Assembly: GCF_036321535.1 (NCBI RefSeq)
Contig: NC_087439.1
Span: 15,190,001 to 15,254,000, forward strand
Direction: 5' to 3'
Source of the DNA: Camelus dromedarius
Lineage: Eukaryota
DNA length: 64,000 bases
Part shown: piece by piece, positions 1 to 64,000 of the stretch
How the letters are laid out: each line of letters begins with the position of its first letter
Numbering within the stretch: the first letter of the stretch is position 1
Translations under genes and position numbers: made by a program
Notes under the pieces: generated by a model
The model's database searches: none
Told to the model about the DNA's origin: nothing
What the model saw: only the letters and a program-made list of their open reading frames with translations

Positions 1-109
1 GATGTAGTTATAAAAAGTATCATAAGGAAACAATAGTTCCTCATCAGCATGTGTGTGTATTTTAGTTATATTCCAAATAAATAAATGTAATCATGGGGAT
101 ATGATACTT

Positions 110-315
110 ACTAGCATTTATTGAGCACTTATGATGTACCAGAAGCTGCTCTAAGGACTTCTCACATATTAATCATCTGAACAATTTTTTAAAGTATGTA
201 CAATTGTCATGCTTATTTTACACAGCAGTTAAAGAACTTGCACAAGGTCACACAGCTAACAAATGACAGAGTCAGGATTTGACCTCAGTCCACCTGGCTC
301 CAGGGCCTCAGACAT
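110..315 (-). mobile_element. MIR SINE fragment
   Basis: 'catttattgagcacttatgatgtaccag...cacaaggtcacacagctaac...gacagagtcaggatttgacctcag' resembles the reverse complement of the MIR core. Confidence 0.75.
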
Positions 316-2329
316 CACATAATAGGTCACAGATGTGGAAAAGTCTACTTCAGTTTGTTATCTTATCTTCATGACATTATCCTAATAGCAATTTAAAATC
401 TGTTTACACTACTCAAGAATCATGTATGACTTCACTATGATGAGTTCCTAATGTACTTAGCCATAGAGCAATCAGGATTTTAATATAAATTATTCCCATC
501 TAGTATAATACGAATGTATTACTAATCATGACATATCACCAACACAGCATTTTTTAAAATGAATGGTTTCAGCCCAGAGTAGTAAAATATATTTCACTTA
601 TGCCTATATTTGAGGAAGATTTTTAAAACTGACAGAGACAGGCAGTAACCAGACAGAACAAATGCCTGCAGGCAACCAGCACGACTGTTCTGGAACATGC
701 CAGCCAGATGTTACCCAGCTTTGAAATATTGTAACAACACTCAAACTTCACATATACATCATCAGACTTCATATACATGTCATTGAACCCAATGTATAAG
801 CAGCACCTTGTTTTTTTTATCACAATGGAACTCTTTTGAAGGGTAAACAGTAGAACTTGTTTTTGACTTTAGCCATAAAGGGAGGTGTTTCTGGGTTATC
901 GAAAGCTTTTTCAAATAGATGGATAAATGAATACAATCATTTGAGTCTAAAATGCAAGTACAAAGAATACATGCTAGTCATCTGCCAAGTCCCCACAACA
1001 CATCCTCAAACTAGTTGGCTCATCTGGGCAACAATTTCCTCAAAAAACACAACAGACAATAAATGTAGTGATTGCTTTTTGGCTACAGCAAAATCATGAA
1101 TGGCAATACCTCTGAGTAGTGAACATCCTGATATCTGTCATTCTCTCCCACCGCCCCCTACACACACATCTTGCGTCCCAGGCATACTGGAAAGAGTTGA
1201 CCTTGATCTTCTGACATGTGTCCATTCACTCATTCAGAGTTTTCTCTATGCCAGTATTTTTTTTTCAAATCTACTTATCAAAAATCCTATCATTCATCAA
1301 GATACTTTCCAAATCTGAACTTTTCCAAGACCTTGATGATGTCAGAAATACTCTTCTTCATTTGAGCTTTTTTTCCTTAAGCCACTCATTTCACATTATT
1401 TTATATTATAACTATTTTGCAATTGAACTAGAAATCTTCCAAGTCAGCATGTACACTCCAAGAAGTCAAAGAAAATATTATCTATGCCTTTTGTCACACA
1501 GAAACTTACTCATTAAAATTCAAAGACTGAATGAGTTCTACCTAAGTAATTGAGTAGTGACTACCAATTCTTATGCTATTTGCAAAAGGATGCATTCTGT
1601 CTCCCCAAACAGATCGTGCATTCTTCAAGAATAGTGACTATGACTTCAACTTCTCTTCTAGCTTTTACTCCACATACAAACAAGTGCCTAGTTTAGGACT
1701 CTGTATAAAAAGAAGTGAATTATGGCACTCAACTGGCCTTGAACAACAAACAAGAAATCAATTTCATGACTTAGTCACAAGAGAAGAAAATGCCTTCACA
1801 GATCATACATGTTACGGAACACTGAAAATGCACACATTTTTCTTAATGTTAATTTTTTAAGTTTCAGAAATCACATTTTTGTAATGTCAACCATCACAGA
1901 AAGTAGCATTGGTGATTTTTTTTGAAAAATATAAAAATATTCTACCATATGCCATGAATATAAAGTGATGCATGATTTTTCAATTTCTTAGGAGCCTCAG
2001 TAAAAACAATGAAATGGGAAACCGAAAATTCACAATTGGAATATATACTCGGATTCAGTATAACTGAAAAGAAGTTTATGATAAAAGGATCAGTTCAAGG
2101 TAGACTAAAGCCAACCAAAAATCAGAGCTGGAACTAGTAATAACTATTTTCATTCTAAAAGTTTCACTGATACCTCTAGACTTCAAAAAATTTACTTTGA
2201 ATAGTATTATGAAGACAGTACTATGTTGGCTGGTTTTACCTAGAGAGTATTCCTTAGGGAAAAAGAGAATAAGAACCACAGAATAAAATACCATTAAAAT
2301 GACTAAGCAAGTAATTTGAGAAAAAGAGC

Positions 2330-2560
2330 CCTAGGCTAGAACACAGAGGGTCTGTATTCACATTCTGTTGTATCCACTCAGTTATGTAACTGTGAATAAA
2401 ACACTTTACCTTACTAAATCTCAGTCCCATCTCTAAAACAGAAATATTAACAATATTCTACCTTCCTTACAGTTTGCTTTTATGATCAACTTACATAACG
2501 TTTGAAAAATCACACTGCAGATTATCAAATGTAAAAATGTAAGATGCTAGAATTCTAAAA
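2330..2560 (+). mobile_element. MIR SINE, degraded
   Basis: MIR-like order of motifs: 'gttatgtaactgtg...tctcagtcccatctctaaaacagaaatattaacaat...ataacgtttgaaaaa'. Confidence 0.6.
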
Positions 2561-3869
2561 CAATAAATGAAAATAAAGAAGACTGCAACCACATTCTCTA
2601 AACAAAAGAAAATGTCCCATTTGTTCTACCAAAGCATTTTCTGCTTTAAGTTATATTGGAAATGTAAGCACACTTGAGTTGACAATAAATTGCATAATTT
2701 AAGAAAATGAAATTTAGTTTAAATCAGAGCTGCTCTGGAAAATCATGAACACAGGTGGGTATGTGTGGACATGGAGATGACAGAATCTGGAGAGAGAAGC
2801 TGACAGTAGGTAGAGGTGTCCTCACGTGTTTGGCGATAGATACCACTCAAGTCCCACTTCTTCCATGAGGGTTCCCCCAGCGGCCTCCACCCCCACCGCA
2901 ATGACCTTAAACTAACCCTCTTATTGCACATGCTCCTCCTTGCTACTGCTTGGTCATGCCTCCTCAAAACACACTGTACCATCCTTTCGAGCCACTGCCA
3001 TGACTAGTCCCTCTGCATGACTCCCAGCACCTGGCAGAGGGCTGGACTTGCTCTTGCTCAGCAGATGCTTGCTTATTAATATATTATTTTCTACAAAGCT
3101 GTATCTATTCTCCTAACTGGGCCCTGTGTCTCCACGGAGAAGCAATACGAGGAAGAAAGGCTTGATTTGTGGAAGGATTAAACAAAGAAAACTCCTGATT
3201 GTATAATCTGCTGCTTCATCCATGTTACCTTTGCTGTGGAAATCTTTAACAATTAGTCGGTCATTAATCCAACCCTGATCCTCAGAGCATGAGCTCACCA
3301 GGAGACACAAGCAAGAGAAAGCCAGGTCCTCAACCCTGTCACTGCTTAGCTGTGGCCAAGTGGGAAGGGCTCACCTCTCCCAGACCTTAGTGCTCCGCCT
3401 ACAAAATAAAGCAGTTGGATCAGATGCTTTCCAAGAACCCCGTGTCATTCTAAACTTAATAAAAGTATGGCATTGAAAGAGGTGGCTTCCTGGATCCTGG
3501 CTGGTGATTCAGTAAATACACTTGGATCATGAGCAGCAATTGGGTTAAGTGGTATGGCGGCAGATCTTGGTGGAAAACTGAAAAAAGAAAGAGACTTTGT
3601 TTCCAACTGTGGCTGCTTTTTCTTCCCTAAAACGTGACTGTGGTAGGGAAGCAGGCAGTCAAGAGGAGCACAGATGACTGCACAGATCTCTCATTACAGA
3701 AGGAGGAAACAGAGCCCTGGATACTTGCAAATTGTACATGCATAGTAATAGGCTTCATGAAAAACAAAAATTACATCAAATTGCTCTTCAAAAAGAAATT
3801 CACCTTTCTGAACAAATACAGCCTGGGGTATTCTCAGAGTTCAGGAAAGGGCAGAATTGAGGTTACATT

Positions 3870-4009
3870 NNNNNNNNNNNNNNNNNNNNNNNNNNNNNNN
3901 NNNNNNNNNNNNNNNNNNNNNNNNNNNNNNNNNNNNNNNNNNNNNNNNNNNNNNNNNNNNNNNNNNNNNNNNNNNNNNNNNNNNNNNNNNNNNNNNNNNN
4001 NNNNNNNNN
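3870..4009. other. Assembly gap (140 N)
   Basis: Run of N. Confidence 1.
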
Positions 4010-4654
4010 AGTTCTATTACTATAATTTCTGTATCTATAATTTGGGGCCTTGTTGTTATTTTAAGATAACAGTGAAAAGTAGCTTCAAAGAAATAGTTCT
4101 TATGACCACATCTCCATGCTGAGACAGTTAACTACCATCATGTTTTCTCAGCAAAAACTCCCCCAATTATCCATTTATCAATCACAGATTCAACTTAATT
4201 TCCACTTTTCACTCCTCTCTCCCTGCTTGTCCAATGCCCACCTATCCTTTAAGGCCCAGATCTAGGAAGCATGTCCTGCTTACTCCAGGCCACAGGGATC
4301 TCCCCTTCTCCAGCTCGTTCAGACTTAGGCTGTACCAGAGAATTTAGCATTTTACTGTATACTTTGAATTCTATTGCTCTGTAACAATTTCATAAAACTG
4401 AACAGAAGTTGCTCCAACTATATTATGATTTCTTTGAGACTTTACAAGCATGACTTCTTAGGTAGGAATCCGTGACAGATGCTTAATATCTGTGGAAGAA
4501 AAGGAAAGAAAAAAGGGAGGGAGAGAGGTAACTAACAAACACTTGTTGCTTAACTGATGATGCTGAAGAGTGCCTGGTAGGACCTCATGACACGGGTGCA
4601 CAAACAAAGAAATTCTTTTGATAAAATAACAGCTGGCCCCTGAAGAAATGTAAC

Positions 4655-5330
4655 GTGATATAGCATCTAAGAGGGAGGGCTCCAGAGTCAGAATCCCTGG
4701 ATTTCATGGATGGACCTAGAGATGATCATACTGAGTGAAGTGAGTTAGACAGAGAAAGACAAATATCATATGATATCACTTATACGTGGAATCTAAAAAT
4801 AAAATGATACGAATTCTATTTACAAACCCAAAACAGACTCACAGACATAGAAAACAAACTATGGTTACCAAAGGGGAAAGGGTAGGGGAGGGATAAATTA
4901 GGGGTTGGGGATTAACAGACACACATTACTATATATAGATAAACAACAAGGACCTACTGTAGAGCACAGGGAACTGTATTCAATTTCTTGTAATAACATA
5001 TAATGGAAAAGAATCTGAAAAGAAAAAATATATATGTATGTGTATGTATAACTGAATCACTTTGCTGTACACCTGAAACTAACATTGTAAATCAACTGCA
5101 CTTCAATAAAAAAATTTTTAAAAAAAGAATTCCTGGGTTTGAGTTCTGCCTGCCCACCTTCCTAAGACTGTTATCTGCTTGTGCCTCAGTTTCTATAAGG
5201 TCTACAAAACAAGGATAGCAGCTGTATTAATTTCACAGCATGTTGAGAAGATTAAATAAACTGACACATAGAAAGAACCTAGCATGTGCCTATTATGTAG
5301 TGAGCATTCCATAAATGATATTGTTATTAT
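4655..5330 (+). mobile_element. MIR interrupted by an L1 insertion
   Basis: MIR head 'ctccagagtcagaat' resumes after the L1 as 'cctgggtttgagttctgcc...gtgcctcagtttct...gagaagattaaataa'. Confidence 0.7.
4701..5125 (+). mobile_element. 5'-truncated L1 3' end, cetartiodactyl type
   Basis: 'atggatggacctagagatgatcatactgagtgaagt...gctgtacacctgaaactaac...caataaaaaaa'. Target-site duplication agaatccctgg (4690-4700) / agaattcctgg (5126-5136). Confidence 0.92.
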
Positions 5331-5726
5331 CATTTTGCTTTGGATTAATAGCAATTCTCCTAGTGATATGGGGATCAGAATCAATTGTTTTGCTATAGAC
5401 AGACCAACTGACAAAAAACAAAACAGAAACAGATGAGGCTTATAGCTAAAAAGAGAGAAAAATAATAAAACTAGTGGGTTTTGAAATTAACATAAGAAAT
5501 GCTTAAAGAATGTATTGATATATTAGAAGGAGACCCATGGAGGCAGGATTTCTGGATATTAAAAAAAAGATTGGTAAAAAAGCTTAGTGTCTAAGGACTG
5601 TATGAGAAAGAAAGGCCTTAGGAGTCATCAGAGTTGACCTGGACTAAGCTAAGAAAAGCCAATTATTTCTTTCAAGCCAAACAGAGCTAAGTTCCAAATC
5701 TGTACTGATGAATTGCATCAAAGATG

Positions 5727-6133
5727 CACTAGTTAGGACATACTAGGTTATGCTACAGTGACAAATATCCCCCAAATCTCAATGACTTAACGCAACAAAT
5801 TTTACATCTCTTCCATACTATGTGCCTACACTGATCAGCAGGGGGCAGAGGACTCTGTTCGTCACAATTACTCAGGGACTCAGGTTGCCAAAAGCTCCAA
5901 CGCCTTCCGATACCACTGTCTCAAAACAATGTTTCATGGCTTTCCACAGAAGAGAATGAAAAAATGGAAGCTTGTACATCTTCACATAAGGGCTTGTGTA
6001 AGGAAGTAGCACGTTACTCTCACTCACATCTCATTGTCCATGGCAAGTCACATGCTCATGCCTAAGCTCAAGGAGTTATGTTCTCAGGAGGAAAGAAGTA
6101 CAAATTTGGATGAGCCCTAGAAAAGTCTAGCAC
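5727..6133 (-). mobile_element. MaLR LTR (MLT1J/K/L-like)
   Basis: 'agttagga...ggttatgctacagtgacaaat...aaatctcaatgacttaac' is the reverse complement of an old MLT1 3' end. Confidence 0.7.
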
Positions 6134-6599
6134 TAGTAAAATATGCACAGCGGATTCCTCTTACTCTGAATAGCCGAGTAGCTGAATGGTATGTATGATA
6201 TGATGTGATACGATATGACATGATATATATGACATGAACATGTGATATAGTATAATATTAGCCATTCTACTGAACACCAGTACATGCTAGACACAGATAC
6301 CCTGGTGCTCAGTAAAGGATAGTGATCATCATTGTCATCATCATTATTCTTACTTCCACTCCACAGATGAAGAAAATAAATTAAAAAAGATTAAGAAACA
6401 TGCAAGGCCATATAGGCTATATGATATTGATCTCCTACCTGTCTTTCTATTAGAGCATTTTATCTCCTCTCAAAAGCTTTAGTGTGGCCCTAGCTTATAT
6501 TTCCAAGGATATTTCCCACTCATCCCCTTGTTGCAAACAATTTAACCAAACTCCTCTTTTATTCTTCGCAATGTCTCTCTTTTGGCTTCTGCTCACTTA

Positions 6600-6870
6600 T
6601 TTCCTGCACTTGGAAAGACGTCTTCCTCCTTTTCATACTTTTAAGTTATATCAGTCCTTCAGTGTGTACTCAAAAGAACCATTTCTTCCATGAAACGTTT
6701 TCCCATTCCCTCCAAATTATTTGCCTTCCCTTCTTCTTATTTACTGTAATTCCTTATCATTGCCTATACCAGTATTGTATTTATGTCTTACTTCACCCAC
6801 CTTACTGTGAGATCCATGAAGGCAGGACTTGCATCTGTGTCTTCTAAATGTGTATCAATCTTACTGCACA
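6600..6870 (+). mobile_element. L2 3' fragment
   Basis: 'ctgtgagatccatgaaggcaggacttgcatctgtgtc' is the typical L2 3' motif. Confidence 0.65.
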
Positions 6871-9288
6871 GACAGATGTGTTGTGTCATGGAAATTTGTT
6901 TTCTTGAAATTGCAATAGATCTGATTCTGACACTTCACCCCACCCTCATGATTGGTCTGGTATGAAATTCAATAGTGACCATTATTCAGACCCTTCCTCC
7001 CTAGAGCCCTGTGAATGTCCCAGGCATGAGGAAGACATTCCTGGAAGGTCTTTGTTTTGGGTTCCCGGCAGTCACTGCAGCCATGTACATAGTCCCTTGA
7101 AGTCCAGCTCTGTCCAGGACAGGATCTGGGAGTTCTAAACCTGCCCTTCTGGAAGACAGATCAAGCAACCATCCCCTTGCTGCCCCACTCTCAGCATCCA
7201 AGCTCCCGTCTCCTTTCCAGATTATGGAGAAGGATGTGACTATAGGGACCAAAGGCCATGTAGACACTCCCTAACTCTTGGAAATCACCTTTGCTCTGTT
7301 GTATGGCTTTGCTTTCTCTCACCTCCCCAACCCCTGAGATAATCCCCTGCTCCAGCTTTTAGAACTGCAAACCCAAGAAAAAACACTCTGCAAGCAACCT
7401 CCACTGTCTTCCCTGCAACCATATCCCCTCTGAGGCATAGGAGGTCAAAACACTGCCTACTCCTTGGAATGCTGACAGAAAAAAATACATAAAAACAAAA
7501 TATCAATAAATAACCCAATTACACAAGCTCTGAGTGTTGATCTGCACAAAGGAGGCTTTCTCCACTTGATTAAAGGCATGGATGATGGGAAGGTAATCCA
7601 GGAAATGCAACAAAATGATTCAATTAAATGAGCCAGTATGAAAGCTGTTAATACACTTACTCCTGGGGCTGGCAATGGTATTATGTGAAATGCTGTACAA
7701 CACTGGTGACTGGCCTATAGTCACCCAGAAATTTTAAATGGCAGAATCCTATTTAATGGGACCAATCAATAAAAGTGAGTTTTGAAGGGTTGTTTATGAC
7801 TGAAATAAATAAATGTTGACAGTTGCTTCAATAAAATCTATATTGATTTCTTTTGTTTAAAATAAAACCTTTGACATATGAGCTCACAGATATGACATAT
7901 TTGCCATCAACTCTGCATTTCCAAGGATGTTCCAGTTTGATATTTTCTGGGCCTGGAGTCCATGGACTTAAAGAGATCTGCAAAACCCCTGGAATTATGT
8001 ATGCTGTTGCATATGTATCTACTTCTGAGGAGGGAGTCCAAGGGTTTCATCAGATTGTCACAGGAGTATGTAGTCCATAAAAGGCACTGTCCAACATATA
8101 CACACATGTCTAAATCCCCTCATCATTTTTTTTCTAAGTAAGTTAAAAAAAAATCAGAAAATTACCAAACAGCCTTAAAATAGACACATGATTTTGAAGC
8201 GTTCCATTTAAGAGTCACCTATAATGACACTATGCCTTTTTCTGCAACCTTCGTCCAAGTGAGAATTCCAAATCCTTGGAGTTATCGTATAAAAGGATGT
8301 GTAGTACATAATTCTAAGTGGAAATAAGGAGATGGGGACATAAAGAAGCCTTAGGCTCAAATAGATGTGAGAGCCTCTGCAAGTCAAGGTCACTTCACTC
8401 CTGTAAATCAGGGGAAATCCTTTGGAGATAGAGGGTCAATGCCAGACCATCAGCCACTAGTAAGCTCGCTGCATGGCTGATAGAGTGCCCTCCAACATCA
8501 GAAACAAGATTGAGGTGGCGTGAAAGGTTGACAAAATGTTTACACCTCGTCAAAGAAAGCAAGTTGAAAGCTAGTTGTTAAATGGCACCTGCTCCTACTA
8601 AAGGAACCATTTCTCCCTCAGTGGAAATGGAGGAAAGTTGGGGAAGACCCCAGCCCAAATGACCCCCACTTTTTACTTTAAAGGGAGCATGTAACTTCTT
8701 GGGTCCATGTCTCTGTGGTCCCTAGATAGGAGTCCTCAGTTTATTTTCTGCAGGGACACATCTGTTGAGGAATATTAAAGCATAAGCTTCCTGAGAACAG
8801 GCATAACAATAACAGTGACTAATATATTATCTCATGGAATCCTCGTAAAAACTAAGAGGATACCACTATTATCCCGTTATACAGATGAGGAAGCTGAGGC
8901 AGAGATGTTAATTAATTTCCTATACATTCCTCCTCCAGCACTTTGTCCTCAACATCAAGTACAGTGGTTTTCAAGTAATCAGGGTTCAGTTATTTGTCAA
9001 AGTGAGGTTCCTACATGATTTTGCTGACACATCATCTCTAATTCCATCCTGTTTTCCTTCTATCAAAGGAGGCATGTAAGAGGGAGATTCTTCTAAGAAA
9101 AAAATGGGATTTTTGCCTCCACAAATTTAGACTGTGTTCTCAAACTTTAATACTCTCATGTTCTACCAATTATTAGTAACCAGCATCTTATAAAATCTTA
9201 TTTGAGAGAACAGAGGCTGGGTTCCCTATTCAATGACTCCCCAGCATCGGCTACAAGGGAAGGATGCAGCTGAAATGATATAACAGAA

Positions 9289-9887
9289 TGTACTGGTTCT
9301 CCATCACCATCCCTTCTCTCTTATTCCCAGAGTCCCAGAGTATAGGGACCATGGCTGCCCACCAACGGTCTACATTTTCAGGGCTCCCTTGCACGGGTGT
9401 GGCCATGTAACTAACTTCCAACTGGTGAAATATGAGCAGATGTACTGCTGCCACTTTCAGGCCTGGTCCTGGAAACCTTGCACGTGGTTTCCGCCACACT
9501 GGCCCCTCCGTGGAAGCTGAAGCACCCGAGCTCAGGCAAGTGAAGAGGACGATGTCTCCCAGCCTTGCTACTCTCAGACTTTACCAGAAACACAGGCCCT
9601 TGGGCCCCATCTCACAAGAGGAACCAGCATTTAACGAGCTCCACAAGTGGCCCATCTGCATGCTGGAGTCTGAGGAGCACTAAACTAGGGGATGTTAGAG
9701 ACATCAGCTGAAAAGAGGCCTGAGGACTCCTCTCAGAAGGGTCTCTGAAGCCGAGCTGCCCAGCAACCTGGCCCATCCACCCCGGACTGTTCCATCAGAG
9801 AGAAACCAATCTCTACCTTTTTTAAGCCACCGAACTATTGTTGTTGAATCTCTCTGTAAAAGAAGCCTAGCCTCAGTGACTAATACA
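9289..9887 (+). mobile_element. MaLR LTR (MLT1F-like)
   Basis: TG...CA ends ('tgtactgg'...'gactaataca'), with internal 'gggtgtggccatgtaactaacttcc' and 'ttttaagccac'. Confidence 0.7.
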
Positions 9888-10879
9888 GTGAGGAAACAGT
9901 CTACTGGGTGAGTTTTTCTCTGTTAAGAGACCTACAGAGAAAACCTTTGAGGAAAGAATAAGGACAAGCTCCAGAGGGACTTCAACCCTTTATTGTGCTC
10001 ATGAAGGACATTACTATAAGCATGTCTTTTATTCTACAACCCAGATGTCAGGAAGCATTCCTTATCCCTTTCAGATCTGGTGAAGACTGACTCAAACCTC
10101 GTTTCCAAGACTTAGTGGGAGCCCAGAACTGTCTCTCTAGCTTTGGTGAATCCCCCAGGAATTCCTGTCCCCCATCTCTCTCAGCCTTTGAGTGCCTGCA
10201 TCACCACGCACTGTGCTGGTTTCATTTCATATCAACCTAGAGGTGAAGCTCAGTTCCTCCCATAACCGCCTATAAAACCACCCTTCCCTGGGGACCCCAC
10301 AAGTTTAGACTCATTGTTAAAGATTTAGGACGGGACACAGAGAAGTCCTATATGGCCTTAGTCATCTCTCTGGATCTCCCTCTGCCTCCTCCCCACTTCC
10401 TCCCCTGGTGTAACAAGAACCATTTCAGCTGAGGAGGCAGAGGACGAAAGAGACGGAATAAAATATCAGACTATCAGGAGAGAGAAATCCACTAGCCTAA
10501 AGTCTGAAAATGGCTTTGTCTGCTGCTTTCCCACAGTCTGTAGTCAAGGAGCTGGGGCATATCTTATCCTCAGTGAATGTCTGTACCGTCATTTGATCAC
10601 CTTTCATTATAAATCCACCACATGCAGGCACTTTCCTAGGCACAGAGGACACCAGAGTCAGAAGACTCATGTGAACCCTGACCTCAAGCAGGTGAACGTC
10701 TACTGAGGAAACTAGCTCATAAGTCAATGATTATGAAATGCTGGGGTTACAGTCTGATTGTGATCTATACCAGGTCCAAGGTAGGTGACAGCTGCATGTT
10801 GGTGCCCCAGGAGGGGTGAGGAAAGGCCTTCCACGATGACTGTCACTCAGGCTGTCACTTGAGGCAGGCAAGGGCAATC

Positions 10880-11410
10880 AGGAGAGCATTCCAAAGCCTA
10901 CAATTGCATATCCACATGGCTCAAGAGCACGGTCTCCTCAGGACCAGCTAGTAACAGTCAAGGGCATGTGGTTGAGGAAGGAGAAGCCTGGGGAGGGAGA
11001 GGGGTGAGAAACGAAACTGGGCAGGTGAGCAGGGCCCGATGACTACAGGTGTTTACACACACAAGGGACTGAACTTGATCTAGATGCTTACCTGTTTTTG
11101 TGCCATGGATCCTTTGGAAATTTGATGAAATCTATGGATGCCTTTTCCAAAAAAAATGTTTTCATAAGTGTAAAATGCGATGCAGAAGGTTACAAAGGAA
11201 CTCAAGTGTATTAGGATACAATTCTATCCTGGTGAACACCCCAGGTTAAGAACATCTGAAGGTGATGAGGTACTAGAGAGCAGAGAGGGAACATGATCTG
11301 ATTTTCGCTTCAGAAATAGCAGTCAAGAGCTGGGTGGAGGTGCAGTGGAGGGAGAAGAGACTAGAAGTTGAAGGACCAGTCTGGCAGCTATTAGATTAAC
11401 CCAAGCAAGA
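10880..11410 (-). mobile_element. L2 fragment interrupted by a hAT MITE
   Basis: 'aaactgggcaggtgagcagggcc' and 'gagggaacatgatctgattttcgcttcagaaa' are antisense L2 motifs on either side of the MITE. Confidence 0.6.
11081..11258. mobile_element. hAT-Charlie MITE (MER103/Charlie4z-like)
   Basis: Degenerate terminal inverted repeats (tagatgcttacctg / ccaggttaagaacatctg), internal 'tttgtgccatggatcctttgg...gatgaaatctatgga'. Related decayed copies near 49145-49310 and 61180-61330. Confidence 0.6.
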
Positions 11411-11439
11411 AGGTCTTGGTGAAAAGACCATTGTGACTA

Positions 11440-11440
11440 G

Positions 11441-11472
<32 letters not shown>
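11440..11472. repeat. (GTT)11 microsatellite
   Basis: Direct reading. Confidence 0.98.
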
Positions 11473-12283
11473 ATCATCATTTACATCATCCTTCTTAACC
11501 AGTGGCTTTTACTTCTAGAAAGCCCAGCACTTCATTAATATTAAATATTTTGTAAAACACATTTTAGCATCCTGAGACAAAATTTAACGACAATATAACC
11601 TACCTATACACCTTTCCTACACCTTTAGGAAAAAAGAAATTTAAACTTTGAGTAAGATCACGTCTTTCAAAAATGCCACTGCTCAGCCACAACTAGACTA
11701 GAAGATGTAGTGAAGGAGTCAGCACCAGACCCAGAATCACCATGAGGGTGACAGCTCTAAACGCTGAGCCATACAAATGTGCTAAGTCAGCAACTTAAAT
11801 TCCTCCATGACCACTGCCAGTGTGAGTTTCCCAAAATTCTGAACAATTCAAATTCCAAAACAAGACAAAATGCAATCTTCTGTCCATTTTCCTACCAGTC
11901 ACATTCCTTGAAAAGTTAATGTGTATTAAAACTACTCAAAAACCCTTGGTGTTCAAAAGCACAATGAAGTTAAGTTCCAGCTTCTGATCGCTGTCATCAG
12001 ATCTTCCATCTATATAAATGACTGGTATGACATCTGAAAAACTCATAGTTTGGGGATCAATTTATTGAGGTACTTCACTGCCTCATGCATTACAAGATGT
12101 CTGACATCCCCGGGCCTAGTCCATTTTTATTGTGAAATCCAAAAATATTCCTCAAAAAAGTCATGAAATACTGTATTAAACAATACCATTGAATCTAAAA
12201 TAGCAAACCAGCACTGGGCTTGTGTGTGTCTGTGTGTGTGTATGTCTGTGTGTGTTTGTGTGTTGTTGGGGGAAGAAGAGAAA

Positions 12284-12312
12284 GAATGGAATGGAATGGA
12301 ATGGAATGGAAT
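12284..12312. repeat. (GAATG)n pentanucleotide repeat, nearly 6 units
   Basis: Direct reading; lies next to a TG-rich tract at 12220-12265. Confidence 0.95.
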
Positions 12313-12784
12313 ATGAGAACTAAGAGAAACTGCCAACTTCATGATATTTTTTGAGTCCCGTTTCCAAAGAGGCAAAGGATAAGGGTGCTTCTGAGAGCCC
12401 CTAGACTTTGACAAACTCTCTCTCCAACAATATCCAGATTTTGTTAGCACCTGAACTTAAAAAAAAAAATACATTTGCTCCACCAGCCTCTTCAACTGCA
12501 CCAAAGAGGGGAGTTACCCTTTGACCCCTGAAGATATTTGCTAATGACCTGCAGCATAAGATTGGATGACTTTTCTCATTACTGCATGACTACATTGCAA
12601 ATGTTATTGCCAGCCAGCCGATTATACAAGCATAAAGAGAAAGTAATTAGCACAATCACTTTATATAGAGTAAATTTTAGTACAGCCGGTTTGTCAGAGA
12701 TGCAATTTCATGGGATCACAGCCATGCATTAATGGAGTTATGGGAAACTGTTAATTTGTTAGTTGAAATGAAGTCCTTATCTCT

Positions 12785-12860
12785 GGTCAGTTAGCTCAGT
12801 TAGTTAGTGCCTGGTGCTAAGGAGGCCAAGGGCATGGGTTTGCCTCCTCTGCTGTCCAGT
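12785..12860 (+). pseudogene. Decayed tRNA-Ile(AAT)-derived sequence, probably the head of an ancient MamSINE1-type SINE
   Basis: 'ggtcagttagctcagttagttagtgcctggtgctaaggaggccaagggcatgggtttg' aligns by eye to tRNA-Ile(AAT) GGCCGGTTAGCTCAGTTGGTTAGAGCGTGGTGCTAATAACGCCAAGGTCGCGGGTTCG. The anticodon loop, T-arm and acceptor stem are broken. Confidence 0.75.
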
Positions 12861-13009
12861 TTGACTTTGTAAGGTTGAACTGCTGACTGGCACTCCCAGC
12901 TGGCCAGTTCATGTGGGAGGCTGTTAATTCCAAGCAGAATCATTTCCAGGGTTCCATGAGCATAGATGACTCAGGAAAATTTACTGGAAGAATTTAAATT
13001 CAAAATGCA

Positions 13010-13335
13010 TGTACAAAAAGAGCAACAGAAAGGCTCCTTGTGGGGATGGAGCTGTTCTGCATTTTGGCTGTGGTAGTGGATACATAAACCTACCATGTGA
13101 TAAAATTCTACAGAGCAAAATACACACAGATACATGCATACAACCCACACACAAATGAGTACAAGTAACACTGGGGAACTCTGAGTAGGTTTGGTGGATT
13201 TGCATCAAAGTCAATACCTTAGTTATGATATTGTCCTAAAGTTTTCTGCAAAATGTTACATTAAGGGAACAAGAGATCTCTCTATATTATTTCTTAAAAC
13301 CGCACGTGAAATCTATAATTATATCAATAAATTTT
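13010..13335 (+). mobile_element. Old L1 3'UTR (L1MC/L1MD-like)
   Basis: 'ccttgtggggatggagctgttctgcattttggctgtggtagtggatac...tctctatattatttcttaaaaccgcacgtgaaatctataattatatcaataaa'. Confidence 0.8.
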
Positions 13336-14030
13336 TTTCTTTAAAATTCACATATGTTTGGTGATGGCTAAACAGAATAAACCTTGTATTCCCAAAACAA
13401 TTCTTGACTCAGGAAGACTTTCAATGGTTCCTAAAGACTATGTCGTAGTGCTCTAGGAACACAGTTCCTCTGATGTGGGAACCAGTCATCTGTTCTGTTT
13501 CCATAAATGGCAGTTGGATATTCAAACTTGCCCTTCTCTAATCCCATCCATTTGGTTCATATTAGATATCATTATAGCTCCATGGATGAGTTAATGGTGA
13601 AATTCTAGTACTTAGATTTTCATGCAAAGGAAAAAATGGCAACTAGTATTTTTTTTAGCCTTCTTTAAATATCAGTCATCTCAAATACATAACCATATCA
13701 AATCCTCATCTGAAAATTGAGCTACTTCTTAATGCAATCTTCTGAGATAGCCAAGCAAAATTTATCTGATTGTCATTTTTAGCCTTAGGCTACAAACTGT
13801 CCACCTTTGATAAATAATTATAGGCAAGACTTAGGATCACTTTGAAATGGATTATAAAGTGAGCCTACAGAGTTCCATTCTTAGGAGCTCCCAGGGGAAA
13901 ATCAACAACTATATATCTAGGATGGTTTAGATTCTCATCTAAATCTGTGCCATGAGTTCTTCTGTGAAGAAAGGGTTCCCTACCCAGTTATGTTAAGGGA
14001 AGGCTTCATTTCATCTCCATCCCTCCACCA

Positions 14031-14462
14031 TGACAGTGGATTGAAAAGTGACCACCCCCCCTCACCAGAATTCATATCACCCAGAATCTCAGAATGTGAC
14101 CTTATTTTGGAAATGGGGTCATAGCAGGTGTAAGTATGATGTCATACTTGGTTAAAATGGGCCTTAAATCCAGTGACAGTGTTCTTAGAAGAAGAGGACA
14201 CACAGGGACACATATAGGAAAGAAGGTTGTGTAATGACAAAAGCGAGGATGGAAGTAATAGAGCTATGAGCCTAGGGACACCAAAGACTACAAGGAAGCA
14301 CCAGAAGCTAGGAGAGAGCTGGGGAACAGAGGATCCCTTGGAGCCTCCAGGAGGAACCAGCCCTGACAGCCTCCTGATTTCAGACTTCTGCCCTCTTGAA
14401 TCGTGAGAGAATAAATGTACATTGTTTTAAGCTACTCAGTCTGTGGTAATCTGTTATTATAA
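14031..14462 (+). mobile_element. MaLR LTR (MLT1C-like)
   Basis: 'cagaatgtgaccttattttggaaatgggg...caccagaagctaggagagag...gagcctccaggaggaaccagccctg...gtgagagaataaat...ttttaagctactcagtctgtggtaat'. Confidence 0.88.
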
Positions 14463-14659
14463 CGACGCACCTCAGAGATCTGCAGTCTCTATTAGTAGGT
14501 TAAAAGCCTTGAGAAGTTCTTAAATACCCCAAATTAATTTAGTCATGGAAGCATTCCCCCTGCCATATAACACCTATTAGTCTTTCATGGGACATCTTAT
14601 GAAAACGCTATTTTACACAATTTTCAATTTCAATGTGTCTACAGTTCCTTTGAAGATTT

Positions 14660-14775
14660 TATGAAAATGAAGATTCTGATTTAGCAAGTCGGAGATGGGG
14701 CCTGGGATTCTGCATTTCTAACAAGCTCTCAGGTGATGCTGATGCTACTGGTCCTTGAACCACACCTGGAGTACA
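14660..14775 (+). mobile_element. MER5A-like hAT MITE fragment
   Basis: 'gattctgatttagcaagtcggagatggggcctgggattctgcatttctaacaagctctcaggtgatgctgatgctactggtcc'. Confidence 0.85.
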
Positions 14776-14857
14776 GGTTTATACACCAGGAGGCAGGGTC
14801 TGGAGTGGGTAATCTTCCAGGGTCTTTTCTTGTTCAGAGGACAGTGACCTAGCCATC

Positions 14858-15257
14858 TGTGATGGCTTGACCCTCATTCCCAGTTCTTGATGTTCTTAGA
14901 ATGGAGAACACACAGTACCTCTCACAACACGTGGAGAAACTTCCCTGCCTTGTTGATATCAGCTGAGCCATGTGACTTACTGTAAGCCATGGAATTTTCA
15001 TGGATGAAGAATACAGCCTAGGAATGCTAAGTGATGAAAAGCCTCTACCCCTTCAGAGAGTGCCCCAGAATGAAGGAGTGAAGCAAAAACATGAACCCAG
15101 CCAGAGGCCTGGAGTCCAGCCTGGCCCATCCAAGCCCAGCTTAAATCAGCCAAACCACAGGCTACCTGTGAACTTAGGAGAGAGGGAGAAATGCTTCCTG
15201 TTATAAGCTACTGGGATTTTGAGATTGTCGGTTACTCAGCAAAAACTGACAAATACA
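14858..15257 (+). mobile_element. MaLR LTR (MLT1H/I-like)
   Basis: TG...CA ends, 'gctgagccatgtgacttactgtaagccatggaat', and 3' end 'ggttactcagcaaaaactgacaaataca'. Confidence 0.7.
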
Positions 15258-16594
15258 TCACCTTGGTTTTCTATCCATCCATCCATAACTAAGGATGCAA
15301 ATATTTATCTACAAACTAGGAGGAATTTATTGACTATCAACCACCTATCTAGTACAAGGAGGTAAAAGATATGATCCCTACTCTAAGAATTGACAGTCTA
15401 GCTTAAGGAAAAAGTGACTTACAAATGAAAGAATAAATTACAATGTAAAACCATATAAATTTAAGAATAATAGCAGTCTAAGGAGGCTGGAGTTGCCAGA
15501 GAAAGCTACGGATGGGCTTTGGGTAGGTAAGGACAAGTGGAGAATTCATTTTGAGGGGATGAGGGTGTCCTCTGAAAAAAAGGTTCTAATAGCATAAAAT
15601 GCCACAAGGTAACAAAGTATTGATTGTAAAATTCAAACCACCTTTTCTGACCATTAGGGGAAAGCTCACGTACATTATTATACTGTGGCAGGCCATTTGT
15701 GACCATTTGGAGGAGAAAGAACATTCTACTTGTCCATTATTCACTCCTGGCACAGTAACAATCAGAGACACAATGAGGAACCGCCAGTGGCCAGCTTTCA
15801 GAAGCTGTGACAAAGCGAAGGCAGTGAGGCCAGTGGGCTGCAGGCGTGAGTCAGTGTGCGTTATGTGCCCAGTGGAGCTGACAGAAGCTGAGAAATATCG
15901 GAGCAGGAGGAAAAGTGCTTTGCACCAAATTACTTTTTATTTCTCGCTTAATAAAAGCTTCCCGGGTTGTCTCCGGTTATCGTGGCTGGATTCATCATCC
16001 TTGATCATAAATGTATGCACAGAGCAATTCCGATGATGTGCTGGGATTAGGGGAATTCAGAGGGAAGAGAAAGCCTACACAGAGTGACTAATCCAGCTCA
16101 GGGGAGTCTGCTCACCTACAGGATTATAACAACCATCCACCGTAAGCCAGGGAATGGGATCAATATCCAGTATCCCCCACAACAACAAGGATTAGAATGG
16201 TTTTCAAGATTGACCTTATAAATTACAAACGTTTCATTCCCATATACTCATTCTATAGGTTGGGAAACTGAGACCCAAAGAAAAGTGACTTGGGATCTTA
16301 ATCAATGTGGACCCAGAAAGAGAAGTGTTTTCCCACTTGCAGCAGGAGAACTCAGATTCCCCACAGGTCCAGCCCCGTCAGGGGGCTGTGGTGCCTGCCT
16401 CAGGCACATCTCTGCCAAGGGGTCCTGGAGGCAGCTCCTCTCAGGGAAGAAGCCGGGCCACAGTCAAAGGGAAGCAGCAAGTTCGGGGGCAGGAGGGTCT
16501 ATGCTCCTCTGACTGCCCTCTGGTCCCACATCAACAGCCTCTGTTCCCCACAACTGGACCAGAACTGTCAGAATCTGGAGAGAGGAGGTAGTAA

Positions 16595-16800
16595 CCAAAA
16601 ATATTACAGCTAACATTTATTGAGCACTTTACATAAATTTTCTCATGCAACCTCACCGAAGCCCATTTGCTAGAAGAGGAAACTGAAACATCCTTCAAGA
16701 TGTGAAGTAACTTGCTCAGGGTCTTGATGAGCCTAGGTGGTGGAGGGAGGATTTGACAGTGAAGTTTTGACTCCAGGAGTCCCGCTCATAACCTCTGTGA
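16595..16800 (-). mobile_element. MIR SINE
   Basis: 'acagctaacatttattgagcactt...gaggaaactga...gtaacttgctcagggtc...tttgactccagg'. Confidence 0.75.
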
Positions 16801-16899
16801 CATGTCACTCTACTGCTGAAGCAATCGCTGGGTGACACTAAAACTTAGCATCCTCCTCCCTCCAGCCCACCCAAGAAAAGTCTATAATTGCCAGCTCAA

Positions 16900-17081
16900 G
16901 GGAGGAGGGTATAGCTCAAGTGATGGAGCACATGCTCAGTATGCAGAAAGTCCTGGGTTCAATCTCCAGTACCTCCTCTAAAAAAAATAAATAAGTAAAC
17001 CTAATTACCCCCCGAAAAAAAAACTTTAAAAAATTTAAAAAAAAAAGAAACAGAAGAACTTAAAAATAAAAAAGGAAAAAA
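16900..17081 (+). mobile_element. vic-1-type camelid tRNA-derived SINE
   Basis: tRNA-Ala-like head 'ggagggtatagctcaagtgatggagcacatgctcagtatgcagaaagtcctgggttcaatctccagtacc', A-rich tail, and perfect 17-bp target-site duplication tataattgccagctcaa (16883-16899 / 17082-17098). Confidence 0.93.
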
Positions 17082-18667
17082 TATAATTGCCAGCTCAATT
17101 CCCTTATCCCCACCATTGGTTCTCAGAAGGAAAGATTAACTCCTCTAGCATTTGAGAATACAGGGTCTGGCTGGATCTGGAGGGGGAATGAAAGGAAAGA
17201 TAATCTTACCATGAGCTACAAAATAAAGAATAGAAAAGAAAGGAGAGGGATGAGAGAAGGGAAGATGGATGGGTCTAGTCACGGAAGCTAGGGGTGAATG
17301 AGAGGCTCCAGGCCACGTTGTGTGTAAGAGAAATGAGGACTGGATCTGAGAAGTGCTGCTGGGGGTTAATGCTCTTCAGGAGACAGAAGTAAAGCATGGG
17401 GGTGGGACAGGGTGGGGAGGGGGGAGGTGCCAAGATGGCAGAGTAGACAGACTCACAGCTCACCCTCTCCCACAAATACACCAAGAATCACACGTACAAA
17501 CCCACTAAATCACGCAGAACACCTACTGAACTCTGGCATAGTGTCTCTTGCTTCGAAATCCAGGAGGATACTCACAAAATCTGGTAAGAAAAAAGGAAAG
17601 AAAATCAGTGCAGGACTGGTCCTGCAGGGAGGGAGCGGCATAGGAAGCAGGCACCCTCGCACTGGGACGCCCCCTCTCCATCTGGGAGGTCAGCGGGGAC
17701 AAAAGCGGAGCTTCCAAGGCTCAGAGGAGAAAGTGGCAGCCACCTGGCAGACAGAAGTAAGAGAAACTGGCACGGAGGGTCCCTGTAATCCCCAACCCTA
17801 GATGTGAGCTGGCAGGGGCAAGCTGGGACTGGCTGCTGGAGATCTTTGAGGAGCCTGGGGAGACGGCTGGGGCCACTGCACAGAGGCAGCCTTAGGGGAC
17901 TGGGAGGCGGTATGAGCTTTAGACGGGGGGGGGGGGGGGGGTGGAACAGAAAAGCCTGGGATCCCCAAAAAAGCACTACTGCTGGTGTGCGGGGGATTAG
18001 GGGGAGGCACAATGCAGCCTCACCATAGCTTCTGTCTCTACCTGGCTCCATTGTTGGTGTGTTCTCAAGAGAAGAGAGGTGGGGCCCCGTCAAAGCCATC
18101 ACAGCTACGCAGAGGCGGAGCTGAAAGCTGAATCCATACCCAGGGGCCCTGCAACTTCACAGGCAGGACTGAGATTTGTTTATAGCCCCAGTCAGAAAGG
18201 GTAGATTTGCTCCCCTGGTGCTATTGTTAACCTGCGCCTCTGGGACAAACAGGCAGTGAGCAGAGTTCTGGCAAACACAGGGTATTTACAAAAGGCTGGC
18301 ATACCTTACCATATGCGGAGGTGGGGCTGGGGTCTGCGCTGACCTTCTGGCATACCTCGGATTCAGATGTGTGACTGCATGCTCACTATGGTGAGTCCTA
18401 GTGCCTGACATTGGTGGACATGCACTGGTGGTTCCTGGGGCCCAAAACCTGGGGGACACCAGAGCAGGTGGCTAACATTCCCGCAGATAAGGGCAAGACA
18501 AAGGCAGCATCAACAAAGAGTACTTTGTAAGCCCGCATAACAAGTGACAGACAACACCACAGAGGGCACTTCCCAGTGGACATCTCCTGTGGAGGTACAC
18601 TCAGTGACTCTTCTGCCTACTACTCACCACAGCTCAGAACGAGTCTGGAGGGAACTCAAATTTGAAA

Positions 18668-18857
18668 NNNNNNNNNNNNNNNNNNNNNNNNNNNNNNNNN
18701 NNNNNNNNNNNNNNNNNNNNNNNNNNNNNNNNNNNNNNNNNNNNNNNNNNNNNNNNNNNNNNNNNNNNNNNNNNNNNNNNNNNNNNNNNNNNNNNNNNNN
18801 NNNNNNNNNNNNNNNNNNNNNNNNNNNNNNNNNNNNNNNNNNNNNNNNNNNNNNNNN
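18668..18857. other. Assembly gap (190 N) immediately 5' of a young L1 end
   Basis: Run of N; may hide more L1 sequence. Confidence 1.
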
Positions 18858-19277
18858 ATTCTAAGTGAAGTAAGCCAGAAAGAGAAATAAAAATACCATA
18901 TGATATCACTTATATGTGGAATCTAAAAAAAAAAAAGACAAACTTATTTACAAAACAGAAACAGACTCACAGACATAGAAAACAAACTTATGGTTACTGG
19001 GGGGAAGAGGGTGGGAAGGGATAAACTGGGAGTTCATTATTTGCAGATATTAACTACTATATATAAAATAAACAACAAGGTCATACTGTATATAGCACAG
19101 GGAACTATATTAAATATCTTATAGTAACATGGTGAAAAAGAATATGGAAACAAATATATGCATGTATATATATATGACTGAAGCATTATGCTGTACAGCA
19201 GAAATTGACACAACATTGTAAACTGACTATACTCCAATAAAAATATATATATACAAATTAACAACAAAAAAAAAAGA
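18858..19277 (+). mobile_element. Young camelid-type L1 3' end
   Basis: 'attctaagtgaagtaagccagaaagag...tatgctgtacagcagaaattgacacaacattgtaaactgactatactccaataaaa' plus A tail. Confidence 0.92.
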
Positions 19278-21252
19278 AGTAAATCATGGAGTCCCTTGTA
19301 TATTATGGTATGGCTATTAAATTGTACATCAGTAAATGTGACACCATTCCAAAACTAAATAACAATTTGAGTGCACCACAAAGTTGAGACCAAAGGATAC
19401 AGTTTCAACAGGTCTATATCTGTTAAGAAACAGGGAGCAGAACGCATCCTCATATCCAAACTTGTCTCACATACTGGGGTGGGAGACAACTTTCCAGGAA
19501 CATGGCAGGCTCATGGCAAAGAACATCAACCTGCAAGGGACAGAAGGGACCTTCTGCAAATCAGGAACGCATAAGTCCAACCTCTAACGCAAGGAAGGAG
19601 AAAATAGCAGAAGATAAAAAGCCACAAAGCACTGCTCCAAACACATAGACAATGTCTCCAGAGACTTCCTGAACTAGCACGGAGATTTGAGGAAGTATAT
19701 ATTTGCAACAATTTTTGTGACTACAGATGCAGAGAAAGGTGTTGCTTCTGTTCTCATGATCCTAATTTACCTCCTGGTTGGAGAAAATATAGATTATACG
19801 CTCTATCCCCATTGAAAAGTTTAGAAAAATAGAAACCAGAAATCGGTAATATATTTAGATGACATATACTAACTTCAAGGTCATGGAGCAAGACAGATGT
19901 GTCCACTAGGCAAGCAGAGATTTTAGGCTGGATTCTGAAATGGGGAGGGATCCTGAGATGTGGACTTAGGAGAGGACAGCAGGAGCCACGCGGGCCAGGA
20001 GGGAGCACATGGAGAAAAGTGCGCAGAGGTCTGAAGCCTCATAACACCCAGCTTCTCAGTTGCTTAGCAACTCCTCTCATAGAGATTAAGCAGTGAGTCT
20101 TTCAGAACTCTGCAGTGAGCTCTTTGTTGTAGGTAACAAAATTGTATCTGAGTCACCAAAGAGTTACTTGGGCTTTCAGAGGTGACAAACTCATTACCAG
20201 AGGCAGTCAGTTACCATGGTTTATGAGTTCGACTGTGAGCTGCCCTGAGGGATTCCAGAGAAAAAAGAGACAGCCCCAGTCAAACCCTGATGAGTTCACT
20301 ACCTAGGCAACACATACTCATACGTGTAGTTATTGAGAAGAAATACACCCACCTCCAAGTGTATTTTTAATTAATTTATGTGTTCTGAAAATGCATTTGA
20401 TTAGTTTATTCATTTGTTTACAAGCACACATGTTCTCATGTCCATTTTAACATCAAGAAATTCAACTTCTTTGCCCTGCAAAGAAACACCTAAGGCAAAG
20501 GAAGACTAGTCACCCAGCATCCTGGAATTGGGGGTGTAACAAAATATTGAGTGACCCAATCAGGCTATTATCCCCCAGAACACTTCTATACAAAGATGTT
20601 CAGTACAGAAATAGTAATTAATTTCGGTACAGAGTATGCAGCATTTGGAAGGAAACAAGCTGACATGTCAACCCCGGCATCCCAAGACAGGAGGTGAAGT
20701 TAACCTGAAGAAGTAGACCCTCTCCAACCAAGCTTGAGGGATAAGGAAGGCAATCGAGCCCCACGAATAAAAATTATTTGTACATCGTGAAAAGTCTAGA
20801 CTGGGTTCAAAGAGACAGGGTTTGTGCAGTGAGTTGTCAGAACATAGCATGTAGCTTGTACTGTAAGAGTCCCTAGTCCCATGTCTTTGCCCTGGGAATG
20901 ATGACAGTGCACATAGTATAAAATGAAGGAGTACCACTGATCACAGCTGGCACCTCTGGAGCAAGGCCATCCTTTCTCCATGGCTGTTCTGAGGAGCGGA
21001 CACAGGATAATGACCCTGCTGAGGCCCCATCTATATACATGTGAGTGATAGGAAATGGGGGCTGCCAGAACACTAGTGTTCCCCCACTTGGAGGTGGGAA
21101 ACAGATAGACATGCCACTTGGAACAGTGCTAGCCCAACTCATCCCAGAGTTCCAGAAGAAAATTAAGGGAGGGATGGCATCCCAAACTGGAAACCTCCTC
21201 ATGCACTATTCTGACCTGGCCAAGCTAGCTCTAATTTAATTTAAAGAAATAA

Positions 21253-22694
21253 GGAGTGACATCACCAATATGGTGGAGTGGGACACCCCAGCTTCCATCC
21301 CCACAAAGCAAAACAATTAGACAGCTGTCTATGAATGAAAACAGTTCTGGGAGCCCTCAGGAGTCTGCCTAAGATGCCTCAGTGACACAGTGGAACAAAA
21401 ACCTGAAATAAAAGCACAAAAGGGTAGAAAAAACAGTTTCATTATACCTGCATCATCCCATCCCCTAGGCCAGCACTGCTCAGCACCGAGAGGGAACACC
21501 ATGGCCCAAGAGAACTTCCCTCACTCAGAAAACAAGAGTGGGGTGAGCAACCAGCTCCCCCAGCCTCTTGGGCCACTGCACAAGGGACCTGTTTGGTTTC
21601 ACCCCATGTAGAGGCCAGCAAAGCTGAGACATCTGGAGACAGCTAGGAATAAGGAAGAAGGGTGGGTTCTACCAGTATCACCAGTATCACCTGTGTCAGG
21701 GGAGCTACCAAGTTTCCAGTGGCCAGCAATGTCAAGGACCCCAGCAGCTTTCACCACCTAGGAAACCAACAGCCAGCACAGCTGTCAAGGACTCCCTACA
21801 GCTTCTTCTGCTGAGGCCATGCAGGTTTTTGCACTTGCAGACTCCAGCTGCCTGGGTCCCTCCCCACATTCACCCACCACCACCATCATCACCACCACCT
21901 GAACCACACTAGCCAGAGCCTATGAAGTGCCCTAGTCCCAGAATCCATCAGGGCCAATCTGCCTGTAGCCAGCCCTGGCCTCTGTGGCTGTGTGCATGCC
22001 CAATGCCAGGTCTCCAGTGCCAACCTCTACCCCATGCATATGGAATAAGACACAATAAATGAAAAGATATTCCATGTTCATGAATCAGAAGAGTTAATAT
22101 TGTTAAAATGTCCAGTCTACCCAAAGTGATCTATAGAGTCAGTGAAATCCCTACCAAAATTCCAGTGGCATTTTTCATAGGTATATTTTTTTAAATCTCA
22201 ACATTTGTATGGAACCACCAAAAAACTCAAATAGTTAAAGCAATCTTGAGCAAGAAGAACAAAGCTGAAAGCATCACAGAGCCAGGTTTCAGGCTATGTT
22301 ACAAAGCTATAGTAATCAAAACAGTATAGTATTGGCATAAAAAACAGACAGATCAATGGAACAGAATAGAGAGCCCAGTGGAATACTATTCAGTGCTTTA
22401 AAAGAAGGAAATCTTACCATTTGTGACAACATAGATATTCCTGAAGAACATTATGTTAAGTAAAATAAGCCAAACACAGTCAAATATCACATGATCTCAC
22501 CTATATATGAAATCTAAAAGAGTCCAACTAATGGTAACAGAGAGTAGAATGGCGGTTACCAGAGGCTGAATCGGGGCAGTCAGGGGTGGGGGGCACATGG
22601 TGGTGGGAGAGAAAAGGAGCTACTGATCAAAAGGTACAAGGTTACAAGATGAATAAGTTCTGGACACATAATGTACTACATGGTGAATATGTTA
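21253..22694 (+). mobile_element. Old L1 (L1MA/MB-like) with two large internal deletions: 5'UTR, short ORF2 piece, 3' end
   Basis: 5' start 'ggagtgacatcaccaatatggtggagtg'. ORF2 segment about 22042-22377 ('aagatattccatgttcatg...tcaatggaacagaatagagagccca'). 3' segment from about 22378 ('tggaatactattcag...gatgaataagttctgg') runs into a gap. Confidence 0.8.
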
Positions 22695-22826
22695 NNNNNN
22701 NNNNNNNNNNNNNNNNNNNNNNNNNNNNNNNNNNNNNNNNNNNNNNNNNNNNNNNNNNNNNNNNNNNNNNNNNNNNNNNNNNNNNNNNNNNNNNNNNNNN
22801 NNNNNNNNNNNNNNNNNNNNNNNNNG
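22695..22826. other. Assembly gap (132 N)
   Basis: Run of N. Confidence 1.
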
Positions 22827-23139
22827 GATATATGCCACCTTTTACTTGGATGTTAGAGATTGCATATGATGACAACACCCTTAGTAAGGAGAGTTTATTG
22901 TATAATTGGCAGCTGGACTAACATGTGTAGGCCAGTATCATCTGACAACTTGTAGATTCATTGGTTAACCCATACATGATGTTAGTCCAGCTTCCAATTG
23001 TACATCCAGCAGATGTTCATTAAATATAGGGGAATGCGTGAGCACAATGAGATAACACAGCCAAAAATGAAGAATATGCTAAATCTGGGCCAATGCTAGG
23101 TAAGAGAAAACCTTGGTCTGCAAGATATCCTGTTATGAT

Positions 23140-23553
23140 AGGCTATTACTCAGCCATAAAAAAGAATGAAATAATGCCATCTGCAGCAACATGGATGGAC
23201 CAAGAGATTACCATACTAAGTGAAGTCAGACAAAGAAAGACAAATATCATGGTATCACTTACATGTGGAATCTAAAAAAATGATATAAAGGAATTTATTT
23301 GCAAAACGGAAATAGATTCACAGATATAGAACACAAATTTATGGTTACCAAAGGGGGAAGGGGGGAGGAATAAATAAGGAGTTTGAGATTAAGAGACACA
23401 CACCACTGTATGTAAAATAGATAAAGGACCTACTGTAGAGCACAGAAAACTATATTCAATTTCTTATAAAAACTTATAATGGAAAAGAATCTGAATCACT
23501 TTGCTGTACACCTGAAACTAACACAATCATGCTTCAATAAAAATAATAAAAAG
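23140..23553 (+). mobile_element. L1 3' end with ORF2 C-terminal remnant
   Basis: ORF track 23093-23275 reads YYSAIKKNEIMPSAATWMDQEITILSEV..LTCGI*, the L1 ORF2p C-terminus, followed by the cetartiodactyl-type 3'UTR. Confidence 0.93.
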
Positions 23554-24070
23554 AATTCCTGTAATGAAGAAAATGGAGAATAGAATTAACAATGCTTGTA
23601 CATTAATGTCCTGGGGGATTTTCAGTTATTTTTGTTATTGTTTATTTCATAAATAAATCTTTTTCACCATATCCACTTTGTCTAGAAATGTTTACTGAGA
23701 ATAATAATGTATTATAGTAAAAGGACAAGAATTGATTTTTGTCTAACTCACTGAAATGTGTCACATTCTTTTCCCTTAATTCTTACAAGAAAATTAATTT
23801 TGTTTTAATTGTTTTTTAATTATCTGCTTCCTTTCAAGAAACTGAGCATGATGTAAATTAGCAGACAGGTGCACTATGGAAACTATCAACATATAGACCA
23901 TCCCCAACTTATAAATGGAGTGAGTTCTCAAAGTTTCTTAATAAGTTAGATGTTGAGAAATCAGAGTGTATTTTTTTCCCATGAAGATTTGTTACACAGA
24001 GTGGTTAGTTTTCTAGATCCAATAAAAATCTTTCTACCCTGTTAACAATCATGAAATTGTTTTCCTAGAC

Positions 24071-24600
24071 CAGTTACTCTCAAAGTGTGGTCCACAGATC
24101 CTAGGAAACCACTGAGACACATTCAAGGAGCCCTTGGATCAGAAATATTTTCACAATCACACTGAGAAGTTATTTACCTTTTCACTGTGTCAACATTTAT
24201 GTTGATGGTCCCAGAGCAACAGTGGATAAAACCACGGATGCCTTAGCTGAAACCAAGGAGAGGGCGCTGAACTAGCAGTTTTCATCTCCTTCACCACCAC
24301 TCACACAGAGTAAAACAAAAATGCCAATTTCACTTAAGAATGTCCATGAGGCAGTAACATTGTTCATTTTATTAAGTCACAACTCTGAGGGACATCTTTT
24401 TAATATTCTATATAACAAAATGGGAACTATACATAAAACACTTCTGCTGCTTACCAAGTACAACAGTTATTTCCAGAGCAAGGGGAAAACTGTGTGATTG
24501 TTCAAGATGCAAGTCAACTAGCCACTTTGTTCACAGAATCCCACTGTTTCTGAAAAGACCAACTGGGAAACTGGTTATTCAGACTGGGTATAGATATTTT
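24071..24600 (+). mobile_element. hAT-Charlie1-like DNA transposon, 5' part
   Basis: TIR-like 'cagttactctcaaagtgtggtcc', then 'ttcactgtgtcaacattt...gccaatttcacttaagaatgtcc...acacttctgctgc...ggttattcagactgggtat'. Confidence 0.85.
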
Positions 24601-26204
24601 AGTTTCCTATTTATTCTTCGTAAGTTTACTTTCAGCTTCTTTCATCCCTCTTGAGACAACCTGAAAAGTCTATTAAAAAAAAAAAAAACCTACGACAAAT
24701 GATCTTAATCAAGAATATCTAATTATTGGACAAGAGGCTTCTCCACTGAAATACCATACTGAGGAACTGAGAACCGTGGTATCTGAGCACGTCAAGTTTG
24801 AAGCAGCTGCTAGAATTGGTCAAACAAGGGAGAGAGAGTTCACCACCTTTGTCAGTGCCCCTGGCATGGGAGAAATCCCTTCTCTTCCCCACCCTGGCAA
24901 GCAGGGGAAGGAACCTCTGCTTAACTTTGGGAGAAGCCATCTGCTATGGCTAAGATAGTTCTAGACTACTAACCTACCCCCATCTCCCACCCAGCACAGG
25001 ATCTGATAAGACCTAAGGATTATCCAAACCCAGAGCACCTGGGCGCCTGGAAGGCGGGGGTTGAGAGGGTGAGGAGTTGCGGGGAGACAAAGACATAAAC
25101 TTGGCCAGCAAAGCTCTCAGAATTGTGGGGCCAGCATGTTTGTTCAGCATCTGTTTCATTGTATATGCGCTGAAGAAGCAGTGACTCTCAAACATGAGGC
25201 AAACTGAAGGAGGAGTCTAGCCAGGGAAGTAACTTTATACAGGCAAAAACAAAGATTCTGATCCTGGCCAGTGGAAGCAGCCACTAGGATTCAAATAGAA
25301 TCCAGAAGACGACAATCAGTCAAGCATGCACAATTATTTGTTAAATTACAGGGCTTCTCCAAGACAGCAGGGGCCCAGCAGTGAACAGACACAGACCCTG
25401 CCCTCATGGACTCAGAATATAAAAAAGACAAATATAAAAAGTATAAGTACGAGTACAGTAAATACAGGGAAATAGGGGAGAGTGTGGTAGCATACAAAGG
25501 TTTTAGCCTGGTTTGTGGGATTAAAGAAGACTCTTCTGAGGAAGTGATATTTAAACTAAGACAAAGGTCAAATAGACATTAACTAACCATGGAGCACTAA
25601 CAACCTGATCATTGCAGACACCTGTCCCAGACACCAGCCTGAAACACAGGCTTTAAAGTGGGGCTTCATTAAAAGCAAGAAGTGCATCATCCTACCTGAA
25701 CCTCTAGGCTCTGGTCAGAGACAAACGCCATGTAGGAGATATGAGGGAGTCATATCAGAGAGGCAAGTCCAGAGGCTAACAGGAAGCCAGTCCCAGAAAG
25801 GTCTGAATGCATATCAGGGGTTCCACAGGGATTGGTACATGGGGAAGTGGAGTAGGGGTGCCTCTGTGAGGTTTAAAGGTACCAAAAACAAGAATGGTCT
25901 CCCAAAAAGGCAAGAAGTAGTCAGAATCTACTCAGTAGAGAATTACGTGTAGAAAAGAATGTACCTCATGAGAAGTTGTAACGATGGTCTTGTTCTTATT
26001 GTTTTTAATCCCAGTAACCAAAATTGGCTACACACACACACACACTCACAGAAAGTATCTTAATAAAAAATTAACTTCTAACCTACTATTTTTTGATAAA
26101 ATGGTAAAAAAAAAGGCATAAATTAAAAATGTAGACTTGAACACAGTTAAAATTAAAATTATGCTACTTCATTTTCTTCTTCTCATATTTTATGTTTAGA
26201 AAAA

Positions 26205-26450
26205 ATGTATATCCTGGAGATCTAATGCACAGCATAGTGAGTAGAGACAAAAAATACTGTATTGTAATCATCAAATCTGCTAAGAGACTAGATCTTAATT
26301 ATTCCCACTGCAAAAAAGAAATGACAATTATGTGACATGGTAGAGGGGCTAATACAATGGCAATCATATTATAATATGTAAGTGTATCAAATCAACATGT
26401 TGTATACCTTAATATACACAATGCTATAGGTCACATATATTTCAAATAAA
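26205..26450 (+). mobile_element. Old L1 3'UTR (L1MA8/9-like)
   Basis: 'cctggagatctaatgcacagcatagtga...gctaagagactagatcttaa...gtgtatcaaatcaacatgttgtataccttaa'. Confidence 0.85.
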
Positions 26451-26516
26451 TGAATGAATGAATGAGTTTGGTCTAAAGAAAGGGTGGTGGCAAGGGAGAA
26501 GAGAGCTGTTCCCAAG

Positions 26517-26895
26517 TGTAGGATATATCACATATGCCCCTGAAGATCTAGCCTCCATCCTTTGCTGACTGTTCATTCATTGCCCTGAAGGCTGACTTTC
26601 AATCGATGACTCAGTGTCCTCTCTTGCCTTCCAGCCTCCTGTTGGGAGGCACTGGCAGGAGGTTGGAGGGGCTCTGAGTCTTAGCATTTGTAGGACAGTT
26701 ATTGTCCTGGTAGCTGCTCCCACCCCCTCCCTCCCATCCCTTCAGGGCTGTGTCAGCTCCCCACTGCGCTAGCCCAGTGTGACTTCACAACCCCTTGCTA
26801 GCACCTCTTAAAGCTGCTTGCACTTTTACAAAACATGTTTTCCTTAAACGCTCCTCAGTGCCCTCACTGGAGTATACCAGACCCTGACTGGGACA
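26517..26895 (+). mobile_element. ERVL LTR (LTR33/LTR16-like)
   Basis: 'gggaggcactggcaggagg...cccttcagggct...cagctccccactgcgctagccc...ccctgactgggaca'; TG...CA ends. Confidence 0.65.
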
Positions 26896-27759
26896 CCAGA
26901 AGACTTTACGCTAAACGTCACAAGATTCTTCACAGCTAGGGATGCGGCACTGAGGTCAAAGAAAGCCAAGAGAAGAGCAAAGACATGACAGTAAAAGCAG
27001 TTGCCTTCCCACCTCCTGGAACTGGAGGGATGCCCAGGGAGCCAAGTCTAAGCATCTAGGGCTAAAGGAGAAGATCCGATTCTTCACATAAGAAGAATGG
27101 AGGGACATGGCCAGCATAACTAAATGAACAATAAAGCTACCACCACTAAGAAAGTACTACACACATGCACTGTGCTTATCATGCTGCTTGCATCATCCCA
27201 CATGGCTTCATAAAAGCCCATTTTCCAGACAAGTAAGTAGACTTAGGCAGGCTGCTTTACTTGGTCTTGGTGGAAGGAGCTGGGTGTACTGGCAAGTCTG
27301 TCTGCCTCGAGAGACTTAACCACACACTCTCCAGTTATCATCACACCTGTGGTTGAGACGCTAAGAAGCTTTGTCTAACTTCCCAGTGATGAAAAGGAAC
27401 AGGACACCCTATAAGCACTGTGCCGGCCACAAGAACCTGCCGCTGAGTTTTAATATCAGCCTGCTTGGATGACTGCTTCAGCGTTTGGACAGAGACCTTG
27501 TCATTTTGTTTTCTTACCCTTTTTTTGTTTTAATCTCTTCTTTTTTCCAGTAACTCCCTTGTTTCCTAAACCACCACCACAGAGACAAAACAGGACAATG
27601 AAACCTTGTTCGAGTGGAAATAAAGAGGAACTAGGATTTCTGCACAGAGGCCAAGATTTCTAGAAACCCGGAGAAACTCAAGAACTCCACCTCAGCGATG
27701 GCAGCCAGAGAGGAATCCTCTGAACTCTCCTCTCTGAAAATGAGGAAACCTAAACGCAG

Positions 27760-29224
27760 AACCCACAGGAGTGAGAGTTCTGAGCCCCGCGTCAGGCTCC
27801 CCGGCCTGGGGTCCGGCACGGGGAGAGGAGCCCCCAGAGCCTTTGGCTTCATTGCAGGAGCCCCACAGGACTGGGGAAGCAGCGACTTCACTCTTAAAAG
27901 GCGCACAGAAATCCCCCCCAACGCCCGGACCCAGGGCAACAGCCGTAATTCGACGGGAGCCTGGGCCGGACCTACCTGCTGGGCTCGGAGCGTCTCCTGA
28001 GGAGGCAGCGGCGGCGGCGGCGGCTCGGGCGGGTCCGCGGAGACACGGGCAGCAGTCATACTTGGGGGCGTTCAGCCCCGTGAGCACGGCTGTTGGTCAC
28101 TGATAACGAGGCTCATTAGCGCCAACACGGGGCAGCGCCTAACAGCCTGCGGGCGCCCGTGCTGGGACGCCTCAGGCCAAACAACTAACGGGGCAGCGAC
28201 ACAGCCTATCAGCGGACAGGCTGGGTAAAGACGAAAGCGCCCACAGCTGCCTCTGAACGTGCCCCTGGACACGCCCCTGGACACGCAGCCAGACACAGCC
28301 CAGCCTATCAGAGGACCAGGACCCAGCTCCTCCCACCAGTGGGCGGGGCCTGCTTTTCCCGCCAAAAAGCCTGCACAAGCCAGTGGATCAGGACCCAGCC
28401 TCACGCACCAGGGGGCAGACACCAGAAGCAGGAAAACTAAAATCCCACAACAGAGGGTTCCCAGCCCTGCCCACTAACAGGCGTACGCAACCTGCAGGAC
28501 ATCTTGGATCCCACACTTAACTGTGTTACGAACTGGCCTCCCCCAACCAACGATCTGAAACGAGCTCAGGGATTCCTGCGCCTGCAGCCAGACTCCAGGA
28601 ACCAGCTCTTGCCTGCTAGTAGAGAGGGACTAACCCCAGGATCTGGCTTAACTCCCAGTGGGGGGGTGGGCAGCAACCCCAGAGTCTTCCGGACTCTGAC
28701 TCCGCCCACCAGTGAGCCGGCACTAGCCCCAGGGCCTCCTAGGGTTCTGCAGCCAGCCACCTTGTGACCAGGCCCCGCTAAACAGCAGCCAGCACCATCT
28801 GCAAGGCAGGGTCTGGCAACCAAGCCCACCTGGCCACCCACGTAGTCAGCTCATCACAGCAGAAGGACCCGCTCAGCCCTCTTAGGGGGACACCCAGAGC
28901 ATATAGCTTGGATGACGGGAGAACAGTGCACCGCTGGGGTGCATAGAACGCCTCTTACAGAGGGCCACCTCGGAGAAACGTAACGAACCAACCACATACA
29001 GGAAAATGCAAAGAACAAGTTAGACAAAATGAGATGGCAGAGGAATACATTCCAGACGAACAAGATAAAACCCCAGAAGAAGAACTAGATGACATGGAGA
29101 TTGGCAATCTACCCAAGAAAGATGAGTAATGATTGTAAAGATGATCAAAGAACTTGGGGGGAGAATGGATGCACAGAGCGTGAAGTCAGAAGTTTTTAAC
29201 AAAGAAAATATAAAGAACAACAAA
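27760..29224 (+). mobile_element. 3'-truncated L1: 5'UTR plus decayed start of ORF1
   Basis: 5'UTR motifs 'cccacaggagtgagagttctgagcccc', 'gcctgggccggacctacctgctgg', 'gctgggacgcctcaggccaaacaac', 'caccagggggcagacaccagaagc'. ORF1 ATG at 29029 (MRWQRNTFQT then frameshifted QDKTPEEEL). Homology stops near 29224. Confidence 0.85.
27781..28420. promoter_or_regulatory. CpG island inside the L1 5'UTR (candidate bidirectional promoter)
   Basis: Hand count of about 44 CpG in 27781-28320 at high GC. Includes a (CGG)5 tract near 28009-28023, GC box GGGCGGGG (28341-28348), MYB-type TAACGG (28186-28191) and a CTCF-like motif (28405-28418). Confidence 0.65.
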
Positions 29225-29293
29225 GTGTGAGACCTTTCTGAGTCCACCGTCCCATGTAACTGCACAGGTCACCGGCCCACGAAGCTGGCCCTG

Positions 29294-29340
29294 TTTCCTG
29301 CAAAGGATCTTTCCTGCAAAGGATCTTTCCTGACAAAGGA
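29294..29340. repeat. 16-bp tandem repeat (tttcctgcaaaggatc), about 3 copies
   Basis: Two perfect units and a third with a 1-nt insertion. Confidence 0.95.
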
Positions 29341-30222
29341 AATCAATTTCTGTTGATCAAATAAACATGCAACAACAACAACAACAACAAAAATCAGCAG
29401 GTAAGACTGTAGAGAAAGCATGAATGGCACAAGCCAAAAATCATATGGAACAATAATGCTACCATATTGTGTGTATGAGAAGCAACAGCCCATGTGCCGA
29501 TCCAAAAGGTTATGACAACCAGCCTCAAATCTAAAGTTCTCTGTCACAGTGAGGACCTCCTGAAATCACTTCCCAGGGCCTTTCCTGGATACAGTTCTTT
29601 CCACTCATTAATCTCAGGGCCAGCACAGCTGTGGTTTCCAGGAAACAGTGGAGACCCTGATGCTGTCACAACTTCAGAAAACAGCCATTTAAATGGACCT
29701 CTGCTGATAAGTCAATTAACAAAAGAAAACAATGATAATCAACAAATTCTCCCACTTAAAACTCGCCTCAAGTTCGCCTAAATGTTGATAAATTGCTATT
29801 AATTTTGCACAGTAAAAGGCCAAGTTATCATTTGTTTCCATCTGCTCATAAGAAATGAGTTTAATCTCTAAATATTAATGATGTGTGTTCATTTGTAACC
29901 AAGGAGCTTTTTAGCTTTCTAGATATTACCGTCACTAATATAAATTTATCAGAAGTGTGGCAGCAAAGTTAAATCCCAGACCAATAGAAGATTTCACTAA
30001 TTGGAAAATCAAATCTGGCTAAATACTAGGTTTGGGCCAGAGCCCACTAATTTTCCCCAGTGCCGTCCACATAGTGAAGGAAGTTGCTTCAGTCATTATT
30101 TCAATCATGCAGTCAAATTAAATCATTTATTATCAAAGCTTTCTCTCCCTGTAATTGGCACTTATTGTTTTTGTTCCCTTACATTTTTCCAAAAGTGACA
30201 GTACTCCAAATATTTTGGGGGG

Positions 30223-30450
30223 GGCCTCAGCAGTGCACTCTCCTCTCATCATCCAAGCTATATGCTCTGGGGGGGTCCCCCTAAGAGGGCTGCGTGGGTC
30301 CTTCTGTTGTGGTGGGCTGACTATGTGGGTGGCCAGGTGGGCTTGGGCACCAGGCCCTGCCTTGTTGTGTGGATGCTGCTGGCTGAGGTTTAGCAGGGCC
30401 TGGTCACAAGGCTGCTGGTCGCTGAACCCTAGGTGCCCCTGGCCTAATGC
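30223..30450 (-). mobile_element. Inverted copy of the L1 5'UTR segment at 28720-28938
   Basis: Reverse complement shares 'ccttgtgaccaggccc', 'caagcccacctggccacccac', 'cagccctcttaggggga' and 'cagagcatatagcttggatga' with the + copy. Confidence 0.9.
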
Positions 30451-33400
30451 TGAACCTTACTCATTCCAGCAATGGCATCCTACAAAGAAATTTGACTTGT
30501 TTCTGTTGCGTGGATTTCCAAACCTACCTCAATTCCTGCCCTTTCCCACCCCTTTTCCCCAGCTTCTCCATTATTTCTATAAGTTATCCAATATCCTTGC
30601 AGTAAATTACTTTTCTGTTAAAGGTAGACAGAGTATCTGCTGCTTTGCAACTAGAAATACACTTAACAACATGGCTTGTGCTTCCATTGTGATTGAGGAA
30701 TATTTTAGATCCCAAAGGATCAAGCTGATCCCTATGGAGCAACTAAAGACAAGCTCACAAAGTTGAACATCTTATTGGAAGAAGAGTTCAAAACATTTAT
30801 AAATATCATAGAAGGACTGACAACGCAACAGACCAGTGTGTTCAAATCAATATAGTATATTTTACGGTTATGGGTGTATTCAAATACATATATATATATG
30901 TACATATAATGATATATATGTATGTTTATAAGGATAAATATGTATACTAAGGAATACCCAGGGAAATCAGATTTTGAGGCAATTACCAGGACAGATGTGA
31001 GATTAAGGGGTGAAAAGGACCTGGTTTAACAAGATGAAAGGAATGATCTACCCAAATTAAATAATCTTGACAATTGCCAAAAACCACTTGCAGTTAGCAT
31101 TACAGAATCAACCAAACTCAAAGAAAACCACTTTTGATGTTGCAGAACTGTTTAATCACCAGTGCCCTAACAATCACTTCGGCTATGTCACACCTGCTTA
31201 GGTTAAGTGATGCCCTATGGTTTTTGTCTTCAAGAGGTATCCTGGGACATGAAGTGTACAACTTATGAAGAAAAACCAATGGGCAACGTTCATGGCAACA
31301 TGTTAGCATTTCTCATCTGTGTAGAAATTTGGGAGTTTGAAAATATCTAAATTGAAAATCTATTTCCCCTACTCTGAGAATATTAATATAATCTCTGTGA
31401 ATGGCAATAACTATTTGAAACCTATCTTTAAAAAACACCCTCAACTTGTATTTTTTTTTAATGTAAAGAAAAATAACTAGGTTTCTTGACTGTGATTTTT
31501 TGCAAGAGAATATAAAAACAGCAACTCTGGGTGGCAATATTTTGTCTACTCTACTCTCCATCCTGATGGACTGAGGCCAAAATTGGCCCTCAGTTTACCT
31601 GCCTATATAGTGATGGCTTCTTTTCTTGGCTACTAGTCCTGCCAAGGGATCCAGTACTCGTTTTGGCCTTAACTGGTTCTGACTTGCCAGCTGCCCTTCC
31701 TTCCCCTGATGCTAGAGTTCCTTCCAGTGGTGCCAAAGCTGAGCCTGAAAAGTTGTGATAGTTAGAACACTGTTACTTGTCTTTCCAAGGCAAGGAGAAT
31801 GGGGTATAGAGGGCTTTACTAATCCATGGGAGACTAGTCCAGATTCAGTGTGTGCTCAGTGCAGTAGCCATTACTGCTTCTAACCAAATATAGCCAGCTC
31901 TCTGCCTCCTGGGCCCAGGGCCTCCCAGCACTTCCTGGCTCCCTTGTGCTGGGGGAGACCACACGCTTTGTGGACTGGAACATCCAGCTGACCTGCAGTG
32001 GACACGGAGCGCTAATGAGGAAGCTCTTTGCAATTAAACACCTCTAGGATTCAGCAGGTTTCTGCAGCATGATGTCACCTAAGTTAACAGATACAAGATA
32101 TTAAAATGTCAATGTTATCACCAAAGCATTTTTAAACAGTGCCTTCAGAAAGCAAAACCAAGCTCCCAACTTGTCCACCAAGTATTCAATTTGGTTATCT
32201 GGCATGATGCAAACAAGCATTCTGGTGATTAACTGAACTTTAAGCAAACTAAACTAACAGAATGTTGATAGATTTCATCAGCTCCCTGCTCAATTCTACA
32301 GGTTCTTTCAGAACATGTACTGTGTGTCTAAAGGTGTGCTGAATTCTAGGAAGAACACAGACTCAATGACACAGTTATATGAGTCTTACTGACAAATTTC
32401 AGCTTGTGGCAAGTAAAATAAGGACTTGGAAACTTCCACTGAGTGAGGTCAGCAGCAGATAATTGTTGACTTCAATAAGAAGCAAATGTCCATTCCACCT
32501 GGATGAAAAGATTGTGCAGGCAGAACCATCGTGAGTTTGTGTTTCCCTCTCGCCCCTGTTGGTTCATAAGCACAAGTCATCTGTGTGTCGACCCTGAGCT
32601 TTATCTCTGCTAATTGTTGGATATGAGGTGCTAAGTTCACTAAGGCACTTCGGTTCACAAAGAATTTTTCCAAAACTTCTTCCTATGAGCTTGTTATAAT
32701 GATGTGCAATATAAAATCAAAACTTCTAAAATCTGGTACACATGTGCATACACGCACACAATGAGTTATTAAAGGGATTGCAGATTAAGATCCAAGGTAG
32801 GTGAGATTCGTAAAGAATCAGAGACTGGGGAACATTTGAACTGAGGCTTGAAGAAAGGGTGGGTTTAATGGACATCACCAGGAACACTGTTGGACCACTC
32901 TCCTTAGTTTCTCAATATGCTTATCTATTTAGTTACCAATTGATAAACAAGCTAGGCCCTTCTTTTAAAGTAAAGCAATTCCTTATTCCTGAGAGGGGAA
33001 AATGGTATATAGTAAGTATATGTCATACCGTATTAAGTGACCTTGGACAAGACTCAGAACTTATTTGAACATCAATCTCCTAGTCTGGGAAAAGCAGGAC
33101 AGGGACTAGATGATGGCTGCATTCCTTAACAGCTTGGTAATTCTCTGAGGACTGTATGCTATGATCTTCTAGCCATCAATTTTCTTCAAATTTGCCACAC
33201 ACAAAAAAACACTCCCATTACAGTTGGCATGCTATTCATCGTTCCTTTGGCCAAATGAAGAAAGAGAGAGCAAAAAGCAACCATCACATTTAAACGAAAG
33301 AGTTATCAGTCATTATTGTACATTGATCTGCTTGAGAAGCCATAGGGCAGAGGCATTTATACAGAAGATAAGCTCATTGTGTTGAACAAATTAATGCTGG

Positions 33401-35044
33401 ATTGTGAATTAAATGGCGTGTCTTCGGACAGCTAATTAGCTTTGTGCTGCTCAATTAAGTTTCGAAAGGACACGTTGTGTTTCTTGATGGAATACAGAAT
33501 ATATTTCAAGGCTACTGCTGCTCTGGATAATTTCAATTTTAAACCCAGTGAAAATGAGCAAGAAAGTATCATGAGCTTCGAAATTCCCCAAACAATTCAG
33601 ACTTTCCAAACAGCTTACATTTCAAACCATAAATAGCAAAATAACACATTTTCTTTTTAACCACATCTGGGCATCTTAACAAGTGAACAAACATGAAATT
33701 AACTCAAGTTCATTTTTCACAGCATTGAGTGGAGCATATTTTTCATTCACATGGAGAACAAATATTTAAAAAATAAGAATCAACACTAAATTAAAATGCT
33801 TTCTATTCAGTATACTTTTATTCTACAAGATGGAATCACACACATCCCTTCTTCCACATACTGGGGAGGGAAAAGTGTTGCTACCGGAAGCACTTAGGCT
33901 TTGGAATAAGAGAGTGTTAACCAGAGCTTGTGTCACCCTAGGGATGTTCCTGTTTCTCTCCTAGAGCAATCAGAGATTGAAAAGTAGAGCTCGCAGGTAA
34001 CTCAACAGTTACCTCTGAAAGCATGATCTGCTAGTCTTCTTGTCGTATCAGATGATAACGCCAGCAAGGGAGAGAGGCACACGACCTAGACAAGCCCAGA
34101 CCTAGAACACAGTTGCATGAGTGGGTAAAGGGTAAAGACACATATATGCAAACCCCTCCCCACAACACCACCACCACCAAAACCACCAAGATTTGCAAGA
34201 CTTCAGCATAAAGTTTTGTTGGTAAACCCCAAACTGAGACATGTGCTCTCCTGGACTTCCTTAAATGTCCATTTTCCTCACTAACCCTGAACCCACAAAG
34301 TGTACATTCCCAAATGTTCTTATCTTTAGGCCATCCACTTTTGAGAGTAAGAATTGAACATTTGCCTTGCTCCACACAACGCACGTTGTTTTCTTGTTTC
34401 TTTTTCTCCTAACTTGGGAGACTGCAACCCCATAAAACTCGGCTAACTGCCAGAAAACAGGGCAGCTCCCCTCTTAGGCAGACTCCAGCTAGCAACGAGT
34501 GAAGATGCTGTGGCTTTGCTTGGGTGCTTTCACTTCAGGGCTCTTTGACAAGTGATATGTTACTGGATTTACCAGGTTCTTATACTTTTTAGCCAGTCAC
34601 ATTTCTGGAACACTAATCATTCCCCCAGTGAAAAATTCGTTCTAGCATTCCCCAGGTAAATGAACCCTTTCTCCCTACAATGCAGGTCAGAAATAACAAT
34701 ATCTGAAGCATTTGGAGGACCCATCTCTGGAGAACGGATTCCTAAGATTTCTTCAGATGTCAAAAAACCACATATCCAGCACACTGTTTATACCAGATGA
34801 CCTTAAAATATGTGACAAATAATATAACAGCCTTGTCAAGTTTTTCCAATTATACCTAATATTGCAATATCAATTTTTCTAACTGACCCGATGCATAGAA
34901 ATGTGACATGGCAGAGAAGGAGACTGCATCTATATGCATCCAGACCAGTTTGACTAAAAGCAGTGAATTTATTTAAAAAGTAAAAACTGTAACACAGGCC
35001 AACTGAATCTACTAGTTTCATTTTCACCTGAGTAAAAAGGACTA

Positions 35045-35600
35045 CAATGGTACATCCAGACAATGGAATATTATTCAGCACTAAAAAGAAATGAGTTATG
35101 AAAACCTTGAAGAGACACAGAAGAACTAAATGCATGTGACTAAGTGAAAGAAGACAATCTGAAAAGATAACATAGTGTATGATTCCAGTTACATGACATT
35201 CTGGAACAGGCAAAACTATAGAGATAATAAAAAGATCAGTGGCTGCTGGCTGGTGGGAGGATGCACAGGCAGATCACAGGGGATTTTGATGGCAGTGAAA
35301 ATAATCTGTATGATATTATAATGATGGGTATGTGTCATTATACATTTGTCCAGACCTATAGAATGTACAATACCAAGAGTCAACCCTCAGATAAACTTAC
35401 GGGTTTATGGGTAATTCGATATATCAGTGTAGGTTCATCCTTGATAAAAAAGAAAAGGAAAGGGAAAAAGGTGTACCATTTAATTGAGTGATGTTGATAA
35501 AAGAGGTGGCTATGGATGTGTGGAGGCTGGGAGTATCTGGGAAATCTCTGTATCTTCTCCTCAATTTTATTGTAAACCTAAAACTGCTCTTTAAAAAAAA
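35045..35600 (+). mobile_element. Old L1 3' end (L1MC1-3-like)
   Basis: 'gtacatccagacaatggaatattattcagcactaaaaagaaatgag...cattatacatttgtccagacctatagaatgtaca...gggaaatctctgtatcttctcctcaattttattgtaaacctaaaactgctct'. Confidence 0.88.
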
Positions 35601-37639
35601 TAGTATTTAAAAAAAGGTGGGGGAGTACTACAGAGCCTACTATGTACCAGCAGGCCACACACTACGTGCTGAGGGAGAGAGGGCTCACGGGCTCAGGGAG
35701 CACACAGACTAGTGCCCATACAATCACAGATAACGCCCTGATCAACACAAGAGTCACCTTTGTAATGTCATTAGCAAGTGGTCATCCCACTGTGACTGAA
35801 TATATTGTAGGAACTGGAACCCCCTCTGGCACTCATTTTCTCTGGGACAAGATAATGGACCAGTTAATTTTTTTTTTTAAATTTACTATGGGTACAGGTA
35901 AAAATATTACCTTTCCTGGAGAATCTATTTCCCTTTTTATAATAGATTCTCATCCTTAGACTAAGGCATCATAGTTGGAATTTCAGACATGGTAGCAGAC
36001 CAATCAGAAGTCGAATTTTTTTTTTTACTAAAGTGGAAAAGAGACCTCTCTGTGCCCTTCCAATCATACACCATGATTGCTTGCCTTTCCCATATAAAGG
36101 ATCAGTCCTGCTTCCAAAGGATGAGTAATTGCAAAGAATAAAACACTTTTCTTACAAGAAGTCACAAAAATAACCATACTGCCCTCACATCATTTCCCTT
36201 CCTTCATTCCACTATAATTTATGAAAATAATTTAAAACTTTGGACTTTAGTGAACACTGCAAAATCCGGTCTGCAATTAGTTTTGTATGTTTAAGGTTTC
36301 CTTCGTCAGAGCAAATCATAATTCTTTGGAAGCAAAGTTGAGCCTTGAAAAAGATATGAATCTCCAAGCTTCCGTTTTTAGAGAAATTGATTTATACAAG
36401 AAAAGGACTTTAGTATGATTTCCTAGGTAGAAAACTCGCTAAAATAAATCTTGCAGAAATTGGTACAGGAAGCTGCCATCGAATTCCAGTTCTCAACAGT
36501 TACGATCCACTGTTATGGTTACTAGGTGCCAGGGACTGTGCTGGGTGCCTTCTTATGACTTAGGCATCAGTCTTGAGGAGTTAACTTTGTGTCATCTAAG
36601 CTGCAACAGTGTTCAGGCTGAAGTGTGAAGCTATTCTGAAGCTCAGGTCCATGGAATAACCCTCTAGAAGAAACGCCTTCATGTCACTCAGACTACCACT
36701 CTCGCTGACCTCCCTTTCTGGCTGGCATAGTGCTTGCCACTTAATGGTACCCGGCAGATGCTCATTGAACTGAGCAAATGCCATATAAAATCTGAAACTT
36801 GCTGTCTCCACAGCTTCTCCAGGCCTTCGGAAGTTTTATTAGAAGGCAGTATATGCTCTCCCTCAACGTCCTGTCTTGGTGATTGATAATGTGGGACATG
36901 ATTAAAGATTCTCCAAGTGGGAGTCTTTAATATATTGGTAGTGATCCCTTCAAATAAATCACACATAAGTAATAAGTTAAGGACGTCATTCAAAAATTAC
37001 AAAGGAAGTCAAAATCTGTTTACTGGGACTCATCAGAACCGATTTATTCTTGTTATCAGAAATGTAATAGCAGATTGCATTTCGAACTTGCTTCCTGAAT
37101 GACTCCTTTGTTTTGTTTTGATGATGGCTCAGTCTTAATGAACATAACAACACTTGGCAAGAAAACAGCCAAATCTGCCTGCAGTACATGAATTGCTCTG
37201 TATTGTCACATTGGTTTCCACAGTCACATCTGTAAGGCCAAAGAAAAAGAAACAAACAGCTTCAGAGACAAAGGACCACCTATCGGCCCCTGAGTAAGTC
37301 TAATTGACTCTGGGTATTTTGTTGGTTTGCAGATCAAATTGAATAACATCTAAACTAAATTACTTGCTTTTAGAGAAAGAGGCTCTTTTCTACCTAGGAG
37401 TTCAAGCTGTTTTAATAAAAGAAATTTAGGAAACCCCATGTTAGCTGTTAGCAGTGACTTCTAATGCAGTGGAGAGATTCAAAATTAAAAAATAAAATTT
37501 CTGCTCACCTGGAGCAGGAAAGGCAGACAGTTGAGTTACTTTATGTACTCACCCAGTGTCCCTTTCAGGACAACACCTTTGAGAAGATTTCTTTGGTTCA
37601 GTCTTTGAGTGGCATTTCATTTTTTCTCACTATTTGCTG

Positions 37640-38330
37640 TTATTTATTGATTCAACATATATTTGCAAGTGCCTGCTCTGTACCTGGTGCTGGGAACACC
37701 AGAGTAAACCAAACCAGATGAGGTCCATTCCATCAGGGAACTAACATGTCAGCAGGAGAAAGAATCATAACCAAACACCGCAGTCCAGCAGGTAAAACTG
37801 CTACACAGGGGACGTAGGATGGACCCACCACTGCGGGGCTGACCTAAACAAAGAGATCAAGGAGGGACTCTGGGATACAGTGGTCATTAACTCTGGATGT
37901 GGACATGAGCCTGTATAGAGTGGCTCCTGGCAGAAGGGACCTCAGGAGAAAGTCCCTGTCATGGCAAGGAGCATGGTGCCTACACGGGACAAAGAGAGAA
38001 ACAGTATGTGGCTAAAACACAGCTCAGGAGGGGAAGCACTAGGCAAAGTGAGGTGGAGAGGGCTCAGGAACCAGACCTGCAGGTCTTGTTGGGCCACTTA
38101 AGAGTCTTCATCTTTGAAGCAATGGGAAGCCACGAAGGGTTATCGGCAGGGAGGCGTCATGGTCAGCCTTGAGTTTTTAAAGATGGGTGCGGGGAGGAGA
38201 ACAGATCAGAAGGGGGCCAGGGTGTCTGTTAGTGGTTCAGCATGGAGGCTCACGGCCCCAGCAGCAGACGATGGTAGAGATTAGACTAGAGGGTAGCAGC
38301 GTGAGGGGTGGATAGACTTGAGAGAGTATC
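37640..38330 (-). mobile_element. L2 (L2a-like) 3' region
   Basis: 'tttattgattcaacatatatttgcaagtgcctgctctgtacc...gaagcaatgggaagccacgaagggtt'. Confidence 0.75.
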
Positions 38331-40574
38331 TCATATCTACTTCCATTGCCCAACCCGTGCCCTCCATCCCTTCACTCTGAATAGCTTTGCTTCTCTCTGC
38401 ATTGATTTTCTTCCTGCTTATTGCTCCAGCTTTTAGTGCCATGCTTTATAATAAGGGCTCGATGTGTATTTGTGTTACGAATGAGTGGTTCCCACTTTCA
38501 TTATGCTCTTCCCTGAACCAAAAAATTCTTCCAGTTCAATCTGTCCTACAGTATACCCTGTCGGTGTACAGAGAGGTCACATAACTGGCCCAGTGGCCCC
38601 CAAAGTACAACTGGAGATTCCTAGTGGGGAGGGTCTCCCCTCACCTGATCCCCAAGCTTCACCCGTAAATGTAGAGCCAGGAGCATGAGCAGTCAGGAGA
38701 GGGGGACAGCTTGAGGGATGGGTTTCATGTCTCTGAGCAGAGTTTTCTCTGTAATACCTGCAGCCATGCCACTAACATCCATCTCTCAAACCACCTCTGA
38801 CGTGACGTCCATAAGCTGTTAGCACATTTTCTAGATTCTCGGATGGACTTTTAACATTCTAGTAGTCCATTTCCCAGGCTATATAATGCCGTTATTAGAT
38901 AACTCATAGCCTAATAATGGGAATATAAATATAAAACATTTTTAAAAGGTCTTTTATCTGCCCTACCTCTTTGATACTTACGATAGCCCCATGAGATAGA
39001 CAAGACTGGGATGGATTTCCCCAGCAGTGCCTTGAGACTGAAGCCAGCTCTTTCAGACAACAGCACAATAGGCAGCTGCTCTTCTGACTAGTCGGGAAGA
39101 CTTAACAGGGCCTCCCTACGAGCTTTGTTCAACCCAAGCCCAGGGGTCTTGGAGGCCATGACATTTCCCTCGCAGACATTTCCTCTGGAGGATGCTGGGT
39201 CCCTGCGATACTTAAGACACTTTTCTTCTGGACATTTCACTTAGACATTGCTCTGAAACTGAAAATAGCATTCACAGCTTTTGTTCAGCACACCCAATTT
39301 CTACTAATATCCAGAAATTATTCCCACTGGATTTTTCCATTTGGGCTACTTCTCACAGGAGCGATATCCTCTTGCTCTAATGACAGAAGCAAACATGAAT
39401 GGTAGGTGGTCTAAAGATGGTTCTGATACTTCCCATGCTTTCCTGGACTAATCAAATTGATAACAGAAGCAAAGACTCTTAGAGTTAGAAAGCTTCTTAG
39501 CAGACACCCAGTCCACTTCCCTGACCCCCATATCACTGTATGCATGCATGCATGCATGTCCAAAAATGTTACATCTGAGTATCCCTTTGGGAGTCCAAAT
39601 GTTCAGGCTGGGGATTCTGCTATTGTTCAAAACAGTTTGGAAATCTTTTCTTTGAGAACTGTCTTTAAGGCCAATTTATAAGTTACGGGGGAAAATAGAG
39701 ATGATTTTGCTTTAAAGAAGTCCTGGCTCCTTTTGACCCAGAACAACTTCAGACCAGGGTCTGAATGACAAATGGAATTTGTCAATAAGCAAATCCACTC
39801 TCAAAGAATGCCACTGAAGTGTATCAAGAAAATGTGGCCGTTAGGTATTGCACATGACAAGGACACTCCCAGAAGGAAACAGCCACGGCACTCTTCTAGG
39901 CACAGAGCCTTGAACGTACCTTCGTTACTGAAGACGTGTCCACTCAGCTATCGAAGTTCTAATGTCTCCACTCCCCAAAAATATCTGCTGTCAACTTATC
40001 ATAACATTTTGGACCTCATTTTAATTTTGCAGGTTTCCAGGGTCCTGACCACTGCTGTCATCTTTTCTCTGCTCACCCAGTGGCATCTGCACCAAATAGC
40101 CTGGTCTTTGGGGTCTGGGATGCTGTCTTACTCAGTGACGATGAAGAGCAGTGACAGGCCTGCCGGAGCACTGAAAAGAACTGTGGAGACAATGATGAAA
40201 TCACTGTCTAACAATTTTACTGTCTGTGTTTATTAAGCTGTGGGCAGTGGCCATGTATCGCATAAATTGATTTAACTATAAAGATGAAAACATGTGTGAG
40301 TTTTAAAACTGTCCACTGGCAAGTAGCCCAGTATAGGGGCAGAGAGACTTGAGGGTTGGGGAGTGTGGAAACTGGTTTTTCTTACTTAAGAAACCATGAT
40401 TTTGAGTCTTATCTTTAAAATAAACATAAACAAAAACCAAAATAGACCATACTTTCAGAATTTTTCAGGGAACACGTCTCTTCTCCATTCATTCCATCAC
40501 AGCAAAAATGTCTCTTTGGGTCCAGTCCTTTTATCTTTAAAATTTTTTAAAGGAAAGAAACAATAATGTTCACA

Positions 40575-40745
40575 TTTTGAGAGTATGCTTATCACAGAAA
40601 TATTTATGAGTGAAAAGTAGAAAAAATGTTCTTTTATATAAATCAGGAGGTTGATTAAATAATTACATAAATGTAGGTATATTACTATGTCACTGCTAGA
40701 AATCATGTTTTTGCAAAGAATTTAATGACAAGGGAAAGGCTCAAC
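40575..40745 (+). mobile_element. Old L1 fragment (L1ME-like)
   Basis: 'gttgattaaataattac...tattactatgtcactgctagaaatcatgtttttgcaaagaatttaatgacaagggaaaggctca'. Confidence 0.6.
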
Positions 40746-40879
40746 CCTACTCCCCATAATCCCTAAGAAGCAGATTGCTCAAGACCCCAAAATCTTTTCA
40801 TCTTACATGATCACCCTCCACCTCAGAGCCCACCTCTGTCTCAAAATGCACCTGCAGGATTTTAATTTATGGAAGTGAC

Positions 40880-41399
40880 TGAGTGACAACACGGAGAGGC
40901 TAATGCCATTGAATGAAGTTCAATGGAGAAATTGTATTTTGTTACTGTATTCTGGAGAGGACAGGGCACGTTACACCATGCAGGGTCACAATTGGAAACA
41001 CCAGGTTTGGGCAGGAGACCAAAAGGGTGAGTGGAAGGCACGGCTCATAGCGCCAGTTGTGTGATTGTGTTTTCTACAGGTAACGGTTTAGGATTGGGTA
41101 ATCTGACTAATCAGTGTGCTGTGGGCTCGAGAGATGGTCTTCAGTTGTCTGGTGGCTGGCCCTGACTGATTAGGACAGAGGAATCCTGTCTCCTGGAGTG
41201 TAAGAGCCAGAAAGAGGAGGTGGTTCAGAGTCCAGGTTCTGAAATGGTTAGTTTGCCAATGAAAGGGATGCTCCTTGGGTGAGCCCTTTGCTGTCTCTAA
41301 GAAGTGACTAACCCTTGGTGGAGCCATCTCCCCCCAGGTCAGTGAGGCTACAAATGCCAGAGCATCAGGAATACAGAAAATTTAAATGCAGTTAATACA
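40880..41399 (-). mobile_element. ERVL LTR (MER74-like)
   Basis: Reverse strand begins 'tgtattaactgc...ttttctgtattcctgatgctctggcatttgtagcctcactgacctgggg...cttagagacagcaaagggctc'. Confidence 0.65.
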
Positions 41400-41881
41400 A
41401 CTCCTATGAAGAAGCAGCTGCCTGCAAAATCTCTGGGCCACAGAACAAAGCACTGATTTCTCCTGGGCATGATTTTCTTCTTCTTTTAAGAAATAGTCAC
41501 ACTAAGTCTGTTGGTCTCCTTCATGATACTGTGTCCCAGTTCCCCAGTCCTTTATATATATAATAGAGCAACTCTGATACAATTTATGGCCCTCTGCCTT
41601 GTTGAGGGCTGGACCATCACTTTATTCATCATTGCATCCACCACGGTGTCTCTCACTTCATAGAAGGTGCACTTCTGCAAAGGAGGCAGTTTTGACCACA
41701 ACCATCCCTGATGACAGCTAGTAGATTATAGAAGACCCTGGTAGGAGAATTCTGCAAAAGAGGGTGGGCATCAAGGGTACACATACCCCCAAACTGGCGT
41801 ATTTACTTGGATGTGTGCATTAATCCCAAGTGAGGTTCCAAGGCTTTCAATCACTCCAAATAAAGTTAAAAGCCTATGCTT

Positions 41882-42420
41882 TACATGGACAGACCTAGAG
41901 ATCATCATATTAAGTGAAGTAAGTTAGACAGAGAAAGACAAATTTCATATGATATCACTTTTATGTGGAATTTTTTTTAATGATACAAATTCTATTTACA
42001 AACCAAAAACAGACTCACAGACATAGAAAACAAGCTATTGTTAAAAGGAAAGGGTGAGGAGGGATAAATTAGGGATTGGGGATTAACAGACACACATTAC
42101 TATATATAAAATAGATAAACAACAAAGACCTACAGTATAGCACAGGGAACTATATTCAATTTCTTGTAATAACATACAATGTAAAAGAATCTAAAAAGGA
42201 AGTGTGTGTGTATGTGTGTGTGTTATATATATATATATATTTGTATATGTATAACTGAACCACTTTGCTGTATACCAGAAACTAACATTGTAAATCAATT
42301 ACACTTCAATAAAAACTTTTATTATGCTGTACTCCAGAAATTGACACATTGTAACTGACTATACTTCAAAAAAAGAAAAAAAAATTAAAAACAATTAAAG
42401 ATAATATGCAATTTTTTTTT
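41882..42420 (+). mobile_element. L1 3' end with a second, very short L1 3' terminus in its tail
   Basis: First end finishes 'cacttcaataaaaac' (about 42315), then 'attatgctgtactccagaaattgacacattgtaactgactatacttcaaaaaaag'. Outer target-site duplication aaaagcctatgctt / aaaggcctgtgctt. Confidence 0.88.
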
Positions 42421-43169
42421 TAAAAAAAGGCCTGTGCTTAAAATAATTTTGCCAGGTCACCAGACTTCCCAGATTAATTTTAGGGAATGAGAAGATGGAA
42501 AGATTATAGGGTGAAGAGAGGGGCACAGGAAGGAGACAGTAGAAGGAGTGAAATTCCTGAATCAAGTTACCCCCAGAATTGGGGAGTGGGGATTAAAACC
42601 CCATGTAGCTGGAATAGCCAAGCCAGAGGTCTAGGAATTGCATCTGTTTAAGAAACAAGAGATGCAGCCGCTGTATGGGGACAGATGAGACCGGCGAACA
42701 CCATGTGCGATTAAGCCAATGTGGAGCCGCTCACATTTGCGGCTTGTTAGGCAATTTCACATTCTTCTGGAGATAAGCCAACTGATGGGCTGTGACATGA
42801 GATAATCGGTGTCACTGATGTGTGAAGGTCCCATAAGAGATGACAGGCAGACTTAACAGAAACAAGCATCCCAGGGTCTCTGTATGAGCAGACAGAATAA
42901 ATGCATGTAATAACACAGTGCCCATTTGCAGAACGACAGCCTGTTTCAGCAAGCTGATGATGACAAGGATTTTCCCGAGGTGTAGTTCTTAATGATTTGG
43001 AAGTCAAAAAAAAAAAAAAAAAAAAGGAACTGCATTTTCTTTCTGAATGTCAATGATGGGCAGAGGGCTCTAAAGTTTTTCTGTTTAGGAAACAATGGAT
43101 ATTTGGGGGAAAATTGAAATGTATGAGTGTATTTTCTAAGTGACTGTCAGTTTAAGAGCATGAAAAGGC

Positions 43170-43480
43170 GCAATAGGTTGCATGGGAAATGTCTGTACTT
43201 GTTCTCCCTATACCTCAACTTGACTTGCATCCACCGTCTACCCCCTCCCACTCGCAAGTATCAAGCCAAATCCTGACTGAGAAGACCCCACTCATGATTT
43301 CCATTTCCACGGCTCTCATTCATTCCTCAACCCACGCCAATCTGGCTTCTCTGCTCAAGCCAAGGTCACCAGTGGCCTCCTAACTCCCAAATCCAATGAA
43401 CACATTGGGCCCACTGGCCATTTCTGTTGCATTTAAAAGACTTCATGGATGTGATTCTTGCTTTGGGGAACTTGACAGTC
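43170..43480 (+). mobile_element. L2 internal (ORF2-region) fragment
   Basis: 'tcattcctcaacccacgccaatctggcttc...ccaaggtcaccagtggcctcctaactcccaaatccaatgaacac'. Confidence 0.65.
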
Positions 43481-43959
43481 CAAGAAAGAGCTCTCCTATC
43501 ATGAAATCAAAGATTTCCTTCAGGCTTGTGGAAGGCCAGGGCAAGGGGGCAGGAATAACTTCCAGCTCCCGCAGCCAGACAGGGCACTGAGCGGAAGGGG
43601 TGGGAGAAGGTACAGACTCTGAAAGCTGGATTCCCCTGGAGGCGCTGGTCTGGGGGCAAGAACTGCAATTTTCTAGGAGGACCAGACAAAGTAATCATCT
43701 CACAAAAAAGTTAAATGTTGCATTTTTGAACATCCATTTGCAATTTTTGAAAAGTACTTTCACTCCTTCTGTGTAAAAGGAGCATGATTAAGTTGATAGA
43801 GTCTGGACTGTAAACATGGGTGAGGCCAGTACAAGGATAGGGTTGCCTATTACACATATTACTCAGCCGAAAGGACTGATTTGTGTTCTGAAATCTGTAA
43901 TTGTCCCTGAGTCAAACAGACATGTGCCAGCGACAGGTACCTATCTTTGAACAAGCTGC

Positions 43960-44260
43960 TGCCCCTTTCCCTGTTTCTCCTTCTTCTGGGTCACTATCAC
44001 TCCTCTGCTTGTGGACGCCTTCCCTGCCCTGCCTGCCCCCCAGCCTGGCTTGGGTGCCCATGGTATCACCCTCTGCCTCACAGAGCTGCCACAGAGCTTA
44101 CAAAGGATCACTAGGATGGAGTCAGCTGAGTTTATCTTGCTTCGTCGACTGCAAAATCATTGACAATGAAGACAGTATGTCTTACTCATCTCTAGTGCCT
44201 AATGCAATGTCTGGCAATGAGTAGGCACTCAATAAATTTTAGGTGAATGAATGAAGGAAG
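43960..44260 (+). mobile_element. L2 3' end
   Basis: 'gaagacagtatgtcttactcatctctagtgcctaatgcaatgtctggcaatgagtaggcactcaataaatttt...gaatgaatgaa'. Confidence 0.75.
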
Positions 44261-47200
44261 CAGTATTATTACTAGCCAACAACAGCACCATTTGGAGTCC
44301 AAAAATGTTCTCAAATGAAAATGCTGAACTGTTGAACGCAGTGCAATATGCAAGTGATATGACTGAGCTATTAGGAACCAAGGATTTCAATGCTGTGCCT
44401 TTAAAATATGCTCAATACAGGAAAAATATGTCTTAGAATCAGTTTAACGACACGTGCTGATAGCACAGATCTGCTATTTGTCTGCATCTAGCTTCATAGC
44501 AGTAGGTTACAGGAACACAATTTGAAAGGGTGTCATATTATTTTATTGAAGAGTCAATAAAAGTATAATAAAACTGAAATGCTGGAGTTCACGGGAAGCA
44601 TTGTACACTTCTGTTATTCATTCTGCCTTATAGTAAAATCCTATTTTAAAAGCATGTCTTCAGTTCTAATCTCTCCAATAATGCTCAGTGCTGTGGGATA
44701 CAGACCCCCTAGTCATCCTGGAAAATGAGCACTCTTTCTTTGCAATATGAAAATTTGAGATATTTCATAAAACCACTGTCTGCCAGCAACAGAGGAACTC
44801 TTGAGAAGAGCCAAAGGCATTGGTCTTGGGAAAGAGAGAATGAAGTACACACCCCGAAGTCAGCACCCAGGAGTGATAAATACATACATAAATGCATAGA
44901 ACAAAATAAGATCAATGAATAGCTTATCTCAGTGTTTCCAAGAGCTCGCTCTCCCTCACTTCCCAGCCTAGAAGAGGGCAGGATGGGGTGAGGGTCAGTG
45001 AAGAGAAACTTCTCATCTCTCTTGCTTCTCTAAAATTCTCTAAATACATTTCTCCTTTCCTTCCACCTCCTAAGCAAACCCTATCAGCTCTCCTGAGCAA
45101 TTCAGGTTTTGAAAAACCAAAACCAGAGGGACAAACAGGCAACTTCTATCTTCTACCCACCCACCCCCCACAATGTAGCTCTCCTGAATCAATGAAGTGC
45201 CAAGCCAGTTACCTGCATGAAGGGGAGAACAAAAACGAAGACATGCACCAGTTAATTTCTCAGTCGATATTGGAAAGCCACACATGGAAATAGGTTTTGG
45301 CACGTCTCTTGTATTATCAAGGAAAGCACGTAGTTCAGACATTGAATGCCTTGGTTATGACATCTGTAGAGCTAATTAGCAGGAAGGATGCTCTCCATGT
45401 CTCTGAAGACCTGCTCAATCCAGAGCAGCCACTAGACTACCAGGTGAGCATATGGGATCCTAACCTTGCCTGTTCTCTAAGGCTTTTGTCTGAGTGAATC
45501 AGACAGCCTGGCAGTCCCGCCAGCTTGATGAGGACAGAAGCTCTTGCCCTGTCTGCAGATGGTAATCAGTCCAATTTGCTCACCTCCTGAAGTTATCTGG
45601 CCCCTGCCACCCCTCCTCAGGAAGCGGAAATGAAGCCCCCTTGTAAGTCTGGGGCATGATGGATTCTTCAGTAACTGAGAGTGACAGGAACAAGGCGAAT
45701 AGCTGGGCACGAACAAGGCACAAACCCCCCAAGCCACAGCCCAGCACCACCTTTGGAGAATCACACGAGCAACTTCACCATCTCACCTTGATTTGTAAAA
45801 GAAAATGTCAATTGTGGGGGAGGATGCTATTGTAATCCATCTGCTTTTTCTTCTCAAACTGCCAGATGAGTTAATCATCTTCCTTAATAAGCTGCATAGA
45901 GCTGACCTTTAGAAAACCTCCTGCAAGCACAAATGTTTAAAGGCAAAACTCTTTCCAAACACCAGAGCGCTAAACATTATTTATTTATGTTCTTCTCTGC
46001 TCTGTGGAACTTGCTATAGTCCCAGGTCAAGTGTCTGGACCACTGATGCAATCTCTGTGAGACCAATTCACGAAGGCACTGCTCTCTAGTTGCTGCTTTT
46101 GCAATCCTTAGCTCATGCAATTGTTATCCCCACCTTAGAGATGAAGCATCTGAAGGTCAGAGAGCTTAAGTAGCTTTCCCAGGGTCACACAGCTTGTGAG
46201 ACCCGCTAGGCAGGAGCCACGTCTGCCTGTGATTCTTGTGATGCCTTATCTAGTGCACCTAGGAGGCCCTGGACAAGATCATCCTCGTCCCTTTCTTACC
46301 TTTGCAGGCCCTCTGCCCCCACCGAACGCTGGCAGCCGTCTCCTCATGGGGACTGGAGCGCACCCACCTCGTACAACCTAGCATGCCTCTGGCCAGCGCT
46401 TTGGCTTTCCAGTGTGAAATGAGGACCCCTGCTCTGAGGGCCAAAGGCCCTACTTCATTTGGGTCCCTTTCAGGTGCTGGTCCCTTGTGTCCTCGTGTCA
46501 CCCCACCCCCATTAAAATAGGAAAGTTCTTCCTTGTCCACATATCTGGAAGTTAGCGATGAAAAGGCTTTCGAGATTATCTAAGCCAATCCTTTCACTGT
46601 TTTACAGATGGGAAAAGTAAGACACAGAGAGAGGCGGGGGCTTGGCTGAGGCCAGCAGAGAGGAGGCCATTCTCCCAGCACGGCCCACTGCTCTGAGCGC
46701 CCTCTGTAGGGCTCTTCCATCTGTGTGAAAGCCACTTTGTCAGCTCTCTGGGACACCCACACGCTCCCCCTTAACTTTCAGCTTGGGATAAGGCATAAGA
46801 CTTGGTTCATTTCAAAGAGAATTTCTGACATCAGCCATCCAATGGGAGACAGTGTTTGTCTCTCAAATCACACTGTTATAAATCTTGTGTCCTCATGGCT
46901 GAGTCAATGGGAGCACCTCTGAAGAGGCAGGGGGTGGGGCAAGCATGAGAGGAAAGAACAGCCAAGGGTCCTTTTCCATATACCCCAGGCCTGCACCCCA
47001 CATCAGGTTGTGGGGGCAGCCCTGTTCCTAGAGTTTCTAAGTGGAAGATTTTAAGTCCCAATGTCAGCCCAGCAGCAGCACAGGACCCCAATACCAGGTT
47101 GCAGAACCAACCTCGCCCCTGATCCCAACCGCCTATCTGCCTGAAAACTCCCACATGGGTGCAGGTAGAGCCTTTCATCTTAACCTCTCAGCCCCACGCC

Positions 47201-47379
47201 TCCACCCTTAGCACGAGGCAGAAGACACAGGAAGTTGGCTCACTGGCACCCCAGTGCTTCACACATTCACATCACTTTAAGAGGAATTTCTTTTCTCATT
47301 ATTGTTAATGCTTTTCTACCTGTAATGGCATTAGGGTTGACAGCTTTTATCAATGCCACCCTGTCTCATCCTCATCACG

Positions 47380-47392
47380 CACACACACACAA

Positions 47393-47452
<60 letters not shown>
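47380..47452. repeat. Interrupted (CA)n microsatellite
   Basis: Direct reading; explains the poly-HT run in ORF 47235-47534. Confidence 0.97.
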
Positions 47453-47456
<4 letters not shown>

Positions 47457-50023
47457 ACACTAATACATGTTGCAAGTACAACTGTTTGCCCTGGCCCTGG
47501 ACTCCTGGGAGAGGGTGGCTTAGAGCACCAGTAGTCCAGGGTGCCAGTGGAGAATGCAGATGCGTGATTTGGAGCTAATCAGTTCACACTCGGGTAAAAT
47601 GCAGACTGCTATGTTGAGGACTCCTTAGGGTCAATGTGATGAGTACTGACTGGGCCAGGCACACAGGGAGGGCTCAGTGAATGCTGGGCTTTAGTGTGCT
47701 GGTGGGAGAGGCAAGCACGAAGGATTGTGGAAGGAAGAGGTCACACAGCCCCCTTCCCCTCACATCTGGGGAAGGAAGAAATCTACTCGCTTAAAATGCT
47801 TAAAATTCTTACACTATGTGTCTCTTAACATTTCAAAAATTTACTCAACAAATCCTCAGGAGCAAACTGCAATCTGTTCCTTCTTCTAAAGGGTTTAAAC
47901 TTGCAGCGGCTGTTGGCAGTGGTCTTCGATGTCCTGGAAAGCCCGGACAGTGCAGAATGTGTGACAGCCCAGGAACTTGGAGGCAGCCAGCAAGAGCGAG
48001 CCCTTTGGAGAGAAATAAAGTTCTTAACAATTACTGCTAACAATGCTGTGAAAGGGAGAACACGGTTTCAATTACCAAATGTCAGCCCTAATCCCCACTT
48101 ATGAGCATTGGAAATAAAACGATGCAATTATTACACAATCTGCAGAAAAACTGACAAATATATTCTCAATACGAATGATTTATTAAGTCAGCCCGGCCAC
48201 AGCCTGGCTTCGCTCCTCAACGGAAGCTGTAAAAACAATGCCCTGCACTTTGATAATCACGGTGATTTCTTACAAACCACTGATTAAGCAATAGATGAGG
48301 CAAGCATTTTGGAAACTCTAAAATATCTCTGATTGTTGACAATCTCTCCAAAATGATTGCCTATCTGCTTAGGTGGCCTATTAAAGAATCGTACAGTGGT
48401 CTGTCAGAAAGGACCTTTCACAATCGAGGCCATCTCAGACATGAGAAGAGGTTAAATGTTAGGCAGAGGGCATGCAGCGGAGGAGCTGAGATTAAACCCA
48501 AAGGCCCTGATTTCCAGTCTTTTCCACAATCCCCTACAGCCTCAGTTATTAACAAGGTATAATCCAATGTGGGCCATTAACCTCTATTACTCCCCATTGG
48601 AAAGTTAAGTCAATCAATATGTTACCGTCACCAACAAGGTAATCACCTGGTAGCAGTTACTCTTGATCAGAAAATTAATGGGTTGAGTTATATAGAAAGA
48701 AATGTGCAAGCCAGTCTGCTTTGGGGCATAATATGGATAGAAAAGGCGAGGTGAGAATCTGAGGGCCTGAGTGATGGCATTTACTCAGGAGGATGCTTGT
48801 GGTAGGACCATACAGTTCTTCCCTAGAGCCATGGGGTCATTCAAGCTCCTCCTGTACCCTAAGTAGTAAGAGGGAAATTGCCTCATGGTTCAGAAGATTG
48901 CAAAATTAAGGCTTTAAGAAAAGGAGATTGAGGAAGCAGGAAAGAGTAGAAATAGCAAAACAACATGGAAAAGAGGATTTAGAATAAAAGATAATAAATA
49001 TATTCTGCATCATGAGAGGGTATAGGTTATCAAACTACTTAAACTCATACATTACTGTAAGTATGCCAATTATTGGTGTTAATCCTAAACCAAAATCTAT
49101 GCTAGTCTATGTCTCATTTCAGGGAAATAACTGAGACTCCCTGGAGCAGTGATTATTAAAATATTTGGGATAACAGGGTCTTTGAAAACTCGATGAAAAC
49201 CATGGATTCATTGCCCCCAGATAAGTTCACAATACACATAAACAATACACATATACATATAATTTTAGGGTATTCAAAGACTCTTTTGAAAGTTTATCAT
49301 TGGATTCAAGGACACAGCACCTTCTGAGAAGTTTTAACCAGTTATATAAATATACGCCCTAAACTCCTAACATTGATTCACTCTGAGTTTCTTAAAACTC
49401 CTGTTCCAAATACACCTCTGGTGAGAAGCTTCACCTCCCTGAATGGAGCCTAATGTTTCTATTCACCTTCCGAGCTTTCAATGTGTTGCTCTACACATAT
49501 TCTTAAACAATTTTCACCTCTCTGGACCATCTGCTTTCCAAGCACAGGTATTTTGCTTTTACATATAGGTCTGAGCACGTACATATGTGTGCATAGGGCC
49601 ATGCGTGCATATGCATATATTTTCATGATGCAATATGCAAGGCATAATCTTTTGATGATCAGTTTCTTTATCTGTAATTTGAGAGTATCAATATCTGACA
49701 TATTTATCTCAGAGTCGCTAAGAAAATAAAATGAGATCATGAAAGGGAACATTCTGGTGAAAATGTTTGAAGAATCATAAAAATCTGTGGCATTGTCATT
49801 ATTAGTGCCATCATATTGTCATTACATGCAAAACCTAAATGCAATTTACAAGCCTTAGTGTTATTTAGGAAGTTAGTTTAAAATGTTTATCTCCTTATAA
49901 AATAAAGATGGTATAACTTTTCAATCATATTAGTCATATTGGCAGTACTCACTGCTCCAGAAGAAGAAAATTGGTCGTAGCCTGGGTCCATCTTACGAGC
50001 TAATGAGCAATTCTTTACCCCCA

Positions 50024-50143
50024 CAGGGCTGATGTTTAGTGGGTTCATGGCAGCATGACTGTACTGGGTGTCAGCCCTTAATGTCTGCTCTAACTGGTTG
50101 GTGCCCCAGTTTAGTAATTATTAAATATTTTTAATATTCGTCT
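50024..50143. mobile_element. MER81-like hAT-Blackjack MITE
   Basis: 'agggctgatgttt...ctaactggttggtgccc...ttattaaatatttttaatattc' matches the recalled MER81 layout and length. Confidence 0.6.
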
Positions 50144-52049
50144 TGGCACCAGCTATGTATGAAACACTGTGCTGAGTGCTACAGAAAAAGAAATAAAAAG
50201 ATGTGTAACACATGGTCCATATTCCCCAAAAGACAAGAACCTGATTGAGGAGCTCAGTCTATTCATAACACAAGGTACTTAGCATTCATTTCTGTGTATT
50301 AAGGATTTCAGTAGATCAGAAGAGGCAGTCACTCCTAGAAGGGTTTTGCTGGGATAAGGTGGGATTTATGGTGGTCCCAAGGAAGACCAACTCAGTGTTG
50401 ATGGTCACCTATCACCTCCACAAAAATGCATATGGAGACAGAGGGAGAAACCAGCCTGCCAGCCTTACAAAGGGACAGAGAAAGCGAGAGTCTTTGAATT
50501 TTATTTTACAGATGGATTCTTCCTCCCCCAACTTCCAGGCAGAGGTTTAATTACTTTAGAAGGGTAATTTGAAAAGTTCTTTAAGACCTTCAGCCATCAG
50601 TTGCCACAAGAAAGATAAGTGCTAGGCTTTCTGTGTCTATTTTGGGGCTGTGGGTAATGCACCATTAGATTAGATCCACGCGGCACTAATTTCACGCTAC
50701 CAATTTCTGTTCTATTAATTCTTCACTTAAATCGGCTAAGCACCTCTTCATTTGCCTCACCACTGTTATAATTTAATATGTACAACCAGAGTTGGAGTTT
50801 AATTGTTTCTTGAGTGAGCTAAAATACAATATTTGTAAAATGCATCCATTTAAGTGAAACCCCAGTAAGATTCTGCCTTTTCCCGCAGCCCCATCGCTGA
50901 CAGCTTTGGTTCCGCTCCTGTGGAGTCTCGTGGATTCACAACACTGATTCCATTAGTAGGGAGAAGGCCACAGCCGCCTGGGGACGGCCCTGCCGATGGC
51001 CCTGCCTCCCCGCCAGCCCTCGCCTCCCTGCTCTCTACCTTGGTTGAAAGACATAAATGCAGCAGGAAAAACACGTTAATGTCTGAACATCAAGAGCTCA
51101 TCCCCTGCCACACTCTAGGGGGAACCTGGCTTTGCTTTCCTGCATCAAGAAGCAAGAGTTTAGCTGGATTTTCACCAAACTGAACAGAAACAGGAAAGAG
51201 AGCGAGAAAGACAAGGAAGCAAAGAAGTCCTTGTGACCCGAAAGGGTCATTTGAGTAGAAGCAGGAAGGGGAGAGACGGATCTTTGCGTGGGGCGTCAAA
51301 GAGGGAAAGGGATCAGGGCTTTGAGAATTCGGTTCTGTGGATTGAAGGCAATCCCTCTTTGGTGTTTTCTCAAGACTGAAGTCAAGATTTACATTGCTTT
51401 TCAAGTACTTTTAGATGCTGAACTGGAATTTCTTTGAACAAGATGCTCAAGAGAGGGAGGGCCTTAGACTGGCTCACAAAGCAGGCTCTTGGTGATTCAT
51501 TTCCCTTCCAAGTCCGAGGAGCAGAGCAGCGCAGTGTCAGGGCCTTACCGTCGCTCGCACAGGCTGGATCGGCCCACAAACTAATCTTACGCTCTTTCAG
51601 AAGGCCAATAGTACGTTTACACAAATCCACAGTCAGGCTGGAACTCAAGAGCCTCCAGAATCATCCCCTTATTCGACATGGCTTCCCGACAGGACCCTTT
51701 CTCTCTTCTCACCTCTTATTCCTAACCGTTCCAAACAAGTTGAAATCTTTACATTTGTCCCAAGATATCCCTTCTGCAAACCTGTCCTGTACATTTATCA
51801 TTCTTCCTTAAGGCCAGCCCCCTCCAAGAGGCCTGCCCCAGTCACTGCATGATCATTTCGCTTTTTCTAAAAGCTGGACTTTTGTAATTATTCACATATT
51901 GGGAAAGTATCATATGTGACAGACAGTAAGGATAACTGCTAGAGAGATGTAAAGATAAGGGTGTTTCTATAGAGTTCCAAAATACTGTCAATCAAATTGA
52001 GCAATTAATTGAATGTGATACTCAGATGAGCTCCTCACTCCTGGTTACT

Positions 52050-52553
52050 TGTGACAGAATAATGGCCCCTCAAAAATGTCCGTGAACTAACCCCTGGGAC
52101 CTGTGAGCATGTTACTTTACACAGCAAAGGGTAATTAAAGTTGCAGATGGGATTGAGGTTGTCAATCAACTGACCTTGAAATGGGAAGAGGGACCTGGAT
52201 TATCCAGGTGGGCCCAGTGTTATCACCTTGGTCTTTGGAAGTAAAGAAGGAGGCAGAAGAGAGACAGAGAGGTGGCAGTGTGAGAATTTAACTTGCTGTT
52301 GCTGGATTTGAAGATGGACAAACGGGCCATGACTCAAGGAAGGTGGACGGCCTCCAGCAGCTGGAAAAGGCAAGGAAACAGAGTCTTCCCTAGAGCTTCC
52401 AGAAGAAGTGCAGCCCTGCAGGCACCTTGATTTTAGCCCGCTGGGACCCATTTAGGACTTCCAATCTCTGGATCTATAAGGTAGTAAGTTTGTGTGGCTT
52501 TAAGCCACTAGATTTGTGGTAATTTCCTATAGTAGCAATAGAAAACCAACACA
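52050..52553 (+). mobile_element. MaLR LTR (MLT1D-like), near full length
   Basis: 'tgtgacagaataatggcccc...gttgcagatgggattgaggttg...ggattatccaggtgggccc...agctggaaaaggcaaggaaacag...taagccactagatttgtggtaatt...gaaaaccaacaca'. Confidence 0.9.
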
Positions 52554-54074
52554 GCACCCCAGACCCGTCGTCTGGCCTCCCCAAAACCCCAGCCCCAAAC
52601 CACAAGCCTTATCATCAGCAACTTGGAACTAGAGAAGATCCTTGCTCAGATTTTCACAGAAAAACTTTGGTGTCCGAGTGGGGCCAGCAGAACACTGTGG
52701 GGTCAATGACATAGCACACTCAGAGTTTTAAAGGGCTCTGTCGGCAAGCCTAGGCACCCAATTGTCACTGTTTTTGTGAGAAAATGACATCCAACTTTCT
52801 AAGGAATGTTTGGAATTCCCCACGTTGGTTCATTGGATACTGTCTGCAATCTGTGCTGACGGTTAAAGGAGAACCATCGGTTCAGACTCCAGACATGCAA
52901 GGAGGCCAAATTATTATTCATTTTCCAAAGTTTAAAATCCTGGCTTGCGATCTCATCCAGAAAGACAATCTGCTTCAGCTGAGGCCTGTGCGCTACATGA
53001 GCCTTAGACCAAGACAGGATATTTCCTCAAAAAAAAGCTCAGGGAGCCCTTCCCTGAGTGCCTCATATCATCGACTCAGATGCCAAGTCAGTGCCTCATG
53101 TTACTCGAAAAATACATTTATGTCCAAGGCTGTTTTGCAAAGAAGCACGTTGAACCAGTCCTGGAAACTCTTCTTCAGAATTACATAAGCTCAAATGTAA
53201 TGCTAGACTCACATTTCATCAAACAGGGGTCGGGATAATGAGACACACGCTATATATATTGATGACATGTGGTGTTCAAATCAAACCATAAAGTAGATAT
53301 TAAAAAACATATTTTATTATATTCTCTTCTAAGTAGCATGAACTTAACGTCTCAGTTTTCCTCACCCAGTCTCCGATTTTGTCTGCTGCCTCTGCTTAAT
53401 TATGAATGATGTCCCCTTTCACTCTCAGAACAGTGCTCGTTTAATGACAAATCACAGGGTCACTGTACATATAAAAGACAGTCTCAGCTTTCTCGTACAC
53501 TTTCCTAAGTCAGAGTACCATTCCTTGCAGTTTCTCCTGCATGTTTCAGAACTGACTCCATGGGGGAGGAACAGAAGAGGGTTTTAACTGAGAAACAGAT
53601 GATTTTGTGAATATATAAATTATTAATGAATATTTGTGAATATATAAATATATAAATTATTATATATAAACTAGTGATCCAATGCAACTAAGTAGCAAAA
53701 CTATGCCTGACTCTGCGTGTGTGTATATACATATATAATACGTGTCTATAATAAAAATAAACCCACTCCCCAGTCCTTGAATTCCTAAACCTCAGCCCTA
53801 AGTCATTATCAGTCTTACCATCAGCAATTTGGAACCAGAGGAAATGCTTACTCACCATTAGTAAAAACATTTAATGATATTTTCCAAGAAAAACATTGCT
53901 GTCCAATCTGGTAGAGCTCTGTGGAGTCAATAATACAAATGTATAAGATATATAATTATATTATCATGTATATAATATACAATTACATAGAAATCCTATA
54001 TATTATATATATAGAACTTACACATATAATTTGTGACAGCATGGCTAGGTGGCAAAGCTAAAAGTTTTTGGTGA

Positions 54075-56157
54075 GGATGACAAGGGTGTCAGCTGTCACC
54101 ATTTCTATTCAACATTGTACAGGAGGTCTAGCTAAGACTATTTGGCAAGAAATAGAAATAAAAGGTACCTGTATTAGAAAAGAAGTAAAACTATTTCTTT
54201 TTGCAGATGATATGATTTTGTATCTAGAAAATCCAAAGGAATCCGTAAAATCAAAAGACTACTAGAGCTTATAAATGGGTTCAGCAAGGTTACAGAACAC
54301 AAGATCAAGGTACTAATATCACTTGTATTTCTACACACTAGCTATGAGCAATACAAAAATAAAATTAAGAAAACAATTCCATTTCCAATAGCATCAAAAT
54401 AATAAAATATTTAAAAATTAATTTAACCAAAAAGTGAAAATTTTTCACACTAAAAACTACAAAACATAATTGAAAAAATCAAGGAACTCTCAAATAAATA
54501 GAACCACATGCCATGCTCATGGATTACAAGACAATATTGCTAGAATAGCATTACTCCTCAAGTTGATGTACAGATTCAACACAATCCTTATCAAAATCCC
54601 AGCTGCTTTTTTTTTAAGAAATTGACAAGCCCATCATAAAATTTATATAGAAATGCAAGAGACCCAGAATAGCCAGAACAATTTTTAAAAAGAACAAATT
54701 CAGAAGACTGACACTTCCCAAATTCAAAACTTATGACAAAGCTACAATAATCAACACTGCTTGATATTGGCATGACAGACAGATAGATCAATGAAATAGA
54801 ATTCAGAATCCAGAAATAAATGCATACATTTATGGATAATTAATCCCCAACAAGGGTGTCAAGATAATTCAATGGGAAAAAAGTCTTCTCAACAAGTGGA
54901 GCTAAGACATTTGAATATTCTTATACAAAAGAATAAAACTGGAGACTGACTTCACACCATATTAAAAAATACATACACACTACCTTCAGAAATACATGAA
55001 AATGGATCAAAGATCTAAATATAAAAGCTAAAACCATAAAACACTTAGGAAAAAACACAGGAGTAAATCTTTGTAATCTTGGATTAGACCTCATTTCTTA
55101 GACATGACAGCAGATGCACAAGTAACAAAAAGATAGATAAAATAATGTCATGAAAATTAAAAACTTTTATGCTCAAAGGACACTGCAAAGAAAATGGAAA
55201 GGCAATCCACAGAATGGGAGAAAATAATTATAAATCACATAACTGATAAAGGTCTAGTATACAAAAAATATAAAGAACTATTATAACCCCAAAACAAAAA
55301 ATAAATAATCCAATTACAAACTGGGCAAATTATTCAAATAGACATTTCTCCAAAGAAGATATAAAAATGGCTAATAAGCACATAAAAAGATACTCAACGT
55401 GATTATTTACTAGGGAAATGCAAGTCTAAAATCCAATGAGATAGCACTTTATATCCACTAGGATGGCTGTAATCAAAATGAGACATTAACAAACGTTGGT
55501 GAGAGAATTTGAAAACCTCATACATTGCTGGTGGACATGAAAAATGGTGCAGCCACTGTGGAAAACACTTAGGAACTTCTACAAAAAGTTCAGCATGGAA
55601 TTACCACGTGAGTCAGCAATTCCTCTCCTAGGTATACTCCCAAGAGAATTGAAAGCATAGGTCCACACAAAAACTTGTACTTTCATGATCATATCAGCAT
55701 CATTCATGATCACCAAGGAAATGCCCTTCAATGAATGGGTAAACAAAGTATGGTAGGTTCATGCAATGGAATTTTATTCAGCCATAAAAAGGAATGAAGT
55801 AGTGACACACGCTACAGCATAGATGAACCTAGAAAACATTATACTGAGTGAAAGATGCCAGTTACGAAAGTTTACATAGTATATGATTCCATTTACATGA
55901 AAAGTCCAGAATGGGCAAGTCTAAACAGACAGAAAGTAGATCGATCAGTGGTTGCCAGGGGCTGTGGGGTAGGAAAGAATAAGGAGTAACTGCTGATAGG
56001 TACAGGGTTTCCTTTGGGGTGACGAAATGTTCTGGAATCAGATAGGGGTGATGGTTGCACAACACTGAAATATACTAAGCCACAGAAATGTGTACTTTAA
56101 AAAGGTAAATTTTATGATTTATGAATTATAGCTCAAGTTTTTAAAAAAGAAAAGAAA
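54075..56157 (+). mobile_element. L1MB-like element: 3' half of ORF2 (decayed) plus 3'UTR
   Basis: ORF track 54068-54265 contains the RT catalytic motif [13 protein letters not shown] (FADD at about 54200-54211). Colinear ORF2 sequence follows, then an L1MB-type 3'UTR and A-rich tail. Confidence 0.95.
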
Positions 56158-57906
56158 TGAGAATAATAGTAGCACCTCTCTCAAAAGGTTGATGCGAGGA
56201 TAAAGGCATATAAAGTAATTCGCATAGTGCCAGACTGGACGGTGGTGGTAGCGATGGTGGTGGAGGTGGCAGTGGTATCATCTTGGGGAATGTCTTGTGC
56301 TCACAAGTTTAAGGTCTAAATTTAAATCCCAAGAGTGGTCCATCTGCGCTCTGCTTTATTTTCTCTCCTCTTCTTCTTTTTCCATGCTCCTGCCCCATCG
56401 TTTCCAGCTTTTCTGGATCTGGCCCTGGTTCCAAACCCTTCTATTCAATTCATTCCAAATCCCTGTATTTGACCCTCAAATAATCTCCTACAGCCTTTTC
56501 TCCTGCATGGCTGGCAAAGTGAGGATGTGTCAGAATTGTCCCCAGTAGCTGCATCTTCTGAGACACAGCTCTGGCACAGACTGATTCAGCGCCCACCCAC
56601 ACAACAAGACAGAAACTTCAGTGGGTTGTGTGAAAAGAGGGGATAATTTTGGAAACTAGGAGCCTGTGTCATCCTTTTAATGAAATAATAACAGATTTTT
56701 TGATTTGCACCCATTTGCAATGTTACTGCTCCCAGACAAGTTTCTCGGAGAAGGTGATTCATCAGTCAGCCATCCATCCCATTACGAGCAGTGGAGAAAC
56801 AAATCACCATGCAGCACACATCATAAAAATGGAAATCAAGGAGGCTGTTCATTAATGCAGATTAGTTTTAAGCTTGGCATAGCTTTGCTCTGCTGAGATT
56901 AATACACACACAAGAAATTCTCAGTGGGCCTTGGGTCCTTGGTAATATATAGTCCTTATTACCTTGCTGACTGATGAACCTTCAAGCTCAGGAGGAGCCA
57001 CCTCTGATGGTCCACGTTCCCTGCAGAGGGACCAGGGATCAGAGCTGCCTGGACCAGGCTTCCTCGTCAGACTCTCTGCCCCCAGCCACGGCACTTCTGG
57101 CCCATCCCTGAGTTGGTTTGCTCTTACCAAAATGAAAGAAGGATCCTGTATTCAGGGTCTTCTCAGCCACTTTTCAACTAAGCAAACCAATCCAGTGAGC
57201 AAATGAACAAAAAGAGTTAATGGCAAAAGATGTGGCAATGTGTTGTTCCTCAGCATCAGAACAGAAATAATATTTTAAAGAGTGCCTCAAATCCCATAAT
57301 CTGAGGGGTTGACTAATGGGAGGCTTTGAGAAAAACCAAAGGAGATTTTTTTTTCTTTCTTGGTCAATGGGAGGAGCTTTTCAAATACTTCAAATCACAC
57401 CATGCAGGCAGCTGCCTACTGCAATCACATTAGAGCTGGTTGTTTTGATGTTTAACCTAATTCAACATAATAGGCCAGCTCTGAACAGGCGCTGGTGGTT
57501 ATGCGGCAGACTGCCTCTTTTATTTCTTTCCTCCATTCTTTTCTCTCTTTTGTTCCTTTTTCTCCTCTCTCATATTTGGCCACAATTCCTTCCTTCAAGT
57601 GTCACTGTGCTCATTCTTTCTCCCATAGAATTTGCATAATAAAAACGCAAACATCACCAAAGACAAGATGTGCGCCTTTAATGACACTAACCACACAACG
57701 AAGGCAATCGTTTGTATTTCTTAAGTAGTAAGCCCTAAACCCGTGGTCCTCAAAATGTTTTTTGACTGTGACCCCATCTGAGTGATTCTTAAATGCACTG
57801 CCAATATGTGTGTATATTTATTTATAAATTATTCACATGTAGTATTACTATAGACTATCCAATTACAGTATAAAACAGTCAAAAAGTGTAAAAGATAAAA
57901 TTAAAG

Positions 57907-58220
57907 CAGGGGTCAACAAACTTTTTTTTTTAATGGATGTACTGGGATTAAACCCAGGACTTCTGCATGCAAGCGGGCGCTCTACCACTGAGCTACACCC
58001 TCCCCGCAGCAAACTTTTTCTTAAAGCACCAGATAGTATATATTTTAGGCCTTACAAGCCATAGGGTCTTTGCTGCAACTACCGAACTCTGCCATTGTAA
58101 CAGGAAAGCACCTGTTGACAATATGTAAACAAATGGGCATGGCTATATTCAAATAAAACCTTCTTTACAAAGACCGTGGTGTGTTGGCTTCAGCCCCGGA
58201 CCCTATTTTGCCAACCCCTG
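57907..58220. mobile_element. MER58A-like hAT MITE
   Basis: Terminal inverted repeats caggggtcaacaaa / tttgccaacccctg, internal 'ccagatagtatatattttaggc...ggctatattcaaataaaacc', decayed 8-bp duplication aattaaag / aattgaaa. Confidence 0.88.
57927..58005 (-). mobile_element. vic-1-type SINE (short form)
   Basis: Reverse complement 'ggggagggtgtagctcagtggtagagcgcccgcttgcatgcagaagtcctgggtttaatcccagtacatccatt(a)n'. Duplication caacaaacttttt / cagcaaacttttt. Confidence 0.92.
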
Positions 58221-58649
58221 AATTGAAACATAAATAGTAGTAAAAGTCCCAAATATTTTTCCTCCTACCCACTTGAAGGCCACTGCTTAAGAATATGAGA
58301 AGGGGTATGATTAGACTTTTCTTTGCTCACCAATTCTCGATTGCTACTGCGGAATATAATTTGTTATATTATTTCTACAAACTAAGACAAAGGGTGCAAA
58401 ACACAGCTAGGATGAGAAACAAATGCTATGCTCTAGGCGGAGTTCACGTCTATATATACCATTTACTCCACAACTGACATTTCTCACCAACACTGCAGTT
58501 CAAATTCATGCTTCAACAAAACGTCAAATTACTATGTGTCTTGGACCTTTGGGGTTTCTGGCAAATAATCCAAGACTTAGATGTCAAATTAGAAAATCCC
58601 AAGGGACTACTGAATAATGAAAAATGAAACCCCCCAATAAAGTCATAAG

Positions 58650-58652
<3 letters not shown>

Positions 58653-58696
<44 letters not shown>
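58653..58696. repeat. (TG)22 microsatellite
   Basis: Direct reading. Confidence 0.98.
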
Positions 58697-58699
<3 letters not shown>

Positions 58700-59989
58700 A
58701 GCTGGGTAAACAAATCTTGTCATCTTGATCTTTAAAAATGTTTTTGCTGATGCTGTTGTGCTGAATCCATTAATCTGTAAACAGGGATCTTGGAAATTCT
58801 TGACAAATTATTGAAGTCATCTGTATTAAATCCAGCTGAAACTGGAAAAAAAGAAGACTGATGAATGTAACAGTTTTTGAGTATCAGGCCAGATTCACTG
58901 ATGATTTTTTAATCTTGCTTCATTGGCATAGAAAATCTCAACACTGCATTGGCATGTTTAGTATGTCAGCACAGTCAGCCCTCTCAACGCAGAGCCCTCT
59001 CCATGAGGCTCTAGTAATAACTTCACCAAACACAATGGAAGCGTTACTTTAATAATTTTAGTCAAATTGAATGTGTCAAGGAGAAATACTATGAATAGAG
59101 GCAGCACTAATTCAAAAACATGCCTTCAGTCCCAACAAACCTGAGTGAAGCAAAGAAAAGAGATTGAAAGGCTCAAGAAGAAGATGCCAAGCAATTAGGA
59201 AACCTTGGTTCTAATGCAGTTCAAATGCAATCCTTTTCAATGTCCTGAGCTTCTGTTTTCTTATTAATATAATAATATATGACTTACACAGCTGTCAGAA
59301 GGTAAAAATGAAATAACACAAGTGAAAGCGTCTCACAGAAGGCCTGACACACAGCAGGTGCTCTATAAATACCTTGAGTTTTTTCTCCTCTTCCTCTTTC
59401 ATGTACCTCAATATTATCATCTCTAAAACAAACAAAAAATCTACCAAATTCACATGATAACTAGGAATATTCAAGAGATAATTTGTAAAGCAAAAACACC
59501 TTGTAGAATGAAAAATCATCAGCTCATGGAAGATATGGGTATGATTAAAAATTAACCCAAATTATTTTGATATATCTCTGTCTCCTAATACGATATCTTT
59601 CAGTCACCAAAAGGAAAGGAAATCCTCTCTATCTCCTTTTCAAAAGATATTGCCCTAGCTTGATGCTAAAAATCCCTCCCCTGAACAAGCGTTTTCCATG
59701 TCTGTCAGCAAAGGCTCTTCCTTGTGCCATTTTAGACACTGTACAAGGAGAGTATTAAGCCCAAAGACCACTTTCCTGTAGGCCTACCAACACCAGTCCT
59801 GACATACCCAACATAACTCAAGGTGATTAAGAAAAATAAAGGAGGGAAGCAATTCCTTTTTCTTCTCCTTCTTCAACATCCCAAGATATCACCACAGGTC
59901 TCCAAAGCATTTATGTGTTTTACGTGGAAGTTCTGCTAGATGGTCATCACAAGGAAGCCAAGTAGCCAGTGTGCTCAAAACTGATTATC

Positions 59990-60420
59990 ATACGTAACCC
60001 AAATCTCGTCATCACTGCTTTGGTCATGGATAAACTCACCAAATCATTTCTGGCTTCCCACGCGTCACGGCTCATGGTAGGACCGTACTTCTTACACCCT
60101 CTCCCTGTGGCTGGGTGTGGCCATGTGACTGCTGCTGACCAACGCGTGACGACTGAGAGTCTCAAATGCACCCCAGACTAGAGGACTTAAATGCAATGGG
60201 AGACCTTCCAGAGCACTTTTCCTCCACTAATATGAAGGCTTGCCATGTTTGAGACGGTGGCTGCTCTGCCAATCACGGCGAAGGTACATCACCAGGGTCC
60301 CATAACCACCCGGTGAAAGATGTGCGGCACAGACGTAAAATAAACCTCTCTTGTTTTAAGTCACTAAGATTATGAGATCACTTGTTAACAGAGTATAACA
60401 CAGCCTATTCTGACAGTTAC
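59990..60420 (+). mobile_element. MaLR LTR (MLT1J-like)
   Basis: 'gggtgtggccatgtgactgc...cttaaatgcaatgggagaccttccagagc...aaataaacctctcttgttttaagtcactaagatt...ttgttaacagagtataac'. Confidence 0.75.
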
Positions 60421-60689
60421 TCCAACAAAACTAGTCATTAAGTTATCCTTAAAGGCAGATTTTAACTCAACTGTTATCCGTAATTAATGTACAAAAATTA
60501 ACAAATGAGTCCCAGGAAAGAGTATTTTTTTTAAGAAACAAAATATGGATAAAGATGGAAATCAGTAACACTCAGCATTCCAAAATATGGCACTGCACCA
60601 AGGAAGGCAGGCCAAAGTGAGACAGCATCAGACATTCCTCTGAGCGTATAATGGCCTGGGAGATAGACTATATCCATGGTTAGTAATCA

Positions 60690-60900
60690 GTATCATTATA
60701 ATTGCAAGTTTTAATGAGAACTTACTATATTCTAGGCATGGTGCTAACTGCTTTACAACAAACATGTTATCTCATTTAGTCCTTAAGATAACCTTACAAG
60801 GTAAGAAGCTATCCCAATTTTACATGGGCAGTGAAGAAAGAAATAAAAAGATAAGTTACTTACAGGTCTGTCTAAAGCCAAACTAGTCTTTCAACAGAAA
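60690..60900 (-). mobile_element. MIR SINE
   Basis: 'gagaacttactatattctaggcatggtgctaactgcttt...tctcatttagtcc...cccaattttacatgg'. Confidence 0.7.
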
Positions 60901-61929
60901 TAATAATAAATGTGAAGAGATAGATGATAGATTAAGTCCGGAGAAGGGAAAAAAGGAAGGAAGGAAGGAAGAGAGGGAGGGAGGGAGGGAGGAAGATACA
61001 ATGATAGATATAAAAGTATATGAATCTTCTCTTAATTAGCAATATTCAATGTTTGCATTCCAGTTCTTGCCAAAGAACGTAACTTCAAATTCTCTGTTCT
61101 CAGGTCCTTACCTACAGCTCAGAGATAAGGTGCTGCCTACAGAATAGGAACTCTACCCCTTCTTTGAGATCAATAGCTCTTAATAATTGGGAGGCAGGCA
61201 AAGACCCCTTTATAAATCTTATGAAACCTATAAACCTTTCCCTAGAAAAATATATGTACACAAAATTTTAGAGGATTCATAAACAGTTCCTCGAGTTTCA
61301 TTATGGATTGCCGAGGGGACTCTGGTTGCTAAGTGGCTTTTTCTAATGACTATCCTTGGGTCCCCGGATCTTGCCTCTGTAATGACACATCCCCAGTCAC
61401 AGGCTGTGTCCTTTCCTGTTCCTGCAGCGCTGGGGCTTGAGGGAAAAGAGCAGTCTGATGCATGTGTCTTGTAGAAACCGCGGGTTACTTAGCTCCAGGT
61501 GACGCATTGTCTCCAAAGTTTGGGAGGAGATACAGGCCAGAGGAGGTTTGGAGAGTGTGGTTCCCAGCTCAAGTTGATGGTGTCTTCGGGCCAACCCGGG
61601 CAAAGGCCAGCCCAGGCCGGAATACACTGCTACACTAAACCTCTTATGCCCAAGCACACTGTCTTAGACATCAGCATAACTACTTTATAGGGTTGCCAAA
61701 CCAACCCATTACAACTCACTGCCTTAAAACGTTGCCCCTTCAGGGGTCAAACTGCTTCCTGGCTTTGACGTCTCCACCCTCCTCCTCAGTCTGATCTTCC
61801 CTGTACCCATCTTACGAAGTCTAGACACAAAGAATGCGGTTCCTCCCCACAGCCGCTGAGAGAGGAAATCACTCTCTCAAGAAGATGAGTGTCAATGTGA
61901 CATTATATGAGAAGAGCCGGTTATAGCTT

Positions 61930-62120
61930 TACATGCAAAATGAACAACTGCTCTGTCATTGTTTATGAAAACAATGGAAAAAATACCAAAATGCTAGTAA
62001 GTAATTATCTCTAGAGAGTGAGAGTGGCAGTGAGAGTTTTTTTTAATAATTGTCATTGTTTATTCAAGTTTTTTACATAAACCTACATTTATACTGTTTA
62101 TAATCAGAAAAAAAGTGAAT
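61930..62120 (+). mobile_element. Old L1 3'UTR fragment (L1ME-like)
   Basis: 'aaataccaaaatgctagtaagtaattatctctag...acatttatactgtttataatcagaaaaaaa'. Confidence 0.6.
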
Positions 62121-62199
62121 TGATGCTCTAAAAGGTATGTGAGGACTATTAGTTCTTGCTAGCACCCCCAATACACTGCTAGCTCTGAAACAGCAGCAA

Positions 62200-62420
62200 A
62201 GGGGATGGACACTTCTGTGCTGACAACTTTATGTTTTTTTTATTTCATTGAATCTTCACAACAGGCCTGAGATATACGTGTCATCCACCTTTTTAACTGA
62301 AATGGAGAAAAATTGAAATTTATGGAGATTGAAGTTTACCCACAATCACAGGGCTAGAAAGTGGCAGAGCTGAATTTTAAACTCAGGGCTGTCCAACCTC
62401 TACAACCTGGACACTTTCTA
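62200..62420 (-). mobile_element. MIR SINE
   Basis: 'tcattgaatcttcacaacaggcctgag...cccacaatcacagggctagaaagtggcagagctgaattttaaactcagg'. Confidence 0.75.
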
Positions 62421-63408
62421 CTGTTTCACAAATGGTAAAAACAGCCAAACAATGAAATCACTAAGGTGACATTTTACCTTCCCAGTCTCAGAAACGGCTG
62501 GTGAGGAAAATGTCTGTTTTGTGGACTGTGCCCACCCTTGGGGGGAGATCAAAATTCCTCTCTTCTTAAAGCCAACGCGGCCAACCCACCCGATGCATGA
62601 CTTCTCTCCACGAAGCACAAGAAAGTTTCAGAACTGGCTGAGATGTGGGAGCTGAGTTCAGTAATCAAGTAATGAGCCTTAACGAGGAAATCAGGTCAGT
62701 GCCTGCAGGAGCAGAGGAGACCAGAAGCCAGCAGCCGCGGCTCTGGAACACCGGCTCCCACGCAGGCTGCCCAGCTGCCCATCCTTCCCCAAAGGCTCCT
62801 GGAGAAAAGCAATGTTTCTCCTCATCACAGGGCTGTGCCTGGTGCCAGGAGGGAAGCAGAACCTGGCTGGAGTTCACATCAGATGGCTGCACGGTGGGCT
62901 CTGTGGACTGCAGACTGCGGCTTCCGGGGCCAAGTGGCTGTTTCGCTCCAGCTCACTTTCTGCCACGAGAAACTCCGCACCGTTTACAGAGTCTGCTCTG
63001 CTAGTCTCCACCAGCTGTCTCACAAATGCCCGTGCTGGACTCAAGAGTGGCTTCTGGGAGCCCGAGGGAGAACTGGGAGAATTACTTTTGATGGGCCACC
63101 TCTGACAGCTGTGACTTTAAAGCAATGAGACTTTGGGAAACAGCCTGTATTGCTCAGAGTGTCACTGATTCCAAAAGCACACCAAACGCTTCTCATCCTT
63201 CCCAAACCCACTCTACGACAATCCAGGAACAGAAGAGGAAATCAGCTCAGGGCAGCACCAGGAAGAGGGAGGAGTGGACCCCTGACGGGGCGGGAACATT
63301 CACAGCCCTCCAGAAGTGGAAGCAGGATGGGACCACACTTGTCACCGCCCAGGAGGTGCTGGGGGAGGGTCCTCCCTTCAGACCTGTAGCTTTTTCATGG
63401 CGACATGG

Positions 63409-63866
63409 AGTATTAGTTCCCTGTCGCGGCTGTGACAAGTTACCACAAACCCTGCGGCTTAAAACACCACCTATTTACTATTTTACGGCTTTGGAGCTCA
63501 GAAGTCTGAATTGGGACTTAATGGAGCTAAAATCGAAGGCTATGTTCCTTCTGGGGCTCTGGGGGAAAACCCTGTTTCCAGGCCTTTGTGAGCCTCCGGA
63601 GGCTGTCCACGTTCCTGGGCTTGCAGCCACAGCACTACCAATGCTGGCCTTGTCATCGCTCCTTTCCTGACCCTGACCTTGCTGTCTACCTCTCATAAGA
63701 AACTCTGTGATTGTATCAGGCCCCCCCTGGAGAAGCCAGGATGATCTTCCCATGTCAAGAAGCTTAATCACACTGCGAAGTCCCTTTTGCTATGGAAGGC
63801 GGTATACTCAAAGGTTCCAGGGACTAGGAAGTGGACGCTCTTGGGGGCCATTAGTCTGCCTGGCAT
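63409..63866 (-). mobile_element. MaLR LTR (MLT1C/D-like)
   Basis: 'tattagttccctgtcgcggctgtgacaagttaccacaaacc..gcggcttaaaacacc...gatgatcttcccatgtcaaga...ggttccagggactagga...cttgggggccatt'. Confidence 0.85.
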
Positions 63867-64000
63867 ACTTGGTAAGGAGACAGAGAACGTGAAGTGAGAA
63901 GCAGGACAAGAAGTAAAGCTTTCGATGCAAAATAGTTCAAAGCAGCCACAGAAGCTGGCTCCACATACTGCAGTCGGAACAACTGGCAACAGAAATGTTT

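Follow-up and report, generated by a model that had tools for sequence, protein, structure and literature searches.

Introduction

Methylated CpG dinucleotides are rapidly lost by deamination whereas unmethylated ones are not, and the dense cluster of CpGs carried by a dead LINE-1 (L1) copy in a 64-kb stretch of the Camelus dromedarius genome (the whole of the DNA analysed, hereafter the window) raises the question of how it has survived. The features on which an answer may be built are collected in Table 1; the L1 copy that carries the cluster is referred to as the focal copy.

Table 1. Features at and around the focal L1 copy, in coordinates of the window
Feature	Position	Strand	Basis
Antisense ORF, 142 aa, within the island	27634..28059	-	ORF list; starts at 28059
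Probable 5'-terminal part of the L1 5'UTR	27648..27761	+	starts GGCCAAGAT, resembles the start of L009 and L014; moderate confidence
L1 5'UTR	27762..29031	+	blastn/MAFFT to independent L1 copies at other loci
CpG island	27781..28320 (core 27900-28299)	.	CpG count, GC, observed/expected ratio; outlier across the window
(GGC)n microsatellite within the island	28004..28024	+	TRF: period 3, 7 copies
12-bp tandem duplication, unit GCCCCTGGACAC	28261..28286	+	TRF: 2.2 copies, 100% identical
Private deletion of 8 bp at the end of the 5'UTR, just before ORF1	28971..28972	+	alignment
ORF1 N-terminal remnant	29032..29227	+	translations, HMMER, alignment
Sister fragment B of 28709-28939, 225 bp, CpG-depleted	30225..30452	-	83% identity

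CpG content of the window

A direct count gave 44 CpGs in the 540 bp of the island, exactly the number that had been estimated by hand in the original prediction, with GC 0.670 and a CpG observed/expected ratio (o/e) of 0.725. This ratio, whose calculation had been proposed there, rises from 0.73 over the whole island to 0.83 in the core, which holds 38 CpGs, and reaches 1.03 in 100-bp segments. With its 540 bp, GC 0.67 and o/e 0.73 the stretch qualifies as a CpG island under the thresholds of Gardiner-Garden/Frommer (>=200 bp, GC >=0.50, o/e >=0.60) as well as those of Takai-Jones (>=500 bp, GC >=0.55, o/e >=0.65), and the largest region passing the latter, when the scan was allowed to begin no earlier than 27500, is 27500-28379. 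Across the window, 540-bp segments contain 5.4 CpGs on average (sd 4.8), with a maximum of 45 in the segment starting at 27755 and at most 18 in any segment outside the island, and the o/e of the entire 64 kb is 0.23. The island is the sole strong CpG island of the window.

Some weaker local features were also recorded. The second-richest stretch is 62493-63032, with 18 CpGs in 540 bp, and a minor enriched patch at 51501-51700 has 10 CpGs in 200 bp (o/e 0.73). The unique flank upstream of the L1 (27300-27760) has an o/e of ~0.4-0.6 in some 100-bp segments, as against the mean of 0.23 for the window, and may represent a 'shore' of the island. Three runs of N are present, at 3870-4009 (140 bases), 18668-18857 (190 bases) and 22695-22825 (131 bases).

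Sequence identity of the island

On the evidence of alignment, the island is identified as L1 5'UTR rather than as a host promoter or retrocopy, since in other L1 copies the DNA upstream of ORF1 aligns through the island and into the ORF1 start, in agreement with what had been predicted. The comparison copies (L001, L005, L007, L009, L012, L014, L015 and L025) were aligned with blastn and MAFFT and show 64-81% identity overall; positions 27762-28440 align to other copies at 64-75% identity, and 28740-29031 likewise aligns to them upstream of their ORF1. The sense strand of the 5'UTR is A-rich, like the ORF1 part. That the CpG-rich part is not L1 at all, and that an L1 adjoins the promoter of a host gene or a CpG-island fragment inserted as a retrocopy, has a negligible probability in our view: independent L1 copies are homologous to 27762-28440, with the order preserved and ORF1 following directly, and the island ORFs have neither a Pfam nor a protein homologue (Pfam gave no match for these ORFs or for the ORF1 pieces, and Rfam gave none in 20000-29599). 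This origin was rejected, being refuted by the L1-copy alignments over 27762-28440.

On the 3' side, a 34-aa piece (29126-29227) matches N-terminal fragments of ORF1 at 67-79% identity in a library of 1.84 billion representatives (HMMER). A profile built from such fragments found 7436 related proteins, some of them with PF17489, and the ORFs downstream of the matching ORF1 fragments carry PF02994 and PF17490 on contig L009 and PF17490 on L012. The element had been described as dead, with a frameshifted ORF1 ending near 29224, and this description is borne out by 4-bp deletions near 29057 and 29122 and by the end of L1 homology at 29224-29227, ~190 bp into ORF1. A 6-bp in-frame deletion is also present near 29202; it removes two codons of FNKELENIK, occurs in L015, L025, P0002 and P0004 as well, and is probably a recurrent slippage deletion, because the tree does not group its carriers with the focal copy. 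No continuation of ORF1 or ORF2 was found anywhere in the 64-kb window, and no direct repeat that could be a target-site duplication flanks the L1 fragment. ORF2, the 3'UTR, the poly(A) tail and the target-site duplication are thus all absent from the focal copy, and they are taken as lost rather than never present since the copy is a 5'-only remnant. Past the break, the sequence contains a 16-bp tandem repeat of 2.9 copies (29294-29340) and (CAA)7 followed by an A-rich run (29370-29390). The Logan contig L011, reached through the 33-aa ORF at 29129-29227, represents the focal locus itself: it runs collinear with the genome across 29129-30196, and 1016 of the 1017 bases compared (29600-29648 left out) are identical.

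The term 'truncated' in the original prediction holds for the 3' side of the element and does not hold for the 5' side, where homology extends upstream to at least ~27720 and perhaps to 27648. Homology among the other copies continues beyond 27762 in the upstream direction, and for ~40 bp it extends, more weakly, to the focal copy; L009 and L014 extend ~330 bp further to the canonical start GGCCAAGATGG. A local alignment of 27648-27752 with the start of L009 scored 30, as compared with a mean of 21 in shuffled sequences, 7 of 300 of which reached 30. Some 220 bp of L009 and L014 are missing from the focal copy between this 5'-terminal part and 27762, and the copy is probably complete at its 5' end with an internal gap.

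Comparison copies, fragment B and the age of the focal copy

The window contains a further L1 5'UTR at 21253-22035 which, as had been pointed out, is CpG-poor (1 CpG counted). It gives no blastn alignment to the focal copy and passes directly into ORF2-like sequence (~22060); it is therefore a different, older L1 and makes a poor control. Further old L1 5' starts of the canonical CAAGATGG type are present at 17429-17492 (+) and 21253-21300 (+), the former matching the 5' start of L009 at 80% identity. Among the comparison contigs, L001-L003 are very probably from camel, the run behind L011 being numbered in one series with those that gave L002 and L003, and L015 and L025 probably come from ruminant hosts because their flanks carry what we take to be a CHR/Bov-tA-like SINE. 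This type of 5'UTR is found on probable camel contigs and on probable ruminant ones, and all the copies together, with CpG columns masked, give an almost star-like tree; the lineage therefore appears to go back to about the time of the camel-ruminant split or further. Published work on camel transposable elements yielded no data on 5'UTRs or subfamilies.

A closer relative of the focal copy lies ~1.3 kb away within the window. Fragment B and 28709-28939 (+) form an inverted repeat, and the two share 13 derived substitutions and a 20-bp deletion in comparison with four outgroup copies. No further L1 homology was found on either side of fragment B with older copies as probes. An isolated internal piece of 5'UTR is not what L1 integration normally leaves behind, and a local inverted duplicate of the focal copy is for this reason at least as likely as an independent insertion of the same subfamily; the isolation of this minus-strand piece suggests an inverted duplication made by repair and not retrotransposition. 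A 23-mer diagnostic of the subfamily of the focal copy and fragment B had no exact matches in JGI metagenome contigs, GTDB genomes or IMG/VR.

Fragment B bears directly on the age of the focal copy. With CpG columns masked, the terminal branch of the latter measures 0.13-0.15 substitutions per site, a value that falls among those of the decayed copies, and its private indels are as many as theirs. The conclusion that the focal copy is as old as the decayed copies was nevertheless dropped, about half of its 'private' changes being common to fragment B. Since the common ancestor of the two, the focal copy has accumulated 8 non-CpG changes (3.7%) and fragment B 10 (4.7%) over ~215 bp, and at mammalian neutral rates a divergence of 3.7-4.7% corresponds to the order of 10-30 million years. 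With ~4% private divergence, the focal copy is to be regarded as moderately old and not ancient. It is certainly not fresh, to judge from its two frameshifting 4-bp deletions, its 8-bp deletion and the cut at 29227; the corresponding 190 bp of ORF1 are free of frameshifts in six of the eight other copies.

Origin of the island CpGs

The original prediction asked that CpG retention be separated from CpG gain, and the comparison of copies indicates that the CpGs were mostly inherited. Where the focal copy has a CpG, TG or CA is the usual state in other copies, and the two frequently occur together at a single site; it follows from this mixture that an ancestral CpG decayed independently in each copy. 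About 60% of the island CpGs show the TG/CA pattern of ancestral sites, and ~11-17 are specific to the lineage of the focal copy, having arisen by transversion at sites where the other copies all share a different state. On this pattern, most CpGs of the island have been kept from the ancestor, and the newly made ones are the minority. In the part of the alignment that corresponds to 27900-28299, the focal copy combines its 38 CpGs with TG and CA o/e of 1.16 and 1.24, while seven other copies have 1-4 CpGs, a CpG o/e of 0.05-0.20, and TG/CA o/e mostly of 1.4-1.75 (range 1.13-1.75). Over the island as a whole, the o/e of nine other independent copies is 0.04-0.20 and the CpG density of the focal copy is ~10 times theirs, although these nine belong to older subfamilies and constitute a weak control, not one of the same age. 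When ancestral CpG sites were inferred without the focal copy, with per-site majority states used only to polarise differences, 21-31% of them were kept in the focal copy versus 0-11% in other copies.

A minority of island CpGs is thus lineage-specific, and it could be argued that the inserted copy gained GC and CpG through GC-biased gene conversion or some other local process, independently of methylation. The island changes of the focal lineage do run W>S 26:18, as against 57:137 in the pooled others (Fisher p 4e-4), and CpG-creating changes make up 11 of 57 in the focal lineage versus 5 of 238 in the others (p 1e-5). However, both classes of change may have arisen at the level of the subfamily rather than at this locus, and most of the island CpGs are ancestral. 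Biased gene conversion is not at work in the overlap with fragment B, because the post-split changes there are S>W in 5 cases and W>S in 2. The flanks of the L1, whose composition had been named in advance as informative on this point, have a GC content of 0.45-0.47 and no GC or CpG enrichment matching that of the island. Such a process is a very improbable source of the island.

Germline methylation and copy age

If most of the CpGs were inherited, the explanation we favour for their survival is lower germline methylation of the focal copy than is usual for L1 copies, and we judge the chances that this is so to be evenly balanced. The focal copy is the front end of a dead LINE-1, with a 5'UTR running from at least 27720/27762 to 29031 followed by ~190 bp of ORF1. 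In the middle of this 5'UTR, 400-540 bp correspond to the CpG-rich internal promoter of the element itself, still a true CpG island. Germline methylation at this copy would have been below the L1 norm and its CpGs would have been spared, since hypomethylated CpGs escape loss by deamination. Repeat-derived CpG islands with intermediate or low methylation in sperm have been documented (PMC4509998).

The most direct comparison is that with fragment B. Of five securely ancestral CpGs in the overlap, fragment B has lost four, each through a C>T or G>A transition, and the focal copy has lost none by transition and one by transversion. The difference in transition-type losses (0/5 versus 4/5) has a Fisher p of ~0.05 on five sites, and if CpGs are lost at 12-25 times the per-site rate, the focal copy would escape such loss altogether with a probability of 0.11-0.01. 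Direct evidence for slower CpG decay is confined to this contrast, which is suggestive and lies outside the island core. The escape from germline methylation that was originally proposed is thus favoured in part, by this contrast and by the roughly tenfold CpG density, and weakened in part, as the density controls are from older subfamilies and the contrast itself reaches a p of only ~0.05.

Another explanation with a real, if lesser than even, chance of being correct is plain age, according to which the focal copy belongs to a moderately young camel-lineage L1 subfamily, was initially very CpG-dense, has been methylated and silent, and has simply not finished decaying. Its private divergence is only ~3.7% (8/215) once subfamily-level changes are removed, and, with the ~6-fold per-site rate of Alu-style CpG decay, ~60% of CpGs would survive a divergence of 3.7%, so that the observed o/e could have come from an ancestor near 1.0. 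Quite a few of the family-level ancestral CpGs are already missing from the focal copy, which also shows a mild excess of TG/CA, and its CpG retention is similar inside and outside the core, being not clearly higher within it. LINE sequence in called CpG islands is moreover mostly young 5'UTR with no known function (PMC12582260). Against plain age stands fragment B, which has a like private divergence and yet has lost four of the five ancestral CpGs that the focal copy did not lose by transition. A retention of 0.4, as calibrated on older copies, would also demand an ancestral core o/e near 2, and two island ORFs, used as queries against the protein collection, gave no other CpG-rich copy, the single match (an L1 copy found with the 116-aa island ORF) being decayed.

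Possible promoter activity

An unmethylated L1 5'UTR is built to start transcription by RNA polymerase II in both directions, and for this reason the likeliest activity of a hypomethylated focal copy would be promoter-like, as an orphan CpG island giving rise to transcripts in the sense direction, the antisense direction or both. Within the island, a consensus-like splice donor (CAG|GTAGGT, minus strand, read from the sequence) has its GT at 27975-27974, exactly after codon 28 of the antisense ORF. This 142-aa ORF had no homologue in a homologue search, no Pfam family, and no entry in the protein collection by exact look-up; exact ORF-based look-ups likewise found no contig over the island. 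A fuller reading is that the 5'UTR remnant has stayed unmethylated in the camelid germ line for ~15-30 million years and acts as a lineage-specific bidirectional promoter, its antisense arm spliced from the 27975 donor into upstream exons to give an ORF0-like chimeric transcript, with fragment B as a methylated, decayed control of the same age; taken as a whole, this appears rather unlikely.

The sequence motifs that had drawn attention to the island were all found. The CGG tract is the (GGC)n microsatellite of Table 1, at whose position the sequence of other L1 copies is decayed and non-repetitive, and the 12-bp tandem duplication is an insertion private to the focal copy in the multi-copy alignment. 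The GC boxes at 28341 (+) and 28702 (-) are joined by a third GGGCGG at 28027 (+), and TAACGG is present at 28186. The regulatory argument built on the MYB/A-MYB and GC-box motifs is not supported, however, as their numbers are not above chance: GGGCGG was observed 3 times versus 1.8 expected and YAACKG twice versus 2.05 expected in composition-matched sequence. A special case of the hypomethylated L1, namely a germ-cell promoter under A-MYB control, consequently has little to recommend it, and we consider it very unlikely. The single TAACGG agrees with it (1 observed versus 0.18 expected), but with a p of 0.16, and RNA-seq runs labelled 'reproductive system' contain 81-82% of the sampled words of 27000-30000, a match that is uninformative because those runs amount to ~830-850 Mb of contigs and cover ~40% of a 2-Gb genome. 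More generally, RNA runs contain 63-82% of the sampled words of 27000-30000 and are little informative, being 200-850 Mb of contigs (~10-40% of the genome) that were chosen as best matches. DNA runs labelled as three organisms, which are very close relatives only, contain 95-97% of the words of the same region.

Relation to known systems

The nearest counterparts of the focal 5'UTR are the internal promoters of LINE-1 elements such as human L1 and the monomers of mouse L1, with which it shares its position directly 5' of ORF1, its richness in CpG and its A-rich sense strand, together with degenerate internal repeats and a possible canonical 5' start containing a YY1-type core (for the role of YY1 see PMC11602158). 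Unlike these promoters, the focal sequence is unrelated to the 5'UTRs of primates and rodents, and the copy is dead, with nothing past the first 190 bp of ORF1, and is not a recent insertion.

Orphan CpG islands are said, in work by Illingworth from 2010, to act as promoters or enhancers. The focal island resembles them at the sequence level in lying away from any recognised gene start, and it may mark an unannotated one. Counterparts on the antisense side are the chimeric transcripts of the L1 antisense promoter and primate ORF0 (Denli 2015, as described in PMC5203782), the latter being primate-specific. The focal locus is similar in that an antisense ORF starts within the 5'UTR (28059) and has a consensus-like donor 84 nt downstream; it differs in that this ORF has no homologue and is known from sequence alone.

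LINE 5'UTRs routinely qualify as CpG islands, and the LINE sequence in islands is mostly from young subfamilies and possibly functionless (PMC12582260). More than half of human CpG islands are associated with repeats, and most islands consisting of a single repeat are intermediately methylated in sperm (PMC4509998). As an L1 5'UTR that passes the numerical thresholds, the focal island is a further case of this known class of L1 5'UTR CpG islands. The published retrotransposon-derived islands (PMC4509998; PMC12582260) are, in contrast, mostly from young and near-intact subfamilies, while the focal copy is a broken remnant with ~4% private divergence and a CpG-depleted sister fragment. It is this combination of a broken 5'-only remnant with an adjoining, decayed sister fragment that is distinctive here.

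An L1 5'UTR scoring as a CpG island is commonly set aside as no more than a young copy. If the focal island has merely not yet decayed, it is an ordinary copy, and the CpG islands called in camelids include L1 promoters. If it was indeed spared germline methylation, the locus would be a case, with a date attached, in which a transposon promoter became a CpG island of the host type, with a built-in control 1.3 kb away.
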